Source of the DNA: Calditrichia bacterium
Lineage (GTDB): Bacteria > Calditrichota > Calditrichia > RBG-13-44-9 > J075
DNA: 64,000 nucleotides
Assembly (NCBI GenBank): GCA_050633245.1
Contig: JBOEGD010000026.1
Location: 1-64,000 of the forward strand
Direction: 5' to 3'
Shown: one piece after another, positions 1 to 64,000 of the stretch
Layout of the letters: each line of letters begins with the position of its first letter
Numbering within the stretch: the stretch's first letter is position 1
The notes under the pieces: model-generated
Database searches by the model: none
Told to the model about the DNA's origin: nothing
Seen by the model: the letters and a program-made list of their open reading frames with translations, nothing else
Made by a program: the position numbers and the translations under genes

Positions 1-108
1 ATTCCTCCTTTTCAATTACCTTTTAGGTTAGTAGAGTTTAATTATCTACTTCTCCTTTTCAAATACCTTCTAGGTTAGTAGAGTTTAATTATCTATTCCT
101 CCTTTTCA
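1..108. repeat. 47-bp tandem repeat, at least 2.3 copies, truncated by window start
   Basis: Units 1-47 and 48-94 are near-identical (a(t/c)t(c/t)ctccttttcaa(t/a)tacctt(t/c)taggttagtagagtttaattatct); a partial third unit lies at 95-108. Confidence 0.9.
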
Positions 109-312
109 TCCATGTTAGAATTGAGTTCGTTTTTTGCTACTCATGCACTACATTGCCATAATTCTGGCCCCTGAATTAAATGATGCAAATTTTCTGCTCA
201 GGCAGCATCACCGTAGCGCTGCTTTTGATGCCTGATCTGATAAATATAAAATCGCAATCCAATCAAGACCGTTTTTGAAAACCATATGTCTATGCAGACA
301 AAAGGAGGCTTC

Positions 313-1392
313 ATGCAAAAAGGTATACTGCTACTTTTAGCTTGTGTTATGATGTTGAGCCAATTTGCTATTGCTCAGGAACGCACAGTTCTGATTCCCA
401 AACGACTACCCGATATGCCGCTGACTTATGAAGATACAGATGATATCTTTGGTGAATCATATCGCTGGATTCACGAGGGGGCGGTAAACGAAGGTGCAGC
501 AAAACTACGCACGCTCGTAGAAAATGCCGGATTCACGATGGATCCCAACGCATACTATGTTGTTGTTGCAAACTTTACGGATCGCTTTAGTCCGATCGGC
601 CTGTTTCGTGGAGATGGAACCGCAGAAGACAGTGAGTTTCTGCGAACGCGGATGTATGGTTTGAATTCCGATAATCTCTATTTTATTTTTATTACCCGTG
701 AAGCAAACGTAAATGCCTATGTCTCTGTAATGGCTACCGAAAAGGATTCACCATTTAACCAGGCATTATTGCAGGTGCTTGGTCTATTTTTTCCAATTCC
801 CACGAATGCTGCTGCAACGCTCGACAGCCCAAACCGTACGACCTATATTGATGTTAGAAAATTTGATTTGCCGGAAGCCTATCAAGAATTTAGTGACCTT
901 TCATTTATCGTGAAGAAAGAGCTCTCTGATGAAATGGCTATTGCTTCGCAGGTTTTTGACAACACCTCTTTGGAGCAGTGGAGCTTTGGTGTTGCCACAG
1001 CTGTAACCAGCATCGATGACGTGAATATTATTATTGGTGCAGATGGCTCAATTATTATTGAACCCAAGCCAACACTGGATCCTGCCCAATTCCTTACGCT
1101 GAACTATCATTTTTCGCCATTCGATAGCAAGCGTCAGAACTTTGGTAACTCGTTACATGCTCTGGTAGGTATTCGATTAACTAACTATATGGAGGGCATG
1201 GTTGGTGTTGGAGCCAGCTTTGATCTTGGTCTTGCTGCGCTTGGAATTTTTGCCGGATATAGCGTGGAAGTTGCGAATGATTTGCAAGATGGATTTGCTG
1301 TTGGTGATGTGTTGGCAAATCAGGATGTCGATCCATTTAAGACGCGCTTTATTGGAAAGCCACGTATTGGTTTGCAAATAAAATTTCCTTAA
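313..1392 (+). CDS. Secreted hypothetical protein, possibly with a beta-rich C-terminal region
   Basis: Long ORF; AAGGAGG SD before ATG 313; signal peptide ending AIA-Q; no family recognised. Confidence 0.75.
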   Translation: MQKGILLLLACVMMLSQFAIAQERTVLIPKRLPDMPLTYEDTDDIFGESYRWIHEGAVNEGAAKLRTLVENAGFTMDPNAYYVVVANFTDRFSPIGLFRGDGTAEDSEFLRTRMYGLNSDNLYFIFITREANVNAYVSVMATEKDSPFNQALLQVLGLFFPIPTNAAATLDSPNRTTYIDVRKFDLPEAYQEFSDLSFIVKKELSDEMAIASQVFDNTSLEQWSFGVATAVTSIDDVNIIIGADGSIIIEPKPTLDPAQFLTLNYHFSPFDSKRQNFGNSLHALVGIRLTNYMEGMVGVGASFDLGLAALGIFAGYSVEVANDLQDGFAVGDVLANQDVDPFKTRFIGKPRIGLQIKFP

Positions 1393-1399
1393 AATGAAT

Positions 1400-1428
1400 C
1401 GGGCTGCCTCAGTCTTTGGGGCGGCCCG
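1400..1428. terminator. GC-rich hairpin between convergent genes (likely bidirectional terminator)
   Basis: cgggctgcctca-gtctt-tggggcggcccg, 12-bp stem with G-U pairs. Confidence 0.65.
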
Positions 1429-1436
1429 GTATTATT

Positions 1437-2309
1437 CTAGCTCATTACCACACTTCTTTGAACCTTCTCCAATTTTTCCAACCGTTGTTCAACAGCTTGT
1501 TCTCCAGCGCGAATAATTGCCTCAATTTCATTAAACTCATGCCAGAAAAATGACTTTACGTCCGGATTAATAATTAAGTCCATTTCGAATAATGCCTCTT
1601 CCGAAAGAGTATGAGCAGTGATCGTTTTTGTTCGCAGAATGACGTCTAGTACATTGTTAAACTCATTCTCCGGGTGCAGGTTTGGATGAACATCTACTGC
1701 AATTGTAAAATCTGCGCCAAGGTTACGGACAAAGCGTACTGGCAGGTTATGGGTAATTGCACCGTCAACCAGTTTGTGACCATCGATTTCTACAGGTGGG
1801 AAGAAGCCAGGTATGGTTGAGCTTGCAACAACGGCCTGACAAATGCTGCCTGATGTAAATAAATATGGTCTCCCGGTAATTAAATCGGTCGCATTGCAGG
1901 CAAACGGAATTGTTGCAGTGGTAATGTCTTCGTCTTTTATTAACCAGGTAATAGCGTTTTCGAGGCGTTCGCCTTTGAGCAAAGCGGCTCGTTTTGCGCT
2001 GAGTCCCAGCATCAGCCAGTTTTTTACACTGCGTGTGAACTGAGTAACGATATCGTCTGATTTATGAACATGCTTTTTGAGAGCATTTACGCCTAAATCG
2101 CCGAATTCTTTTGTTCTGGTGAACTCATGCAGTTTTTCTTCAACATATTTTGCGTCCGGTGTTTGCGCATACATGGCACCGATTATTGCGCCGAAGCTAC
2201 AACCAACAATAAGATCAACTTCAACTCCTGCCCGTTCCAATGCTTTTAATACGCCAATATGGGCTAATCCACGTGCACCGCCGCCTCCTAAAACCAGAGC
2301 AACCTTCAT
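1437..2309 (-). CDS. Patatin-like phospholipase (RssA/NTE family)
   Basis: GGGGARG oxyanion motif, GCSFG nucleophile, DGA; GGAGG SD before ATG 2309. Confidence 0.9.
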   Translation of the reverse strand: MKVALVLGGGGARGLAHIGVLKALERAGVEVDLIVGCSFGAIIGAMYAQTPDAKYVEEKLHEFTRTKEFGDLGVNALKKHVHKSDDIVTQFTRSVKNWLMLGLSAKRAALLKGERLENAITWLIKDEDITTATIPFACNATDLITGRPYLFTSGSICQAVVASSTIPGFFPPVEIDGHKLVDGAITHNLPVRFVRNLGADFTIAVDVHPNLHPENEFNNVLDVILRTKTITAHTLSEEALFEMDLIINPDVKSFFWHEFNEIEAIIRAGEQAVEQRLEKLEKVQRSVVMS

Positions 2310-2499
2310 CTGTACCTCCATGTATATTGTTTATCATTTTACCGGCAATAAGCCACTCGGTTTCAACAAAAAGTGTAAAATTGATGTGCTACTATTGTCG
2401 AATGTTGAGGGAAAATCTTTATGGAATACAGGCAATCGGGCAATGAGGCAGTCAGAAGCGGTGAGAAAAAAAACTGAGAAAGGGACAGGAGGTTAAGAG

Positions 2500-2521
2500 C
2501 CGTCGACCTATGTGTCGACGG
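2500..2521. repeat. Short palindrome ccgtcgac-ctatgt-gtcgacgg, related to the one at 29789-29810
   Basis: Perfect 8-bp stem; same TCGA-stem/ctrtgt-loop architecture as ggatcgag-ctgtgt-ctcgatcc. Confidence 0.6.
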
Positions 2522-2545
2522 AAAAGAGGCAATCAGTGAAGAGCC

Positions 2546-3505
2546 CTATGTTACGTCACCATTCACCATCTCCCAAAGCTGTTTTATTTCTGTTTCGCTT
2601 GCGGCAGTGCTCTTAACATAGTCAAATGGACGAATTCGTCGATCGAGCCAAAAATTTCCGCTGTGCCCGATAGTTAGCTTAGGCTCATACGCCAGCCAGG
2701 CGATGGCTTCGATGCCCTGTTCCGGAGTGCGTAAAATGGGTCGCATAAAACGATGAAATGTTTTGAGGGAAAAGCGTACACCAGGTGTATCTGCCCAGCC
2801 GGGATGCACGGCAAATACAAGCACGCTCTTATTAATAAACCGCTTTGCCCACTCGCGTGTCAGGTAAAGCTCGGCACGTTTCGTTTCCGCATAAGCTTTC
2901 ACTCCATCGAATATGCGATTTTTCCATTCGACATCTTCCAGATTTAAAGCTGCGCCGTAAGCACCGCCAGAACTAACGTTTATAACGCGTGAGCCTGGTG
3001 TCTTAATCAACAAAGGCTCCATAGCGACAATCATTTTATGATAACCCAACACATTTGTCGCGTATGTTAATTCTAGCCCGGCAGGTGTTTCGCTCCTCTC
3101 CAGTGGTAATACACCCGCATTGTTGATGAGGATATCCAGCTGTTTCTCGCGATCTGTGAATCGTTCGGCAAACGCGTTTATCGATGCGATATCTGACGTG
3201 TCTACCAGCTCTAAAAAGACGCGGCGATGGTTGATGCGACTACAAATATCCAAAACGGCTTTTTTGCCGCGCTCCTCATTTCGGCAAAGCAAATAAACGG
3301 TGGCACCACGACCGGCGAGTCTTTCTGCGAGAGCTTTACCAAGGCCTGCATTTGCACCCGTGATGGCACAAACCTTATTGCTCAGCGTAACTCCGGTGGT
3401 TTCTTTCTGCTGAAACATACGTCTTAAGTAGTAACCGATAGATGAAAAGCTAAACAGGATAGTCTTATCTAGCAGACGATCAAGAAGAGAAGGTTTGAAG
3501 TTCAT
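2546..3505 (-). CDS. SDR family oxidoreductase (DHRS12/retinol dehydrogenase-like)
   Basis: TGANAGLG, NNAG, YAETK, HPGWADT; the upstream PYCPIALL extension is repeat-derived, so the start is moved to 3505. Confidence 0.9.
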   Translation of the reverse strand: MNFKPSLLDRLLDKTILFSFSSIGYYLRRMFQQKETTGVTLSNKVCAITGANAGLGKALAERLAGRGATVYLLCRNEERGKKAVLDICSRINHRRVFLELVDTSDIASINAFAERFTDREKQLDILINNAGVLPLERSETPAGLELTYATNVLGYHKMIVAMEPLLIKTPGSRVINVSSGGAYGAALNLEDVEWKNRIFDGVKAYAETKRAELYLTREWAKRFINKSVLVFAVHPGWADTPGVRFSLKTFHRFMRPILRTPEQGIEAIAWLAYEPKLTIGHSGNFWLDRRIRPFDYVKSTAASETEIKQLWEMVNGDVT

Positions 3506-3535
3506 ATTTAAATGTAGTGGGTTGGTAGAAGGTAT

Positions 3536-3604
3536 GCAATAGGGCAATAGGGCAATCGGGCAATAAGGCAATAGGGCAATCGGGCAATAGGGCAATAGGG
3601 CAAT
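3536..3604. repeat. Octamer tandem repeat (GCAATMRG) x ~8.6
   Basis: Directly visible; same unit at 31911-31957 and 2431-2444. Confidence 0.9.
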
Positions 3605-3644
3605 TTAGTTGGTGCGTCAGCTTTATGCTAAGCAATAGCTCCGT

Positions 3645-4664
3645 TCACCGTTCACCGTTCACCACTGCTAAAGGATCTTTTACTATCTGACACAGCATTG
3701 TGGCATCTCTTCCGGAGTTTTTGGCGTGGTAGAGGGCCTCGTCAGCTGTTTTGATAAAACTACTCAGGGTATGCGTTAGCTGAGGTTGTATGCTGGTGAT
3801 TCCACTGCTTATCGTGACGTGGTCTGAACTTGGAGCACCCTCATGTGGAATTTTTAGATCTTTTACAGCTATTCGCAGCTTCTCTGCGACGCACATAGCG
3901 CCTTCCGTATTTGTTCGTGGGAGGACGCCTACAAATTCCTCCCCACCATAGCGTGCGAAAAAATCTCCGGGTCGCTGTAATTGTTGAGAAAGTGCAGAGG
4001 CAACTGATTTTAGACAGATATCGCCGGCAGGCTGACCATACGTTTCAATAAACAGCTTAAAATAATCGATATCTATCAGCAGAAGTGATAAAACGGACTC
4101 TTCACGGATTGCGCGCTTCCATTCGCGTTCTATGTATTCATCAAACCTTTGGCGATTGTGAACTTCGGTCAGCCTGTCCGTTGCTGAAAGTGCATGAAGC
4201 TGCTCGTTGGCTTGTAATAATCCAGCCTGAGCCTTTAGCAACTCAAGCTCTCGCTTTTTGCGTTGATCGGTCTCGGCCTTCAAGCGTAGAGCAGACTTGG
4301 ATCTGGCTAATAGTTCAACCTGATTTACCGGCTTGCGCAAAAAATCTATTGCTCCCGCGGCAAAAGCCTCTTCTAACAAATGGATATCTTCATTTGCAGT
4401 AACCATTATGATTGGAATATCCTTCAGGTAATCATAGGCGCGGATAATCCGACAGGCTTCAATACCGTTTATCTCCGGCATGTCAAAATCCATCAAAATT
4501 AAATCAACGCTTTCGGCTAAGGGGTCAAATCGACAGTTGTCTAAATAGTCGAGTGCTTTTTCCGCAGAAGAGAGGGCAAGGACTGTTCCGGCATTACCCT
4601 TTTCCAAGAGTCTCTTTAGTAAAAACCTATCGTCAGTTGCGTCATCAACCAGTAGTATGGACAT
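3645..4664 (-). CDS. Response regulator receiver - GGDEF diguanylate cyclase
   Basis: REC (LVDD, D-F-DMP, KP), coiled coil, RPGD I-site, RYGGEEF. Confidence 0.92.
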   Translation of the reverse strand: MSILLVDDATDDRFLLKRLLEKGNAGTVLALSSAEKALDYLDNCRFDPLAESVDLILMDFDMPEINGIEACRIIRAYDYLKDIPIIMVTANEDIHLLEEAFAAGAIDFLRKPVNQVELLARSKSALRLKAETDQRKKRELELLKAQAGLLQANEQLHALSATDRLTEVHNRQRFDEYIEREWKRAIREESVLSLLLIDIDYFKLFIETYGQPAGDICLKSVASALSQQLQRPGDFFARYGGEEFVGVLPRTNTEGAMCVAEKLRIAVKDLKIPHEGAPSSDHVTISSGITSIQPQLTHTLSSFIKTADEALYHAKNSGRDATMLCQIVKDPLAVVNGER

Positions 4665-4839
4665 CGTCTTCCTATCCTGCTTTTTGCTGTTTCACCCGCA
4701 TCTTCAATTAACGGATGCCACAGTTTAAACTTGATTTATCTGCACTTTTGTCGTACTATTCCGCAGCCGGAAGATACATATTACCGGACTATTGCATGTC
4801 GAATAAATTGTATTCGAAGAACCCTTTTCCCATCTGCCT

Positions 4840-6231
4840 ATGCCATTGAATTCCACGATAAAAACAATCGCTATCGGTTCAGATCACGGTGGATTTGAAA
4901 CCAAAAAGCAGCTTTTTGCATTGCTACAGCAACAGGGCTATCAGGTCGAAGACGTTGGTGTGTATAAAGAAGTCTCTGTGGATTATCCGCTTTTTGCATT
5001 TAAGGTTGCGAGTTTGGTTGCCTCCGGAGCCTGCGATTGCGGTATTGTCGTAGATGGTGCCGGGATCGGTTCCTGTATGGCAGCCAACAAGGTGCCGGGA
5101 ATTCGAGCGGCTATGTGTTACGATGTGCAGACGGCTCGCAATAGTCGTGAACACAATAATGCGAATGTGTTAACGCTTGGTGGCAAATTGCTCGACTTCG
5201 CAGTTATTCGCGAAATCGTCAACGTATGGCTTACAACAGAGTGTACTGAAGCGCGGCATTTACGCCGAGCGAATCAAATTATTGATATTGAACGTGGTGG
5301 AATAAACGATTCCTCATCGGCAACTGTGGAGAATAAAGTGAATAACCTGTCCTCAGACGACCTGGCTCAGATTGCCCGGCAAATTACGGAAATCTTGCAG
5401 TCGCAAGGAATTGCATCCGGAAGCGGTTGTACCTGCTGTGGCGGCAGCTGTGGTGGTGGATGTGCTGAAAATGCACCTGAAACCGTACAGGAGCTTATCA
5501 CTATAGGGGCAAGCCGGATTAGCTATCGCGGAGGCAACGGTGATGCGGTTTCCGAAGATCTGGCAGGATATATCGATCATACCCTTTTGAAGCCGGATGC
5601 AACATCTGCTGATGTGCAGGGTCTTTGTGAGGTTGCGCGCCAGCATACGTTTGCTTCGGTCTGCGTTAGTCCAACTTATGTGCCTCTGGCGGCAAAACTA
5701 CTAAAGGGTTCTCCGGTTAAGGTGTGCACTGTTATCGGATTTCCAACGGGAACGCATCAGCCGCAAATAAAGGCGCTTGAAACCCGGCAGGCAATTCGTG
5801 AAGGTGCGCAGGAAATTGACATGGTGATTAATATTGGTGCACTGAAAAGTAGAGACATAGATTTACTATATCGCGATATTCGCTCTGTCGTTGAATCTTG
5901 TCAGGATGGTGGTGCAATTTGTAAGGTGATTATCGAAACAGCACTATTGACCGACGAAGAAAAGGTGATCGCTTCAGAAACAGCTCGGCGTGCGCGTGCC
6001 GACTTTGTTAAAACATCGACCGGCTTCTCGACCGGCGGTGCAACAGCACATGATGTCGCAATAATGGCAAAGGCCGTTCGCGGAAGCGGCATGGGTGTGA
6101 AGGCTTCCGGAGGCATTCGCAGCTTTGAAGACGCGATGGAAATGATAGAAGCTGGTGCAACTCGAATCGGTGCCAGCGCCAGTGTACAGATAGTTAAAGG
6201 TGACCCTAACGTTACGCAATCGGGATATTAA
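4840..6231 (+). CDS. rpiB-deoC: RpiB/LacAB-family sugar-phosphate isomerase fused to deoxyribose-phosphate aldolase through an encapsulation-peptide plus Cys-rich linker
   Basis: [27 protein letters not shown] (RpiB); [36 protein letters not shown] (DeoC). Confidence 0.93.
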
Positions 6232-6340
6232 AGACAGAACCCAGAACGACATGGTGAGCGGGAGACGGGGTGACCAGATCGGCAGCTAACAGACGGCAGA
6301 AAGCACGTAACGTTGGTCTCGACCCACGGCCCTGAACCTT

Positions 6341-6368
6341 GAACTCTGAACCTTGAACCGCTTTTAAA
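6341..6368. repeat. Heptamer-like (yyTGAAC) short repeats upstream of the BMC-T gene
   Basis: cctgaaccttgaactctgaaccttgaac at about 6331-6358. Confidence 0.5.
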
Positions 6369-6378
6369 GGAGCTTCCA

Positions 6379-6999
6379 TTGGCAGACTTACGATCCTTTG
6401 TAATACTCGATAATCTTCAGCCGCAGCATGCCGCATTTATGGGAACAATTGCCCGTGGATTCCTGCCTCTGGCGGGTATGGCCTCATTGTGGGTAGAGAT
6501 TTCTCCCGGAATTGAGATAAACCGAATTGCCGATATTGCGTTGAAGTCCACTGATGTTACACCGGGAATGCAGATTGTAGAGCGTTTGTATGGGTTGCTG
6601 GAGCTGCATTCCGCATCTCAGGCCAATGTGCGCCAGGCGGGTGATGCCATATTGGAAGCGCTTGAGTTAAAGCTGGAAGATCGTCACAAGCCAAAGATCC
6701 TTTCCAGCCAGACAATCCGACGGGTAGATGATCACCAGACTCAGCTTATCAATCGCATGCGACATGGGAATATGATCATTCCCGGCGAAACGCTATACGT
6801 TATGGAAGTACAACCAGCTGCTTATGCTGCGCTGGCTGCAAATGAGGCGGAAAAAGCCGCAAACATTAATATTTTGGAAGTCCGGGCTTCCGGTAGTTTT
6901 GGCAGACTATACCTTGGTGGCGAAGAACGGGATATTGACGTTGCCCGCCCGGCCGCAGAACAAGCAATCGCCAGCATTTCCGGGAAAGAAGTGAAATAA
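6379..6999 (+). CDS. BMC shell protein, permuted tandem-domain trimer (BMC-Tdp, gated-pore type)
   Basis: [37 protein letters not shown] resemble CcmP/Haliangium T2-T3; TTG start after AAGGAG. Confidence 0.9.
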
Positions 7000-7092
7000 T
7001 TTTTGACTTATGAGTTATGATTCATGAATTGAACATAGCTCATCTAATCATCATTTATCAATCATCATTCATCAATGTTAATGGAGATTCCG

Positions 7093-7398
7093 ATGGCTGA
7101 AGCATTAGGTATGATCGAAACACGAAGTTTTGCTGCCATGGTTGAAGCAGCAGACGCAATGGTAAAGGCAGCCAAGGTAGAACTGGTTAGCTATGAAAAC
7201 ACGGGTGGTGGATATGTAACTGCTATTATCCGGGGTGATGTTGCAGCAGTGCGCGCAGCATGCGATGCCGGACAAACCAGTGCTTCGCGCGTTGGTGAGG
7301 TGGTTTCGGTTCACATTATCGCTCGTCCGCATAATAATGTGGATGCTGTACTTCCTCTTGGAAGAGCCGAAGAAGCAAAGCCCAAAGGTAAACGCTAG
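7093..7398 (+). CDS. BMC shell hexamer (BMC-H)
   Basis: [30 protein letters not shown]; GGAG SD before ATG 7093. Confidence 0.95.
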
Positions 7399-7445
7399 CG
7401 CCAGATCAGGTATTCGAATTAGCTAAACATGCAGGAGAATACAGT

Positions 7446-7748
7446 ATGATTCTGGCAAAAGTAGTTGGAACAGTCGTTGCCACTGAAAAAGAAGCAAGCA
7501 TGAACGGATTAAAACTCATGCTGGTTCAGCCGGTTGGGCTTGACGGTAGTGCCGGTAGTGGATTTACCGTAGCGGTAGATGCCGTCGGTTGTGGCGTCGG
7601 CGAAATTGTGCTGTACGCCAGCGGAAGTTCAGCGCGACAAACAGAGGCAACCAATAATCGCCCATGTGATGCGGTAATTATGGCGATTGTTGATAATTGG
7701 GAAGTTGACGGCACGATCAAATATAAAAAAGGGTCCTCCGATCAATGA
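7446..7748 (+). CDS. BMC vertex pentamer (EutN/CcmL family)
   Basis: [13 protein letters not shown]...[11 protein letters not shown]...DAVIMAIVD. Confidence 0.95.
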
Positions 7749-9175
7749 AGCTAACCAATGAGCAGCTTGAAATTATTGCCCGTCAGGTCGCTGCAAATAT
7801 GGCGGGCGAAAAACCAGCGGCTAAATTCCCTCCCATTTCCGGAAAAAGTGAAGCACCGCTATTTGCTTCGGTAGACGCAGCCGTAGAGGCTGCTCATAAG
7901 GCATATCGACAGCTAGCAGATTTGCCGCTGGCGGTTCGCGATGCCATGATAACCGAAATTCGCAAGGATATGATGACGGAAGCGGAGTCACTGGCTCGAG
8001 AGGCCTATCAGGAAACTGGCTTGGGACGCATCGATAGTAAGATTGCCAAAAATGAGCTGGTAACTTCTAAAACGCCGGGAACAGAAGATCTTACCTCGCG
8101 AAGCTGGAGCGGGGATAATGGATTAACGCTTATCGAACGCGCACCTTTTGGCGTTATCGGAGCGATTACGCCTACGACAAATCCCACATCAACGATTATT
8201 TGTAACTCTATTGGAATGATTGCGGCAGGTAACTCGGTAGTCTTTAACGTTCATCCGAACTCTAAGCACGTTTGCGCCCGCACAATTCGTTTATTGGATA
8301 AAGCAATTGTTCGTGCTGGTGGCCCGGCAAATCTGGTGACTGGAATCGCCGAACCGACCATCGAAAGCGCTCAAACTCTGATGAAGCACAAAGGGGTGCG
8401 TTTGCTTGTGGTAACTGGCGGACCCGGTGTGGTCAAAGAGGCGATGAATTCAGGCAAACGGGCAATTTGTGCCGGCCCTGGAAATCCACCAGTCGTTGTC
8501 GATGAGACAGCGGATATCGCCAAGGCGGCAAAAGATATTGTTTTTGGTGCATCATTTGATAACAACATTATTTGCACGGATGAAAAAGAAGTGTTTGTAG
8601 TAGACAGCGTGGCCGATCACCTTCTTCAGGCCATGCAGGCAAATCGCGCCTATCTGCTTAGTCCGGATCAAATAAAGCAGATTGAAAAGGTGATTTTCAC
8701 CGAACAGCGCGGTCCGGGAAAACCAGCCAAGATGAACAAGAAGTTTATCGGCAAAAATGCCGGCGTTATTCTGGCGGAAATTGGTGTACAGGTGGATGAG
8801 AATGTGCGACTTGCTGTTGCTCCGGTTGATGTGAACCATCCACTGGTATGGACGGAGCAAATGATGCCGGTTCTGCCGGTAGCTCGCGTTCGCAGTGCCG
8901 ATGAAGGAATAGACCTGTCGGTAAAGGCTGAACACGGATTTCGTCACACTGCCAGTATGCACTCCAAAAATATTGAACGGCTTAGCCGCATGGCTCGCGT
9001 TATGGACTGCAGTATTTTCGTGAAGAACGGCCCGAATGCGGCAGGTTTGGGATATGGTGGCGAAGGATATTGCTCGTTTTCCATTGCCAGCCCAACCGGC
9101 GATGGCCTAACCCGGCCATTTAGCTTCACCCGCGAACGTCGCTGCACGCTCGTGGATTACTTTCGAATTGTATAA
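7745..9175 (+). CDS. CoA-acylating aldehyde dehydrogenase (EutE/PduP family) with N-terminal encapsulation peptide
   Basis: [28 protein letters not shown] catalytic Cys, EQMMP; N-terminal amphipathic [10 protein letters not shown] helix. Confidence 0.93.
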
Positions 9176-9184
9176 AAGGATTTT

Positions 9185-9790
9185 ATGAAGACCTATCCAG
9201 CCATTGCGCTAATAGAGCTGTCTGGCATTGCGGACGGTATTTATGCCGGGGATGCTATGCTTAAGCAGTCGCCAGTCGCGATGCTAAAAGCCGGTACAAT
9301 AAGCCGTGGAAAATATCTGGTGCTGGTAGGCGGTTCGGTTGCTGCCGTAGATGAGGCCTTTGGACAAGGATTGGCAATTGCGCAAGATTCAATAATTGAC
9401 AGCCTGATGCTGCCGGATATTCACCCCGATGTTTTTGCAGGATTGCTGGAAGAGAAAAAAAATGTTCAAGCAGAAGCGCTCGGGGTTCTGGAAACGGAAT
9501 CGGTAGCCAGCGTCATTGCCGCGGCAGATGCCGCAATCAAAGGAGCGGATGTTTCCGTTAATGAGCTTCGACTGGGAGACAATTTTGGCGGAAAGGGGTA
9601 TCTGTTACTGAGTGGCAAGATCGAAGACGTTGAGATTGCCATGGAGATTGTGTCTGATGTCCTTGCGGTGCGCGGTAAAAAATGCTGTTGCCGAACCATA
9701 GCAAACCTAACGGACGGTATGCGCGAGCACGTGAACGGTGCGCTGCGGTTTAGTCAGTCTGCTTTGCAAATCTTACCGGATGGAGAATAA
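9185..9790 (+). CDS. BMC shell protein, tandem-domain trimer (BMC-T, PduT/HO-T1-like)
   Basis: Two BMC domains: IELSGIADG..DAMLK..GKY and LETESVA..ADAAIK..GGKG. Confidence 0.9.
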   Translation: MKTYPAIALIELSGIADGIYAGDAMLKQSPVAMLKAGTISRGKYLVLVGGSVAAVDEAFGQGLAIAQDSIIDSLMLPDIHPDVFAGLLEEKKNVQAEALGVLETESVASVIAAADAAIKGADVSVNELRLGDNFGGKGYLLLSGKIEDVEIAMEIVSDVLAVRGKKCCCRTIANLTDGMREHVNGALRFSQSALQILPDGE

Positions 9791-9791
9791 C

Positions 9792-10070
9792 ATGCTCCTC
9801 GGAAAAATTATCGGTACCGTAACGCCTGCGATTGTTTATACCGGTTTGCAAGGTGTTCCACTATTGCTGTTGCAGCCGCTAAACAAGCAGCAACAGGAGT
9901 CTGGCAAACCACTAGTTGCGGCAGACGCTACCCGTCAGGCCGGACAGGGAGATTTGGTCTATTACGAAGGCGGCAGAGAAGCGGCAATGGCGCTGGAAGT
10001 GACGTTCGTGCCGGTTGACCATGCCGTTATTGGAATCGTCGATGACGTGAACCTTCGGGAGGACGCATGA
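9792..10070 (+). CDS. BMC vertex pentamer (EutN/CcmL family)
   Basis: MLLGKIIGTV...AADATRQAGQGD...GREAA...DHAVIGIVD; GGAG SD before ATG 9792. Confidence 0.92.
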   Translation: MLLGKIIGTVTPAIVYTGLQGVPLLLLQPLNKQQQESGKPLVAADATRQAGQGDLVYYEGGREAAMALEVTFVPVDHAVIGIVDDVNLREDA

Positions 10071-10333
10071 TTCTCGGTAAGGTATGCGGACAAATCAATT
10101 CCACTATCAATCATCCCTTTTACGACGGTAAGCGGTTGCTGATTGTTGAAAAGATCGGATCAGACGGCACGTTCTCTGGTGGTTACCTGATTGCGGTAGA
10201 TTCTGTCGGTGCCGGTGCAGATGAAACGGTCTTGATTGTAGACGAAGGTGGTTCTGCGCGACAGATTATCGGTAACCCCGATGCACCGCTTCGCAGCATA
10301 ATCGTTGGTATTGTGGATGATGTTTCTCTATAG
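10067..10333 (+). CDS. BMC vertex pentamer (EutN/CcmL family)
   Basis: MILGKVCG...AVDSVGAG...EGGSAR...IVGIVD; ATGA overlap with the previous gene. Confidence 0.93.
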   Translation: MILGKVCGQINSTINHPFYDGKRLLIVEKIGSDGTFSGGYLIAVDSVGAGADETVLIVDEGGSARQIIGNPDAPLRSIIVGIVDDVSL

Positions 10334-10339
10334 ATCGGT

Positions 10340-10948
10340 TTAGTGCTTCCTTCCCCGCAATCCCCAAACCAATCCTGCCAAACCAACGAGTAGTGAAACT
10401 CCAATCCAAATGAAAATGTTGTAGGAACCAACCACGCTTCGAAAGACCACCGTGAACAAAAATAGCAACAGGCCGGTTACCTCCCAGCATCGCTGCATTT
10501 CGAAGGCGCTTTTTTGATTAAGCACGGGCTCTTTGTTGAAGAGTATTTTCAACTCATCCCATTCCCACAGTAAAAGCATCAAGTTTGCCAATAGCATGAG
10601 TCCGGTAATAATCGGTGTGCCGCGAAAATCGTATGAGATGGTAACGACAAAGATGTTCGAGATGATCGGTAGAAACATGAGCGCGCCGAGCTTGGAATAG
10701 CGTTGCGTCATTAGAAAGAATGCTGCAACGAGCTGTCCCATGCCGATAAATTGCCAGTAAAGACCGGACTGATACAGCGTCTCAAAAAAATGCCAGGCAG
10801 AGTTTATCGGGGCATCTGCGCCGCTGTCTGTGGTAAATCGGCCACCCATAATCTTTATCATGCTGGCAAATAGAAACGCGCCACCGATTAAATAGCGCGT
10901 GTAGATTATGAGGAGCTGAGCCCACAGGTTGTTCTGTAATTTTCTCAT
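10340..10948 (-). CDS. DoxX-like integral membrane protein
   Basis: Several TM helices; RYLIG..F, GLYWQFIG..Q pattern. Confidence 0.65.
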   Translation of the reverse strand: MRKLQNNLWAQLLIIYTRYLIGGAFLFASMIKIMGGRFTTDSGADAPINSAWHFFETLYQSGLYWQFIGMGQLVAAFFLMTQRYSKLGALMFLPIISNIFVVTISYDFRGTPIITGLMLLANLMLLLWEWDELKILFNKEPVLNQKSAFEMQRCWEVTGLLLFLFTVVFRSVVGSYNIFIWIGVSLLVGLAGLVWGLRGRKH

Positions 10949-11017
10949 TCAAACAGAAACGCACGTTGCTGGGAAAAGTTACCAATCATGGTTGCCGAAA
11001 AACAAATTTTTGCTGCA

Positions 11018-12283
11018 TCAGTAAATAAACGTCAGCTCTTTGCGCTTAAAACTGAGAAGTGTTTTCTGTTTGCTTAGAATCTCATAGCCGACCAGGCCAT
11101 CCAGCTTTAACTGATAACCATCAGCGATATGTGAAATGTCGCTGAAAACCGTTGCTGTTTGCTCAAAAATCTTTCCGCCCATTTCGAGCCTCTTTATCGC
11201 TGCTTTTGTAACGTCACTCGGGTTATTGCCTATTCCAACCAGCTCATCTGTTCTGATATTGTCAAGCGACTCCTTTACAGTTTCGAACAGACTGCTGCTA
11301 AGTAAGTTGCTTTCCGCGCCGCTATCAAGACCGAGCTTAAGTACTTGCTCGTCAATAGTCGCATCTAAAATCGGAATATGATGACCCAATGCAAATGTTT
11401 GAGAACTTGTTTTCGCATCCGGAAAATGAGATTCCAGAAATGCTGTGGAACTTTCGGGTTCGAGCAGAAGGAGTTCTTTATCCGCATAGTTGAAGAATAC
11501 ATCATACGAGCTAAACATTTCATAACCGATTAAGCCGTGAATTTCAGTCTCAAGCTCTTTTTCCAAGTGACTTAGATCGAGCGTGAGCAGCTCTTGATTC
11601 GCTATTTCAATTCCATACCACCCCAGACTCTTAATTTTTATCAGATTCATTCCGGAAACGGCTCCGCCAACGCCTTTGGTGGATGAGATAGTCTTTCTTC
11701 CATCGTCTTCGACTGAGAAGTAGGCAGCGTTAAGAATGACCTTCGGTGAACCGCTGTCGAGCAGGAAGTGTTTGAGCTGACCATTAACGTGCACTTTGGT
11801 TAAAATAAGCTTACCGGCCATTGTGAAGGGAATACGAACGTCCGAGCTGCTCGGTTTACTAAGCTCGGCCTGTTTGTTTGCGTGCTTTACTTCCATTTCA
11901 AAAAGCTCCAGTCCTTCGAGCAGACCACTCTTGTTGAAGATGAATTTTGTTTCTGTAGGACCTTTTTGATCGTAATGAAACGTGTAAATAACGCGCGTTT
12001 GAGCTGCTTCGGCTATCATCCCCTTTTTTTCAATTCGATGAATGCTGTCTCCCAGCTGTAGACAGAGTTGCTTGAATACCATCTTTGCAACCGGACCGCT
12101 TTGGCCGGCAATACTGAAATCATCTGAGAAATAAGGAAACAGCTTTTCTGCTGTGCGAGAATTTAATGATTCGGCTGTTAATTCGGCAACTTTTTGGTAA
12201 GAAGATTCGCTTTGCGCATGTATCGGAGAAATGCCAAAAGATATAAGAAGGACGGCAAATAGCTTTAGTAATTTGGCTTTCAT
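11018..12283 (-). CDS. Secreted retropepsin-like aspartyl protease with two catalytic domains
   Basis: Signal peptide; LLDSGS...GLIG and GLDSGA...GLVG motifs. Confidence 0.85.
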   Translation of the reverse strand: MKAKLLKLFAVLLISFGISPIHAQSESSYQKVAELTAESLNSRTAEKLFPYFSDDFSIAGQSGPVAKMVFKQLCLQLGDSIHRIEKKGMIAEAAQTRVIYTFHYDQKGPTETKFIFNKSGLLEGLELFEMEVKHANKQAELSKPSSSDVRIPFTMAGKLILTKVHVNGQLKHFLLDSGSPKVILNAAYFSVEDDGRKTISSTKGVGGAVSGMNLIKIKSLGWYGIEIANQELLTLDLSHLEKELETEIHGLIGYEMFSSYDVFFNYADKELLLLEPESSTAFLESHFPDAKTSSQTFALGHHIPILDATIDEQVLKLGLDSGAESNLLSSSLFETVKESLDNIRTDELVGIGNNPSDVTKAAIKRLEMGGKIFEQTATVFSDISHIADGYQLKLDGLVGYEILSKQKTLLSFKRKELTFIY

Positions 12284-12421
12284 ACAATAGCGTGGTTGGC
12301 GTTCTCGATATGGATTCATTTTGTGCTCCGGTTTTCGGGGTGGTCGGTGAGATATCAGTGAGACGCCGCAAGCACATAAATAGTTGAGTTTGCTGAGACA
12401 GAATGTTTTTTCAGATTCCGT

Positions 12422-12778
12422 TTATGTCCAGTTAAAAAAGCGATAGGGGATATTGTTTTCGATAAAAAAGGTTTTAATATCTCGGAATGCTTCTCTTGAC
12501 TTAAAAGAATCCGCAAACCAGTCGAGTAGATCATTATCCTCTGAAACGTTCTTTTTTGACTTTTGCCAGATTCTATCTCTTAGCTGATAAATGTGCTCCT
12601 TTTCGACGGTTAAATAAAGCTCATCATCCCAATCGCCACGAACCTTTTTGACCGTTTCGCCATATTCAACACAGAGAATGGTAAGCTGCCCCTTTTCGGA
12701 AAAATAGATTTCAACGGATACGCCGTTTTTGCCGTCATCTTCTTTGTATAAACTCCGGGAGTTCACCTTGTCCGACAT
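12422..12778 (-). CDS. Hypothetical protein
   Basis: 118-aa ORF in a co-oriented run with SD; no family recognised. Confidence 0.7.
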   Translation of the reverse strand: MSDKVNSRSLYKEDDGKNGVSVEIYFSEKGQLTILCVEYGETVKKVRGDWDDELYLTVEKEHIYQLRDRIWQKSKKNVSEDNDLLDWFADSFKSREAFRDIKTFFIENNIPYRFFNWT

Positions 12779-12787
12779 TTTTAATCC

Positions 12788-13201
12788 TTATTTGTTTTCG
12801 TTACGCATAACGATCATTGTGGCCTGCATTTTGGCAAAAACCTTTTCCTGAGCTGCATCGGTTATCAGTCCGTCGCAAATAACCAGAGTTCGCCCAGACT
12901 TAAATACGGTTCCGATCGCAAGAATGCGATTCGTTTTAGCTGGACGCAGCATATTAATCTTAAATTCGACGCTCAAGACATCGGCGTCTTTCGGCATAAC
13001 GGATAGGGCCGCGTAGCCGCAGGCAGTGTCTGCCAGACTGCTCATCACCCCGGCGTGAAAATAACCGTGTTGTTGTGAGAGGCTATCGCTAAATGCACAG
13101 CTTAAAATCACTTCTCTTTCAGAAATAGATTCTATTTGCGCCCCAAGCGTTTGCATTAAACCCTGTTTGTTGAAGCTGTCCATTATTTTTTGTTCAATCA
13201 T
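12788..13201 (-). CDS. PaaI-family thioesterase
   Basis: QQHGYFHAG..DTACG, EFKINMLRPA hotdog motifs. Confidence 0.92.
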   Translation of the reverse strand: MIEQKIMDSFNKQGLMQTLGAQIESISEREVILSCAFSDSLSQQHGYFHAGVMSSLADTACGYAALSVMPKDADVLSVEFKINMLRPAKTNRILAIGTVFKSGRTLVICDGLITDAAQEKVFAKMQATMIVMRNENK

Positions 13202-13226
13202 ATTCAGGCATCTTTCTTCTCGATAG

Positions 13227-14375
13227 CTATTTCTTCAGATACGACTGAAGAAAGTAATTGCGTATTGGACGAACAGCCTTCTCAGCACCCTCATCAGCAG
13301 AGTTACTTATAATTGCTACAGCAATATCCATTTTTTTAAATAGAATAATATAGCAATGGAATGTCCCGGCGCTCCCGGTGTGCGTACTCAGTGTATCGTT
13401 AAAGCGTTTTGTTGCGCCCCAACCAACAGAATAGGAGGTTGTCTCCATGCTGCTGTAGTGTAGATGCTCGTAAAATGTCGCGGGAAATTGTTTGTCATTT
13501 CCATTGAGGCCGGACAAATGTTTCTGAATATAAACAACATAGTCTTGCAACGACAGACTCACATCCCCTGATGGAGCAAGAATGGGGTCAATGTTAAAGT
13601 GTTCCGGGGGATGCGGCCTTAGTGTCTTGCTGCTATCTGCTTCGCCGGTCCAATGTCCCCACGGCTGCGAGGGTTCTGCTTGAGCAGGCCAGCCAATGAG
13701 ACCGTCTATGCCCAGTGGTTGAAAGATTTCTTTTTCCAGCATGCTACTCCAGGATTTCCCGGTAGCCTTTTCCAGCATGCTGGTTGCGACAGCATATCCG
13801 GCATTTGAATAAACATACCCTTGTTTTAAAGCTGCTGAGTCCATTACGACTGTATCCATCTGTAAGACCCACTTCGCAAAATTGTAGCGACGTTTTACCG
13901 GATCATTTTCCGTAAAGCGCTCGAGCAATTCCCACTCGACGTCTTCGGTAAAAGGCTGAACTCTGGCGGTATGGTTTAGAAGTTGCTGAAGAGTCACATT
14001 TTTATAGCGCGAATTGATTTCCGTTTCAAGCTCCGGAAACACATCGACTACTCTGCTGTCCCACCGAATCTTGCCGCTTTCCACAACAATTCCGGCGAGG
14101 TGTCCTGTTATGGCTTTGCTGCAAGAGCCGAGATGTAGTTTATCTTCTTTTTTCAGAAGCGGATCAGCCCCAAGTTTGCGGACGCCTGCGGTGGCAATGT
14201 TGAGTATTGTATCGCTTTGAAAAAAGGCGACCGCGATACCGGGAATTTGATGCTCAGATATTGTAGTGTTCAGGAATAACTGCAGCGAATCTGCGTGAAT
14301 GGTTTTAGCATCCTTTGCCTGCATTGAAAGGCTAAACAGCAGACAAATAAGCAAACGTCCAATAATATTGTGCAT
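13227..14375 (-). CDS. Serine hydrolase, beta-lactamase class C-like
   Basis: SCSK, LLNHT, YSN, HTGS motifs; signal peptide. Confidence 0.9.
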   Translation of the reverse strand: MHNIIGRLLICLLFSLSMQAKDAKTIHADSLQLFLNTTISEHQIPGIAVAFFQSDTILNIATAGVRKLGADPLLKKEDKLHLGSCSKAITGHLAGIVVESGKIRWDSRVVDVFPELETEINSRYKNVTLQQLLNHTARVQPFTEDVEWELLERFTENDPVKRRYNFAKWVLQMDTVVMDSAALKQGYVYSNAGYAVATSMLEKATGKSWSSMLEKEIFQPLGIDGLIGWPAQAEPSQPWGHWTGEADSSKTLRPHPPEHFNIDPILAPSGDVSLSLQDYVVYIQKHLSGLNGNDKQFPATFYEHLHYSSMETTSYSVGWGATKRFNDTLSTHTGSAGTFHCYIILFKKMDIAVAIISNSADEGAEKAVRPIRNYFLQSYLKK

Positions 14376-14441
14376 AAGGATTCTTTCGTTGTGTGAGCTT
14401 CTAATACGGAGGAACAAACGAGAAAGTTTTCGTATAGGACG

Positions 14442-14942
14442 TTAATCTATGCTTCGATCGCTTACCTGCTCGGCGGTTAATCCATAAAGTGGAGGCAGAT
14501 CGATTCCTAACAGGCCAAGATAAAGAAAGAGTTGACCGCGATGGTGAACCTCGTGTTCTACCATCGCGCGTAGCCATTTCCAAAGAGTGATTTCAATTCC
14601 TGCCGGGGTCATTGCTTTTCTTTGCAGATCGTCCTCCGAGAGTTTCGCGAAAATAGCGAATGACTCTTCCTGCATATCATTATAGAATTGGATTGTTGCA
14701 TCATAGCCGTTGGCGTATTCGCTGCCACATCCCTTGTATCGGCTGGGTTGAAACTGGGCATTCTCGGCATACATATTTCGCTCGATTAAGGCCAGATGAC
14801 GAATAATATCCCCGATGGTAAACTTACCGGTTTGGTAAGTCCACTCAATTTTATCTGCGGGTATGGATGGGAATAGCATTCGTGTACGGTCTTTTATTCT
14901 CCCATAATATTTCAGAAAATCTGTGGCATATGTAATCTGCAT
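14442..14942 (-). CDS. DinB family protein
   Basis: IRHL...EHEVHHRGQ metal triad. Confidence 0.9.
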   Translation of the reverse strand: MQITYATDFLKYYGRIKDRTRMLFPSIPADKIEWTYQTGKFTIGDIIRHLALIERNMYAENAQFQPSRYKGCGSEYANGYDATIQFYNDMQEESFAIFAKLSEDDLQRKAMTPAGIEITLWKWLRAMVEHEVHHRGQLFLYLGLLGIDLPPLYGLTAEQVSDRSID

Positions 14943-14956
14943 TCGCCCTCTTTTGA

Positions 14957-16624
14957 TTAGATTAATCCACTGATATTGCCATTTTCATCGATATCCATTC
15001 CGTTTGAGGCAGGATTTGCCGGTAGGCCGGGCATACGCATTATGGCGCCGGTAATGGGAACCAGGAAGCCTGCGCCGGCTGCTATTTCAATTTCACGAAC
15101 TGTGATGGTAAAGCCCGTTGGGCGCCCCAGAAGTTTCGCATTGTCTGAAAGCGACTTCTGTGTTTTTGCAATGCAAACCGGTAAGCCTTCCAGTTCAAGT
15201 TTGGCAATAGTGCGCAGATCTTTTTTTGCTTTCGCGGAGTATTCTACCTTATCGGCACCATAGATTTTTGTGGCTATAGTCTCGATTTTCGTTTTAATGT
15301 CGCTATCCCAACTGTAGAGCGGTGTAAAGCTGCTCTTGTTCTCTTCTACAATCTCGACAACCTGTTTGGCAAGCTCCTCGGCTCCCTTTCCACCACTAGA
15401 CCACACATCCGATTCGGCAACCCGAATTCCAAGACGTGCGGCTTCATCTTTAATAATTTGAATCTCTTCCGGACTGTCGCTGGTAAACTTATTAATTGAA
15501 ATAACCGGTGTAATGTTGAACCGGGCAATGTTTTCCAGATGCTTTTGCATGTTTGGCAATCCCTTGATCAGCGCGTCGGTATCTGGTGTGGTCAACTCTT
15601 TCAGGCTGGCGCCACCGTGATATTTTAGCGCGCGGATTGTCGTTGTCAGAACAATTGCTTTGGGTGCAAGTCCGGCACTTTGGCACTTAATATCCAGAAA
15701 CTTTTCGCCACCGAGGTCGAACCCAAACCCGGCCTCCGTTACAACGTAGTCTGCCAGGCTCATGCCAATTCGCGTAGCGATAACCGTATTGGTTCCCTGG
15801 GCAATATTTGCAAATGGGCCACCGTGAATGATCGCCGGATTTCCTTCAATTGTTTGAACAAGGTTCGGTTTAATAGCGTCTTTCAGCAGAGCGGTCATAG
15901 CACCTTCTGCTTTTAGATCGCGCGCATAAATTGGCTTTTTGTCGAAGGTGAAGCCGATAAATATTCCTGCCAGTCGCTCCTTTAGATCGCTTCGGCTTTC
16001 CGATAAACAAAGGATTGCCATGATTTCAGAGGCTGCGGTAATGTCGAAGCCGGTTTCGCGCGGGATGCCGCCTGTGGTGCCGCCAAGCCCGACAACGATT
16101 TTGCGCAATGCCCGGTCATTCATGTCCATCACGCGTTTCCACACTACTGTTCGTGGGTCGATGCCCAGCGAAGTGGACTTACTTTGAATATTGTTGTCAA
16201 TCAAAGCTGCCAGTAGATTATGTGCTTTTTCTATAGCGGAGAAATCTCCGGTGAAGTGCAGGTTTATATCCTCCATCGGCAGCACCTGTGAGTAGCCACC
16301 GCCGGTTGCGCCGCCCTTGATACCGAAGACTGGCCCAAGCGAAGGTTCTCGCAATACCACCACGGTTTTCTTCCCGATGCGGTTGAGACCTTCCGACAAT
16401 CCGATAGACGTTGTTGTCTTTCCTTCTCCCGGTGGTGTTGGGGAAATGGCAGAGACGAGAATCAAATTGCACCTCGATGCGCTATCTTCATTGTAGAGCG
16501 ACAGAGGGAGTTTGGCCTTGTGTTTACCATACATTTCAAGGTCGTCGGCTTGTAAACCCATTTTTGCTGCGATATCCTGAATGGGGCGGAGTTCTACCTG
16601 TCGAGCAATGTCGAGATCGTTCAT
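14957..16624 (-). CDS. fhs: Formate--tetrahydrofolate ligase
   Basis: PGEGKTT, LREPSLGP, GGATGGG, HGGPFANIA, TEAGFG, MPGLP. Confidence 0.97.
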   Translation of the reverse strand: MNDLDIARQVELRPIQDIAAKMGLQADDLEMYGKHKAKLPLSLYNEDSASRCNLILVSAISPTPPGEGKTTTSIGLSEGLNRIGKKTVVVLREPSLGPVFGIKGGATGGGYSQVLPMEDINLHFTGDFSAIEKAHNLLAALIDNNIQSKSTSLGIDPRTVVWKRVMDMNDRALRKIVVGLGGTTGGIPRETGFDITAASEIMAILCLSESRSDLKERLAGIFIGFTFDKKPIYARDLKAEGAMTALLKDAIKPNLVQTIEGNPAIIHGGPFANIAQGTNTVIATRIGMSLADYVVTEAGFGFDLGGEKFLDIKCQSAGLAPKAIVLTTTIRALKYHGGASLKELTTPDTDALIKGLPNMQKHLENIARFNITPVISINKFTSDSPEEIQIIKDEAARLGIRVAESDVWSSGGKGAEELAKQVVEIVEENKSSFTPLYSWDSDIKTKIETIATKIYGADKVEYSAKAKKDLRTIAKLELEGLPVCIAKTQKSLSDNAKLLGRPTGFTITVREIEIAAGAGFLVPITGAIMRMPGLPANPASNGMDIDENGNISGLI

Positions 16625-16808
16625 GTTTTCCTCAAGTTGGCGTGTGTAGGATAAGATGTGCTTCTTAAAAACTACAGACAGGAAGGTGAAAAAGTCAAGG
16701 TGGAATCGGGATTCAGCAATGTTGCAATGAGACAGAAATGAAATTGAGAAGCAGTGAGAAAAGAAAGTGAGAAACAGTTAGAAAGGTAATGGGGGGCAAT
16801 GAGTCCGC

Positions 16809-16829
16809 GTCAGACTGAGCGGAGTCGAA
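16809..16829. repeat. Dispersed REP-like element GTCAGRCTGAGCGGAGTCGAA (second copy 41250-41270)
   Basis: Two intergenic copies differing by 1 nt. Confidence 0.7.
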
Positions 16830-16897
16830 ATCAGAGCGAGCTGGAATAGAGCTATGAGGCTATTTGTGTTGGCATCTTGCAGTGGCAAGAGTAGATT

Positions 16898-16961
16898 CCG
16901 TTCACCGTTCACCGTTCACCGTTCACCGTTCACCGTTCACCGTTCACCGTTCACCGTTCAC
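16898..16961. repeat. Heptamer tandem repeat (TTCACCG) x ~9 overlapping the stop codon of the GNAT gene
   Basis: Perfect copies; shorter runs at about 3641-3663 and 27719-27743. Confidence 0.95.
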
Positions 16962-17410
16962 ACTTCCAGAAAAAACCGTTCCTTGCTCTTTGACGTTGCA
17001 CCGATGCGATGGTAAAATTTGATTGCCCGGATATTAAAGTCCGGTGTTTGCCACTGAATCAGGCTGCATCCGAGCTTTTCCGCTTCCCGCTTAATTCGAT
17101 CCATTAGCTGTTCTCCAATACCACGCCCGCGACTGTCACCTGTCATAAATAAACAATCCATGTAGATATAGAATGCGGCATCCCACGTAGAATATTGCTT
17201 CATATAGGTTGCATATCCTATCAGTTTACTTTCCAGCTCAACAACGAGACAGTGCAGTGACGGAGGATCGGAGAAAATAGATTGTGTCAGTCTATCTGTG
17301 ATGCCATCAGGATTAAACTCAGCCTTTTCGAAGGCCGCATGTGCAGAGATTAAGTCGATGAGCGTTTCGATATCGGTTTCTCGTGCAAAACGAATAAGGT
17401 GAGTGGACAC
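16958..17410 (-). CDS. GNAT acetyltransferase (diamine acetyltransferase-like)
   Basis: HAAFEK, YSTW, RGRGIG, AIKFY; GTG start. Confidence 0.88.
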   Translation of the reverse strand: MSTHLIRFARETDIETLIDLISAHAAFEKAEFNPDGITDRLTQSIFSDPPSLHCLVVELESKLIGYATYMKQYSTWDAAFYIYMDCLFMTGDSRGRGIGEQLMDRIKREAEKLGCSLIQWQTPDFNIRAIKFYHRIGATSKSKERFFLEV

Positions 17411-17470
17411 GTGTTTCTCCCTAAGTTTAGTTACGACTTTTCTGATTGGAAATACCGATTTGTGCGATTT

Positions 17471-18439
17471 TTATCTTGGCATCCGCTTAGAAAAGCCATC
17501 TTTACCAACCATCCAAATATATTTATCGCTGAGCGAAATCCGGTGAATATCCGGCAAGGTTTCTTCAGAAGTAGTCCAGGTGAGCCCATCATCGTGCGAT
17601 ATAAACATATTACCCGGTTCTTTATTGGTATCGCCAACCGCAATCCAATAACTATCCTTGATATATGCAATCTTTCGGATTCTATTTGATGTCAATTGTT
17701 GGGTTGTCCATGTCTTGCCGTAGTCCACTGAACGTATGGCATGTCCGGAAAATGCAACCGCGATAATCAAATCGTCTTTAAATGCCATATCCCGAATTTG
17801 CGCAACTGTTGATGTACTGTCTTTAAATACGGTTTCCCAGGCTTCTCCTTGCCCGGGTTGATGAACAATTCCGGCACCGCTTCCCCACAGTTCATTACTC
17901 TTCCCCGCCTCAATATTCAACAAAATAAGGGGGAGGGTTTCACTGATATTCTCCCAGTTTTCACCACCATTCCTGGTATGGTAAAACCTTTTTAGAATCT
18001 TGCGCTCTGCCCTATTCAACTCCATTCCCGATAAATATCCTTCATGCTCTGAAAGAAAGAGCATGCCATAAAATAGCAGGTTCTTATTTTCCTCTGAAGG
18101 GAACTTTGCATTATGATTTTTCCAGGTCGTGCCGCCATCCGAGGTTGAGAAGAGGCTTCCGCTCTCACCACAGAGCCAACCGTCTTTGTGGTTGAGAAAT
18201 TGAATCTGTTCCAAATAAAGTGAGTCCAGCGATGCCAGTTTCGTCCAGCTTATATTGCCATCCCGGGATTCATAAACCTGTCCACTGCCATATGAATAGG
18301 CAATAGCGTGATCGTCACTTAATACTTCAATGTCGTGGAGAGATTCTGTGAGAGTAATAGGCTGTTTTTCGATCGACTGAGAGCATGCGGTGCATAGGGC
18401 GAGCAGTGTGCATACGGCGAAGTTGAAGAAGTCTTTCAT
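17471..18439 (-). CDS. YCF48/BNR-repeat beta-propeller lipoprotein
   Basis: Repeated (S/T)xDGGxTW Asp-boxes; lipobox-like CTAC. Confidence 0.85.
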   Translation of the reverse strand: MKDFFNFAVCTLLALCTACSQSIEKQPITLTESLHDIEVLSDDHAIAYSYGSGQVYESRDGNISWTKLASLDSLYLEQIQFLNHKDGWLCGESGSLFSTSDGGTTWKNHNAKFPSEENKNLLFYGMLFLSEHEGYLSGMELNRAERKILKRFYHTRNGGENWENISETLPLILLNIEAGKSNELWGSGAGIVHQPGQGEAWETVFKDSTSTVAQIRDMAFKDDLIIAVAFSGHAIRSVDYGKTWTTQQLTSNRIRKIAYIKDSYWIAVGDTNKEPGNMFISHDDGLTWTTSEETLPDIHRISLSDKYIWMVGKDGFSKRMPR

Positions 18440-18514
18440 TAGAACCTGTCGGGTTTTATGGAAGCGTGAGTTTTTTTGAAACCGGAATTGCATAAATACT
18501 CGATTTTGGTTCAG

Positions 18515-18883
18515 TTATGCAAGAAATAAATGAAGAGCCCCGCACAAACCTGCGCCAATAATCAGGAACCATGAGGTTGCAGAGCGAAACGTATTTTGCG
18601 GATAGAATGCAAGAGCGATATGTAGAAATACGTGAACTATAAGAAAAATGTCTAGCCCTTTTTTGAAAACCAGTTTAGACTCCGGGCTTATATCTGGAGA
18701 AAATAATGAGTAGAAAATCCAAATGTAGAGCGGTACATGTGTCAGAGTAAAGACTGAATAGCCTGCCTTGTCCGACATCCAATAGGTGAGTGGAAAAATA
18801 CGCCATTCCTTGTTGTAAATAGCGTCCATCTCATGGGTTAAAATAAATGCAAGTCCGGCGTAGAAAAGAATATCAACATTCAT
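18515..18883 (-). CDS. Small membrane protein (DUF6713/HXXEE-like)
   Basis: THEMDA..EWRIFP, 4 TM segments with conserved His. Confidence 0.65.
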   Translation of the reverse strand: MNVDILFYAGLAFILTHEMDAIYNKEWRIFPLTYWMSDKAGYSVFTLTHVPLYIWIFYSLFSPDISPESKLVFKKGLDIFLIVHVFLHIALAFYPQNTFRSATSWFLIIGAGLCGALHLFLA

Positions 18884-18892
18884 CAGGCAATC

Positions 18893-19528
18893 TCAATTGG
18901 GTTGAGATGAAATAATGGTGCGCAGCTGGTGGCTATTAAACATGGCTGCCGGAGAAATTACTTTTTCATTTAATGGGAGTGAATCACCATAGCGCTCGGG
19001 TAGCTTGACCCGTACGCGAGGGTGATCCAGCTTGAAGTCTTTCAGCTTTTCCAGCTGACCAATCTCGATGTTGACGGCTTCCTTATAGAGTTTCCAAACA
19101 AGTTCAGAACAGTAAATTCGTTCATTGGACCATTCAAAATATAGATCGTAGCTCTTGCCGGCATATTTTTCTCCCAGATCCTGCATTCTTGCAAGTGCAG
19201 ATGGCGTTAAAATCGTTTTTGACTTTTTTAAGCGCTTCACGACATAGTGTTTATCTTTTCCGCGCGCAACCCACTGATTCAACGGTTTCAGCTTTACAGG
19301 CTGAACAGCCTCAAAAACATACCAGTTTGCCTCGTGTTCATACAAAATTCCCATATGACTGTAGCGCGAATTTGTCGCCAGCTGAATGGCTAAACTTTGC
19401 GCAGACGTTGATTCGTGAAAAATAATATCACCATTCTCAAGTCGGGATGTTTCAGGGGTTTCTGAACAGGAGAATAGATACATAGCAGTTAATACAATAA
19501 GGGCATGAGTTCTGATTATTGATTTCAA
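18893..19528 (-). CDS. YiiX/YebB-like permuted NlpC/P60 cysteine hydrolase, lipoprotein
   Basis: GDIIF, SHMG, EAVQPV, YCSELVWK; LFSC lipobox; TTG start. Confidence 0.9.
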   Translation of the reverse strand: MKSIIRTHALIVLTAMYLFSCSETPETSRLENGDIIFHESTSAQSLAIQLATNSRYSHMGILYEHEANWYVFEAVQPVKLKPLNQWVARGKDKHYVVKRLKKSKTILTPSALARMQDLGEKYAGKSYDLYFEWSNERIYCSELVWKLYKEAVNIEIGQLEKLKDFKLDHPRVRVKLPERYGDSLPLNEKVISPAAMFNSHQLRTIISSQPN

Positions 19529-19566
19529 GAAACTACTTTCTATCTATGTACAAAAAACCATTGGAG

Positions 19567-20322
19567 TTACAACGTGAATAGCGACTCACCAAGCATCATT
19601 ACAATGTGTGTGGCCATATGCGCAATAATTGCCGCCTCCAGCCCTTGTTTCCAATATAACCAGCCAAAGATGAGTCCACCAACTGAATTCCCGAGAAGTA
19701 TGTAGCTTAGCAGTATTGAGGAAGGCGATTCCACCGTTTGAAACACGATGGGAAAGTGACCAAGTGCGAATAATAGTGAGGAAATTAGAATGCCACTCCA
19801 GTATACTGCTGGAGAGAGGGCCTTCGTCATTTTTGATACGATCCAGACTGCCAGTGTCATTACGCCGAAACGCAGCAGCAACTCTTCGGTTATTCCACCA
19901 TAGAGCAGACGAGCAAAAATAGAAAGCTCTATTTTTTGAGATGCTTCGTTGAATTCTGTTGGAAGATAGGGCTGAAAAAGCAGACCGGTACATACAATCA
20001 AGCTACCCGAAAGAGCTCCACCGAACAGTCCGTATTTGATAGTTTCAGCGAAGCTTTTTTCAGACTGTTCAATGTCATTCTCAGGAAAAAGTAAGGGTAA
20101 CTGAAGATTTACCTTGTCGAACAGAAGGATACCGATAATCAGTGCAATTATTAAGAGAACCATCGGATTGATAAGTGTTAGCATCTTCAGTTCATTCGGT
20201 GAAAACCTCTCAGCTATTTCAGTAGGAATGGAGTCCATTGGAATTTGAATGGTTAGAAGAGATAAAATGCCAAGAAGTCCGAGAAAAAAAAGAAGCAGGA
20301 AAAGCTTAAGTTTTGTGTTCAT
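19567..20322 (-). CDS. CPBP (CAAX/Abi) intramembrane metalloprotease
   Basis: EELLLR, FALGH, AH..TH motifs. Confidence 0.9.
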   Translation of the reverse strand: MNTKLKLFLLLFFLGLLGILSLLTIQIPMDSIPTEIAERFSPNELKMLTLINPMVLLIIALIIGILLFDKVNLQLPLLFPENDIEQSEKSFAETIKYGLFGGALSGSLIVCTGLLFQPYLPTEFNEASQKIELSIFARLLYGGITEELLLRFGVMTLAVWIVSKMTKALSPAVYWSGILISSLLFALGHFPIVFQTVESPSSILLSYILLGNSVGGLIFGWLYWKQGLEAAIIAHMATHIVMMLGESLFTL

Positions 20323-20397
20323 GCGAGTAACCGGGGTTTAATGAGTTGCCGTCTTTGTAGAATTACCCGCGAGGAAGAGAAATATTCATTTATAGTA

Positions 20398-20931
20398 TCA
20401 AGTAATTAGTTTGATTATCTCCAGAAAGGCCTCCATTAGCTTACAAAGCTCTTGTTTTAGATGTTTATTTTTAATATTACCTTCGGTGTCGAACTGTCCC
20501 CTTACGCCTTGGAGAAGCAGGTTGGTCTGCTCATTTACGTTGGAGTAGATTGTTCGCATGATGAGGTTTAGCGCCTCATGCGCTTTTGTGCCTTCGGTTG
20601 AGGCTGTAATTAATGCGACCGGCTTTTCGGAAAAGACGGTTGTTGAGACGGTCCACTCAATGGCATTCTTCAGTGCGCCGGGAAGACTAAAAACATATTC
20701 CGGTGTGCAAAAGATAACGCCATCTGCCCGGTCAATTTTGTTGCGAAGCTCAACAACACTTTCCGGTAAAGGAGCTTTATCTAAATCTGGATTGAAATGC
20801 GGTAAGTTTGCTAATCCTTCAAACAGTTCAATATGTATTGAATCGGCGAATTGTCGCTGTAAGAATTGCAAAATCAGTGTGTTTGTAGATTGAGCGCGGG
20901 TGCTTCCTGATATCGCCAGAATTGTGAGCAT
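20398..20931 (-). CDS. NADPH-dependent FMN reductase
   Basis: SGSTR, TPEY, LKNAIEW, KPVA. Confidence 0.92.
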   Translation of the reverse strand: MLTILAISGSTRAQSTNTLILQFLQRQFADSIHIELFEGLANLPHFNPDLDKAPLPESVVELRNKIDRADGVIFCTPEYVFSLPGALKNAIEWTVSTTVFSEKPVALITASTEGTKAHEALNLIMRTIYSNVNEQTNLLLQGVRGQFDTEGNIKNKHLKQELCKLMEAFLEIIKLIT

Positions 20932-20956
20932 TCTATCACTTTCAAAACATGATGCG

Positions 20957-21367
20957 TTATTTCATTACTTTAAAATACATGCCTCGAGATTCTGGAAGCG
21001 TGTCTTGAAAGCCATATTTTTCGTATAGTCGGTTTGCATTGCCATCGGCTATCAGGCTGACATAGCAAGTGTCTGGTAGAGTAGAAATAAATTCCATCAA
21101 TTTTTCCATAATTAATTTCCCGATGCCTTTGCCTTGCAGCTCTGGTAGCACACAAATGTCGACAATCTGACAGAAGCAGCCGCCATCACCAATAACGCGA
21201 CCCATTCCGATTGGCTCATCCTCTTCGTTTTTTACCAATACGGAGGCCAAACTGTTTGCCAGACCCGTTTTAGCCGCTAAGCCTGATTTACTGGAAAGGC
21301 CACAGGCCTTGCGAAGAGATTGATAAGTGCTGGCCGGGATTTCTGCGAAATTAACGCTAGAATTCAT
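20957..21367 (-). CDS. GNAT acetyltransferase (AttT-like)
   Basis: GMGRVIGDG, QGKGIG, LYEKYGF. Confidence 0.9.
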   Translation of the reverse strand: MNSSVNFAEIPASTYQSLRKACGLSSKSGLAAKTGLANSLASVLVKNEEDEPIGMGRVIGDGGCFCQIVDICVLPELQGKGIGKLIMEKLMEFISTLPDTCYVSLIADGNANRLYEKYGFQDTLPESRGMYFKVMK

Positions 21368-21377
21368 GTTATTATCT

Positions 21378-21980
21378 CTACTCATAGATTCTGATAATAT
21401 TGCCGTTGTCATTTCCCAGAACGCTGCGCACATAGCCGTTGACTACTTTGGGCATTGGAACCGGGTTATGTCCGGGGAAATAGCCGGCGTATTTAACCGC
21501 GGAATCCTCAACAAGTCCTGCGCAAACGGCGTTAATGCGATGTTGGTTAGTCATTTCAAGTGCGGCTGCGAGAACGAAGCTATGTATGGCACCGTTTACC
21601 ATAGCCGCACTGGTGGTCATAACCACCGGATCGTCTGCAAGTATGCCGGTTGTGAGCGTAAATGAGCCACCGGATGTCAAGTGTTTTTGGCCAATACGAA
21701 CCAGATTAACCTGTCCCATTAACTTGCTGCGCAGACCGATATGAAAATCTTCTTCTGACAGGTCTGCAAATGGAGCCCATTTGGCTTCACCTGCGGTGCA
21801 GATAATAGCGTCTACAATGCCTGTTTTTTCAAACATGGTTTCAATAGACTTGCTGTCGCTGATATCAACCGTTACATCGCCTGAACTGCGCCCGGCAATG
21901 ACTACTTCATGTTCCTTGCTGAAGTGGGCGACAACAGTTTTACCGATAGTGCCGTTTCCACCTACAATAAGTATTTTCAT
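21378..21980 (-). CDS. Short-chain dehydrogenase (atypical short SDR)
   Basis: GGNGTIG, SKLMGQVNL, RINAV. Confidence 0.9.
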   Translation of the reverse strand: MKILIVGGNGTIGKTVVAHFSKEHEVVIAGRSSGDVTVDISDSKSIETMFEKTGIVDAIICTAGEAKWAPFADLSEEDFHIGLRSKLMGQVNLVRIGQKHLTSGGSFTLTTGILADDPVVMTTSAAMVNGAIHSFVLAAALEMTNQHRINAVCAGLVEDSAVKYAGYFPGHNPVPMPKVVNGYVRSVLGNDNGNIIRIYE

Positions 21981-21999
21981 CAGTTCTCCTTTGCCAGAT

Positions 22000-22021
22000 A
22001 AGACGCGATGCATCGCGTCTT
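22000..22021. repeat. GTAG-type REP palindrome aagacgcgatgcatcgcgtctt, with degenerate copies to ~22124
   Basis: Perfect palindrome; related copies at 22071-22090, 22101-22120, 47851-47892 and 61832-61851. Confidence 0.8.
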
Positions 22022-22120
22022 TGCAAGATATCCGATAGACACAGTAAGCTGAGTGGTAGTGTCCAGTTGGATACGCGATGCTTCTCGTCTATACTGACTA
22101 AGACACATTGCAATGCGTCT

Positions 22121-23101
22121 TTACTTGTATGTTTCCAGTAGCGTTGTTTGTTCTTCGATTGCCGTGATAAACTCTGCCTTTAGATTTGCTATCAGCTCGC
22201 CAGTTGGCAACACATCATGGATAGTCGTTACGCCTTGTCCGGCAGACCAGATGGTCTTCCAGGCTTTTGCCTCCGCTTCAGCGGCATCGAGTTCCTTGCC
22301 AAAATCTACCTTTGCTGCCTTATTCCACAGCTCTTCGGTAATGCCCATCGATTCCAGACTGGGTCGCAGAAAGTTTGCACTTACTCCGGAGACAGCAGCA
22401 GTATAAACGATGTCACTCGCGCCGCTCTCAATAATCATTTCTTTGTATTCTTTCTCTGCCTTGCTTTCGGTGGTGTTGATAAAGCGCGTACCCAAATAGG
22501 CGAGGTCGGCACCCATCTGCATAGCCGAGGCAATGTCGCGGCCGTTACTGATACAACCGGAAAGCAGGATGGTTTTGTCATAGAAGCTGCGGATTTCCTG
22601 AATAAATGGCATCGGGTTGAGTGTTCCGGCATGTCCACCGGCTCCGGCAGCAACTAAGATCAAACCGTCAACACCAGCTCCTGCTGCCTTTTCAGCATGT
22701 CGGCGCTTTATAACGTCGTGAAAAACCAGTCCACCATAGCTATGTACCGCGTTCACAAGTTCAGATACTGCACCAAGCGACGTAATTATCAGCGGCACCT
22801 TGTGTTTTACACAAAGCTCCAGGTCTGCCTGCACGCGTGGGTTGCTGTGATGTACGATTAGATTAACGCCGTAGGGGGCAGCTTTTTTCCCGGTTGTTTG
22901 TTCAAACTCGTCGAGCGTTTCTTTAATCTCGATCAGCCATTTTTCAAAGCCCTCACTGGTTCGCTGATTAAGTGCCGGAAAAGTTCCGACGATGCCATTT
23001 TTGCAGCATTCGGTAACCAGCTTGGGACCCGAGATTAAGAACATTGGAGCGGCAACTGCCGGGAGGGAGAGCGAATCTATAAATGATGCTTTTGGTGACA
23101 T
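22121..23101 (-). CDS. Nitronate monooxygenase family flavoprotein
   Basis: APMFLIS, GAGGHAG, YLGTRFI, WSAGQG. Confidence 0.92.
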   Translation of the reverse strand: MSPKASFIDSLSLPAVAAPMFLISGPKLVTECCKNGIVGTFPALNQRTSEGFEKWLIEIKETLDEFEQTTGKKAAPYGVNLIVHHSNPRVQADLELCVKHKVPLIITSLGAVSELVNAVHSYGGLVFHDVIKRRHAEKAAGAGVDGLILVAAGAGGHAGTLNPMPFIQEIRSFYDKTILLSGCISNGRDIASAMQMGADLAYLGTRFINTTESKAEKEYKEMIIESGASDIVYTAAVSGVSANFLRPSLESMGITEELWNKAAKVDFGKELDAAEAEAKAWKTIWSAGQGVTTIHDVLPTGELIANLKAEFITAIEEQTTLLETYK

Positions 23102-23196
23102 ACGGTTTCCTTTTTGTAAAACTTCGGCCATAGGTTGGCTTTCAGTTTAAAACATTGAAATCGTATTCGCAATTGGAATCGTTCCGGTAAGATATC

Positions 23197-23219
23197 GGAG
23201 CAGTTTTCAAAACTGCTCC
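23197..23219. repeat. REP-like palindrome GGAGCAGTTTT-C-AAAACTGCTCC
   Basis: Copies at 23791-23815 and 56078-56116. Confidence 0.88.
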
Positions 23220-23262
23220 AATCTAATACTTCAAGACTGCTCCAGGTTTCAGCCTTGAATAA

Positions 23263-23763
23263 CTACATCTCAACTTTGGAAAGAGTTTTGTGCACCTCAT
23301 TTACACCCATTAGTGCGGCTGAGCCATACCATGGAACAAGCTCCATTACCAGGCTGCCATGTTGAATCGCCGGATCTGTTTCTGTCAGTGCCTTGGCTTC
23401 CTCGACGGTTTCAACGTTAAAGATATAAATGCCGCGTAGTTCGCCATCATTGAGAAAAGGACCAGCCAGCGATAGTTTCCCGGCCTCTGCCATCCGTCCA
23501 ATATTCTTCATATGTGCAGCTTGTAGCTGAGCAGATTTCTTCTCATCCGTTGGGCGATTGGGGCCACGCTTTAAAAATGCCATAACATACTTGCGCATTC
23601 CGTAATTGTCTGCACCATATTTGGCCGCTAACTCGGGATTGTATGTAGACTCCTGAACAACTTCTGCCGGTTGCGTTGGTTCGCCGGACTCGGCGGTATC
23701 AGTTTTTTGTTCTACGCTGCATGCAAGGGTTGCTATTGCAAGAAAAAACAGGACGAATCGCAT
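23263..23763 (-). CDS. YciI-family lipoprotein
   Basis: TLAC lipobox; AHM, AGPF, DPA motifs. Confidence 0.85.
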   Translation of the reverse strand: MRFVLFFLAIATLACSVEQKTDTAESGEPTQPAEVVQESTYNPELAAKYGADNYGMRKYVMAFLKRGPNRPTDEKKSAQLQAAHMKNIGRMAEAGKLSLAGPFLNDGELRGIYIFNVETVEEAKALTETDPAIQHGSLVMELVPWYGSAALMGVNEVHKTLSKVEM

Positions 23764-23790
23764 CGCTTTATCCTTTGTTTTTAACTTAAC

Positions 23791-23815
23791 TGGAGCAGTT
23801 TTTAAAACTGCTCCA
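23791..23815. repeat. REP-like palindrome TGGAGCAGTTTT-T-AAAACTGCTCCA
   Basis: Same family as 23197; also followed by atcta. Confidence 0.88.
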
Positions 23816-23837
23816 ATCTATTCTAATCTGCTCTAAA

Positions 23838-25931
23838 CTAGTTTACAATTGGTTTACCCGTAAGCTTCATCAGCAAATAAGAGAACTGCAGTCCGGCTAC
23901 TTTCGCGCGCTGCGCATTTGTTGAAGAACCAGCGTGTCCACCTTCAGTGTTTTCGTAATAGAAAACCTTATGTCCCATAGCATTCATTTTAGCAACCATT
24001 TTTCGAGCATGTCCGGGATGAACGCGATCGTCTCTGGTTGACGTTGTGAAAAATACTTCCGGGTATTCGGTGTCTTTTTTCAGGTTATGATAGGGGGAAT
24101 AGGTCTTGATGAATTCCCATTCTTCCGGCTTGTCGGGATCACCATACTCACCCATCCAGCTTGCACCGGCAAGCAGTTTGTTAAAGCGCTTCATGTCCAG
24201 TAGCGGTACAGCGCAAATGACTGCGTTATACAAATCAGGTCGCTGAGTGAATGCGACGCCTACCAGAAGGCCACCGTTACTGCCTCCCATAATTCCAAGA
24301 TTGCGGGAAGATGTAATCTTTCGTTTGATCAGGTTTTCGGCAACGGAATGGAAATCGTCATAGACTCGCTGGCGATTCTCTTTTAGTCCGGCCTGATGCC
24401 AGCGCGGCCCAAATTCTCCACCACCACGGATGTTCGCCAGAACAAAAACGCCGCCATTGGCCAGCCAGTTATTACCAAACGTGCCTGAATAAAAAGGTAG
24501 CATAGGGACTTCAAATCCACCATAGCCATATAGCAAGGTTGGGTTTGCTCCATTGCGATCCATGTTTTTTGCACCGACAACAAAGTATGGAATTTTAGTG
24601 CCATCTTTGGATATCGACTCATACTGCACAACCTCATATTTTTCGCCGTCAAAGAATGCAGGAAGTGATTGTACCACCTGAATACTGTTTTTTGCGTCAT
24701 CCGCAAAAAACAGGGAGGATGGTGTCAGGAAGTTTTGATAGTAAAAGAAATATTGATCGGTTAAGTCATCGCTTGCGCTCAGGCGAATCGTGCCATAGTC
24801 GGGAGCGTCGATCTTTTTTGAAACCCATTCACCATAGTTAAAGCTGTAAGAGCGAAGCTCACTCTTTACATTGGTAAGAACGTTAATAATCAGTTGATTT
24901 CGAGTCGACAACATTGACGTAACGCTCGATGTCTCGTCTGGAACAAAGACGACGCTCAATTCGTACTCGCCTTTAAGCAGCTTATCGTAGTGCGCACTGA
25001 TTACAGCTCCCTGAGGAAGCGTTTTGCCATTAACCTCCCAGTCAGATTTTAGCTCAATAATCGCCTGATCGCCTAAGATCTCACTAAGGTCTGCATCATC
25101 TGGAATGGCCAGCTCAATAAGCTGGTTGTTTTCGTAGGCATAGGTTTTGGAGGTGTAAAATGTGATAGCCTGCGTGAGCATGGTGTAAGTGCGATTCGGC
25201 TTGTTAACGGTAAATCCCCAAGTGCCGACATCAGATTCGTTTCCTGTAAAGATGAGCTTGGCGCTTTCGAGCGGTGTTCCACGCTTCCAGATCTTAACCT
25301 GTCGCGGATAGCCAGACGTTGTTACTGTGCCTTCACCAAAGTTGCTGGATATAAGAAGCGTATTTTTGTCGATCCAGCTTGCAGCACCTTTTGCTTCCGG
25401 CATCTCAAAACCTTTTTCAACAAATGCTTTTTTCTCAACGTTGAATTCGCGGCGAACAACAGCATCGCCTCCTCCTTTAGACAAAGAGAGAATAAAGAGA
25501 TTGTAATCGGGAGATAAACCCGTAGCGCCTTTGAATACCCACTTGATGCTATCTTGTGAGTACATTGCATCCAGATCGAGCAGCGTTTCCCATTCAGGTT
25601 CTCCGCTCATATAGGTAGTTTTAGCCGTACGGCGCCAGATGCCGCGTTCATTTTGCTGATCCTGCCAGAAATTGTAGATATAGTTTCCGTAAATGCTCGG
25701 CGTAGGAATGCGGTCTGCGGAATTGTAGATTTCCAGGCTCTTCTCATAAATTGGCTGATAGCTTTCCTGCTTCATCAGAACGTCTAGCGTTTTGGTGTTT
25801 TGTTCTTCAACCCAACTCAATGCTTTTTGGTCGTCTACATTTTCTAACCATTGATGCGGATCCTGCTCTTGGGCAAATCCAGCTGCAAATAAGATGTTTA
25901 AAATGAGTACGGTTTGTAAAGCTTTCTTCAT
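23838..25931 (-). CDS. Prolyl oligopeptidase (S9A), secreted
   Basis: DP..WLE, YGYGGF, GGSNGG, DDRV, GGH triad; signal peptide. Confidence 0.95.
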   Translation of the reverse strand: MKKALQTVLILNILFAAGFAQEQDPHQWLENVDDQKALSWVEEQNTKTLDVLMKQESYQPIYEKSLEIYNSADRIPTPSIYGNYIYNFWQDQQNERGIWRRTAKTTYMSGEPEWETLLDLDAMYSQDSIKWVFKGATGLSPDYNLFILSLSKGGGDAVVRREFNVEKKAFVEKGFEMPEAKGAASWIDKNTLLISSNFGEGTVTTSGYPRQVKIWKRGTPLESAKLIFTGNESDVGTWGFTVNKPNRTYTMLTQAITFYTSKTYAYENNQLIELAIPDDADLSEILGDQAIIELKSDWEVNGKTLPQGAVISAHYDKLLKGEYELSVVFVPDETSSVTSMLSTRNQLIINVLTNVKSELRSYSFNYGEWVSKKIDAPDYGTIRLSASDDLTDQYFFYYQNFLTPSSLFFADDAKNSIQVVQSLPAFFDGEKYEVVQYESISKDGTKIPYFVVGAKNMDRNGANPTLLYGYGGFEVPMLPFYSGTFGNNWLANGGVFVLANIRGGGEFGPRWHQAGLKENRQRVYDDFHSVAENLIKRKITSSRNLGIMGGSNGGLLVGVAFTQRPDLYNAVICAVPLLDMKRFNKLLAGASWMGEYGDPDKPEEWEFIKTYSPYHNLKKDTEYPEVFFTTSTRDDRVHPGHARKMVAKMNAMGHKVFYYENTEGGHAGSSTNAQRAKVAGLQFSYLLMKLTGKPIVN

Positions 25932-26171
25932 TGTTCTCTTCTTTGCTTTGAAGTGAAACATCATAATTTAGAGTATTGCAATTTGGCAATTTGTTAAAAT
26001 CTACTAAAAGCAAATTGAAATTACCATAGTCCATCTTACGTAGGTTATAGCTATTTGTTCACTATAATAGAGAAATGTAAAGCGTCTTGAAAGATAGTGA
26101 AATTAATAACTTAGAACCATCTTGGGAATACGTGAGTATATTAATAACAGACTATTACGGGAGGATAGCTT

Positions 26172-26303
26172 ATGGACGGCTTAAGTATAATTACACTTAT
26201 CTTATTGGGCCTCATCGTTTTGGCACTTCTTTTTGGTGCGATGGCCCGACGAAATGATCGTAAGCAAAAGAAAAACCGCATTAACGTGGATGATTTTTTG
26301 TAA
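26172..26303 (+). CDS. Unannotated 43-aa single-TM small protein MDGLSIITLILLGLIVLALLFGAMARRNDRKQKKNRINVDDFL
   Basis: GGGAGG SD; hydrophobic helix followed by a basic tail; translated by hand. Confidence 0.7.
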   Translation: MDGLSIITLILLGLIVLALLFGAMARRNDRKQKKNRINVDDFL

Positions 26304-26666
26304 GATCAATAAGGTGGTACGTAAACAGAGTTTTCACGATTTCTCGTATTCCTGTTAACGCGGTTAACACAAATGAGTATAGCATACCCACTGCCCACTT
26401 CTTCAATCTCAAGCAGACCCTCAACAAGAACCACAGTTTAATGCACTTTTTGTATTCTTCACCTATTTAGACCGACAAACGGTCTGTTTTGGCACATTTA
26501 TTGAGTAAAAATTTGTAGAAACGCGAAAAAACGCATGTTTATCTCTCTATAAAATTAGAGAGCATCACATTTCTCTGGAGGGAGAGCGTTGCATAGGGGA
26601 CCAATTCGTCTGCGCTAAGCAGACAACACATCAGTTAAATCTCTACCCATGAAAGGGGGAGGCATT

Positions 26667-26762
26667 ATGGATGGACCAATGATAGCCACATTGCTCGCCA
26701 TACTGATTATGGTCTTGTCATTCCTGATTTGCGCATCGATCGATCGCGCAAGTGACAGCTAG
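26667..26762 (+). CDS. Unannotated 31-aa single-TM peptide MDGPMIATLLAILIMVLSFLICASIDRASDS
   Basis: GGGGGAGG SD; same MDG start and helix layout as the 26172 ORF. Confidence 0.6.
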   Translation: MDGPMIATLLAILIMVLSFLICASIDRASDS

Positions 26763-27598
26763 TGTTGGAGTGCACTGGCAAAATTTTTCTGACGATTCGG
26801 GATGGAAGATTCTACTTCCTGTAACTCTACTTCGTATAGCGTGGGCCATAGCTTACCGGTTAGGTAATACCGATTGCTGGCGGGGTTATATGCAATGCCG
26901 TTTAGCACTGCTGAATTTCCGCTGGTTCCGGAAAGACTTACCAGGTTTTCGCATTCGATAATTGCGGTTACCTTACCATCTGATGGTCTGATTTGTACGA
27001 TGTAATCACGCTGCCATACATTGGCGTAGATGCTGCCGTTTATGAATTCCAGTTCATTGAGTCTTGAAACAGGACTACCGTCCAGTGTTACGTCTATCTG
27101 GCGTGTTATGTCAAAATTTTCATTGCGAAAAACAATCGTGCTGCTGCCATTGCTCATAATATATTGCATTGAGTCTGTGGTCAGTCCCCACCCCTCGCCG
27201 GAGTAAGTTATCGTATCCAGCGAGTCGAATGTTGCCAGATCGTAAACGAATGCGCGTTGAGACTGCCAGGTAAGCTGGACAAGACGACCGTTCATCTCTG
27301 CCAAGCCTTCTGCAAAAAAGTTCGCACTCACGCTTTTTGAGTTAATAACAGAGCCATCTGCCAAATTGACTTTGCGAAGAGTGGAGCTGCCATAGCGTCC
27401 GGTGCTTTCATATAGAAAGCCATCTTTCAGAAGAAGCCCTTGAGTAAATGCATTTATGTCGTGCGGAAAACTGTCTACCACAACCGGTCGAAAGATCTTA
27501 ACATCCTCACCGGGGGTCGGGTTGGGAGATACCGGCGAGTTACTGCTACAGCCAAGGACGATCAGGCTGTAGATGAAAAATATGCTGATTCGAAACAT
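26759..27598 (-). CDS. Glutaminyl-peptide cyclotransferase (type I glutamine cyclase), lipoprotein
   Basis: FTQGL, YESTG, FAEGL, QLTW, EGWGL, LNELE, VLNGIA, TGKLWP; VLGC lipobox. Confidence 0.95.
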   Translation of the reverse strand: MFRISIFFIYSLIVLGCSSNSPVSPNPTPGEDVKIFRPVVVDSFPHDINAFTQGLLLKDGFLYESTGRYGSSTLRKVNLADGSVINSKSVSANFFAEGLAEMNGRLVQLTWQSQRAFVYDLATFDSLDTITYSGEGWGLTTDSMQYIMSNGSSTIVFRNENFDITRQIDVTLDGSPVSRLNELEFINGSIYANVWQRDYIVQIRPSDGKVTAIIECENLVSLSGTSGNSAVLNGIAYNPASNRYYLTGKLWPTLYEVELQEVESSIPNRQKNFASALQH

Positions 27599-27618
27599 TG
27601 TATTCTCCATTAAACTTT

Positions 27619-27684
27619 AATCGGGAATCGGGAATCGGGAATCGGGAATCGGGAATCGGGAATCGGGAATCGGGAATCGGGAAT
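27619..27684. repeat. Heptamer tandem repeat (AATCGGG) x9 flanked by the 10-bp direct repeat ATTAAACTTT
   Basis: Nine perfect units; flanking repeats at 27609-27618 and 27685-27694. Confidence 0.95.
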
Positions 27685-27724
27685 ATTAAACTTTTGCAGG
27701 TCTTTGTCAAACAATATACACCGT

Positions 27725-28561
27725 TCACCGCTCACCGCTCACCATCTGCACCAACCAAGCCAGCGGATCACTGAATGGCCTCGATCGAATTCCCCGGTAA
27801 GGCGAGTTCCTATTAAGCCAGTTGTTTGCCTCAACCCGGTATTGATACTCAGCTGCAGTTAATTCCTGAAAACATTCCACGAGTCTTCCATAACGTAGCT
27901 CTTGATATGTGGTGATACGTTTCAGTGGGTAGATAGATCCTTGCTGAGTACGGTATGCAACCAGCGCATTCAGCTTTCTGTTGTACGCAGTGGAAATGTC
28001 TATCAGACAGTTTATTCGCTTTGCTGTTAACGGCACACCGAGTTGCATGATCCTGATTCTTTGATTTTCCTTTGCCAGCGCTGCAATAACCAGTGCTACC
28101 TTCAGATGCTCCGGGTGGAAATCTATATGGGACGGAGCGTAAATAATCTCAGCTTTACTTATATGGAATTTAACAGCCTGTATAAATTCATCTGGTTTCC
28201 AAGTCCCTTCTGGAAGCTGAAGCTGGGTGAATGTCGAACGCAGTTCTTTAGATGCTTGTATTGCTTCCTGTTTTCGGTGAGTAATCATTTCATCCGTTGC
28301 AAGTCCGTTTGCTTTAGAACGTCGTCCGTCTGTCACAATGAGAACGTCGACCGTGGCGCCAGCTTCAAGATGTTGTACAATGGCACCACCGGCTCCGATG
28401 GTTTCATCATCAGGATGGGGGGCAATAACCAGAATGCGCTGTCTTTCGGGTTTGATAAATGGTCGTCTTCTATCGATTAAACCAATGAGTTGAAATCCCC
28501 TTCCCCAGATATACTCGACAAGATTAAACACAGATCGTTTTAACATTTGTCTTCTGGTCAT
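27725..28561 (-). CDS. PIG-L/LmbE family deacetylase
   Basis: APHPDDE, TDG, R..EA, HPEH. Confidence 0.92.
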   Translation of the reverse strand: MTRRQMLKRSVFNLVEYIWGRGFQLIGLIDRRRPFIKPERQRILVIAPHPDDETIGAGGAIVQHLEAGATVDVLIVTDGRRSKANGLATDEMITHRKQEAIQASKELRSTFTQLQLPEGTWKPDEFIQAVKFHISKAEIIYAPSHIDFHPEHLKVALVIAALAKENQRIRIMQLGVPLTAKRINCLIDISTAYNRKLNALVAYRTQQGSIYPLKRITTYQELRYGRLVECFQELTAAEYQYRVEANNWLNRNSPYRGIRSRPFSDPLAWLVQMVSGER

Positions 28562-28562
28562 C

Positions 28563-29639
28563 TCAGATAATGTCAAAATCGCCTCCGGTAGAATACCATT
28601 TCTGCGGGTCTTGCAAGGCCGAATAATCGAGGCCTTCAGCAAAAGGAACAATAGAGACATCAAAACTACCATACCGTTTGATAAACCCGGCGCGGTGATA
28701 GTGTTTCGTCACAAACGAACGTTCTGGTATTACCGAAAGCAGAGCGCGTGCACCTTTGTTGGTCATCTCTTGAATCGCTGCTTTAAGAAGCGATGCAAGT
28801 GCTGCCTCATCTTCAGGAAGACAAAATAAATCTGCGATATAGGCAACGAGCTTGCCATCTAAATTTCTCAAGCGACATACCACGTATCCACAAAGCTCAC
28901 CACGGTTGTCGTACGCGGCGATTGGGTAATATTCATTGTGCGGAGAATCCAGATAACGATAGCGCAACCACGCAGCGTTTCGAACGACACAGGCTGGATA
29001 GTGTGGCTTGAGCTTTTGCCAGAGTGTGTCGAACTCTTCATCAACTCTGCTGATTGATCGAGTAGAGATTGATTGTGAAAGGTGCTGGAGCCGCCGGTCG
29101 TAAAACTTATTCGACGCCTTGCTTATCAGAGAGGTGACTCCGGCCATGATTTGTAGGGATTTTGGCAACATGCGTCCGGCATCAAGCAATCGCCACATCC
29201 ATATTCCCTGATACATGGTTTGCCAGTTTAAATAGTGACTGCGTGTTCCCCAGCCTTTATGCGGGAACCCGGTTACAAAAGCAACGTTATTACCTGCCCA
29301 GTTTTGGTGCGCAGTCTCTCCAATGGTGCTTAAAATTCCCTGTCGGCGAAAATCCGGGTGCGTCATTACATCGCAGACATGCACGATTTGGTGTTCCGTT
29401 TCGTGCAGATGGAAACGCATTGCTGTCGCTGCATATTGTCCGGCAATCTTACCTCTTGAGTCAGCTACCCAGGTCGTTGCCGTTCCGGTAGGCCAGGGGG
29501 AATTAACCACTTTCCAGAGGTACTCTGCCTCCGTCATCTTTTTATTGAATATGGTATTGAATAGCGGAACAGTTTGTTGTTCATCGCCGATCTGATAACC
29601 GCGCACAATCCATGAACTTTTAGAATCTTTACCGGGCAT
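28563..29639 (-). CDS. Double-GNAT acetyltransferase
   Basis: DVMTHPDFRRQGI; WLRYRY; second GNAT-like lobe. Confidence 0.82.
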   Translation of the reverse strand: MPGKDSKSSWIVRGYQIGDEQQTVPLFNTIFNKKMTEAEYLWKVVNSPWPTGTATTWVADSRGKIAGQYAATAMRFHLHETEHQIVHVCDVMTHPDFRRQGILSTIGETAHQNWAGNNVAFVTGFPHKGWGTRSHYLNWQTMYQGIWMWRLLDAGRMLPKSLQIMAGVTSLISKASNKFYDRRLQHLSQSISTRSISRVDEEFDTLWQKLKPHYPACVVRNAAWLRYRYLDSPHNEYYPIAAYDNRGELCGYVVCRLRNLDGKLVAYIADLFCLPEDEAALASLLKAAIQEMTNKGARALLSVIPERSFVTKHYHRAGFIKRYGSFDVSIVPFAEGLDYSALQDPQKWYSTGGDFDII

Positions 29640-29679
29640 AGCACAATATAGATTAGTGAGAGGGTTTGGGCAACGGGAT

Positions 29680-29840
29680 AAAAGCAGGAGTCAGGAGTTC
29701 CCGGACGGCCGGGATCAGGTGTCAGGCAGAAAGGCAGAAAGGCAGAAAATAAGGTGAGAAACGGTGAGAAGTGGTGAGAAGTGGTAAGGGATCGAGCTGT
29801 GTCTCGATCCAGCTTATCAATAATAATTCATCATTCATCA
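29680..29840. repeat. Mosaic intergenic repeat tract: (AGGCAGAA)x3, (GGTGAGAA..)x3, TCGA hairpin, (TTCATCA)n
   Basis: Directly visible; units shared with 2431-2545, 16720-16800 and 31900-31957. Confidence 0.75.
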
Positions 29841-30682
29841 TTTGTAATCTTTCCCCAGCGCAGCAATGGCCGTGTTAAAAACATTCTGGATCGTGTATTG
29901 GCAATTCGCCAGGCTCGATCGGAGTGGAGCTGCATTCCGGCTTCTTCTAGTCGTAGCATATCTGTATTGTCGAGAAATCCCCGACAAGGATGAAGCATCA
30001 TGTCGGTTCCATACAATGCTTTGAAGTCTGCTGAGCGTTCAGCAATTTTCTTGGCCTGTGCCAGTGCGTCATAATAAAATGTTAGACCCGTTGCGATAAG
30101 AATACCGTTACTTTTTGTCAGTTGTTTTAATGTGTGAATATAGCCAATCGGATCTGCGAAGAATGCCAGGCAGCGATTGAGGATAATGACATCGAACTGT
30201 TTCTTGATGATTAATGGTTCGGCTAAATTCATTTGCACACATTGCCATTCCTGCTCGTAATGCTTCACTGCGCGCAACCCATCGAAATCATCGGAAAAGT
30301 AATCCAGAGCTGTTACGCGGTGTCCAAGACGAACTAAATTATTGCACAACCAACCATTCCACGCGCCGATTTCTAAAATCTGAAGGTTACTTCTGTCTTT
30401 TAATTCAGCTGTAAGTTGCTGTAGATCAATCTGTCTGTCCCGCCATTCCGGGTGATTGCCTGCTCCCGGCCCAAATGGCAAGTCCTGAAAATGTTGTGGA
30501 TCGCGAATTCGTTGTTGATCCATTTTTGCTCGGGAGAGCTTTAATGCCGCTTCCAACTCCAGAATGCGATTGGCAACATCCGATTGCAAAATACTCCAGA
30601 TCCCGGATTCATTTTTAATCGAATAGCCTTTGGCTTCAAGCGACGTAAGATCGCCTACAAGCTCAATGAGTTCACTATTCAT
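29831..30682 (-). CDS. Class I SAM-dependent methyltransferase
   Basis: ILEIGAWNGW, FDVII motifs. Confidence 0.85.
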   Translation of the reverse strand: MNSELIELVGDLTSLEAKGYSIKNESGIWSILQSDVANRILELEAALKLSRAKMDQQRIRDPQHFQDLPFGPGAGNHPEWRDRQIDLQQLTAELKDRSNLQILEIGAWNGWLCNNLVRLGHRVTALDYFSDDFDGLRAVKHYEQEWQCVQMNLAEPLIIKKQFDVIILNRCLAFFADPIGYIHTLKQLTKSNGILIATGLTFYYDALAQAKKIAERSADFKALYGTDMMLHPCRGFLDNTDMLRLEEAGMQLHSDRAWRIANTRSRMFLTRPLLRWGKITNDE

Positions 30683-31863
30683 TTTTTCTCCTCTACAGAA
30701 GTTCTCTCGCTGGTCCAATAGGCAATTGCCATCGTTGTTTGGGCAAGCGCGCTACCGGCAAGCGCACCGGTAATATGGTATGTCTGAACAAGAAAAAGTG
30801 TGAGCAGCGCATTCATCAGAATTCCCAAAGTATTAATTATTACCACTTTTTTGGTTTTCTCTTCCCGATAGAGCTTATAGATAATAGGTAGATAGGCGTA
30901 AATCGGTAGCACGAATAAGACGGCCCATATGAGTTGAGCAAGGGAAAGCTCGAATTGATATAGCGCAGCAATCGCAAACGCCACAGTTGGGACCGCAAGT
31001 GCCAGAATTACGCAGCCTAACAACGTTAGCCTTGCAGTCAGTTTATATAATGCTTCTGCTGGTAGTCGGAAAATATTCTTCAAAAATGGTTGAAGAATAA
31101 ATGCTGCCAGAGTTTGTAAGTAAATCAAAATGTTGATGGTGATTTGATAACGTCCTACAGATGAGCTCTCAAGAAACCCACTCACAATATAGAGATCGGT
31201 ACGAGATTGAAGCATCCCGGTGAGGCCCAAAATTAAGAATGGAATAGATGCCGTCAGCTCCGATTTTTGAAAGCGATATCGAAGATCCTTTAAAACGCTT
31301 TTGCGAAATAGAATTGTCAGGAGAATTGCTTTGAGAGTCGAGCCCAATGCAAATGCGGCAATCACTGTATCTGTGGACAGGTGCTCATGTCGCCAAAAAA
31401 TCATTGAAAGAATGGCGATTAGAGCAATAATTTCGATCAATAAAGACTTAGTAAACTTGCGATAGAAAATAATGATCGCTTCAAAAGATTGAGATAGAAA
31501 TGCAGCGCCGATCCACAGGGAAATATACAGAATGCTGTTTAAAGAAAGCGGAAAGAGACAAACAAGAAGCAAAATCGGAGCAAGAAGTACGAGTCTGCTA
31601 CTAACGTTTTGCTGCCAGATATTCGATACGCCGGAGGGCATGCGACTATACTCGCGCAACAGATACTCGCGGTTTCCCCAATAGATGAGATGATTTGCCA
31701 GATTTACGATAATCAAAACGCGTACAAACTCACCCCAAATCTCTACAGATCCCAAACGCACAACCAGCAGTGATACTGCAACGTTCAAAATGGGGGCGAC
31801 CAGCGTGTTTGCCGAACTGATTACAATTAACCAAAGTCTATTAAGCAGTTTGGGGATTTTCAC
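30679..31863 (-). CDS. Polysaccharide flippase (Wzx/MOP superfamily)
   Basis: About 12 TMs; RTDLYIV..VGRY and GALAG patterns; glycan-cluster context. Confidence 0.8.
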   Translation of the reverse strand: MKIPKLLNRLWLIVISSANTLVAPILNVAVSLLVVRLGSVEIWGEFVRVLIIVNLANHLIYWGNREYLLREYSRMPSGVSNIWQQNVSSRLVLLAPILLLVCLFPLSLNSILYISLWIGAAFLSQSFEAIIIFYRKFTKSLLIEIIALIAILSMIFWRHEHLSTDTVIAAFALGSTLKAILLTILFRKSVLKDLRYRFQKSELTASIPFLILGLTGMLQSRTDLYIVSGFLESSSVGRYQITINILIYLQTLAAFILQPFLKNIFRLPAEALYKLTARLTLLGCVILALAVPTVAFAIAALYQFELSLAQLIWAVLFVLPIYAYLPIIYKLYREEKTKKVVIINTLGILMNALLTLFLVQTYHITGALAGSALAQTTMAIAYWTSERTSVEEKK

Positions 31864-31910
31864 GATTGTCCATGCACTGTTCGTTTACTCTGCCCAGTAT
31901 ACGGTGAGAA

Positions 31911-31957
31911 AAGGCAATAAGGCAATAAGGCAATAAGGCAATAGGGCAATAGGGCAA
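31911..31957. repeat. Octamer tandem repeat (ARGGCAAT) x ~6
   Basis: Same unit as 3536-3604. Confidence 0.88.
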
Positions 31958-32061
31958 AATATATATTTGAGAAGCGGAGAACCTTTAAGCCATAGAAATT
32001 TAATGACCTTCTGCTACACAAGCTAGAAATTAACCCCGTTACCCCGTTATCCCGTCACGAC

Positions 32062-32742
32062 CTAATTCCAGACAAAGAGTTTGCCCACAACCTTTACCAC
32101 CCCATAGGCCAGATAGCCAAGTGGACCCGGTTTTAGCTTCTCTTGTGTTTCAATAGTAACTGTCGCATAAGCATCCAGATGCTGCAGGCGATTCATCTTG
32201 CCTTTGAGGCGTTCGATGGTGACATTCAAGCGTTCAAGCTCTTTCTCTATAGCCAGAGCCTGAGATACTCCCTTAGCCATTGCCAACAATTCGATATAAC
32301 GCTGTCGCGTTTTTTCTGCTGTATCCAAGCGAACGGTTAAGTCCTGATACTGCTCGGTTATATCCACACCGCGAATGTCTTTGCTTACGACCTTAGCCAA
32401 CGCTTCAATTTCTATTATGGCCTCTTCCATCCTCTCTGATGGAACGCGAATCTCAGTGGATTGTTTTTGCATTTTTAGAAGATAACCACCATGTTTCTTA
32501 GCAATTGAGTTCACTGCCAAATGAAGGTCTGGTGCTTTATCCTTAGCGACCTCCAGACGCAATGCAGCGTCATAAATCATCATGCGGTCGATTGCTTCGT
32601 GTTGCTTTGCCAGTTGTTGCAGCTCCGTTACCAGAACCGGGTCTTGAGATTGTATTGCAGGCTGAGTGAGGTGCGTTCGCTGTGAGCAGCTCAATACCAA
32701 AATTAAGAGAGAAAAAATGCCGAGGATGGGATTGAATCGCAT
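32062..32742 (-). CDS. DUF4349-family lipoprotein
   Basis: VLSC lipobox; GGY, IRVP, DITEQYQD, coiled coil, ATVTI. Confidence 0.85.
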   Translation of the reverse strand: MRFNPILGIFSLLILVLSCSQRTHLTQPAIQSQDPVLVTELQQLAKQHEAIDRMMIYDAALRLEVAKDKAPDLHLAVNSIAKKHGGYLLKMQKQSTEIRVPSERMEEAIIEIEALAKVVSKDIRGVDITEQYQDLTVRLDTAEKTRQRYIELLAMAKGVSQALAIEKELERLNVTIERLKGKMNRLQHLDAYATVTIETQEKLKPGPLGYLAYGVVKVVGKLFVWN

Positions 32743-32762
32743 GAAATGCTCCTTGTTAAACG

Positions 32763-33824
32763 TTACGGTTTCCGCGGGCGGCGATACAATCTTACAAAAT
32801 CTCGAATGGTCTCGTCGATGGATTGAATCATAATAGACCGCGTGTCTGGTGGTGATTGCAGCTGTTCACGTAACGTTTTTAGCATGTCTCTCCGATTTAG
32901 GCATAAATGTGTTTTTGGTGAGTTAGCTGCTCCAACATCGAAGCAAATAACGCGCATTCCACTATACAAGGCTTCATTAAATACGTAGCCTTGAGATTCA
33001 TAGCTTGAAGTGTGGAGTAATATTAAGCTATCTGCCATATGCTGAAGCACATCTTTGCGGGGTAAGTGTCCCATTAGTTTCATTGTCGCATTAAGATCTT
33101 TATCAGCAACTAACTGTTCTATGTTTTTACGCTCCGGACCATCGCCAATTAGAACGCATTTTAAGTCATTGAAATCGGATCGTATTTCATCGATTAACTC
33201 AACAAAGAGTTGGTAGTTTTTTAATTCTGTCAGCGCGCCGACACCGAGAATATGAATTTGTCGCGCAGTATTTGCCTCTGGGAAATCATTTCTTTGCAGG
33301 CCGATGGGGATAATCGCATCGATAGAGCCGCGATTTCCCAGCGCATCTGCTGCATTGGCCGATCCCGCGGTACTTGTAAAACGCTCGAAGTTTAGTCTCT
33401 TTAAATAGCGGTTGTTGCTTCGTGCATCTTGTCCCATTACTGATGCTACATGCGGCAGAGAATAGAAGCGTGCTGCATGCTGACCAATAAGCGATGTCTC
33501 CTCCAACCAAAAACTATGAATCAGATCAATTGTCTTTTTTCGCTGAATATTACGAATATAGTTCATCGCGATTGCCCATGTCCATAGGCGACGAATTTTC
33601 CCCCTGTTTTGACCTCCACATGAGTAAACGTCAATTCCGTTCCACATATAGTAGCCACGGGCAAATGGATATTGCATGCTAATAATGCTTATTTGAATGT
33701 CCGGATGGGAATTGGCAAGTGCACGGACGTAGCTTTGCAGCGCTGGAATGCAGGTCGTGTCCTGCTCGTTTTCAGGGAAGCCGGGGACGATTAGTAGGAT
33801 GTGCTGTAGCGGCTTATCGGGCAC
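32763..33824 (-). CDS. GT4 glycosyltransferase
   Basis: VGAL..KN, IGDGPE, TSSYESQG..EAL. Confidence 0.88.
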   Translation of the reverse strand: MPDKPLQHILLIVPGFPENEQDTTCIPALQSYVRALANSHPDIQISIISMQYPFARGYYMWNGIDVYSCGGQNRGKIRRLWTWAIAMNYIRNIQRKKTIDLIHSFWLEETSLIGQHAARFYSLPHVASVMGQDARSNNRYLKRLNFERFTSTAGSANAADALGNRGSIDAIIPIGLQRNDFPEANTARQIHILGVGALTELKNYQLFVELIDEIRSDFNDLKCVLIGDGPERKNIEQLVADKDLNATMKLMGHLPRKDVLQHMADSLILLHTSSYESQGYVFNEALYSGMRVICFDVGAANSPKTHLCLNRRDMLKTLREQLQSPPDTRSIMIQSIDETIRDFVRLYRRPRKP

Positions 33825-35268
33825 CAGGTGTCTCCGGAACTGTGTTTGTGGCGATCTCTGCTACTTTATACAATGTCCAACCCTGGGGGAGCACTTTTAC
33901 AGGCTGCAGGCTGTAGGTTGTTTTCAAGAATTCCCAGTTTAGCATAGGATTCTTTCCCTGCCACTGCACGGCGAATTTTTGCGGATTGAAAAGCAATAGC
34001 GACGGAGTCTTTGCCGCTGCCAGTTTTTCATAATATAGATTAATAATTTCATTTTTCACGTCATAACTACGAAGAGAAAGATCTATCCAAAAGGTATAAA
34101 TCGGCAGATTGTCTTGCTGTTTTATTTCAAGAGCTATTGTCTTCTCCAGCTTGTTTGCCTGATATAGCGGGTTTGCATAACGCATAATTAGAAGCAGTTG
34201 AGTGACTATCAACAAAAGGTATAACGCATATCTGAAACGAGTTGACGGCAGCCACTTATGAAGGCGTTGCCAACCCGGAAATAGTACAATAAAACATAAC
34301 GGAAACGCTGGCAATAAAAATCGCAGGTTTTGAAAAGGAACCCCGGCAAGAAAGAGCCCGTACAGTGCAATACTGCCAATCAACAAAAAGTTCTTTTTTA
34401 TATCCACGGGTCGCAAGCAGAGTAGTAAAATGAAACCGGGCAGAATAAAGCCCGGATGAAATAAAGCGCTTCCTGCATAGACGATATTGGGGAGTGTATA
34501 ATTGGCGAAGCCATCCAATGTTTGAAAACTGCGTATTGGCCAGTTCCCCAAAGACCAACTCACTAACCACGGATGCGCAAGAAACGCGCTGCTTTCGCCA
34601 CCTCGAAGCAACATGTGCGGTATTGCAGGAGCAAGCGAGAAAAGAGCGCACTTAATTAGAAATAACGGTCTAAATGTGGACATTTGAATGCGTAAAAAAA
34701 AGATGACCGGCAAAGCGATAAGTGGTGCAACGGCATAGCGTGTGGTTACGGCACACGCTGCGTAAAACAACAGGAGGATATAGCCGTTGTCTGTCGGCCT
34801 TGTTCGCAATCGATGCGCCATAAAAAAAGTGGCCATTATAAAAGCAGCGGCCAGCATGTCAGACATAATGAGCAGGCTGTTAGTAAAAAAAAGAGGCGAC
34901 AGAAGTAAAAGGATGAGAATATACGATGTTCGCCCTAAGGCATTCGGATAGACAGACTGCAAATAACTGCTTGTCATCCATATCGTTGCAGATGCCGCGA
35001 GCATTGAAATAAGCTGTGCGGATATCGCGCTGTCACGAAGAAAAATTGCTAATATAGCTGCGTCCAATGGATAGTTCACCGGCCAAAAAAAAATCCCCGG
35101 GTGCTGTCCCTCCTCTAAAAATATGCGCAGACGCTCTGCAAAACGTAAATATTCGTGACTATCCTGCCCATAGAGCCCGTTGAAGTCGGAAAAAAAGCGA
35201 ATAATGAGTACGGTAAGGAAGAAACATGATGAAAGAAAAATGGGGGAGGTTAATTTGATGTTTCGCAT
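33814..35268 (-). CDS. Multi-TM GT-C-like (ArnT/PMT) glycosyltransferase
   Basis: GQDSHEY loop, WPVNYP, MSD, TRY, RFLLP; many TMs. Confidence 0.7.
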   Translation of the reverse strand: MRNIKLTSPIFLSSCFFLTVLIIRFFSDFNGLYGQDSHEYLRFAERLRIFLEEGQHPGIFFWPVNYPLDAAILAIFLRDSAISAQLISMLAASATIWMTSSYLQSVYPNALGRTSYILILLLLSPLFFTNSLLIMSDMLAAAFIMATFFMAHRLRTRPTDNGYILLLFYAACAVTTRYAVAPLIALPVIFFLRIQMSTFRPLFLIKCALFSLAPAIPHMLLRGGESSAFLAHPWLVSWSLGNWPIRSFQTLDGFANYTLPNIVYAGSALFHPGFILPGFILLLCLRPVDIKKNFLLIGSIALYGLFLAGVPFQNLRFLLPAFPLCFIVLFPGWQRLHKWLPSTRFRYALYLLLIVTQLLLIMRYANPLYQANKLEKTIALEIKQQDNLPIYTFWIDLSLRSYDVKNEIINLYYEKLAAAKTPSLLLFNPQKFAVQWQGKNPMLNWEFLKTTYSLQPVKVLPQGWTLYKVAEIATNTVPETPGAR

Positions 35269-35431
35269 GGAGTCGTATCACTTGGATGTTGATGAAATCT
35301 AACCGAATATAGGCATTTCGCAGTTTGTTACAAGCTAATGCTGATAAAGTGTATCGGAAAAATTTATATTTTGCTCAGCTTGGAGAGAAGTCAATCCGAA
35401 ACTAATTATAGCATAAAACAAGGAGGTTGAT

Positions 35432-36511
35432 ATGCTGGAAGCTGTGAATCGAGAACAATCAGATGTCCTTGTGTCTGTTGAAACCATGAAGGCATTGGTC
35501 TATTACGGTAGCCGTGATATTCGAATAGAACATGTTGAAAAACCCACCCCCGGACCTAATGAAGTATTGATTCGGGTAACTCACGCCGGAATCTCTCAAA
35601 CTCAAGTAAATGAATTTGTTGAAGGCCCTTTTGTTATCAATACAGCTCCGCATCCCCTTACCGGAAAAGCTGTCCCGCTTATTCCCGGTCACGAATTTGG
35701 TGGTATTATTGAAGAAGTTGGCGCTACTGCCGGTAAGCAGCTTATCGGCAAGCAAGTCGCGGCATTACCACGGATAACGTGTGGAGAGTGTCGCTATTGT
35801 AGGTCTGGTAAAGAACATATCTGCAAGAAAATTGCCTATATCGGTTTGCTTGGTGAGAATGGTGGTTTTGCTCAATATGCCGTTGTACCAAAGCAAAATA
35901 TTGTGGAGGTGCAGGATACTGCTGCTATGTCTTTTATTGAGCCGATTCTTGTTGGACTTCATGCCGGAAGAGTTATTCAACACTTATTGCCTGCCAGTAA
36001 GGTGCTGGTTATGGGAGCGGGAGGTATTGGTGTTTGTCTGGCCGCAGTTTTACGAGATTACTTTCGAGCTGATGTTACGCTTACCGATATTTTGCCAAAT
36101 CGTCTTGCACGTATCAAAAAAGCGGGCTTCAATGTCTTGGGTAAAAATCAGTTGAAGCGCGAGTATGATATTGTAATCGATTGTGCCGGAGGCGATCCGA
36201 TAAGTCAACGCTCAGCAATCTTTGAGGCATTTGATTATATCTATAACGGCGGGACAGTGCTTAATCTTGGGACTTATTTCCACCCGCTCTCCTTTGTACC
36301 GGTTACACTCACGGTTCCTGAAATGCAGCTGAGAACGTCCTTTGCTTATGATTCGCATGATGAAGAGCTGCTCAATGATGCGTTGGAGGCGATCAAACTC
36401 GACTTCAGCGAGCTTATTGATAAGATTGACTTTGATAAACTTATCGTTGAGGGATACTTTCGTTCGGAAGTAGACAAAGACAGCTTTATCCGTTTGGTGG
36501 TGCAACCGTAA
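35432..36511 (+). CDS. Zn-binding MDR, (R,R)-2,3-butanediol dehydrogenase homolog with a degenerate catalytic site
   Basis: PHPLTG..PGHEFGG, CGECRYC..C structural Zn site, GAGGIG; canonical CGICGSDLHE reads AGISQTQVNE; AGGAGG SD. Confidence 0.88.
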   Translation: MLEAVNREQSDVLVSVETMKALVYYGSRDIRIEHVEKPTPGPNEVLIRVTHAGISQTQVNEFVEGPFVINTAPHPLTGKAVPLIPGHEFGGIIEEVGATAGKQLIGKQVAALPRITCGECRYCRSGKEHICKKIAYIGLLGENGGFAQYAVVPKQNIVEVQDTAAMSFIEPILVGLHAGRVIQHLLPASKVLVMGAGGIGVCLAAVLRDYFRADVTLTDILPNRLARIKKAGFNVLGKNQLKREYDIVIDCAGGDPISQRSAIFEAFDYIYNGGTVLNLGTYFHPLSFVPVTLTVPEMQLRTSFAYDSHDEELLNDALEAIKLDFSELIDKIDFDKLIVEGYFRSEVDKDSFIRLVVQP

Positions 36512-38175
36512 TGCAACTGGAGAAGCTCATAGCCGATATGCTTCAGGTTGAAATTCTTCCTGAAGATCAGGAATTGAGTTCGGATGCCGAACTAAAGCGA
36601 ATTCCACTGCGCAATACCGGGATGGTTGTCTATGTGGACAACAGCTATTCTACGTCTGAGATTTTTCGCATAAAGAGCAGCCTGGAAAAACTGCTTACCA
36701 AAATTCAACCTATGCAGGCGGCTCAGGCAGAAAACGATATTCTTCGCAATGAGCTTCGTGATATCTCTGCCGCTGCCGATAAGCTGGCTCTTCAGGGCGT
36801 TGCACTTGAATATGAGTTCGATTTTTTGGCGGTTGTAAAAGCGCGCTATGTTCTTTTAAAGAACGATCAAGTATTAGTTAACACCGGCCTGGATGAACAC
36901 ACAATTAAGTCATCTGCTCACAAATTGATTCACCGAAATACATTTTCACTCTATATCCGTGCAGGGGAACTGATCGGTTTTAAAACGACCAGCTACAAGC
37001 TAATTGTGGTGAGTGACGAGATTTTGGATGAATCAATTAAACAGATCATCTCTACCAAGCTCAATTGGCTGGAGAGAATGCTTCAGCAGACAAGCCAGGA
37101 GCTGGAGGCTGTTTTTGAAGTGATCCCCGACTTGTTTTTGAGGGTCGATAATCAGGGTATACTTTTGGACTCTCGTGGTTCGCTTGTCTGTGGGTTACAT
37201 AATTTTACCGGCGAGAACTTGGGTAAGCCGCTTTATGGTGTTTTACTCCCGGATGTCACGGAGCAATTTCGTGCTGCGCTAGAAAGCTGTTTATCCAATA
37301 ACGCCCGTGAAACAGTAGAGTTTAGCTCGAATCGATGTAATGGTATCATGCACTATGAATCGCGCTTTGTACCGCTCTCGGAATCGCAGGCTGTTATCAT
37401 TATTCGGGATATTACGTATCAAAAAGAGGTGGCAGAAAATCAACATCTGCTTTTAGACCGAGTCGAGAGCATAAATTCAGAGCTAAAAGATTTTGCATAT
37501 ATTGTCTCTCACGACTTAAAGGCACCACTGCGTTCAATAAAGTCGATCTCCGATTGGCTGATAAGCGATTACCAGGAACAGCTCGACGATAGCGGAAAAG
37601 AAATGCTCGATCTTCTGGGAAGCAGGGTATTGCGCATGCACAACCTTATCGAAGGAGTGCTGGCATACTCGCGGGTTGGCCAGGCAAACGAAGATCGGGT
37701 TTTGGTCGACTTGCAGCAATCTGTGAAAGACGTAACTGAGATGCTTAGTCCACCGGAGAACATCGAGATTCAGGTTTTGGGCTCACTACCAACGTTGCGG
37801 ATTGGTAAAACCAGAATTGAACAGGTTTTTCAAAACTTCCTGAGTAATGCTATTAAGTATATGGATAAAGAAAATGGCAAAGTTGAGGTTAGCTATACCA
37901 GGTCGGCTTCGGAGTGTATCTTTTGCATCAAAGATAACGGACCAGGTATTTCGGAGAAACATTTTGATCGAATCTTTCGCATCTTCCAAACCGTTTCCGG
38001 TAAAGAGAGTTTCGAAAATACCGGCGTAGGCCTTAGCATTATAAAAAAGATTGTTGAAAACTATGGTGGAAGAGTCTGGATAGAATCGGTGGAGGGAGAA
38101 GGCTCTTCTTTCTTTTTCAGTTTACCGAATAACATGAGTGTTAATGCTTCAGAAGAAGAGCCTGTCGCTTTTTAA
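36511..38175 (+). CDS. Cytoplasmic PAS-domain sensor histidine kinase
   Basis: IPD...IIRDIT PAS, SHDLKAPLR H-box, N/G1/F/G2 boxes; no TM; TAATG overlap with the MDR gene. Confidence 0.92.
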   Translation: MQLEKLIADMLQVEILPEDQELSSDAELKRIPLRNTGMVVYVDNSYSTSEIFRIKSSLEKLLTKIQPMQAAQAENDILRNELRDISAAADKLALQGVALEYEFDFLAVVKARYVLLKNDQVLVNTGLDEHTIKSSAHKLIHRNTFSLYIRAGELIGFKTTSYKLIVVSDEILDESIKQIISTKLNWLERMLQQTSQELEAVFEVIPDLFLRVDNQGILLDSRGSLVCGLHNFTGENLGKPLYGVLLPDVTEQFRAALESCLSNNARETVEFSSNRCNGIMHYESRFVPLSESQAVIIIRDITYQKEVAENQHLLLDRVESINSELKDFAYIVSHDLKAPLRSIKSISDWLISDYQEQLDDSGKEMLDLLGSRVLRMHNLIEGVLAYSRVGQANEDRVLVDLQQSVKDVTEMLSPPENIEIQVLGSLPTLRIGKTRIEQVFQNFLSNAIKYMDKENGKVEVSYTRSASECIFCIKDNGPGISEKHFDRIFRIFQTVSGKESFENTGVGLSIIKKIVENYGGRVWIESVEGEGSSFFFSLPNNMSVNASEEEPVAF

Positions 38176-38976
38176 CTATCTTTTTATACATAGCCATGGA
38201 AATGGCGACTTTGGAGTTCCTTTCAACTTTTGACCCAATCTTATGCGAAACGATCGTGGATCGTATAAGGTCTTTGGCTTAAACGCCGCGAGTTCTTCAT
38301 ACGCATGATGGAAAAAATGAGAGCTTAACGCTGGAAATCCTGCCGACTGATAATAGCTGTTGCTCCGAGTTTTAGCAGCTTCGATTCCTTCTCTCGCATA
38401 GAATGGGCTGTCGATAATATGAACTTCTCCGCCCTCAGCCAGAAAGTATTGCAATCTGTTTAGTAATGTAGTGACGTTTGGAAAATACTGAATCGAGCTT
38501 CCCAATAAAATGATGTCAAAACACTTTTCCGGAAGAACGTTGTCAAAAATACTGCCATACAGCCACAGCAATTTATCGCCGTATTCATGGAAGACCCGAG
38601 CCGCTTGCAGCAGTTCTTCGCTGTTCATGTCAAGCCCGACAGTTAGTTGGGAATAGGGGTGGAGATGTCGGGTCATCCAGCCATTACCACAGCCAATGTC
38701 TAACAGACGGGGTGGACTTTTTAGATCGGATAAGTAGCGTTGCATTCGTTCGAGAGACTGCGCGCGAATCGTCCATTCTTGTGTTAGAGGATGATTTTCT
38801 GAAACCAGTGGCAAGGCATACAGCTGCGCATCGGAATAAAATCGACCTTCTTTTTTGCGTAGTGCAATATACGCTTCTTCAAAGCTGGTTGGGATAATGC
38901 GATCGTAGAACCAGAGTCGCTTTTCTCTGCGAGCACCGGCCTGCTTTAATTGATTTTCTAGCTGCTGTAGGGGCAT
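38176..38976 (-). CDS. Class I SAM-dependent methyltransferase (paralog-like of 29831-30682)
   Basis: LLDIGCGNGW, FDII, QYF, IIDSPFY. Confidence 0.88.
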   Translation of the reverse strand: MPLQQLENQLKQAGARREKRLWFYDRIIPTSFEEAYIALRKKEGRFYSDAQLYALPLVSENHPLTQEWTIRAQSLERMQRYLSDLKSPPRLLDIGCGNGWMTRHLHPYSQLTVGLDMNSEELLQAARVFHEYGDKLLWLYGSIFDNVLPEKCFDIILLGSSIQYFPNVTTLLNRLQYFLAEGGEVHIIDSPFYAREGIEAAKTRSNSYYQSAGFPALSSHFFHHAYEELAAFKPKTLYDPRSFRIRLGQKLKGTPKSPFPWLCIKR

Positions 38977-38988
38977 TCTTTTCTCATC

Positions 38989-39753
38989 TTAGCTGTCATC
39001 TCTTCTGGCAAAAACATAGCAGACATGATCTCCGCCAACCCATTCCGGGAGACGTTCCGCAAGATATTTATCCAGTCTTTTTAACAGGGGAAAGAACGGT
39101 ATAAACAATTTTTCATGATTTGCGAATTGATCCGGTGTTGGTAAGACAGATGCCAGATGAACCCGTTGTAAAACTTCAAACTCCGCCGGAAGCATATTTT
39201 TAGAGTAGTAATGCACGCTCATGCCTCCGGAAACCGGTAGCGTTTTAGAAATAAGCCTGCCATATAGTGAGGAAAAGCGCAATCGACAAACATTACCAAG
39301 TGCAGAGAAAAGGTGTAGTGGCGGCATCGTTACAATGATAACTCTTCCACCGGGAGCCAAAAGACGTTTTAGTTTTTTTTGTATCTGCACGATATCCGGC
39401 ATTGCATTAATAACGCCGAAGTTCAGCAGAATGGCATCATAGAGTCTGTCCTCAGGCATCTGAAAAAAATCGAGATGATGGACTTCTGCATCAAGTCCGG
39501 TTTTACCAGACTGTTCTTTTGCAAGTTTTACCATTTCATTGGAAATGTCGAGGGCGGTAACAAGCAGACCACGCGAACCATACCAGCCGAAATCAGAGCC
39601 GGGGCCGCAGCCAACATCCAGCAGCGTGCTGCCGGGAGAGAGCAAATTTGCCAGCACGCGATGGATGCGCTTGCGCTGATATCGTCCAACCCTATTCAGG
39701 TTGAATTTCTGCTCGTAATCTGTTGCGTAGACGTCGAAGGTTGCTTCGATCAT
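38989..39753 (-). CDS. Class I SAM-dependent methyltransferase
   Basis: LLDVGCGPGSD, NFGVIN, LAPGG. Confidence 0.88.
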   Translation of the reverse strand: MIEATFDVYATDYEQKFNLNRVGRYQRKRIHRVLANLLSPGSTLLDVGCGPGSDFGWYGSRGLLVTALDISNEMVKLAKEQSGKTGLDAEVHHLDFFQMPEDRLYDAILLNFGVINAMPDIVQIQKKLKRLLAPGGRVIIVTMPPLHLFSALGNVCRLRFSSLYGRLISKTLPVSGGMSVHYYSKNMLPAEFEVLQRVHLASVLPTPDQFANHEKLFIPFFPLLKRLDKYLAERLPEWVGGDHVCYVFARRDDS

Positions 39754-39784
39754 GTGGCTATCTTAGTTGGCCTGAGGCGAATTG

Positions 39785-41167
39785 TCAAGTATTTTTTGCT
39801 CTTTGGGATTTCCGGTAGACCAGAAACAGCGTCATCAGCAGAATTGCCAGCATATACGCTGCATTAACTAACATAAAGTTGCGTTTAAAAAAGCTCTCGT
39901 TTACGTCGCGCTGGAGCCACTCGGAGAGCTTCCCGTAAATTTGCTGTCGCATCGCCGGCGGAAAGCTGCCAATTCGGGTATCGTGATAACCACCGGGATT
40001 TATCATGCGCAGTGCATCGACAGATGTGGCAGGAACAACTCCAGCTCCACTCCAGGTATCTAATTCTCCATGGATGTAAAGAATCTCGTTGCCTTCGTTT
40101 ACCAGCCACTGATGAATATCCTGCATAACCTCCGGACGATAGGTGAGATCGGCTTCCTGTGGTGCAAACGGACGATTGGAGGGCTCCGGGGCGGATGTTA
40201 GTAGATGAGCAAGGTGGTTGCTGACAAATCCGTAGTAGCCCAGCTCCGTCATTGCCTGATAAAAGAACGGCTGATAGGTAGTGATGCCTTTTTGAGTATA
40301 CAGGCCGAAAATGTTCATCTTTGCAATATGGCTGAAAATCTGTGCGGCAGATGCTGTCAAATCTGGAATTTGATCGCAACGCCATCTTCCCCATTGCCAA
40401 AAAGAGAAAGGGTATTCCAAAACGGTATATTCCAAAGCCGTATCAGCGCCGTGGGGGAAAACTTCATTCTTCTCGATAGCCCATTCTTCCAGAAGTGGAA
40501 TTAGTTCATGACGCTTCTCAAGCATTAGTATTTGAAACTGTTCAATCGCTTCTCTGCACTCGCTTGTGCCAACGGTTGCGAGATGCTCATCCAGACGTTT
40601 ATCCTCAACTGCCAGTGGAATGGGTGCTACCATCGGGATGGCTACATCGACATCGTTTGGATAGAACCGCTTGTGGAAGAGCGTTGTTTGTCCACCTTTG
40701 CTGATTCCGGTGCTGATCCATTTATCTGCATAGATGGACTTGAAGTGCTCGGCAATTTTGTGTAGGTCGTCGACAGACTGACGAACCGTCAGGTATTGCC
40801 AGTCCAGGCTGTCCGGAACCGATTCTCCGAAAAAGCGATGTTCAACTCTCAATTGATTTGCCGAAAGAAGGTCACACAATTCGCTGCGAACGTGTCCATT
40901 AATTTGGTAGCCTTCGGTAATAAAAATTACCGGCTGGGTGATATCATAATGATCGAGGTAGATGCGCTGCTCAAAGTTGCCCGCTGCCGGGTTTTGATGA
41001 TCCAGTGGCTGCGAGATGAAAATCTCAAACGATTGGTTAAACCCGTCTCGGGTTTCGATTGTTTTAACGCGCATGCCTTCAAGGGCAGATAGTTGATCGC
41101 GGATATCTGCAAGCCCGCAGAGTGTGCAGCCGATTAAGAGTAGCAATATCGAGATAGAGAGTCTCAT
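39785..41167 (-). CDS. S28/S37-type serine aminopeptidase with C-terminal membrane anchor
   Basis: QPLDH, EHRFFG, GISKGG, D..W, H; C-terminal TM plus basic tail. Confidence 0.88.
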   Translation of the reverse strand: MRLSISILLLLIGCTLCGLADIRDQLSALEGMRVKTIETRDGFNQSFEIFISQPLDHQNPAAGNFEQRIYLDHYDITQPVIFITEGYQINGHVRSELCDLLSANQLRVEHRFFGESVPDSLDWQYLTVRQSVDDLHKIAEHFKSIYADKWISTGISKGGQTTLFHKRFYPNDVDVAIPMVAPIPLAVEDKRLDEHLATVGTSECREAIEQFQILMLEKRHELIPLLEEWAIEKNEVFPHGADTALEYTVLEYPFSFWQWGRWRCDQIPDLTASAAQIFSHIAKMNIFGLYTQKGITTYQPFFYQAMTELGYYGFVSNHLAHLLTSAPEPSNRPFAPQEADLTYRPEVMQDIHQWLVNEGNEILYIHGELDTWSGAGVVPATSVDALRMINPGGYHDTRIGSFPPAMRQQIYGKLSEWLQRDVNESFFKRNFMLVNAAYMLAILLMTLFLVYRKSQRAKNT

Positions 41168-41450
41168 AATATCTGTCCGGGGGATACGTTCTTGTCTGGC
41201 TAACCGATTTATTGGCAAATATAATGGACAAAACTGTGATTCGGGATCGGTCAGGCTGAGCGGAGTCGAAGCCCTATTGATATCTTACCAGCTTCTCGGC
41301 TGCGCCAAGGTGACAAAACCCGAGTGGAAATCATTCTGTCAACGTCCGAGTTTTTCAAACATACGATTTTTTGACCAAATCTGCACGTTCTGTGTCTTTT
41401 AATTGTTCGCCATCATCGAACAAGTGAAGGCTCATCAAGGAGAAGCATTT

Positions 41451-41813
41451 ATGAAACCACAGCTCGTTTTTGTCTACAATGCCGATAGCGGTTTGTTTAA
41501 CACCATGGCCGATATTGCGCATAAGCTTATTTCTCCGCAAACCTATAGCTGTAACCTCTGCGCGCTCACCCACACGGCATTTGGAATGAAGGATGACTGG
41601 CGGGATTTTCTGGAAACTCTCAATGCGGAACTGGAGTTTTTGCATCGCGATGAATTTGTTAAGGCCGGTGGTTCCGATAGTGCCGACCTGCCGGCAATCT
41701 TTCTGCGCAAGGAAATCACGTTTGATGTTTGGATGTCGGCGGCTGAGATCAACAAGCTGGAAGATTTGGAGAGTTTGAAAAGCGGTATTCACCAGCGGCT
41801 TCAAGCAGAGTGA
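41451..41813 (+). CDS. Conserved hypothetical protein
   Basis: FVYNADSG...HK..SP.TY.C.LC..T pattern; AGGAG SD. Confidence 0.75.
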   Translation: MKPQLVFVYNADSGLFNTMADIAHKLISPQTYSCNLCALTHTAFGMKDDWRDFLETLNAELEFLHRDEFVKAGGSDSADLPAIFLRKEITFDVWMSAAEINKLEDLESLKSGIHQRLQAE

Positions 41814-42106
41814 GTAGCGGTCTGCTTTTCTGACCCAAAACTATCGCAGCAGCACCATCTTTTTCACCTGTGATTGATTGGCTGCTATTAGATTGTAATC
41901 AATTGTAATAAATGGCAAGTACGTGCCGATAAAGAAATCACTTGCATTGTAGTTACATCGTGTCTGCATTGTAGCTCGGAAATAGAGCAGTTTAGTTGGA
42001 TATTATAAAGCGTGCTCCACCCACATCGATTTTTGTGATCTATAGCGCCCAAGTCGTTTTGTAGGAAGAGTACGCTGATTTTAATTACACAGCCCAAGGT
42101 GTCATT

Positions 42107-42382
42107 ATGAGCAGCAATAAGAACACAGTCGTTAGAGCTCGAATTGATTCTGAGTTAAAACAGGATGTCGAAAGTATATTGAATACTATGGGATTGAATG
42201 TATCTGATGCAATCAGTCTCTTATTCAATATGATTAGACTACATAATGGAATACCCTTTGAAGTTAAAATACCCGTTTTAAAACCAGAAGTAATTGAAAC
42301 CTTCAAGAAAACTGATGCAAACGAAGACTTAGAAGAATTCGAGACCATTGACGATCTGAGGCAATCAATCAAGAAATGGTGA
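42107..42382 (+). CDS. dinJ: RelB/DinJ-family antitoxin
   Basis: VRARID..LK..V..IL..MGL..SDAI.L....GIPFE. Confidence 0.9.
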   Translation: MSSNKNTVVRARIDSELKQDVESILNTMGLNVSDAISLLFNMIRLHNGIPFEVKIPVLKPEVIETFKKTDANEDLEEFETIDDLRQSIKKW

Positions 42383-42388
42383 TGTGTA

Positions 42389-42648
42389 ATGAAAAAGATT
42401 GTTGTAACGGGTAGTTTCAAGAAAGGGATGAAGAGGGTTAGAAAAAGAGGTTGGGACGAAGAGGAACTTGTAACAGTTGCTCAAATGCTAGCAAAGGATG
42501 AAGTTTTACCTGAGCGATATAAGGATCATAAACTTGTTGGCAACGCCGCGAGTGCCATATACGTCCCGACTGGCTATTAATCTACAAGGTTGAAGAAGAT
42601 CGTATTATTCTTGAATATACCGGAAGTCATTCAGACCTTTTTGACTAA
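42389..42648 (+). pseudogene. yafQ: YafQ mRNA interferase toxin, frameshifted
   Basis: First frame ends ...YKDHKLVGN; a shifted frame from 42547 reads RECHIRPDWLLIYKVEEDRIILEYTGSHSDLFD*. Confidence 0.9.
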
Positions 42649-42851
42649 CCTTATTATTCAGTGATGAAGTTATGATGTCGAGAATGCATTTGACGATTTT
42701 TGGGAGGAACTACCATAAACTTTATGTGAGTTACTTTGTAGGATTGCTTTTGGAAGTAAACTTCAATCTCTAAATCTGATTTTTTTTGACTTCTGCCAAG
42801 GGATTCTTAATACACAATTTAATAAGCTGTTTAAGAGAAAAGAATTGAATG

Positions 42852-42891
42852 AAATGTAAAGCGCCGATTTTTTGACGCTTTACATTTTTTT
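42852..42891 (+). terminator. Hairpin with T-tail between convergent units
   Basis: aaatgtaaagcg...cgctttacattt followed by tttt. Confidence 0.55.
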
Positions 42892-42917
42892 GTAGTAAAT
42901 AAAAATATCGAGGAGTT

Positions 42918-43925
42918 TTAAGGCGTATTACCAATTGCCCAATCAATCAGATACAGTGCCGCAGGCAGATTCTCTTCAAACGTCGGCTGGATCTCGCTAT
43001 CTGGTAGTTCAAAACCGGGAAAACGGCTGCGCGGACGCAATTCAATGGTGAAGGCCATCGCGTTTTGCACGGCATATAACCAGTCCGCAGTGTCTCCACT
43101 GGCAAGATACAGATCGGATGCCTGTTGCGGCGTGTAGGACTTGCCGTGTACCGCCAGTATCTTTGCGGCCATCGCGCTGGCAAGCTGATCGAGCTGCACG
43201 TCATCAGGTGTCGGTGCATTGGTATGTCCCCAGGGATAGAGAACCAGTTGACTATAGCTGTGATAGGTAATCATTGCTTTTGGCTGTTCGCGATTTAGAA
43301 AATCACGCACGGCACGAGACTCCGGCTCCGAGAAGGCTGACGGTCCTCGATAGGTCTCGGAAAAACTGTCTCCCGATGAACCGGGTCCACCCCACTGATA
43401 ACCATAGTTACGATTGAGGTCGACGCCAAATGTTCCATCACCATTATCGCGACGATTTTTACGCCACAGGCGATTGGTGGTAACCGAGTACTGGTGTCCA
43501 TCGGGATTTACCATTGGAACAAACCAAACTTCTGCATTGTCGATTAAGCGCGTTATTAGTGTATCACTCCCGTATGCGTTTAACAGGTGATCCGCAGTTA
43601 GCAATGGAACGTCGACGGAAATCCATTCGCGGGCATGATGTGCGCCAAAGAAAATTACCACCGGTTCGTCTTCATCCTGGCTGACATTGTCGCTTATTTT
43701 TAATGCGGAAATCTGACGCCCTTCCAGAGATTGGCCAATTGAAGACACCGCTGCTATTTGTGGATGCGTGTTTTGAAATGACTGTAGTTTTTGATTCACT
43801 TCCGCATAGTTATGAAAAAGGCCGGCCGTCGGATCGGGCGGAGTGGTGGTGCCGTTACACGAGTTGAGCAGGAATAGCAGGGAAGCATTTAGCAGCATTA
43901 AGGAACTTATTTTCGACCAGCTCAT
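42918..43925 (-). CDS. M14 zinc carboxypeptidase (carboxypeptidase T-like) lipoprotein without prodomain
   Basis: HHARE, RKNR, DLNRN, YHSYS, IELRP; LNSC lipobox. Confidence 0.95.
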   Translation of the reverse strand: MSWSKISSLMLLNASLLFLLNSCNGTTTPPDPTAGLFHNYAEVNQKLQSFQNTHPQIAAVSSIGQSLEGRQISALKISDNVSQDEDEPVVIFFGAHHAREWISVDVPLLTADHLLNAYGSDTLITRLIDNAEVWFVPMVNPDGHQYSVTTNRLWRKNRRDNGDGTFGVDLNRNYGYQWGGPGSSGDSFSETYRGPSAFSEPESRAVRDFLNREQPKAMITYHSYSQLVLYPWGHTNAPTPDDVQLDQLASAMAAKILAVHGKSYTPQQASDLYLASGDTADWLYAVQNAMAFTIELRPRSRFPGFELPDSEIQPTFEENLPAALYLIDWAIGNTP

Positions 43926-44377
43926 TTGTTCTCCTCCCTGCGCGTTTGACTGTTCTCTTCCAGAATGGCCACCGTAAAACCGGCGTCTCTTAAGCGGGTG
44001 ATGTGCAGGTCGTACGCCTGTGCAACTGCTTTGTTTTCCTCAACATCCCACAGGTCAATTCCCATGTCAACGATGGTTTGGACAGATGTCGAATCCTGAA
44101 GTTGAATTTCAACGACGCGCTGTATCAAATCTGCTTCATTTAGCTGCACGGTGTTAACGGCCTGCACGGCCTGCATGCCGTCGATGCGAATAATAATGTA
44201 ATCGGGTTGCTTTACCAGAATTTCAGCTCCGGCATTGGTCAACTTTTCAATCGTTGCTGCATCGGCCGTCGGAACTTTACGCAGGCCTTTGCCGGTTGAA
44301 AGTGCTTCAACGGGTTCGGGGGTAGCGCATCCGGTAAGGAAGGCAACAATTAAAAAAATACTGAAGAATATTCTCAT
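43922..44377 (-). CDS. Lipoprotein resembling a duplicated M14 activation (pro) domain
   Basis: LTGC lipobox; GIDLWD...LRDAGFTVAILEE pattern; ATGA overlap with the peptidase. Confidence 0.65.
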   Translation of the reverse strand: MRIFFSIFLIVAFLTGCATPEPVEALSTGKGLRKVPTADAATIEKLTNAGAEILVKQPDYIIIRIDGMQAVQAVNTVQLNEADLIQRVVEIQLQDSTSVQTIVDMGIDLWDVEENKAVAQAYDLHITRLRDAGFTVAILEENSQTRREENK

Positions 44378-44420
44378 GCGGTGACCCTCAGATGTGTGAA
44401 TACGGGTGTATAAAACTAAA

Positions 44421-44448
44421 AACGCCGAATGCTGATGCATTCGGCGTT
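44421..44448 (-). terminator. Intrinsic terminator after the 44469-45602 gene
   Basis: aacgccgaatgc/gcattcggcgtt 12-bp stem followed by a U-rich tail on the minus strand. Confidence 0.7.
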
Positions 44449-44468
44449 GAAAAAGAGTAGGGTGAATT

Positions 44469-45602
44469 CTATTCTGCGTAGACTTCAAATTCTTTGTCTG
44501 TAGAAAAGCGACGTGTGTTTTTGTTGGTCGTTTTTGTCGTTTTTTTCTTCACTGTTTTCGCGATTTCCTTTTCCTGCGTTTCGCGATTGTATACCAGGAA
44601 GTCTCTCTTCTCCGGGTCGATCTTTACTTCCACTTTTCCAAAGCGCCAGATGCCAGAGTAGGTGCGACCACCGTTGGTTGATTCAACTTCAATGTCGATA
44701 AGCTGGTAACCATTACGCTCGAACGTTTTTCGCTTGGAATTAAAACCATTCCAGTTGTCTTCCAGCCAAAGCTTGTGGTTGTCATCGCCATCACGCCAGA
44801 TGCCGAGGTGTTTTCTGCTATTGCCCTCACCTGTATAAATTTCCATATCGACCAGCCTGAGGTTATTTGTGTTGTAATCTTTCCATTTCGCCACAAATTC
44901 ATCTTCAGAGGAAGCCTTCCAAATGCGTTCATCATCTGATGCTTCTTCCCACACTGCTGCATATCGTAGATCACCCTTATAGCTATAAGGCTCCACGTCC
45001 AGCAGGCGATAGCCGCGTTCACTGAGATCACGCTGAAGTTCAAGAAAGGTTACCCAGTTAAAGTTCGCGCGAAAAATGTGTGGCTTCGAGCTTTTACGCC
45101 ACAAGCCGAGAATCTGTCGATCACCGTCGTCCTGATAAATTTCCAGGTCAATAAGACGATAGTCATCACCGGCATTGTCATCCCATTTATCCTGAAAGTC
45201 TGTCCAGCTACCGGTTTTCCACAGGCGATCATCGTCGCTGCCTTCAAACCAGACGGCTGCATAACGAACGCTGCGTCCAACAAGATAAGGTTCGACGTCT
45301 ACGAGTTGAAGATCACCACGCTGTAGGCTCGTTCGCTTCGAATTAAGTTCGCTCCATGAGAGGTCGGTCCAGGTTTCGCTGACGTTGTCGCCACCGCCGC
45401 CGGTGTCATCGCCAGTATCATTCCCATTGTCGCCGCCGGTATCATCTCCGGGCACAGTGGTGTCGCTACCGCCGTCATCATCATTTGGTGTGCGTAGTGG
45501 TTTACAGCTTTCGAGAGCCACCATCAAAACAAGCAGAGTGAGTCCAAGTGCCAAAATACGACGTATTGCCGACACAAGTGTGGCTGGTGAGGTCTGTTTC
45601 AC
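44469..45602 (-). CDS. Lipoprotein with an Asp/Gly linker and five ~50-aa BTRD1 (polyglycine-hydrolase-like) repeats
   Basis: LESC lipobox; repeats W..F.......GYRL.D.E.Y.....Y.(A/G).W. Confidence 0.8.
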   Translation of the reverse strand: MKQTSPATLVSAIRRILALGLTLLVLMVALESCKPLRTPNDDDGGSDTTVPGDDTGGDNGNDTGDDTGGGGDNVSETWTDLSWSELNSKRTSLQRGDLQLVDVEPYLVGRSVRYAAVWFEGSDDDRLWKTGSWTDFQDKWDDNAGDDYRLIDLEIYQDDGDRQILGLWRKSSKPHIFRANFNWVTFLELQRDLSERGYRLLDVEPYSYKGDLRYAAVWEEASDDERIWKASSEDEFVAKWKDYNTNNLRLVDMEIYTGEGNSRKHLGIWRDGDDNHKLWLEDNWNGFNSKRKTFERNGYQLIDIEVESTNGGRTYSGIWRFGKVEVKIDPEKRDFLVYNRETQEKEIAKTVKKKTTKTTNKNTRRFSTDKEFEVYAE

Positions 45603-45835
45603 GATTCAGTCTCCTACGGGCGCATGCCTAATTTGTACATGTTAGCGTCATTTTCACTGTGAAAAATCAGCGAAAAACACAAAACTCTGATAATCGAGCT
45701 AAACAATTTATCTTTTAGGATTTAGCATCTGTCGCAATTATACGGATAATTCTTAAAAAAATCCACCAAAAAATAAGAGTTAAAGATTCGCTATAGTCTT
45801 TATTTCTCTTGGTTTATGGTAGATTTTATGTCCGT

Positions 45836-46867
45836 TTAGTTTTGCTGCCAGACGCCGCTGTAGCGTAGGCTGCCGGTATGGACGTCAACTTCCAAGTCTA
45901 CAAGTCGAAGCCGCTGGCGACTGTATTCGCGATGTTTCTCTCGGAAGCCATCCCAATCATCTCCCATCCAGAGGCGATAACTTCCGGATTTTCTATGGAA
46001 GATACCAGCATATTTACGGCGTCCGTCTTCAACAAAAATTTCCAGATTATAGAGGCGATAACCATCTCCGGCAAATTCTTTCCATTTGTCCTGAAATTCA
46101 CTTTTAGAACTGGTTTTCCATATTTTATCCGAAGAGCTGCTCGGCTCCCACACTGCGGCATATCGAACGGCACCATTTACAACATAGGGCTCCAGATCAA
46201 TAGTGCGATAACCGTCGTTGCGCGCGGTTCTTTGATGACCGACGAATGTTTCCCAGTCCATATTTGCGCGAAAAAGGTGAGTTTTGCTGCTGCGTTTCCA
46301 TACGCCTACGATATGATTGCTGCCATTTTCCGGATAAACTTCCAAATCGATGAGACGAAACCCCTGTCGACCGAACTCTTCCCATTTGTTGCGCATGTCG
46401 CTCCAGCTCCCGGTGTTCCAGATAGGGCGTCGGTTTTGATCTTTATGCCAGATTCCGGCATAGACATTTTTGCCATTGCGACGATAGACCTCAACATTGG
46501 CTAGTCGCAGATTATCTCTCGCAAACTCTTCTCTTTTTTGAAGAAACGAATTCCATCCGGAGTTGACCCATATCGCATAGGAACCGACGGGGCCACCGCT
46601 GTTAAAGCGCGGATTATCTTCCTCGATAATAAACTCACCAATCGGACTGTTCTTGTCTACGACCTCTCCAACATTGGTTGTTGGTGTGCCTTTTCCAACT
46701 TCACCTTTTCCGGCCTGTTTACTGTCTTCCAGGCCAATGGAGTCGTGCGGATTGATGATTCTTGGCGCACTACACGCCGAATACGTGAATACTGCGAAGC
46801 AAATTGCGATGGAACTAAATCGCAGAAAGTTAGCGAACGATGCGGGTCGTTGCGACGGGTGATGCAT
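45836..46867 (-). CDS. Paralogous lipoprotein with five BTRD1-like repeats
   Basis: YSAC lipobox; same repeat consensus, colinear with the neighbouring gene. Confidence 0.8.
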   Translation of the reverse strand: MHHPSQRPASFANFLRFSSIAICFAVFTYSACSAPRIINPHDSIGLEDSKQAGKGEVGKGTPTTNVGEVVDKNSPIGEFIIEEDNPRFNSGGPVGSYAIWVNSGWNSFLQKREEFARDNLRLANVEVYRRNGKNVYAGIWHKDQNRRPIWNTGSWSDMRNKWEEFGRQGFRLIDLEVYPENGSNHIVGVWKRSSKTHLFRANMDWETFVGHQRTARNDGYRTIDLEPYVVNGAVRYAAVWEPSSSSDKIWKTSSKSEFQDKWKEFAGDGYRLYNLEIFVEDGRRKYAGIFHRKSGSYRLWMGDDWDGFREKHREYSRQRLRLVDLEVDVHTGSLRYSGVWQQN

Positions 46868-47059
46868 AAGAGACCTCCTCCAGTTTTGTCTTCCGGCTTA
46901 TTCCCTCCATCCGGCAATACGATCTCTTCAATCAATATACATAATCTAATGCTTTTTCTAAAGAACGCATTTTCGTAAAGATTTGCAACGGTTTGATATG
47001 TCGTTTGTAAGTGAGATATTTCAGCATTCAACCAAATTGCTAAAAATGGAGAACATGAT

Positions 47060-47836
47060 ATGTGGCGATTGATTTTACCTGTTTTCTTTGCATTACTGGT
47101 CTTTGTCGCTTGTAATAATCACAATGCAGAGAACCATTATGCTGAGGGTGAGCATAGCGAGGCGCATGGTGAACACGACGGGGACCTGAGTGATGAGCAT
47201 GATGGTGATCCTGCGGATGAACACGATGGGCATAATCATAATCATGATGACGATGCCAACGCGCATATGCATAAGACACCCTTCGAAGAACTGGTAAAGC
47301 GTTTTGAAGAGCCTGGACGCGACGATTGGCAACAGCCGAAAAAGGTGGTGGCTATGATGGGCAACCTGGCAGGAAAGACGGTTGCTGATATTGGTGTTGG
47401 AACCGGGTTCTTTGCATTTCCTTTGGCAGAAGCCGGGGCGAAGGTGATTGCTATTGATATTGATCAGCGCTTTCTTGACTACGTAGATGCAAAGAAGAAT
47501 AAGATGGAAAGCCAACCGGCGATTGAACTGCGTTTGGCAAAAGAAGATGATCCTCTGCTGAAAAAGGACGAAGCTGACCACGCAATTATTGTGAACACCT
47601 ACCATCATATTCACAATCGAAAAGCTTATTTCGCCGGCGTACGCAACGATTTAAAAGAAGGCGGCTCGCTGTGGGTCGTAGATTTTCGCAAAAAAGAACT
47701 GCCGATGGGGCCGCCGGTTGAAATGAAAATGAGTGCCGAGACGGTTGAAAAGGAACTATTAGCCGCCGGTTATAGCAAGGTTACAATTGATCGCAGCTCG
47801 TTGGCTTATCAGTATATCGTGGTTGCAGAAAAATAA
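47060..47836 (+). CDS. Lipoprotein class I SAM methyltransferase with a His/Asp-rich linker
   Basis: FVAC lipobox; EHDGD repeats; RDDWQQP, VADIGVGTG, NTYHH. Confidence 0.88.
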   Translation: MWRLILPVFFALLVFVACNNHNAENHYAEGEHSEAHGEHDGDLSDEHDGDPADEHDGHNHNHDDDANAHMHKTPFEELVKRFEEPGRDDWQQPKKVVAMMGNLAGKTVADIGVGTGFFAFPLAEAGAKVIAIDIDQRFLDYVDAKKNKMESQPAIELRLAKEDDPLLKKDEADHAIIVNTYHHIHNRKAYFAGVRNDLKEGGSLWVVDFRKKELPMGPPVEMKMSAETVEKELLAAGYSKVTIDRSSLAYQYIVVAEK

Positions 47837-47850
47837 TCCCATCTGTACTG

Positions 47851-47892
47851 CCGTATTGTAGAGCCGCAATGCATTGCGGCTCTACAATACGG
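47851..47892. repeat. Perfect 42-bp GTAG-type REP palindrome between convergent genes
   Basis: ccgtattgtagagccgcaatg|cattgcggctctacaatacgg. Confidence 0.92.
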
Positions 47893-47894
47893 AA

Positions 47895-49328
47895 TCATCT
47901 TGCCAATATCATTTGTCTTGTAATGCTGTAACTTTGTTGACCAGATGATACATCCAATCGATAAAAATAGCTGCCGCTTGGAAGCGCATTGCCGTTTGAG
48001 TCGCGTGCATCCCAGACGGCGCTATGTACTCCGGCCGATTGCCTTTGCTGTGTGAGAATCTGGAGTTGCTGTCCCAGCGTATTAAAAACGCTCAGTTTGA
48101 TGTCCGCACCCGCAACCAACTCATATTCGATTGTTGTCGATGGATTAAATGGATTGGGATAATTCTGCTCCAAAATGACCGTTTCAATCTGAGTATTCTG
48201 CTCATCTTCGACACCGGTAATGTTGCGATTCAATTTTAGAACCGTCAGGTCTCCATTGAAGTTACTGGTGTACACGTAGTCACTCTCAGGCGTGAGATAC
48301 GCTCCCCAGCAACCCCAAAATCCCGGTGAGTCGTTGCGCGGATAGGTATCGTAGCTGGCGACTTCTTCCATATTTAATGGATCACTAATATCGACAACAG
48401 ACACGCCGTATGCATAATGTGAAATTACCGCAAGGTCTCCCCAAATGTGGGCATTATGCGCAATGTTATTGGGTGCGAGGTATTCATCTGCCAAAACGAT
48501 ATTTGAAAGATCCGAGATATCCCACAATTTCACGGTTCGATTGTTAGTTTCCTCTGTGGTCATCAAATAGCGTCCATCGTCAGTTGGCCAGGCATTGTGG
48601 CCGTAGCCACCTGTCGGCGACACGATGCGATTAATGAAGACCGGGTTTTGTTTATCCGTAGCATCCCAAATCGAAAAGGCACTATTGGTACCTTCTGACA
48701 CATACAGCGTATCGTTGCGCGCATAGACATCGTGGGTCAGTGTGTTTGAGGTTGGCGTAATAAGCAGATTGACATCGACAGGATTTACCGGATCGGCAAG
48801 ATCTACAAAGCGGACGCCGCGCGCGTTCTGTGAAATAATATAGGCGAATCCCTTGTTCACATCGATGTGCATATTATGTGAGCGAATATTTGAGCCGGTT
48901 TCATAGGTGTTCACCAGGCTAACACTATCGGGCAATGTTGACATGTCCATGATCATGAGTCCGCGAACTGTGCCACTCATCTCGCTAACGGCATAGGCGT
49001 ACTGACCATAGGTCTGTATATCGCGATGGTAATAGCAGTCGCCAAGTGATGGTCCGGTAATTACATCAATAATCTGCATTTCCGGAACCTTTACAAAGGC
49101 AACCCCGGTCGTAACACCCATTATAGCGTATTCGCTGCCATCGGGTGCAGTATACCCCCAAACGTCCGAACCGCCGGTGGTATCTGTGCCTGCACAATTT
49201 GTGCGCAGCGCAGTAAAGTTCACTTTCCCTACTAAGTCCAGGCTATAGCTTTTCTGCGCCTGAGCCGAGAGAGAAAAAATTAGTATGAATAGAAGAGCCT
49301 TGAAATATAGTTGTAGTAAACGCTTCAT
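47895..49328 (-). CDS. Choice-of-anchor B / LVIVD-repeat secreted protein with C-terminal FlgD-Ig/sorting domain
   Basis: SDVWGY..EYA, RDI.TY, HN/HD repeats, VVDISDP; QNYPNPFNPST...WD.RD..G...SG.YFY. Confidence 0.85.
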   Translation of the reverse strand: MKRLLQLYFKALLFILIFSLSAQAQKSYSLDLVGKVNFTALRTNCAGTDTTGGSDVWGYTAPDGSEYAIMGVTTGVAFVKVPEMQIIDVITGPSLGDCYYHRDIQTYGQYAYAVSEMSGTVRGLMIMDMSTLPDSVSLVNTYETGSNIRSHNMHIDVNKGFAYIISQNARGVRFVDLADPVNPVDVNLLITPTSNTLTHDVYARNDTLYVSEGTNSAFSIWDATDKQNPVFINRIVSPTGGYGHNAWPTDDGRYLMTTEETNNRTVKLWDISDLSNIVLADEYLAPNNIAHNAHIWGDLAVISHYAYGVSVVDISDPLNMEEVASYDTYPRNDSPGFWGCWGAYLTPESDYVYTSNFNGDLTVLKLNRNITGVEDEQNTQIETVILEQNYPNPFNPSTTIEYELVAGADIKLSVFNTLGQQLQILTQQRQSAGVHSAVWDARDSNGNALPSGSYFYRLDVSSGQQSYSITRQMILAR

Positions 49329-49613
49329 ATTTGCCCCTAATTATTGTGATATCGTAAAAAGTAATTGAATTTCATGTTCGTTATTTTCATTCCCGCTTGT
49401 GCCGTTATTTGGATATACCAAAATTATGGTTATTTTTATATATGGGATATGAATTGGCTTACCATAACTGGGAATGGTTACGTCAATATTCAATCAATTA
49501 GCTTTAATGTCAATGTTTTGCCTGATATTTGTGGTTTTTTCGGTAAATTACCGAGGACTATTTCAGTGCAGCATTGGGCTATTTAATTTGTGTTAAGAAT
49601 TGATTTCATCATT

Positions 49614-49631
49614 TGTTGAGCAAAATCAACA
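49614..49631. promoter_or_regulatory. Possible FNR/CRP-family operator TTGAG-CAAA-ATCAA
   Basis: tgttgagcaaaatcaaca, one mismatch to TTGAT-N4-ATCAA, in a divergent intergenic region. Confidence 0.3.
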
Positions 49632-49824
49632 CAAAAGTGACAGGTGTCAATACTTTGTCTAGCATAGCACTGGAGGGGATGCCTTAAAAATCATTCCGCT
49701 ATTTCACCGATGTGGCCTCGCATCAGGTTCTTTCAAACACAATTATTCCCATTAAGTTTTGCCCATGCAAACCCGATTATGGTTTGTGACAGGGCCGTTT
49801 GTTCAATTTACCCAGGGAGGGGTT

Positions 49825-50028
49825 ATGAGCTTCAAGGAGCTATTTATGTTATTTAATCGAGCCGTTACCATCGAAGTACCCAAAATCACTCATGAAACAA
49901 GAACCGGTATTCTTATTGAACACAATAGTATGAATGCCTGGCTTCCCAAAGCCAAAGTTACTATTGAGCAGTTAGATGATTGCGTGCGAGTAAAGTTGCC
50001 TCGCCGTCTCTACAAGAAAAAGTTCTAA
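49825..50028 (+). CDS. Small hypothetical protein (67 aa)
   Basis: GGGAGG SD; HET..GILI...WLPK motif. Confidence 0.7.
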   Translation: MSFKELFMLFNRAVTIEVPKITHETRTGILIEHNSMNAWLPKAKVTIEQLDDCVRVKLPRRLYKKKF

Positions 50029-50233
50029 ATACAGGTATTCTATCGAGTTCTTACGCTACTATAATATTACTATTCCTTTTCTCGGCTGCCATTGCCAACT
50101 AATTTTCGTGCGTCCCAACGCATGCCGGTAGAGCTGCGCCCTCTCGAACCTAAAATTACTTTTTATTTCCTCTTTCTGCTGTTACATTGTAACCCCGATA
50201 ACGAAACCTGAATCCAATAACATATGTGGACTG

Positions 50234-50842
50234 ATGATTAAGGATAAAGCTCTTCAAAAAAGCCATGTGCTACAGTTGGTCGAGAAAACAAAGCAGGGCG
50301 ATGAACAGGCATTTACCGAGTTGGTAACGATATATAGCGATCGCGTTTATAATCTCGCCCTAAGGATTCTGCGCAAGCAGGATGATGCTGCCGATATTTT
50401 ACAAGAAACCTTTATTAAGGTTTATGAGAAAATAAATACGTTCGATGGTAGAGCCGATTTTTTTACCTGGCTATATCGTATTGCAACGAACCTGAGTCTG
50501 ATGAAGTTGCGCAAGGAAAAGCGCACGGTGGTCACGGATAAGGACCTGGAGGAACATTTCGATCGTCCGGATAGCGTCGAAATTCAGAAATGGCGCGATA
50601 TTCCACTCGAAAGTATGTTGTCTGCGGAGTTTCGTCTGCACTTGGATAGGGCTGTAGACTCGCTGTCAGAAATTTATCGCTCGGTATTTGTTTTACGCGA
50701 TCTTGAAGGTCTTTCAATAAAAGAAACCAGCAAGATTCTCAACATTACCGAAACAAATGTAAAAGTAAGATTAAAACGTGCACGCATGTTCTTACGAGAA
50801 AAACTAGCAGGCTATATGAGTGAATTGGTAAAGGAAGCGTAG
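50234..50842 (+). CDS. ECF sigma factor (sigma-70 group 4)
   Basis: GDEQAF, DAADILQETF, FFTWLYRIA, TNVKVRLKRAR. Confidence 0.95.
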   Translation: MIKDKALQKSHVLQLVEKTKQGDEQAFTELVTIYSDRVYNLALRILRKQDDAADILQETFIKVYEKINTFDGRADFFTWLYRIATNLSLMKLRKEKRTVVTDKDLEEHFDRPDSVEIQKWRDIPLESMLSAEFRLHLDRAVDSLSEIYRSVFVLRDLEGLSIKETSKILNITETNVKVRLKRARMFLREKLAGYMSELVKEA

Positions 50843-50844
50843 CG

Positions 50845-51099
50845 ATGTCAAAATCTGAAAAAATGAAGTTTGATCCCTCTGCTATTGATGAGCTTTGTAA
50901 CTATCTCGGCTATGAACTCGATGGAAATATGTGTCAGGAACTAAGAGACTTTATCGAAACGTGTCCTGAATGGCGCGATTACATCTCTTCCGTTGAAAGT
51001 ACGGTAAAAATTTGCAAAAAATTACACGAGCAGGCACCTGTCCCGGATCAGGTAAAATCTGAGCTCCTTCAAAAGATAAAGCGCGTTTGTAAAAAATAA
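50845..51099 (+). CDS. Soluble anti-sigma factor, ZAS-like with a degenerate zinc motif
   Basis: Adjacent to ECF gene; L..YL..EL...FIETCPEW in place of HxxxCxxC. Confidence 0.75.
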   Translation: MSKSEKMKFDPSAIDELCNYLGYELDGNMCQELRDFIETCPEWRDYISSVESTVKICKKLHEQAPVPDQVKSELLQKIKRVCKK

Positions 51100-51213
51100 G
51101 CTGCTTTAACCGCCCTTTTCTCCCTTCTTAAGAAACTTCTTTCGATTTTGCAAAGGACACAGCATATTTTATGCTGTGATCTACTTGTATGCTTTCCAAA
51201 TGAGGAGTCTCCG

Positions 51214-53409
51214 ATGAATTTTCGTGCAATGGTTTTACTGTCGTTCTGTGCCGCTTTTCTAGCCTCTGGCTTATTCGCTCAGGATTCCACTTCCCCCACA
51301 AAAAAAGAAAAGAAAATGCTGACGGTTGAAGAGGCAAACAAATTGGCTTTTGCCGGCTTTTTTCGTCTTCCCAGAAGTGTGAAATGGCTACCTAAAGGAC
51401 AACGCTCCAGCCATGTCAAAACAGATCGTAAGACTCGCAGCCAACAGCTATGGAAAATGGATGCCGCATCTGGCAAAGAGGTAATGATTCTATCCAGTGA
51501 TGATTTGAAAAAAGACGAAGATACTGCCGGACCTTCTTTTAACAACTATAGCTGGGAGCCCGATGGCAACGGCATCGTGTTTCAGGATGGCAATACCATC
51601 TGGCGATATCGCTTTGGCCAGAAGAGGCTGATTCAGGTGATATCAAGTGAAACCGATATCGAGTTGATGCAGATGTCGCCTACTGGAAAGCATATTGCCT
51701 TTGTCGATGCCGGAGATTTATATGTGGTCGACCTTGAGGGCAACAAAACCCGTCTGACAACTGATGGTTCCGATATGGTATTGAACGGCAAGCTGGATTG
51801 GGTTTATCAGGAAGAGCTTGTCGGAAGAGGGCAGTTTAGTGCTTATCTATGGTCTCCGGATGGAAAACATATTGCCTATTTACAATTTGATCAGGAACCG
51901 GTTCCGCATTATCCTCTGGTAAACTGGGATCCATATCGTGCTGAAGTAGACATGATGCGCTATCCGAAAGCCGGTGATCCAAATTCAATTGTTAAACTGG
52001 GCGTTGTGTCTGTCGGCGGTGGGGAAACAAGCTGGATAGATAGCAATGCCGAAAATGATGCCTATTTCCCACGACTGTACTGGCTTCCTTCATCTAAAAA
52101 AGTTGCATATTTTCGCCTCGATCGGCGACAGAAGAACCTCGAATTTGTTTTTGCATCCACCAATGGCAAAAAAAAGACTGTCGTGCTAAAGGAAAGCGAT
52201 CCGCACTGGATAAATTTGAACGACTTTGTTCACTTTTTTGAAAAGAAAGATCAGTTTTTATGGAGCTCCGAGCGTAGCGGTTACAACCACCTCTACCTTT
52301 ATGATTATAGCGGTAAGATGGTTAAGCAGCTGACATCCGGAGACTGGCTTGTTGATAAGCTTGCTGCTGTAAATGAAAAGCGCGGTGAGGTTTACTTTAC
52401 CTCGACCAAAGCCGATGTTCGTGAACGTCATCTGTATAAGGTAAAGACGAATGGCAAGGGTTTAAAGCAGTTGACCAAAGCCAAAGGTGTTCACCGTATT
52501 AACATGGACAAGGCTGGAGAATACTACCTTGGCTCATTTAGCAATACAAGCACCGGCACAGAAATGCGCAGCTATACTCGCGAAGGCAAACTGACACACA
52601 CGCTGGTTGAAGCCGATAATTCACTCGAAGAAACGTATCATCTTAGTAAGCTGGAATTAATTACATTCAAAGGGGATAACGGCTTTACCTATTATGCGAA
52701 TATTCTTAAACCGATAAACTTTGACCCGAACAAAAAATATCCGGTTCTTATCTCTACTTACGGTGGCCCGCATGCGCAGGTGGTGCAAAACAATGGGCGA
52801 GGGAATCTCTGGCATCACATGCTGGCGCAGAAAGGCTATATTGTTTTTAGTATGGATAATCGTGGTGCTGCAGGGCGAGGCCACGAGTGGGAAACGCCGA
52901 TACATGAGCAGATGGGTAAAATTGAATTGGAAGATCAGCTGCGTGGCGTTGCTTATTTAAAATCTCTTCCCTACGTCGATGGTGACCGTCTTGGCATTTG
53001 GGGCTGGAGCTATGGAGGTTATATGACGCTGTATGCAATGACGCACTCCGATGTTTTTAGGGCCGGAATATCGGTCGCGCCGGTAACGGATTGGCGCAAT
53101 TATGATACTGCTTATACTGAACGATATATGGGACTCCCCTCTGAGAATGAAGATGGCTATCGCGATAGCGCACCGGTAAATGCTGCCGAAAATTTGAGTG
53201 GGCGGCTCTTGCTGGTTCATGGTACGGGCGATGATAATGTACATATGCAAAACGCTGTGCATATGACGGATAAGCTGGTTGACGCCGGTAAACAGTTCGA
53301 TCAGATGTTTTATCCAAATCAAAAACACGGTATTCGCAATGATCGTAATCATCTCTTTAAAAAAATGACAGAATTTCTGGAGATGTATTTGCCACTGAAT
53401 AAGGATTAG
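51214..53409 (+). CDS. Dipeptidyl peptidase IV (S9B), secreted
   Basis: DWVYQEE, YPKAG, YGGP, GWSYGG, DDNVH, H triad. Confidence 0.95.
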   Translation: MNFRAMVLLSFCAAFLASGLFAQDSTSPTKKEKKMLTVEEANKLAFAGFFRLPRSVKWLPKGQRSSHVKTDRKTRSQQLWKMDAASGKEVMILSSDDLKKDEDTAGPSFNNYSWEPDGNGIVFQDGNTIWRYRFGQKRLIQVISSETDIELMQMSPTGKHIAFVDAGDLYVVDLEGNKTRLTTDGSDMVLNGKLDWVYQEELVGRGQFSAYLWSPDGKHIAYLQFDQEPVPHYPLVNWDPYRAEVDMMRYPKAGDPNSIVKLGVVSVGGGETSWIDSNAENDAYFPRLYWLPSSKKVAYFRLDRRQKNLEFVFASTNGKKKTVVLKESDPHWINLNDFVHFFEKKDQFLWSSERSGYNHLYLYDYSGKMVKQLTSGDWLVDKLAAVNEKRGEVYFTSTKADVRERHLYKVKTNGKGLKQLTKAKGVHRINMDKAGEYYLGSFSNTSTGTEMRSYTREGKLTHTLVEADNSLEETYHLSKLELITFKGDNGFTYYANILKPINFDPNKKYPVLISTYGGPHAQVVQNNGRGNLWHHMLAQKGYIVFSMDNRGAAGRGHEWETPIHEQMGKIELEDQLRGVAYLKSLPYVDGDRLGIWGWSYGGYMTLYAMTHSDVFRAGISVAPVTDWRNYDTAYTERYMGLPSENEDGYRDSAPVNAAENLSGRLLLVHGTGDDNVHMQNAVHMTDKLVDAGKQFDQMFYPNQKHGIRNDRNHLFKKMTEFLEMYLPLNKD

Positions 53410-53414
53410 TCTTA

Positions 53415-55199
53415 ATGAGCTACCAATCTTCCGATGCCCCGGTTTCCGATCGTGTCGCCCATGCAATGATGCGTGGGTTTGAGGGGTTCTTTGCTCAATT
53501 CAAAGCCGTTACACGTCGCGCTAAAGGCCGTTTTGAGCGACGCCATTGGCACGGAATGCAAACGGATGCTTCCGTACGATTAAAATTTTATCGTCGCGCT
53601 ACAGATATGGCACTCCAGGATATCAAGGCTATTATGGGTGATAGAATTAATGAGCTTGAGCTATGGAGTATGGCGAAGGCCTGTTATTCAGAGCTGCTGA
53701 TTGATCGGGAAGATTGGGAACTGGCCGAGACGTTTTACAACTCTGTTACGCGTCGGTTGTTTACTACGGTTGGTGTTAATCCACAATTCGAATTTGTTGA
53801 TACCGTTGTCGAAACCCCACCGATATTATATGGCGAGCAGCTCTATTATACCTATCAAGATGATATTCCGCTTGTTGATTTAGTCCTCCGGATTCTACAG
53901 GACTACCCTTTTCAGCCAACCTACTGTAATCTTCGTAAGAGCGCCGACCTTATTGCCAGTCGAATTCAGGAACATCTCGAAAGCATTGGTGCGATGCGTA
54001 CGGTGCAACGAACGCAGATGATAAAGTCGGTATTTTATCGCGGTAAAGGCGCCTACATTATTGGCAAATTGTTTAGCGGTTCCCATCAAATTCCAATCGT
54101 TTTGGCGCTTCTGAATAAAAAAGATGGCGTTTCCATAGATGCCGTTTTGTTGGAAGAGAATGATGTGAGTATTCTCTTCAGCTTTACGCGTTCCTACTTT
54201 CTGGTAGATGTCGATCGATATTACGATCTTGTTCGTTTCCTTAAGTCCATTATGCCCCGTAAGCGAATAGCGGAGCTGTATATTGCTCTTGGCCATAACA
54301 AGCATGGCAAAACGGAACTATATCGGGATATTATTTATCATTTCCAGGCTTCGGATGACCGTTTTGAATATACCCAGGGTGTAGTTGGCATGGTAATGAT
54401 TGTGTTTACAATTCCCGGACTGGATGTTGTCTTTAAGATTATCCGCGACAAATTTACCTACCCGAAGATTACGGATCATAAAATGGTGCTGGATAAATAC
54501 AATTTGGTATTCAAACACGATCGTGCCGGTCGTTTGGTAGATGCGCAGGAATTCAATTACCTTGAATTTGACAGGACTTTATTTAATGAAACGTTGTTGG
54601 CCGATTTGCTTAAGGATGCAAAGAAGACCGTGGAAATTAAGGGTAATCAGGTCGTAATAAAGCACGCATATATTGAGCGTCGGATGATTCCACTAGACAT
54701 TTTTGCTGCCGAAGCATCGGAAGATGCGGCAATTGCAGCGGTTGTCGACTATGGGCAGGCGATTAAAGATCTTGCTAAGACGAATATCTTTCCGGGTGAT
54801 ATGTTGTTGAAAAACTTTGGTGTCACCAGACATGGTCGGGTGGTCTTTTACGATTATGATGAGCTTTGTTTATTAAGTGAATGCAATTTCAGACATATTC
54901 CACAGGCCCCCAACCTGGCCGATCTTGATGAAAATTTTGATGCCGAGAAATGGTTCACCATCGGTGAGAAGGATATTTTTCCGACCGAATTTATTCATTT
55001 CCTTGGTTTATTGGGGAAGCTGCGGATTGCCTTCCTGCAAAACCACCAGGAAATTTACAAAGTGGAATATTGGCAATGGTTGCAGGAACGAATCGATAAA
55101 GGGGAAATTATTCATACTCTGCCCTACAGAAAGGATAAACGTTTGCAGCCGGATTCTCCGGTGAACATTCCGTTTGTTTCGCAGCCGGAAGCAGAATAA
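53415..55199 (+). CDS. aceK: Isocitrate dehydrogenase kinase/phosphatase
   Basis: ELAETFYNS, FSFTRSYF, KHGKTE, GMVM, HDRAGR, IFPGDMLLKNFGVTRHGRVVFYDYDE. Confidence 0.96.
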   Translation: MSYQSSDAPVSDRVAHAMMRGFEGFFAQFKAVTRRAKGRFERRHWHGMQTDASVRLKFYRRATDMALQDIKAIMGDRINELELWSMAKACYSELLIDREDWELAETFYNSVTRRLFTTVGVNPQFEFVDTVVETPPILYGEQLYYTYQDDIPLVDLVLRILQDYPFQPTYCNLRKSADLIASRIQEHLESIGAMRTVQRTQMIKSVFYRGKGAYIIGKLFSGSHQIPIVLALLNKKDGVSIDAVLLEENDVSILFSFTRSYFLVDVDRYYDLVRFLKSIMPRKRIAELYIALGHNKHGKTELYRDIIYHFQASDDRFEYTQGVVGMVMIVFTIPGLDVVFKIIRDKFTYPKITDHKMVLDKYNLVFKHDRAGRLVDAQEFNYLEFDRTLFNETLLADLLKDAKKTVEIKGNQVVIKHAYIERRMIPLDIFAAEASEDAAIAAVVDYGQAIKDLAKTNIFPGDMLLKNFGVTRHGRVVFYDYDELCLLSECNFRHIPQAPNLADLDENFDAEKWFTIGEKDIFPTEFIHFLGLLGKLRIAFLQNHQEIYKVEYWQWLQERIDKGEIIHTLPYRKDKRLQPDSPVNIPFVSQPEAE

Positions 55200-55211
55200 T
55201 TAGCTGTTGTT

Positions 55212-55850
55212 TTAAGCTGTCCCTTTTTTAAAAATAACGGCAGTACGAGTGTGGTAAACAATGTTCAGCGTATAACTGTTTGCTAACCAATCGAACGTTT
55301 CGCGAGAATAAAATGAGACATGTGTATCGTCGCGAATGTAGTGCCATGTGGGGAAGCGTTTGAGCTCGGTAAGCTGCTGAGTCATAATGCCCAAATATCC
55401 ATCCTCTTTCACCAATTCAACTAAAGTTTTCCATTCCTTTTCCGGGTTACGAAAGTGCTCTGCTGTTTCTGTACAGACGACAAAGTCGTAGATCTTTTCT
55501 AATACTTCAGGATTGTTGGCGTAATAAGGATCGAATAATGTCATTTCAAAATCGGCTTCTTTCAACATTCTTGCGAGCGCCGGCCCGGGTCCGCAACCAA
55601 AATCGAGCCCACTGGCTCCGGTTGGTAACAGCGGAATGAGCGGTTCGCTCATCTGCGATAAAAACTGCCGGTAACGTGGATCCTCCGGGTTGTTATCATG
55701 ATTATCGTAACGCCTTTTTTCCTCATCAGGGGTAAGATGAAACGATTGCGGAACAAATACCAAATGACATGTCGAGCAGTGAAAGTAATCACGTGTGGTA
55801 TCACGGTGAAAGGCGGTTGCCTCGGATTGACAAAGAGAGCAGGTGGTCAT
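55212..55850 (-). CDS. SAM methyltransferase with N-terminal Zn ribbon
   Basis: CxxC...CxxC, LDFGCGPG, WHY..D.THVSFY. Confidence 0.9.
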   Translation of the reverse strand: MTTCSLCQSEATAFHRDTTRDYFHCSTCHLVFVPQSFHLTPDEEKRRYDNHDNNPEDPRYRQFLSQMSEPLIPLLPTGASGLDFGCGPGPALARMLKEADFEMTLFDPYYANNPEVLEKIYDFVVCTETAEHFRNPEKEWKTLVELVKEDGYLGIMTQQLTELKRFPTWHYIRDDTHVSFYSRETFDWLANSYTLNIVYHTRTAVIFKKGTA

Positions 55851-55881
55851 AATTGCGAAAATTCCGTGTTTTTTATCAGGC

Positions 55882-56116
55882 CAGACTGGAGCATTGTAAG
55901 AATGGAGCAGTCTGGGGATTTCTAAGAGTACTATATATTCCTTAGAAAAGTAGGAAATTTTGATTTTTTTAAAAAATACATCCAAGGTGCATTATTGCTT
56001 GACTTAGAGAGGGAGAGTTTTCGCTGAACAGATGTTGCCCGATTTTTAATCAGACTGGAGCATTGTAAGAATGGAGCATTAGGGTGGAGCAGTTTTCAAA
56101 ACTGCTCCACCCTAAT
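55882..56116. repeat. 28-bp direct repeat (55882-55909, 56051-56078) plus a 39-bp GGAGCAG-family palindrome (56078-56116)
   Basis: cagactggagcattgtaagaatggagca x2; attagggtggagcagtttt-c-aaaactgctccaccctaat. Confidence 0.88.
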
Positions 56117-56271
56117 TCAAATTTGGGGTCCCCCACTTTTCGAAAACCTCGCCTTAATAAGCCAGAATTTATACTTACGTGATACTTTATTGAGGTTGAC
56201 AGGATTCTTCTTTTCAACAATCTTTGTATGTTTGACTATCACAAGTTTGTCTATCTCAAAATGAGGTGTCT

Positions 56272-57249
56272 ATGAAGTTATTACTTGTTTTCTCAATTTG
56301 GTTTATGTGCAGCGGCCTTCTGCAATTGACGGCGCAGGAAACACCTAAAGGTTATGAGCAATTACTGCCACGTGGCAAAATTTCTGCTATCGTTCAGCCT
56401 ACATTCATTTCGGCTGGAGAGGCCGAAATCGCAGATGACAGCTGGATTTTGGGAGTCGTTGTAAATGGCAAGGCTCGCGCTTACAGCTTAAACTTGCTTA
56501 ATTCACATGAAGTTGTAAACGATACTGAAGGTGATATTCACTTTGCCGCAGTGTGGTGACCTCTCGCAAATACCGCCGTCGTGTACGGCCGAGAATACAA
56601 TGAGCAGGTCTATACTTTAGAGGCATCTGGTGGCTTAATAAACGCGTCACTGATTATGCGTGACCGCGAGACCGATAGCTTTTGGTCACTTATGACCAGT
56701 GAAGTGATTGCCGGAAAACTCTCTGGTACCCAAATAAACGAATTGCCAATCGGTACTAAAACAATCTGGAAAAAGTGGCTACAGAAACATCCGAAAACAA
56801 TGGTGCTGTCAGTAAATGATAAAGAAGATGCCCCCTTTGGCTATGCGCGCTATTTCACTTCCGAAGGCGGATTTCGTGGTCTGGAAGCAACGGATGATCG
56901 TCTCTCAACCAAAGCGCAGGTTTATTCCTTCCACTATAATGGTCAGCCGTATGCCGTTTCCGCAAAAAAAATTGAAGGCGGGGCAGCGTTTGATGTCGGG
57001 GGTAAGCAGCTCTTCTTTTATCGTCCCAAAGACGCCGCGATGTATTTTTCCAGTATTGCAGTTATCGGAGACAAATTTGAACAGAAAGATGGTGTCTGGA
57101 CAGAGACCACGTTGGGCGTTAACTTTAACGTTGAAGAAATGCGCTTTAGAGGTGACGACTCAATGAAACTAAAGGCTGTTGGTGGATTCGATACTTTTTG
57201 GTACAACTGGAGTCTCACAAACCCTGATACCGAGTTGCTGGGGCAGTAG
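56272..57249 (+). CDS. Exported DUF3179-family selenoprotein (Sec at TGA 56557-56559)
   Basis: ORFs 56266-56559 and 56581-57249 share a frame; read-through gives HEVVND...AVW-U-PLANTAVVY at the family CPLC position; SGGL..ASLIMRDRETDSFWS and FWYNW...P.T motifs. Confidence 0.85.
56562..56594 (+). promoter_or_regulatory. Putative bacterial SECIS hairpin
   Basis: TCTCG/CGAGA lower stem, GCCGT/ACGGC upper stem, CGTGT loop starting 21 nt after UGA. Confidence 0.7.
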
Positions 57250-57337
57250 CGCAGAAAAAATGTTTGGGAAAATGCCTGTGTTTGGCTATTATTCAATAGC
57301 CCGTCACCGTTTTGCATACGCTGCAGGATCTGAGACT

Positions 57338-58144
57338 ATGACGCATTCTCCCCAAAATCCTATTAAGCCTGTCAAAGGTTTTCTGATAGATATTGATGGC
57401 GTTTTGTATGTTGAAAAACAGGTTATTCGCGGTGCTGTCGAATCCATCAATTACCTGCAGAAAAACAAGATCCCATTCTGCCTCGTCACAAACACCACAA
57501 GTAAAAGTCGCAATACTTTACACACGAATTTACAGCGAAAAGGATTTAAACTAAATCTTGAGCAGGTTTTCTCTGCTCCCTTTGCTACTGCTCAGTGGTT
57601 GAAAGAGCAGAATGTCTCCTCAATAAATCTTTTTTTACGCGGCGATGCGTATCGCGAGTTCAAAGATTTTCGGATCACCAATAACAAGCCTGAATATGTG
57701 GTGATTGGTGACGTTGGCGATGATCTTACTTATAAAAGCTTGAACCAGGCTTTCCGCCTTATTTTCAATGGGGCAAAAATGATTGCTTTGCAAAAAAATC
57801 GCTATTGGTTACGTGGAGATGGCCTGGCGATTGATGCCGGAGCAATTGTAGCAGCACTCGAATATGCAGCCTCAAAAAAAGCGCGCATTATCGGTAAGCC
57901 AAGCCCGGACTTTTTTCAACAAGCCATCCGGTCAATCGGCATTGCCAAAGAAAATCTTGCCATGATTGGCGACGATATGGAAGCGGATATCATTGGGGCA
58001 GCAAAAGAGGGACTTTATACAATTGCTGTTAAAACAGGCAAGTTTGGTAAGCGCAGCAATGTTAAAAAAGGACTACCTCATCTGGTTTTACCTTCAATTG
58101 CAGACCTTCCGGATTGGTTGGAGAAGCAAAAGGATTCACCATGA
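57338..58144 (+). CDS. HAD-IIA hydrolase (LHPP/TIGR01458-like)
   Basis: DIDGVL, TNTT, GKPS, IGDD..DI.GA. Confidence 0.92.
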   Translation: MTHSPQNPIKPVKGFLIDIDGVLYVEKQVIRGAVESINYLQKNKIPFCLVTNTTSKSRNTLHTNLQRKGFKLNLEQVFSAPFATAQWLKEQNVSSINLFLRGDAYREFKDFRITNNKPEYVVIGDVGDDLTYKSLNQAFRLIFNGAKMIALQKNRYWLRGDGLAIDAGAIVAALEYAASKKARIIGKPSPDFFQQAIRSIGIAKENLAMIGDDMEADIIGAAKEGLYTIAVKTGKFGKRSNVKKGLPHLVLPSIADLPDWLEKQKDSP

Positions 58145-58764
58145 TGATAAGACATATACTTCCCCACTATCTAATGATTCTGGTCTTGTTTTTTCTTGCG
58201 GGATGCACAACGTATAACCCCGAAGATACGGAATACCTCAACGCCATTGCCGAAGAGCGACGAACAAAAGATCTGAACTTCCGAACGGCAGAACATTCTC
58301 CACTTAAGCCGGAAATGAAGAATGACTTTAAGGGACTCAACTATTTCCCCGCCAGCGTGGATTGGCGTTTTGAAGGAAAGCTGGTTCTAAATGAGTCCAC
58401 TGTAATTGATACAATATTGGGAACTAAGGCGAAAGATAAGCGTCCTGCCAAGCGTCATGGCTGGTTTAAGTTTAGCAAAAACGGCAAAGATATGAGCCTG
58501 TTGGTCTACAAGATGTTACGCTCCAAGAGTGGATATGAAGACTATTTGTTTCTTGGGTTTACAGACAAAACGAGCGGAGATGAAAGCTACCCCGCCGGTC
58601 GATATATTGATCTGGTGAAAAATGATAACAATTTCTATGTTGTAGACTTCAATAAAGCCTACAATCCATACTGCGCGTATAATGCAAAATTTTCCTGTGC
58701 AATCCCACCATTAGAAAATGATCTGCCAATTGCCGTAACCGCAGGTGAAAAAGTGTTTAAATAG
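58141..58764 (+). CDS. DUF1684-family lipoprotein
   Basis: LAGC lipobox; SPL, L.YF, F.D.TSG.ESY..GRY, DFNKAYNPYCAY...C..PP. Confidence 0.9.
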   Translation: MMIRHILPHYLMILVLFFLAGCTTYNPEDTEYLNAIAEERRTKDLNFRTAEHSPLKPEMKNDFKGLNYFPASVDWRFEGKLVLNESTVIDTILGTKAKDKRPAKRHGWFKFSKNGKDMSLLVYKMLRSKSGYEDYLFLGFTDKTSGDESYPAGRYIDLVKNDNNFYVVDFNKAYNPYCAYNAKFSCAIPPLENDLPIAVTAGEKVFK

Positions 58765-58780
58765 AGCCGCACAATTGTAA

Positions 58781-59263
58781 TCATTTTTTTTCATACGTCT
58801 GCGTTTTTTCCTCGAAAATTTCAACAATCTTTTTCTTACGATATTCGAAAATGGTTTCTACGTTTTTTCGAACCATTGTGCTGTGAATCAGCGGAGAAAA
58901 AAACCAACCCGGAACCTCGTACTCTACGCGATCTGTCATCCAGGTGCCACCATCCTTTGCCTCGAAGGTGTGGGTGTGCTCCCATTTATTGTATGGGCCG
59001 CGTAGTTGGCGATCCATAAAACGATATGGTGGTTCCCAAACGAATATTTCTGTTCTCCAGCCAAATGGAATGCCGTAAAGCTTTAGTCGGTAGTTAAGCA
59101 AGCTGCCTTGCTCAATTGGGTCTGGAATTGGCGGTAGAATATTGAACTTTAAGATTTGTGGTGTAATTGCTTCCAAATTGCGAGCGTCCTGAAAAAATTG
59201 AAATGTCTCCTCTACGCTGGTAGGTAGCCAGAGCTCGGTTTCCAGTAAATACGTTTTTTTCAT
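58781..59263 (-). CDS. SRPBCC family protein
   Basis: NLEAITP, F.D.Q..GPY..W.H.H.F, IF.YR. Confidence 0.9.
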   Translation of the reverse strand: MKKTYLLETELWLPTSVEETFQFFQDARNLEAITPQILKFNILPPIPDPIEQGSLLNYRLKLYGIPFGWRTEIFVWEPPYRFMDRQLRGPYNKWEHTHTFEAKDGGTWMTDRVEYEVPGWFFSPLIHSTMVRKNVETIFEYRKKKIVEIFEEKTQTYEKK

Positions 59264-59358
59264 CGCGAAGCCTTTTCTATATTGGTTGGGTTATTTGGGT
59301 TTTATGTCGATCAAATATACAAATCGTCTCCATTGTTCACCATACTCGGATTTTATAT

Positions 59359-60186
59359 ATGAAGAAACCATTTGTTGCTACTGTGCGCGTTCAACAAAAC
59401 TCCGAAGCGTCGGCATACTTTTTTGCTTTTCGTGGAAATCAACTGCTTATCCGGATGGAAAATGAACAAGTTGATATACCTCAACTATCGTCAACTATGA
59501 TGTTAGACATGCGATTTCTGCGCAAACAGAATATTGGTTATTACGACGGCGTGCCATGTTTCTCACTTGAACTGCATTTGGATACAGAAGCACCCCCCGG
59601 CATGACTTTTCAAACATTGCGGGAGCTTTTTTTTCGCGTGGATGAAGACCTACTGCAAATTGCCGGGCGAGCGTATCAAATTGTGAACTGGGATCGCGAT
59701 CATCAGTTTTGTGGTCGTTGCGGCAGTCGGATGGTGACCAGCGAAAAAGATCATAGCAAAGCATGTCCGAACTGTAAGCTTGTAAATTTTCCACGAATTG
59801 CCCCGGCAGTTATTATGAGCATAACACGAGGTGATGAAATTCTACTGGCTCGTAGCCCGCGTTTTCTTCCCGGGCGCTATAGCGTGCTGGCAGGGTTCGT
59901 TGAGCCAGGTGAAACGCTTGAGGAAACCGTAGCCCGCGAAACCTTTGAGGAGACGGGAGTTCATATCAAAAATATTCAGTATTTTGGCAGCCAGCCCTGG
60001 CCATTTCCAAATTCACTGATGATTGGTTTTACCGCTGAATATGATTATGGAGACATCGTAGTAGATGGCGAAGAGATTGAAGATGCCGGATGGTATACAC
60101 GTGATACGCTCCCGGGACTACCATCAGCCTACAGTATTTCCCGCAGTTTAATTGACAATTTCCTAAGCCGGAGAGAACATTCATGA
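59359..60186 (+). CDS. nudC: NAD(H) diphosphatase / NAD-cap decapping enzyme
   Basis: Zn ribbon, Nudix box GFVEPGETLEE..RE..EE, SQPWPFP.S. Confidence 0.95.
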   Translation: MKKPFVATVRVQQNSEASAYFFAFRGNQLLIRMENEQVDIPQLSSTMMLDMRFLRKQNIGYYDGVPCFSLELHLDTEAPPGMTFQTLRELFFRVDEDLLQIAGRAYQIVNWDRDHQFCGRCGSRMVTSEKDHSKACPNCKLVNFPRIAPAVIMSITRGDEILLARSPRFLPGRYSVLAGFVEPGETLEETVARETFEETGVHIKNIQYFGSQPWPFPNSLMIGFTAEYDYGDIVVDGEEIEDAGWYTRDTLPGLPSAYSISRSLIDNFLSRREHS

Positions 60187-61271
60187 CAGAACGAATTCCG
60201 CCATTTTTACCATCCGAACTTGTTGTTAAGCCGGTTGAAGAAGCGGATACAATCCCGTCTTCCTGGTACACCGACCCGGCATTTCATGACTGGGATCAGC
60301 AGACGCTTTTTGCTCACAATTGGCAATGTGTCGGACATGTCGCACGCGTTGCCAATGAGGGCGAGTATTTTGCTACAGACATTGGCGGTAATCCTGTTTT
60401 GGTAGTGCGTGATAAAGACGGTATACTCAGAGCATTTTATAATGTGTGTCGCCATCGAGGTGGGCCATTGGTTACCGATGAAAGTGGCTGCGTGAATGCA
60501 CTCCAGTGTAAATACCACGGTTGGACGTACTGGCTGGATGGCATGCTTCGCGGTGTGCCAGAGTTCGATCGCGTAAAGCTATTTGATAAGAAAGATTTTG
60601 GCCTTACACCTGTTCCCATCAAGGTATGGCAGGGACTCATCTTTTTGCGCTTGGAAGATGGTGAGAACCACCTCGATAAAACCCTTACGGAAATCGAGCA
60701 GCGAATCGCTCCACTGGACCTTACCGAACTTCAGTTTCACTCCCAGACAGTCTATGATATTGATTGCAATTGGAAGGTGTATATCGACAATTACTTAGAG
60801 GGATATCATATTCCACATGTGCACCCTGAACTGAATAAACTTCTGGACTATCGTGAATATGCCACCGAAACGTTTCCCTTTCATTCACTTCAATACAGCC
60901 CTTTCAAAAAGGGGGAAAACATCTATGGCAGCGATGGTGGTGAGGCTTATTACTATTTTATCTTCCCAAACATCATGTTGAACATTCTTCCCGGAAGACT
61001 GCAAACGAACTTGATTCTGCCGTTGGAGCAGCAGCGTTGCCGCGTCATTTTCGACTATTATTATGCTGATCTGCATTCATCTGAGGCAAAAAAGCTCATT
61101 CGCGAAGACATCGAGTACAGCGATGTGATACAACAGGAGGATATCGACATCTGCCTTCGCGTGCAGTGTGGTTTAAATTCTCGCGCCTACGATAAAGGTC
61201 GTTTTTCCGTCACGCGCGAGTCAGGCGTTTACCATTTCCAGAGCTTATTGAAGAAGATGTATCGAAGATAA
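60183..61271 (+). CDS. Rieske non-heme iron oxygenase alpha subunit (choline monooxygenase-like)
   Basis: CRH...CKYH Rieske site; NWK..DNYLEGYH..H; ED. Confidence 0.92.
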   Translation: MTERIPPFLPSELVVKPVEEADTIPSSWYTDPAFHDWDQQTLFAHNWQCVGHVARVANEGEYFATDIGGNPVLVVRDKDGILRAFYNVCRHRGGPLVTDESGCVNALQCKYHGWTYWLDGMLRGVPEFDRVKLFDKKDFGLTPVPIKVWQGLIFLRLEDGENHLDKTLTEIEQRIAPLDLTELQFHSQTVYDIDCNWKVYIDNYLEGYHIPHVHPELNKLLDYREYATETFPFHSLQYSPFKKGENIYGSDGGEAYYYFIFPNIMLNILPGRLQTNLILPLEQQRCRVIFDYYYADLHSSEAKKLIREDIEYSDVIQQEDIDICLRVQCGLNSRAYDKGRFSVTRESGVYHFQSLLKKMYRR

Positions 61272-61386
61272 AAGTGGGAAGCTCTTTACGCAGCAGAGCC
61301 CCGGAAAGAGAATGCACAGTCCGGAGCTTTGCGAGGGTTGGCATTGCAGAACGGCTGCTAAAAACGCCAAACGTAGGGCGAGGAAT

Positions 61387-61779
61387 TTATTTTGCTGCTG
61401 CCACAGCTTCTACCTCAATAAGCCAATGCGGGGAAACTAATCCCGACACAAAAAGCGTTGTTATAGCCGGACGAACACCGTCCAATATTTCTTTGCGAAC
61501 GTCTACAAGTGTTGCCATGTCTTTCGGCCGCGTGAGGTAAAAAGTCATCTTAATAATGTCGCTTAGCTGCATATCGGCACTTTGCAATACTGCTTCGACA
61601 TTGCGTAATGCCTGCTCACACTGCCCGCGAAAATCTTCCGGTAAATGGCCTTTCGGCGATTCACCCACCTGCCCGGAAATGTGTAGCATTCTAACATCAG
61701 CTGCTGTCTCTACTCCATAGGAAAAAATGCCGTGGTATGGATCTCTTACTGGTTGAGGATCATGTCTTTTTGATATCAT
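61387..61779 (-). CDS. RidA/YjgF family protein
   Basis: ISGQVG, RPA.T, IEVEA.A. Confidence 0.92.
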   Translation of the reverse strand: MISKRHDPQPVRDPYHGIFSYGVETAADVRMLHISGQVGESPKGHLPEDFRGQCEQALRNVEAVLQSADMQLSDIIKMTFYLTRPKDMATLVDVRKEILDGVRPAITTLFVSGLVSPHWLIEVEAVAAAK

Positions 61780-61831
61780 ATTTTTTCCTTTTAGATCTAG
61801 ACTTTATTAAGGCGTAAAGCTTTACTCTATG

Positions 61832-61851
61832 AGACGCGAGGCATCGCGTCT
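61832..61851. repeat. GTAG-type REP palindrome copy
   Basis: agacgcga-ggca-tcgcgtct. Confidence 0.75.
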
Positions 61852-61871
61852 TTACTATGATGACAAAGCCC

Positions 61872-63173
61872 TTAAGATAGTTTTAGTTCGTAGTGTACGG
61901 GAGCCTCATCCGGTTCAGCCAATAGCTTCATGCAGGTGTCGTAAAAGCGAGTCCGGTTGATGTCGCTTCCGGTATATCGCTGTAGTGCTTCCAAATTCTC
62001 CCATAGTGTTAAGAGGAAAAAGTGTGTGTTTTCACCTTCCGGCCGTTGAAAGACAAATACTCCGCGGTTGCCCTTTACTGCCTTGTAGCCGGGGACGCCG
62101 GTTGATTGTAGGAACTTATAGTATTCTTCCGCCTGCTCATTTGCCACCACGCCATGCCAGGTGCGTGCAATAAACCCTTCCGTATTATCCAGGGCAAACT
62201 CCGGGTATTTTGCTGTTGGAATATGCCCTACTTCCTGACCGGCATCTTCGCGTAGCTGCGAGATTGAAATCAATAGAACTGCTATTAGGATTGCAACTGC
62301 ACCAACAAGCATTGGTTGCGTAAGCAGTTCGCCGCGAAAGCTCCAACCGAGAATGACTGCCACCAGTGGATTAAAGAAAGCATACGTTCCAACCTTCGCG
62401 GGTGTGCTGACGGAGAGCAACCAAACATAAGCTACGTAGCCAAGCAGCGTTCCAAAGGTAATCAGATAAACCAACGCGGCAATAGAGCTGCCGGTAAGAG
62501 TTGCCGTCGAAAACTCGTTCCACTCGCCACTATAGCCACCCATTGCAAACAACATCACCGCTGAGCTTAACATACTCATGCTGATTGTCATGAGAATTGG
62601 CAGTTCGTTTTTTACATACTTTGAATAAAGAGAGCCTACCGCCCAGCTAAGCGTGCCGAATAGCAGAACCAGAATTCCCGCTTGCTTTGTCCCGGCAGAT
62701 TCACCGCTAAACAGAGGCTGAAAATCCGCACCAGTCAGCAAGCCAACGCCAATAACACCTAATGCCATTCCAGCGACTAGTCCGAATGAAGGGCGCTGTT
62801 TCTGGTAGATGCAGCTAATTAAAACCATCCAAACCGGTACCATTGCACAAATAAGTGCTGCCATACCCGATGAGATATACTGCTCGGACCAAATGAGGCT
62901 TCCGTTTCCGAAGAAAAGCAATAATGCTCCAACGATAGTAGCATAACGCCAGTCGGACCAGGAAGGTCGCGCATCATACTTAAACCAGGCCCAGATAAAG
63001 AGTGCCAGTCCTGCGACACCAAACCGCAATCCACCCATCAAAAAGGGAGGGATCGAATCGATTGCATAGCGAATTGCCAAAAAAGTGGAGCCCCATACCA
63101 CGTAAACGACTGCGAATGCCCCAAGCACCTTTAGCGAAGTGCTGCTGAATTTTTGCTGAATCATTGCTATCAT
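61872..63173 (-). CDS. EamA/DMT (YedA-like) exporter fused to a C-terminal ABM/dimeric alpha-beta barrel domain
   Basis: VYVVWGSTF, two EamA halves, NPLVAV; then IARTWHG...KGNRG...LTLWE. Confidence 0.85.
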   Translation of the reverse strand: MIAMIQQKFSSTSLKVLGAFAVVYVVWGSTFLAIRYAIDSIPPFLMGGLRFGVAGLALFIWAWFKYDARPSWSDWRYATIVGALLLFFGNGSLIWSEQYISSGMAALICAMVPVWMVLISCIYQKQRPSFGLVAGMALGVIGVGLLTGADFQPLFSGESAGTKQAGILVLLFGTLSWAVGSLYSKYVKNELPILMTISMSMLSSAVMLFAMGGYSGEWNEFSTATLTGSSIAALVYLITFGTLLGYVAYVWLLSVSTPAKVGTYAFFNPLVAVILGWSFRGELLTQPMLVGAVAILIAVLLISISQLREDAGQEVGHIPTAKYPEFALDNTEGFIARTWHGVVANEQAEEYYKFLQSTGVPGYKAVKGNRGVFVFQRPEGENTHFFLLTLWENLEALQRYTGSDINRTRFYDTCMKLLAEPDEAPVHYELKLS

Positions 63174-63631
63174 TGTGAGTCCCTTTCCAAAGGTAAGATT
63201 GACGTCTCTTTGATGGTTTCCAAAACGATGATGCTGCGAGAGGATGCCTGTGGGTTAATAGCGCGCATCTTTGTGCGCATGAAGTTTGCCAAATCCTGTG
63301 GATTGGCGACCCGTACTTTTAGCAGATAACAATCCTCTCCTGCTACGTGGTGTACTTCCAATACCTCCGGAAGCTCAGCCAATTTTTGGGTAGACTCGTC
63401 GTGCCATAATTCGCCGTTGACGCGAACGAATACAAAAGCCAGAAAGTTCAGATTTAAGGACGATGGATTAACCTGGGCATGAAAGCCGGTAATATGACCC
63501 TGTTCTTCCAATTTACGGATGCGCTCGAGAATGGCTGACGGAACCATATCGAGCTTGCGACCGATCTCTGAATTGCTAATGCGGCCATTTTCCTGAAGTA
63601 ATTTGAGTATCTGTAAATCGATCTGATCCAT
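63170..63631 (-). CDS. Lrp/AsnC transcriptional regulator
   Basis: MDQID..IL..LQ.NGR, ERIRKLE..G.I.G, H.VAGE.CY.LKV. Confidence 0.95.
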   Translation of the reverse strand: MDQIDLQILKLLQENGRISNSEIGRKLDMVPSAILERIRKLEEQGHITGFHAQVNPSSLNLNFLAFVFVRVNGELWHDESTQKLAELPEVLEVHHVAGEDCYLLKVRVANPQDLANFMRTKMRAINPQASSRSIIVLETIKETSILPLERDSQ

Positions 63632-63831
63632 CTGAACTCCTGATAAATTGTGGTTAACTTGAGATAAATAAAAACAATAAATCATGTCTTGTCAAGAAAA
63701 AATGATAATTTATCAAATAAGTGTTGTCTTTTTGATGTTTTGTCTTTGGTTCATGTCTTTTGCCGACAAATTACCAGAAAACTAATTTATTTCTTCTGCG
63801 TAAAAGATTTAGAACCTGTCCCGGGAGAGAC

Positions 63832-64000
63832 ATGCTAAAAGACTACTCTAATCTGATGTTATTTCTAACCGCTTTTCAAAGCGGTCTTTTTGCACTGTTT
63901 TTATTGGCGTTACGAAGTAAGAAAAAAAGCGACAACCGAATACTGGGAATATATTTGTTGACGCTATTTTTTCAGTTAATGCATGCCTTGGCAGCCCGCT
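63832..64000 (+). CDS. Partial membrane protein, possibly the N-terminus of a membrane-anchored AraC-type regulator; runs off the window
   Basis: GGGAGA SD; open frame MLKDYSNLMLFLTAFQSGLFALFLLALRSKKKSDNRILGIYLL... Confidence 0.55.
   Translation, partial: MLKDYSNLMLFLTAFQSGLFALFLLALRSKKKSDNRILGIYLLTLFFQLMHALAAR

Follow-up and report, generated by a model that had tools for sequence, protein, structure and literature searches.

A dehydrogenase-like protein and an undescribed N-terminal domain as a candidate two-protein input module for bacterial kinases and c-di-GMP enzymes

Introduction

For most kinases and c-di-GMP enzymes of the cytoplasm no signal is known. Some dehydrogenase-like proteins, namely Rex, NmrA and CtBP, are NAD(H)-binding regulators that work through protein or DNA contacts, instead of or beside catalysis; their superfamilies are other than that of the MDR proteins, and it is transcription that they regulate. 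Among such Rossmann-fold sensors, we know of none that is an MDR protein, nor of any with a dedicated docking domain by which it would provide input to two-component or c-di-GMP signalling. Among the closest described arrangements is that of H-NOX and NosP, which, in the parts of the c-di-GMP sensory census that concern them, are stand-alone soluble sensors that share an operon with a soluble kinase or c-di-GMP enzyme and control it by direct binding (PMC8846402). The words "dehydrogenase" and "Roadblock" have 0 occurrences each in the text of this census. Also, our literature search, which covered main texts and few subscription journals, found no paper in which a kinase or GGDEF protein is paired with an MDR- or alcohol-dehydrogenase-like protein.

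Here we describe a gene pair found in one window, meaning the whole stretch of 64,000 nucleotides that was analysed, in which an MDR-like protein is encoded directly before a soluble histidine kinase. We consider it probable that the two form a bipartite cytoplasmic sensor, with the MDR-like protein as its ligand- or NAD(H)-binding input subunit. It looks like a two-protein sensor that occurs in bacteria from many phyla and has seemingly gone unrecognised.

Results

The first gene of the pair is an open reading frame at 35432..36511 on the + strand, as are all features given below, and encodes an MDR-superfamily (zinc-ADH-like) protein of 359 aa, the proposed sensor or input subunit. A Shine-Dalgarno sequence, AAGGAGG (35420..35426), was read directly 5 nt 5' of its start codon. 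Pfam recognised ADH_N (1.7e-23), with ADH_zinc_N under its cut-off, and none of the 26 NCBIfam equivalog matches reached its own cut-off, the best being threonine 3-dehydrogenase with 118.4 bits against the 380 required. The AF2 model (pLDDT 93.2) has the predicted overall MDR fold, with GroES-like catalytic and Rossmann domains, and Foldseek matched it to the (R,R)-butanediol dehydrogenase of B. subtilis, 6ie0, with E 2.9e-32 (query-normalised TM 0.80-0.81 to 6ie0 and 8wwd). The original prediction that this protein closely follows butanediol dehydrogenase needs the qualifier that identity is only about 24-30%.

In the HMMER alignment with 6ie0, the remodelled catalytic segment AGISQTQVNE (residues 52-61, 35585..35614) stands opposite CGICGSDLHE, as had been claimed. 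Ser55 occupies the position of the Zn-ligand Cys, and Q56, Q58 and N60 those of the canonical G, D and H, so that of the G-S/T-D-x-H sequence only Thr57 is kept, at what we take to be the position where zinc ADHs have their substrate-contacting Ser/Thr. The second and third ligand positions are occupied in the window copy by the GHE of residues 86-88 (35687..35695). The putative catalytic-zinc Cys/His/Glu set is incomplete because of Ser55, though His87 and Glu88 are present. The family alignment places a structural-zinc lobe with Cys117, Cys120, Cys123 and Cys131 at 35780..35824, i.e., a putative four-Cys structural zinc site, and, at 36014..36088, a Rossmann motif from GAGGIG (195-200) up to Asp219, where the second strand ends. 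Both had been reported to remain, and this was borne out. The latter provides the GxGxxG and acidic residue associated with NAD preference, and NAD binding is predicted.

The window protein belongs to a subfamily with the motif G[IL][CS]QTQxNEFxEGP, which is sharply set apart. It comprises about 94 clusters with 44-100% identity to the window MDR (E <= 6e-74), the next match beyond it being at 2.3e-34 and 30% identity, and it is monophyletic against 6 canonical MDRs (SH-aLRT 100). Source annotations of these relatives are butanediol or threonine dehydrogenase-like. The alignment has 30 invariant columns, and Q56, T57, E61, F62, G65 and P66 do not vary; Q56, T57 and E61 occur in all 91 members that cover the motif. 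As these 91/91 members carry the motif unchanged or almost unchanged, the substitutions in the window are neither chance nor a sequencing error, and the earlier statement that a single such error could not explain them stands. A decaying pseudogene was rejected together with sequencing error, the frame being intact and the 30 columns invariant across phyla.

The positions of the zinc ligands drift across the subfamily while linkage to the signalling gene persists. At position 55, 48 of the 91 members have Cys and 43 have Ser, Gln87 is found in 34/93, and CQE or SQE replaces GHE in 34 relatives. When residue 55 and residues 86-88 are combined (n=91), 45 members are C/GHE, 23 S/CQE, 11 S/SQE, 9 S/GHE and 3 C/GHQ. 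The full Cys/His/Glu set is thus kept in 45/91 members, both Cys55 and His87 are missing in 34/91, and 11 also have no Cys at 55 or 86. One divergent partner-linked clade has Thr55 with GHS, i.e., no Glu88. Around the site, conservation is high: Thr57 is present in all relatives, Glu88 in 89/94 and Glu170 in 94/94, the structural-zinc positions are Cys in 90-91 of 94, and at the NAD site G195, G197, G200 and R224 are found in 94/94, with D in 85 and E in 9 (n=94) at position 219. In the subfamily tree Ser55 arose twice. The ancestral Cys/His state was already partner-linked, and loss of zinc ligands followed on at least two occasions.

These patterns bear on an active-enzyme version of the module (a "trigger enzyme", or an RsbQ-like one), in which the MDR is a working oxidoreductase and the N-terminal domain of its partner reads the turnover state or a product made or removed; there would still be a sensor module, and no pseudoenzyme. 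An enzymatic role is possible given the 45/91 full ligand sets and the retained Thr57, Glu88 and Glu170, to which may be added the NAD site, the full MDR fold, and a position 55 still constrained to Cys or Ser (Thr in the one divergent clade). Against it are the 34/91 members that have neither Cys55 nor His87, the 11 among these without Cys at either 55 or 86, the linked clade that has also lost Glu88, and the replacement of canonical G, D and H of CGxCGSDxH in 91/91. With G, D and H replaced throughout and zinc ligands lost in many members, the family as a whole cannot have classical zinc catalysis as its common function. We regard a working enzyme as an unlikely alternative to a receptor with a remodelled catalytic centre.

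The second gene (36511-38175) encodes a soluble histidine kinase of 554 aa. The stop codon TAA of the MDR gene (36509-36511) and the ATG of the kinase (36511) overlap by one base, the A at 36511 being shared, in a TAATG (36509..36513, read directly) indicative of translational coupling, as the original prediction had it; the MDR/partner junction lies between -20 and +2 nt in 26/28 related loci. The kinase has a HisKA dimerisation and phospho-acceptor domain (37483..37680, Pfam 3.6e-08, 33.8 bits for a cut-off of 26.9) with an HDLKAP box and the codon of His334 at 37510-37512, and a HATPase_c catalytic domain (37810..38130, 6e-26, 91.5 bits for a cut-off of 26.4) with G1 (DNGPGI) and G2 (GVGLS) boxes. 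Its translation also shows an N box, NFLSNAIKY. From its sequence, with the phospho-acceptor His and the N, G1 and G2 boxes in place, it reads as a HisKA-type sensor histidine kinase. A PAS domain had been proposed as well; a PAS_4 match was seen over residues 235-305 (37213..37425, E 0.0039), below threshold with 17.9 bits against 23.1, and we therefore speak of a PAS-like region. The kinase was correctly called soluble, no hydrophobic stretch being found (highest Kyte-Doolittle 19-residue mean 1.01).

No response regulator or receiver domain was detected among the 10 flanking ORFs scanned (29831-43925), in line with the earlier claim that none is adjacent; the window kinase is an orphan kinase, not a non-kinase. 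The surroundings had been described as a glycan cluster in opposite orientation. They do lie on the opposite strand, and they consist of one GT1 glycosyltransferase, with methyltransferases, DUF4349 and two peptidases for the rest. The promoter and terminator scan was at background (7 promoter-like sites for 6.2 expected, 5 terminator-like for 2.8 expected).

Linkage was then compared among loci. A signalling gene lies directly downstream of the MDR on the same strand in 13/13 genome loci with readable downstream DNA and in 14/14 metagenome loci with downstream DNA, where contigs were scanned with the MDR alignment. After merging duplicates (L023=L011, L033=L008) this gives 25 non-redundant pairs, the window included. 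The partner gene was absent at 5/5 loci whose MDR matches were all of canonical type (25-31% identity). Most of the linked loci were reached by way of the MDR motif. In the reverse test, in which the profile of the partner's N-terminal domain was the only query, a subfamily MDR was found directly upstream in 9/9 new loci (7/7 in Aquificota and 2/2 in Campylobacterota, hence two phyla). Both the window's own genome and 10/10 other genomes have one copy of the N-terminal domain, and it lies at the MDR site. Record labels of linked pairs include Chloroflexota, Peptococcaceae, Deltaproteobacteria, Campylobacterales, Aquificota, Vibrio and Shewanella; by record or source names, culturable hosts are Vibrio hannami, Persephonella, Nitratiruptor tergarcus and Nitrosophilus kaiyonis. 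No synteny is conserved across loci beyond the MDR and its partner, other neighbour clusters being lineage-specific and the neighbours in the window unrelated.

The search for linkage between MDRs carrying the motif and signalling genes, which had been proposed as a check, was thus strongly positive in both directions, and the pairs show the adjacency and co-orientation across distant taxa that bipartite sensor modules have. The full, confidently predicted dehydrogenase fold and the dehydrogenase-like annotations of the relatives would suit an ordinary dehydrogenase that happens to lie beside an unrelated orphan kinase, its motif being lineage noise. We consider this extremely improbable: linkage was seen in 25/25 non-redundant pairs and 9/9 reverse loci across distant taxa, the motif is invariant in the family, and the N-terminal domain is rare. 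Strict operon linkage would equally follow from an MDR that produces or removes the molecule sensed by the domain, which counts against a pure receptor. Distances among MDRs correlate with those among the N-terminal domains (Mantel r 0.90, 0/2000 permutations as high), as expected for co-inherited neighbours; this is consistent with a sensor pair, and not decisive.

The feature common to all partners is an undescribed domain, residues 1-200 of the window kinase (36511..37110), which we propose as the docking or input domain for the MDR. It has no Pfam (E <= 0.01) or NCBIfam match, so that the N-terminal region was rightly called unrecognised. A word-based search with residues 1-200 returned only 3 close relatives, and an exhaustive profile search retrieved 71 representatives among 1.84 billion proteins. 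The partners share residues ~1-200 and vary in their outputs, which are histidine kinase, hybrid kinase, GGDEF, GGDEF-EAL or multi-PAS. Among the 71 representatives, GGDEF was found in 43, HATPase_c in 22, HisKA in 20, EAL in 16 and a receiver in 11; the domain lies within the first 236 residues in 71/71, and no protein fuses it to an MDR. A class-specific receiving domain with varying outputs is what bipartite sensor modules have, and a constant N-terminal domain before variable outputs is the signature of an input module. The original prediction of a sensor subunit for a kinase is partly supported: the link to signalling holds, and it is wider than predicted, the tie being to the ~200-aa domain and not to kinases as such.

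In the AF2 model of the domain (pLDDT 85), residues 1-47 form a small alpha/beta unit, 48-92 a long helix, 99-170 a Roadblock/LC7-like unit and 174-199 an exit helix. The predicted elements of residues 99-199 follow the order alpha-beta-beta-alpha-beta-beta-beta(-alpha), as in Roadblock/LC7. Foldseek gave moderate similarity to 3leq (E ~3e-3, target-normalised TM 0.61) and 9jq8 (0.55), with Ragulator, MglB-type proteins and dynein light chains among its matches. In the protein Atlas the Roadblock/LC7 cluster scored 0.83, a lead only, as none reached >=0.9. The Roadblock/LC7 family PF03259 was not matched in the window domain, nor in the 71 relatives at E <= 0.001, and the domain profile matched only designed helical repeats among PDB sequences (E 0.025 or worse). 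Modelling thus predicts that the second half of the domain is Roadblock/LC7-like.

Roadblock/LC7-type folds are general protein-binding platforms, and adjacency and coupling are silent on the direction of information flow. Both would fit an MDR that is the target or co-factor of its partner, the N-terminal domain recruiting it to control its activity or stability, or the two being merely co-expressed for a shared metabolic task with no signal transfer. The domain, however, sits N-terminally, before PAS and interchangeable kinase, GGDEF and EAL outputs, which is the position of an input domain; kinase and c-di-GMP phosphodiesterase outputs would not have one common enzyme target, and no other gene is conserved around the pair. 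A target or co-factor role is for these reasons improbable.

The complex of the MDR with its kinase partner was predicted with a median score of 0.37 (runs 0.37, 0.34 and 0.40), against 0.00 for the best control. At least 75% of contacts agree between runs, and the partner pLDDT is 70-71. In the calibration, 58/80 solved complexes and 2/110 mismatched pairs reached the pass mark, and scores <=0.60 comprised only 7/80 solved complexes and both mismatched pairs that passed. The complex prediction suggested as a check of the kinase N-terminus is therefore above its control, in the weak band.

Discussion

From these data we infer that the MDR physically binds the N-terminal domain, that it is an input rather than a target, that it has a ligand and that catalysis was lost. 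In the bipartite sensor that we favour, the MDR-like protein would derive from a zinc polyol/butanediol-type dehydrogenase whose catalytic centre was remodelled, while both the NAD(H) site of the Rossmann fold and the structural-zinc lobe were kept. Translational coupling would keep its synthesis in step with that of the kinase, and it would dock on the ~200-aa N-terminal domain, by way of a second half that may be Roadblock/LC7-like. The ligand, bound in the conserved pocket of Q56, T57, Q58, N60 and E61, could be a dinucleotide (NADH versus NAD+) or else some small polar metabolite; the diol or acetoin of the original prediction is likewise a putative signal. Its binding would change the conformation of the MDR, and by way of the exit helix (174-199) and then the PAS-like region this change would reach the HisKA/HATPase core and alter autophosphorylation of His334. 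The response regulator of the window kinase would be encoded elsewhere. In other bacteria the same input pair would drive GGDEF, GGDEF-EAL or hybrid-kinase outputs.

More tentatively, and at somewhat less than even chances, the pair may be the first known case of a signal-input system not described before, in which an MDR-fold pseudo-dehydrogenase is the cytoplasmic receptor for NAD(H) or a metabolite, a new Roadblock-like domain is its docking site, and two-component and c-di-GMP proteins are the outputs; the two-gene cassette would move between phyla, and the catalytic site would have decayed after recruitment as a sensor. These results define a new N-terminal domain family, and a candidate input for 71 representative clusters with kinase, hybrid kinase, GGDEF and GGDEF-EAL outputs. 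Also, the MDR superfamily would join the few enzyme folds that have been taken over as dedicated sensor subunits, and the passage from Cys/His to lost ligands offers a natural series for the change from enzyme to receptor.

The zinc MDR polyol, butanediol and threonine dehydrogenases (6ie0, 4ilk, 8wwd, 1pl6) share the fold of the window protein (query-normalised TM 0.77-0.81), the GroES-like domain, the structural-zinc lobe, and GxGxxG with an acidic residue for NAD. It differs from them by an identity of 24-30%, Ser for the catalytic Cys and QTQxN for GSDxH, and unlike them its subfamily is obligately linked to a signalling gene. The predicted fold of residues ~99-199 may be that of Roadblock/LC7 proteins, including those of actinobacterial conservons beside a kinase; Roadblock proteins serve in signalling as platforms for protein binding. 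Here, unlike in Roadblock/LC7 proteins, this predicted fold is fused to the N-terminus of a signalling enzyme with no PF03259 match, an extra alpha/beta unit and a long helix stand in front, and no small GTPase is linked.

As in H-NOX and NosP, in the census passages on them, one sensor family serves different outputs (PMC8846402). Those are haem proteins, whereas the sensor proposed here has an MDR fold with a dinucleotide site and is known from sequences and predictions; also unlike them, the receiver is a dedicated ~200-aa N-terminal domain that Pfam and NCBIfam do not recognise. RsbQ-PAS has the same architecture: an enzyme-family protein is encoded beside a signalling protein, in which a helix and interchangeable outputs (there phosphatase, kinase and diguanylate cyclase) come after a class-specific N-terminal domain, and that module, with 45 RsbQ-PAS-type pairs, was likewise found by neighbourhood analysis. 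Our pair has an MDR in place of the alpha/beta hydrolase and a predicted Roadblock-like domain in place of PAS, and whereas RsbQ kept its catalytic apparatus, the zinc ligands drift in the MDR subfamily.

The two-gene unit and its surroundings

The dehydrogenase-like protein of the window, hereafter the MDR, is encoded by an ORF of 359 aa at positions 35432-36511 (+), ahead of which AAGGAGG is read in the sequence at 35420-35426 (+). The kinase ORF (36511-38175, +, 554 aa) has the same orientation, and the TAA of the MDR and the ATG of the kinase overlap by one base (TAATG), as the original prediction had it. The window MDR has an 18-residue N-terminal extension (35432-35485) ahead of M19, the consensus start of its subfamily. 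This extension is also present in its two nearest relatives (357 aa), and residues 1-11 have a pLDDT < 50 in the model. The long form is favoured because the Shine-Dalgarno sequence is strong.

All genes flanking the pair lie on the opposite strand, in agreement with the orientation first described. They encode one GT1 glycosyltransferase, three methyltransferases, two peptidases (S37 and M14) and a DUF4349 protein; the remaining ORFs have no Pfam match. Two ORFs that adjoin the glycosyltransferase, at 33814-35268 (-, 484 aa) and 30679-31863 (-, 394 aa), gave no Pfam match at E <= 1e-4; the former looks highly hydrophobic on inspection and could be a glycosyltransferase-like membrane protein. 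No receiver domain was found among the 10 neighbours of the pair that were scanned, which bears out the statement that no response regulator is adjacent. The window kinase is an ordinary HisKA kinase and an orphan.

Fold and catalytic centre of the MDR

Pfam detected ADH_N in the MDR (1.7e-23) and ADH_zinc_N below threshold (28.1 bits vs a cut-off of 31.8). All 26 NCBIfam matches were far under their cut-offs, the top one being threonine dehydrogenase (118 bits vs 380). The nearest solved structure by sequence is 6ie0, the (R,R)-butanediol dehydrogenase of B. subtilis (1.2e-27), in which CGICGSDLHE stands opposite residues 52-61 (AGISQTQVNE) of the MDR; therefore Ser55 replaces the zinc-ligand Cys, and Q56, Q58 and N60 replace G, D and H. 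The alignment thus upholds the changed catalytic segment of the original prediction. Its retained structural-zinc site and NAD motif are borne out too: all four Cys of the structural zinc are present, as are GAGGIG (195-200) and Asp219, and GHE is kept at 86-88. An AF2 model built from 84 relatives was confident (pLDDT 93.2, pTM 0.91) and matched 6ie0, RspB 4ilk, HpsP 8wwd and sorbitol dehydrogenases with query-normalised TM of 0.77-0.81. By its fold, the window protein genuinely belongs to the MDRs; on its ligand Cys, its GSDxH segment and curated cut-offs, it falls outside the zinc-dehydrogenase equivalogs.

A distinct MDR subfamily

At E <= 6e-74, 94 protein clusters were retrieved, with 44-100% identity to the window MDR. 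The next match stood at 2.3e-34 (30% identity), and from there on the canonical C-G-[ST]-D motif was found. Source names in the subfamily include Calditrichota, Deltaproteobacteria, Myxococcota, a Methanosarcinaceae archaeon, Nitrosophilus, Nitratiruptor and Persephonella, and the window genome has a single member (531 bits; runner-up match 40 bits). An alignment of 84 full-length members shows 30 invariant columns, including G53, Q56, T57, E61, F62, G65, P66, E170, P171, G195, G197, G200 and R224. The catalytic-zinc positions are variable among the 91 members covering them: Cys55 occurs with GHE at 86-88 in 45 and with GHQ in 3, and Ser55 with CQE in 23, with SQE in 11 and with GHE, the window type, in 9. 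These positions (35594-35596 and 35687-35692 in the window) covary, Ser55 occurring with Cys86/Gln87 (23) or Ser86/Gln87 (11) and Cys55 always with Gly86/His87; a metal or thiol site might be rebuilt by the Cys shifted to position 86.

In a quickly built maximum-likelihood tree with 88 members plus 6 canonical MDRs as outgroups (partial P0004 and P0090-P0094 excluded), the subfamily had an SH-aLRT of 100. The Cys/His state was basal and paraphyletic, and Ser55 appeared in two separate clades, one of 8 rows including the window (support 99) and one of 33 rows with Gln87 as well.

With the more distant members described below, the zinc-ligand positions vary between C, S and T at 55, H and Q at 87, and E, Q and S at 88; the dinucleotide site, the structural lobe and the segment Q-T-Q-x-N-E-F-x-E-G-P meanwhile stay fixed. 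Since the zinc ligands drift while the other sites do not, the function common to the subfamily would, judging from these residue patterns, be other than classical zinc catalysis, and binding of NAD(H) and/or a small polar ligand is the most economical reading. A remaining enzymatic role of the MDR, with its turnover or product serving as the signal, is in our opinion rather unlikely, given this drift of the ligands on one side and the Cys55/GHE arrangement kept by 45 members on the other.

Linkage of the MDR to signalling proteins

A motif scan with one genome per species yielded 15 subfamily loci, labelled Chloroflexota (five), Peptococcaceae, Deltaproteobacteria, Campylobacterales, Myxococcota, Aquificota or Aquificales (two), uncultured bacterium, Shewanella and Vibrio (two). 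Downstream DNA could be read at 13 of them, and each time the next same-strand gene belonged to the BLAST cluster of the window kinase; L012 is truncated within the MDR, and L009 stops 84 codons into the following ORF, which gave a weak match to the profile of the N-domain, the N-terminal domain of the partners (E 2e-4). In metagenomes, 14/14 subfamily loci with downstream DNA carried a partner, and five more (L029, L030, L034, L036, L037) stop short of the junction. The N-domain was found at none of the five loci with a canonical-type MDR match only (L016, L035, L038-L040). The junction between MDR and partner measured -20 to +2 nt in 26 of 28 loci (L027, +51; L009, unclear). The pair is almost certainly a functional two-gene unit.

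The predicted linkage of motif-bearing MDRs to signalling genes was thus found at every genome and metagenome locus that could be read, but it is not a linkage to kinases alone. According to Pfam, the partners are HisKA and HATPase_c proteins (L001, L004), a hybrid kinase with receiver (L006), GGDEF (L005, L013, L014) and GGDEF-EAL proteins (L008, L010, L011), and a PAS/GAF protein of 1467 aa (L002). What they have in common is their first ~200 residues: BLAST with the window kinase N-terminus gave E of 1e-48 to 8e-9 for most partners, with weaker matches in L013 (2e-4) and L010 (0.025). MDRs with Ser55 and GHE pair with plain kinases, those with Ser55 and CQE or SQE with GGDEF or GGDEF-EAL proteins, and the partner of those with Cys55 and GHE is a kinase, a hybrid kinase or a PAS-rich protein, in one case a GGDEF protein; this match of types probably reflects clade structure and not an independent association. 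Short ORFs of cluster 3 (125-219 aa), which might be response regulators, lie close to the pair in L002, L008 and L010.

Distribution of the N-domain

A profile of the N-domain (from alignment A2), searched against 1.84 billion protein representatives, had no more than 71 matches at E <= 1e-3, of which 59 also reached <= 1e-10. The domain lies inside the first 236 residues in all 71, hence no fusion to an MDR occurs among them, and no Pfam family covers it in any. Their outputs are GGDEF (43), HATPase_c (22), HisKA (20), EAL (16) and receiver (11). In the window genome and in 10/10 other carrier genomes, the N-domain is single-copy and located at the MDR-adjacent site.

Searches with the N-domain alone found it in 9/178 genomes of the phylum of the Aquificota-labelled L011 and in 3/401 sampled genomes of the phylum of the Campylobacterales-labelled L008. 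Nine of these loci were new, and a subfamily MDR lay immediately upstream on the same strand in 9/9. Four of the new loci make up a divergent clade, scoring 310-334 bits against the MDR profile, that is still linked; it has Thr55, GHS for GHE and an 8-residue loop deletion. In this clade (L050-L053, phylum of L011), the segment reads VAIT(Q/N)xxA(N/K)EYFYGP, the missing loop is 'NTAPHPLT', and the MDR lies at about 446-1504 or on the reverse strand, directly followed by an N-domain protein of 501-627 codons (open-frame length). In the window phylum, the N-domain was found in 1/86 genomes, that of the window only; the cassette is hence rare, and its distribution patchy. This count, together with nearest relatives that are metagenomic (63-74% identity), suggests that the window cassette was gained by horizontal transfer.

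An N-domain placed before interchangeable kinase, cyclase and phosphodiesterase outputs has the anatomy of an input domain, and a second protein, encoded alongside in every case and coupled in translation, has that of accessory-sensor systems. Beside this anatomy, a flow of information that is reversed or absent between MDR and partner appears quite improbable. We lean towards the MDR-like protein being an input subunit that docks on the N-domain; in the window, the MDR would dock in this manner onto the N-domain of the kinase.

Structure of the N-domain and predicted contact

An AF2 model of the N-domain from 14 sequences (pLDDT 85, pTM 0.53) opens with a small alpha/beta unit (residues 1-47), followed by a long helix over 48-92. 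Residues from about 99 to 170 form a beta-beta-alpha-beta-beta-beta unit, and residues 174-199 an exit helix. In the PDB, Foldseek matched it to Roadblock/LC7 proteins (3leq, target-normalised TM 0.61; 9jq8, 0.55), Ragulator subunits and the longin-type Mon1-Ccz1, all with E values between about 1e-3 and 3e-2. The second half of the domain thus has a probable Roadblock/LC7-like fold in the model, a likeness invisible to sequence methods.

Prediction of the 1:1 complex of MDR and N-domain from both alignments, the check proposed originally, gave scores of 0.37, 0.34 and 0.40 (median 0.37) against 0.00 in three controls, with >= 75% of contacts in agreement between runs and a partner pLDDT of 70-71. 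In the calibration of the predictor, 58/80 solved complexes and 2/110 mismatches attained the pass mark; scores <= 0.60 comprised just 7/80 solved complexes plus both passing mismatches. The prediction is therefore above controls but in a weak score band, and raises the odds of binding a little. MDR and N-domain distances, compared over 25 non-redundant pairs with both parts alignable (duplicates L023=L011 and L033=L008 dropped), were correlated (Mantel r 0.90; 0/2000 permutations as high). This shows cassette-like inheritance and not contact, because co-inherited pairs are expected to correlate.

Comparison with known systems

In the main texts of mainly open literature, we found no published description of the MDR/N-domain system, nor did a term search find it in a census of sensory inputs to c-di-GMP signalling from 2022 (PMC8846402). 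Accessory sensors are described in such sources for H-NOX, which serves kinases or GGDEF-EAL enzymes (PMC8846402), and for RsbQ with RsbP-PAS (PMC3183031). The MDR/N-domain system may be likened in its working to H-NOX or RsbQ-PAS modules, although it has no component in common with either. The pair would thus add two new parts to a known class, the accessory-protein sensor modules.
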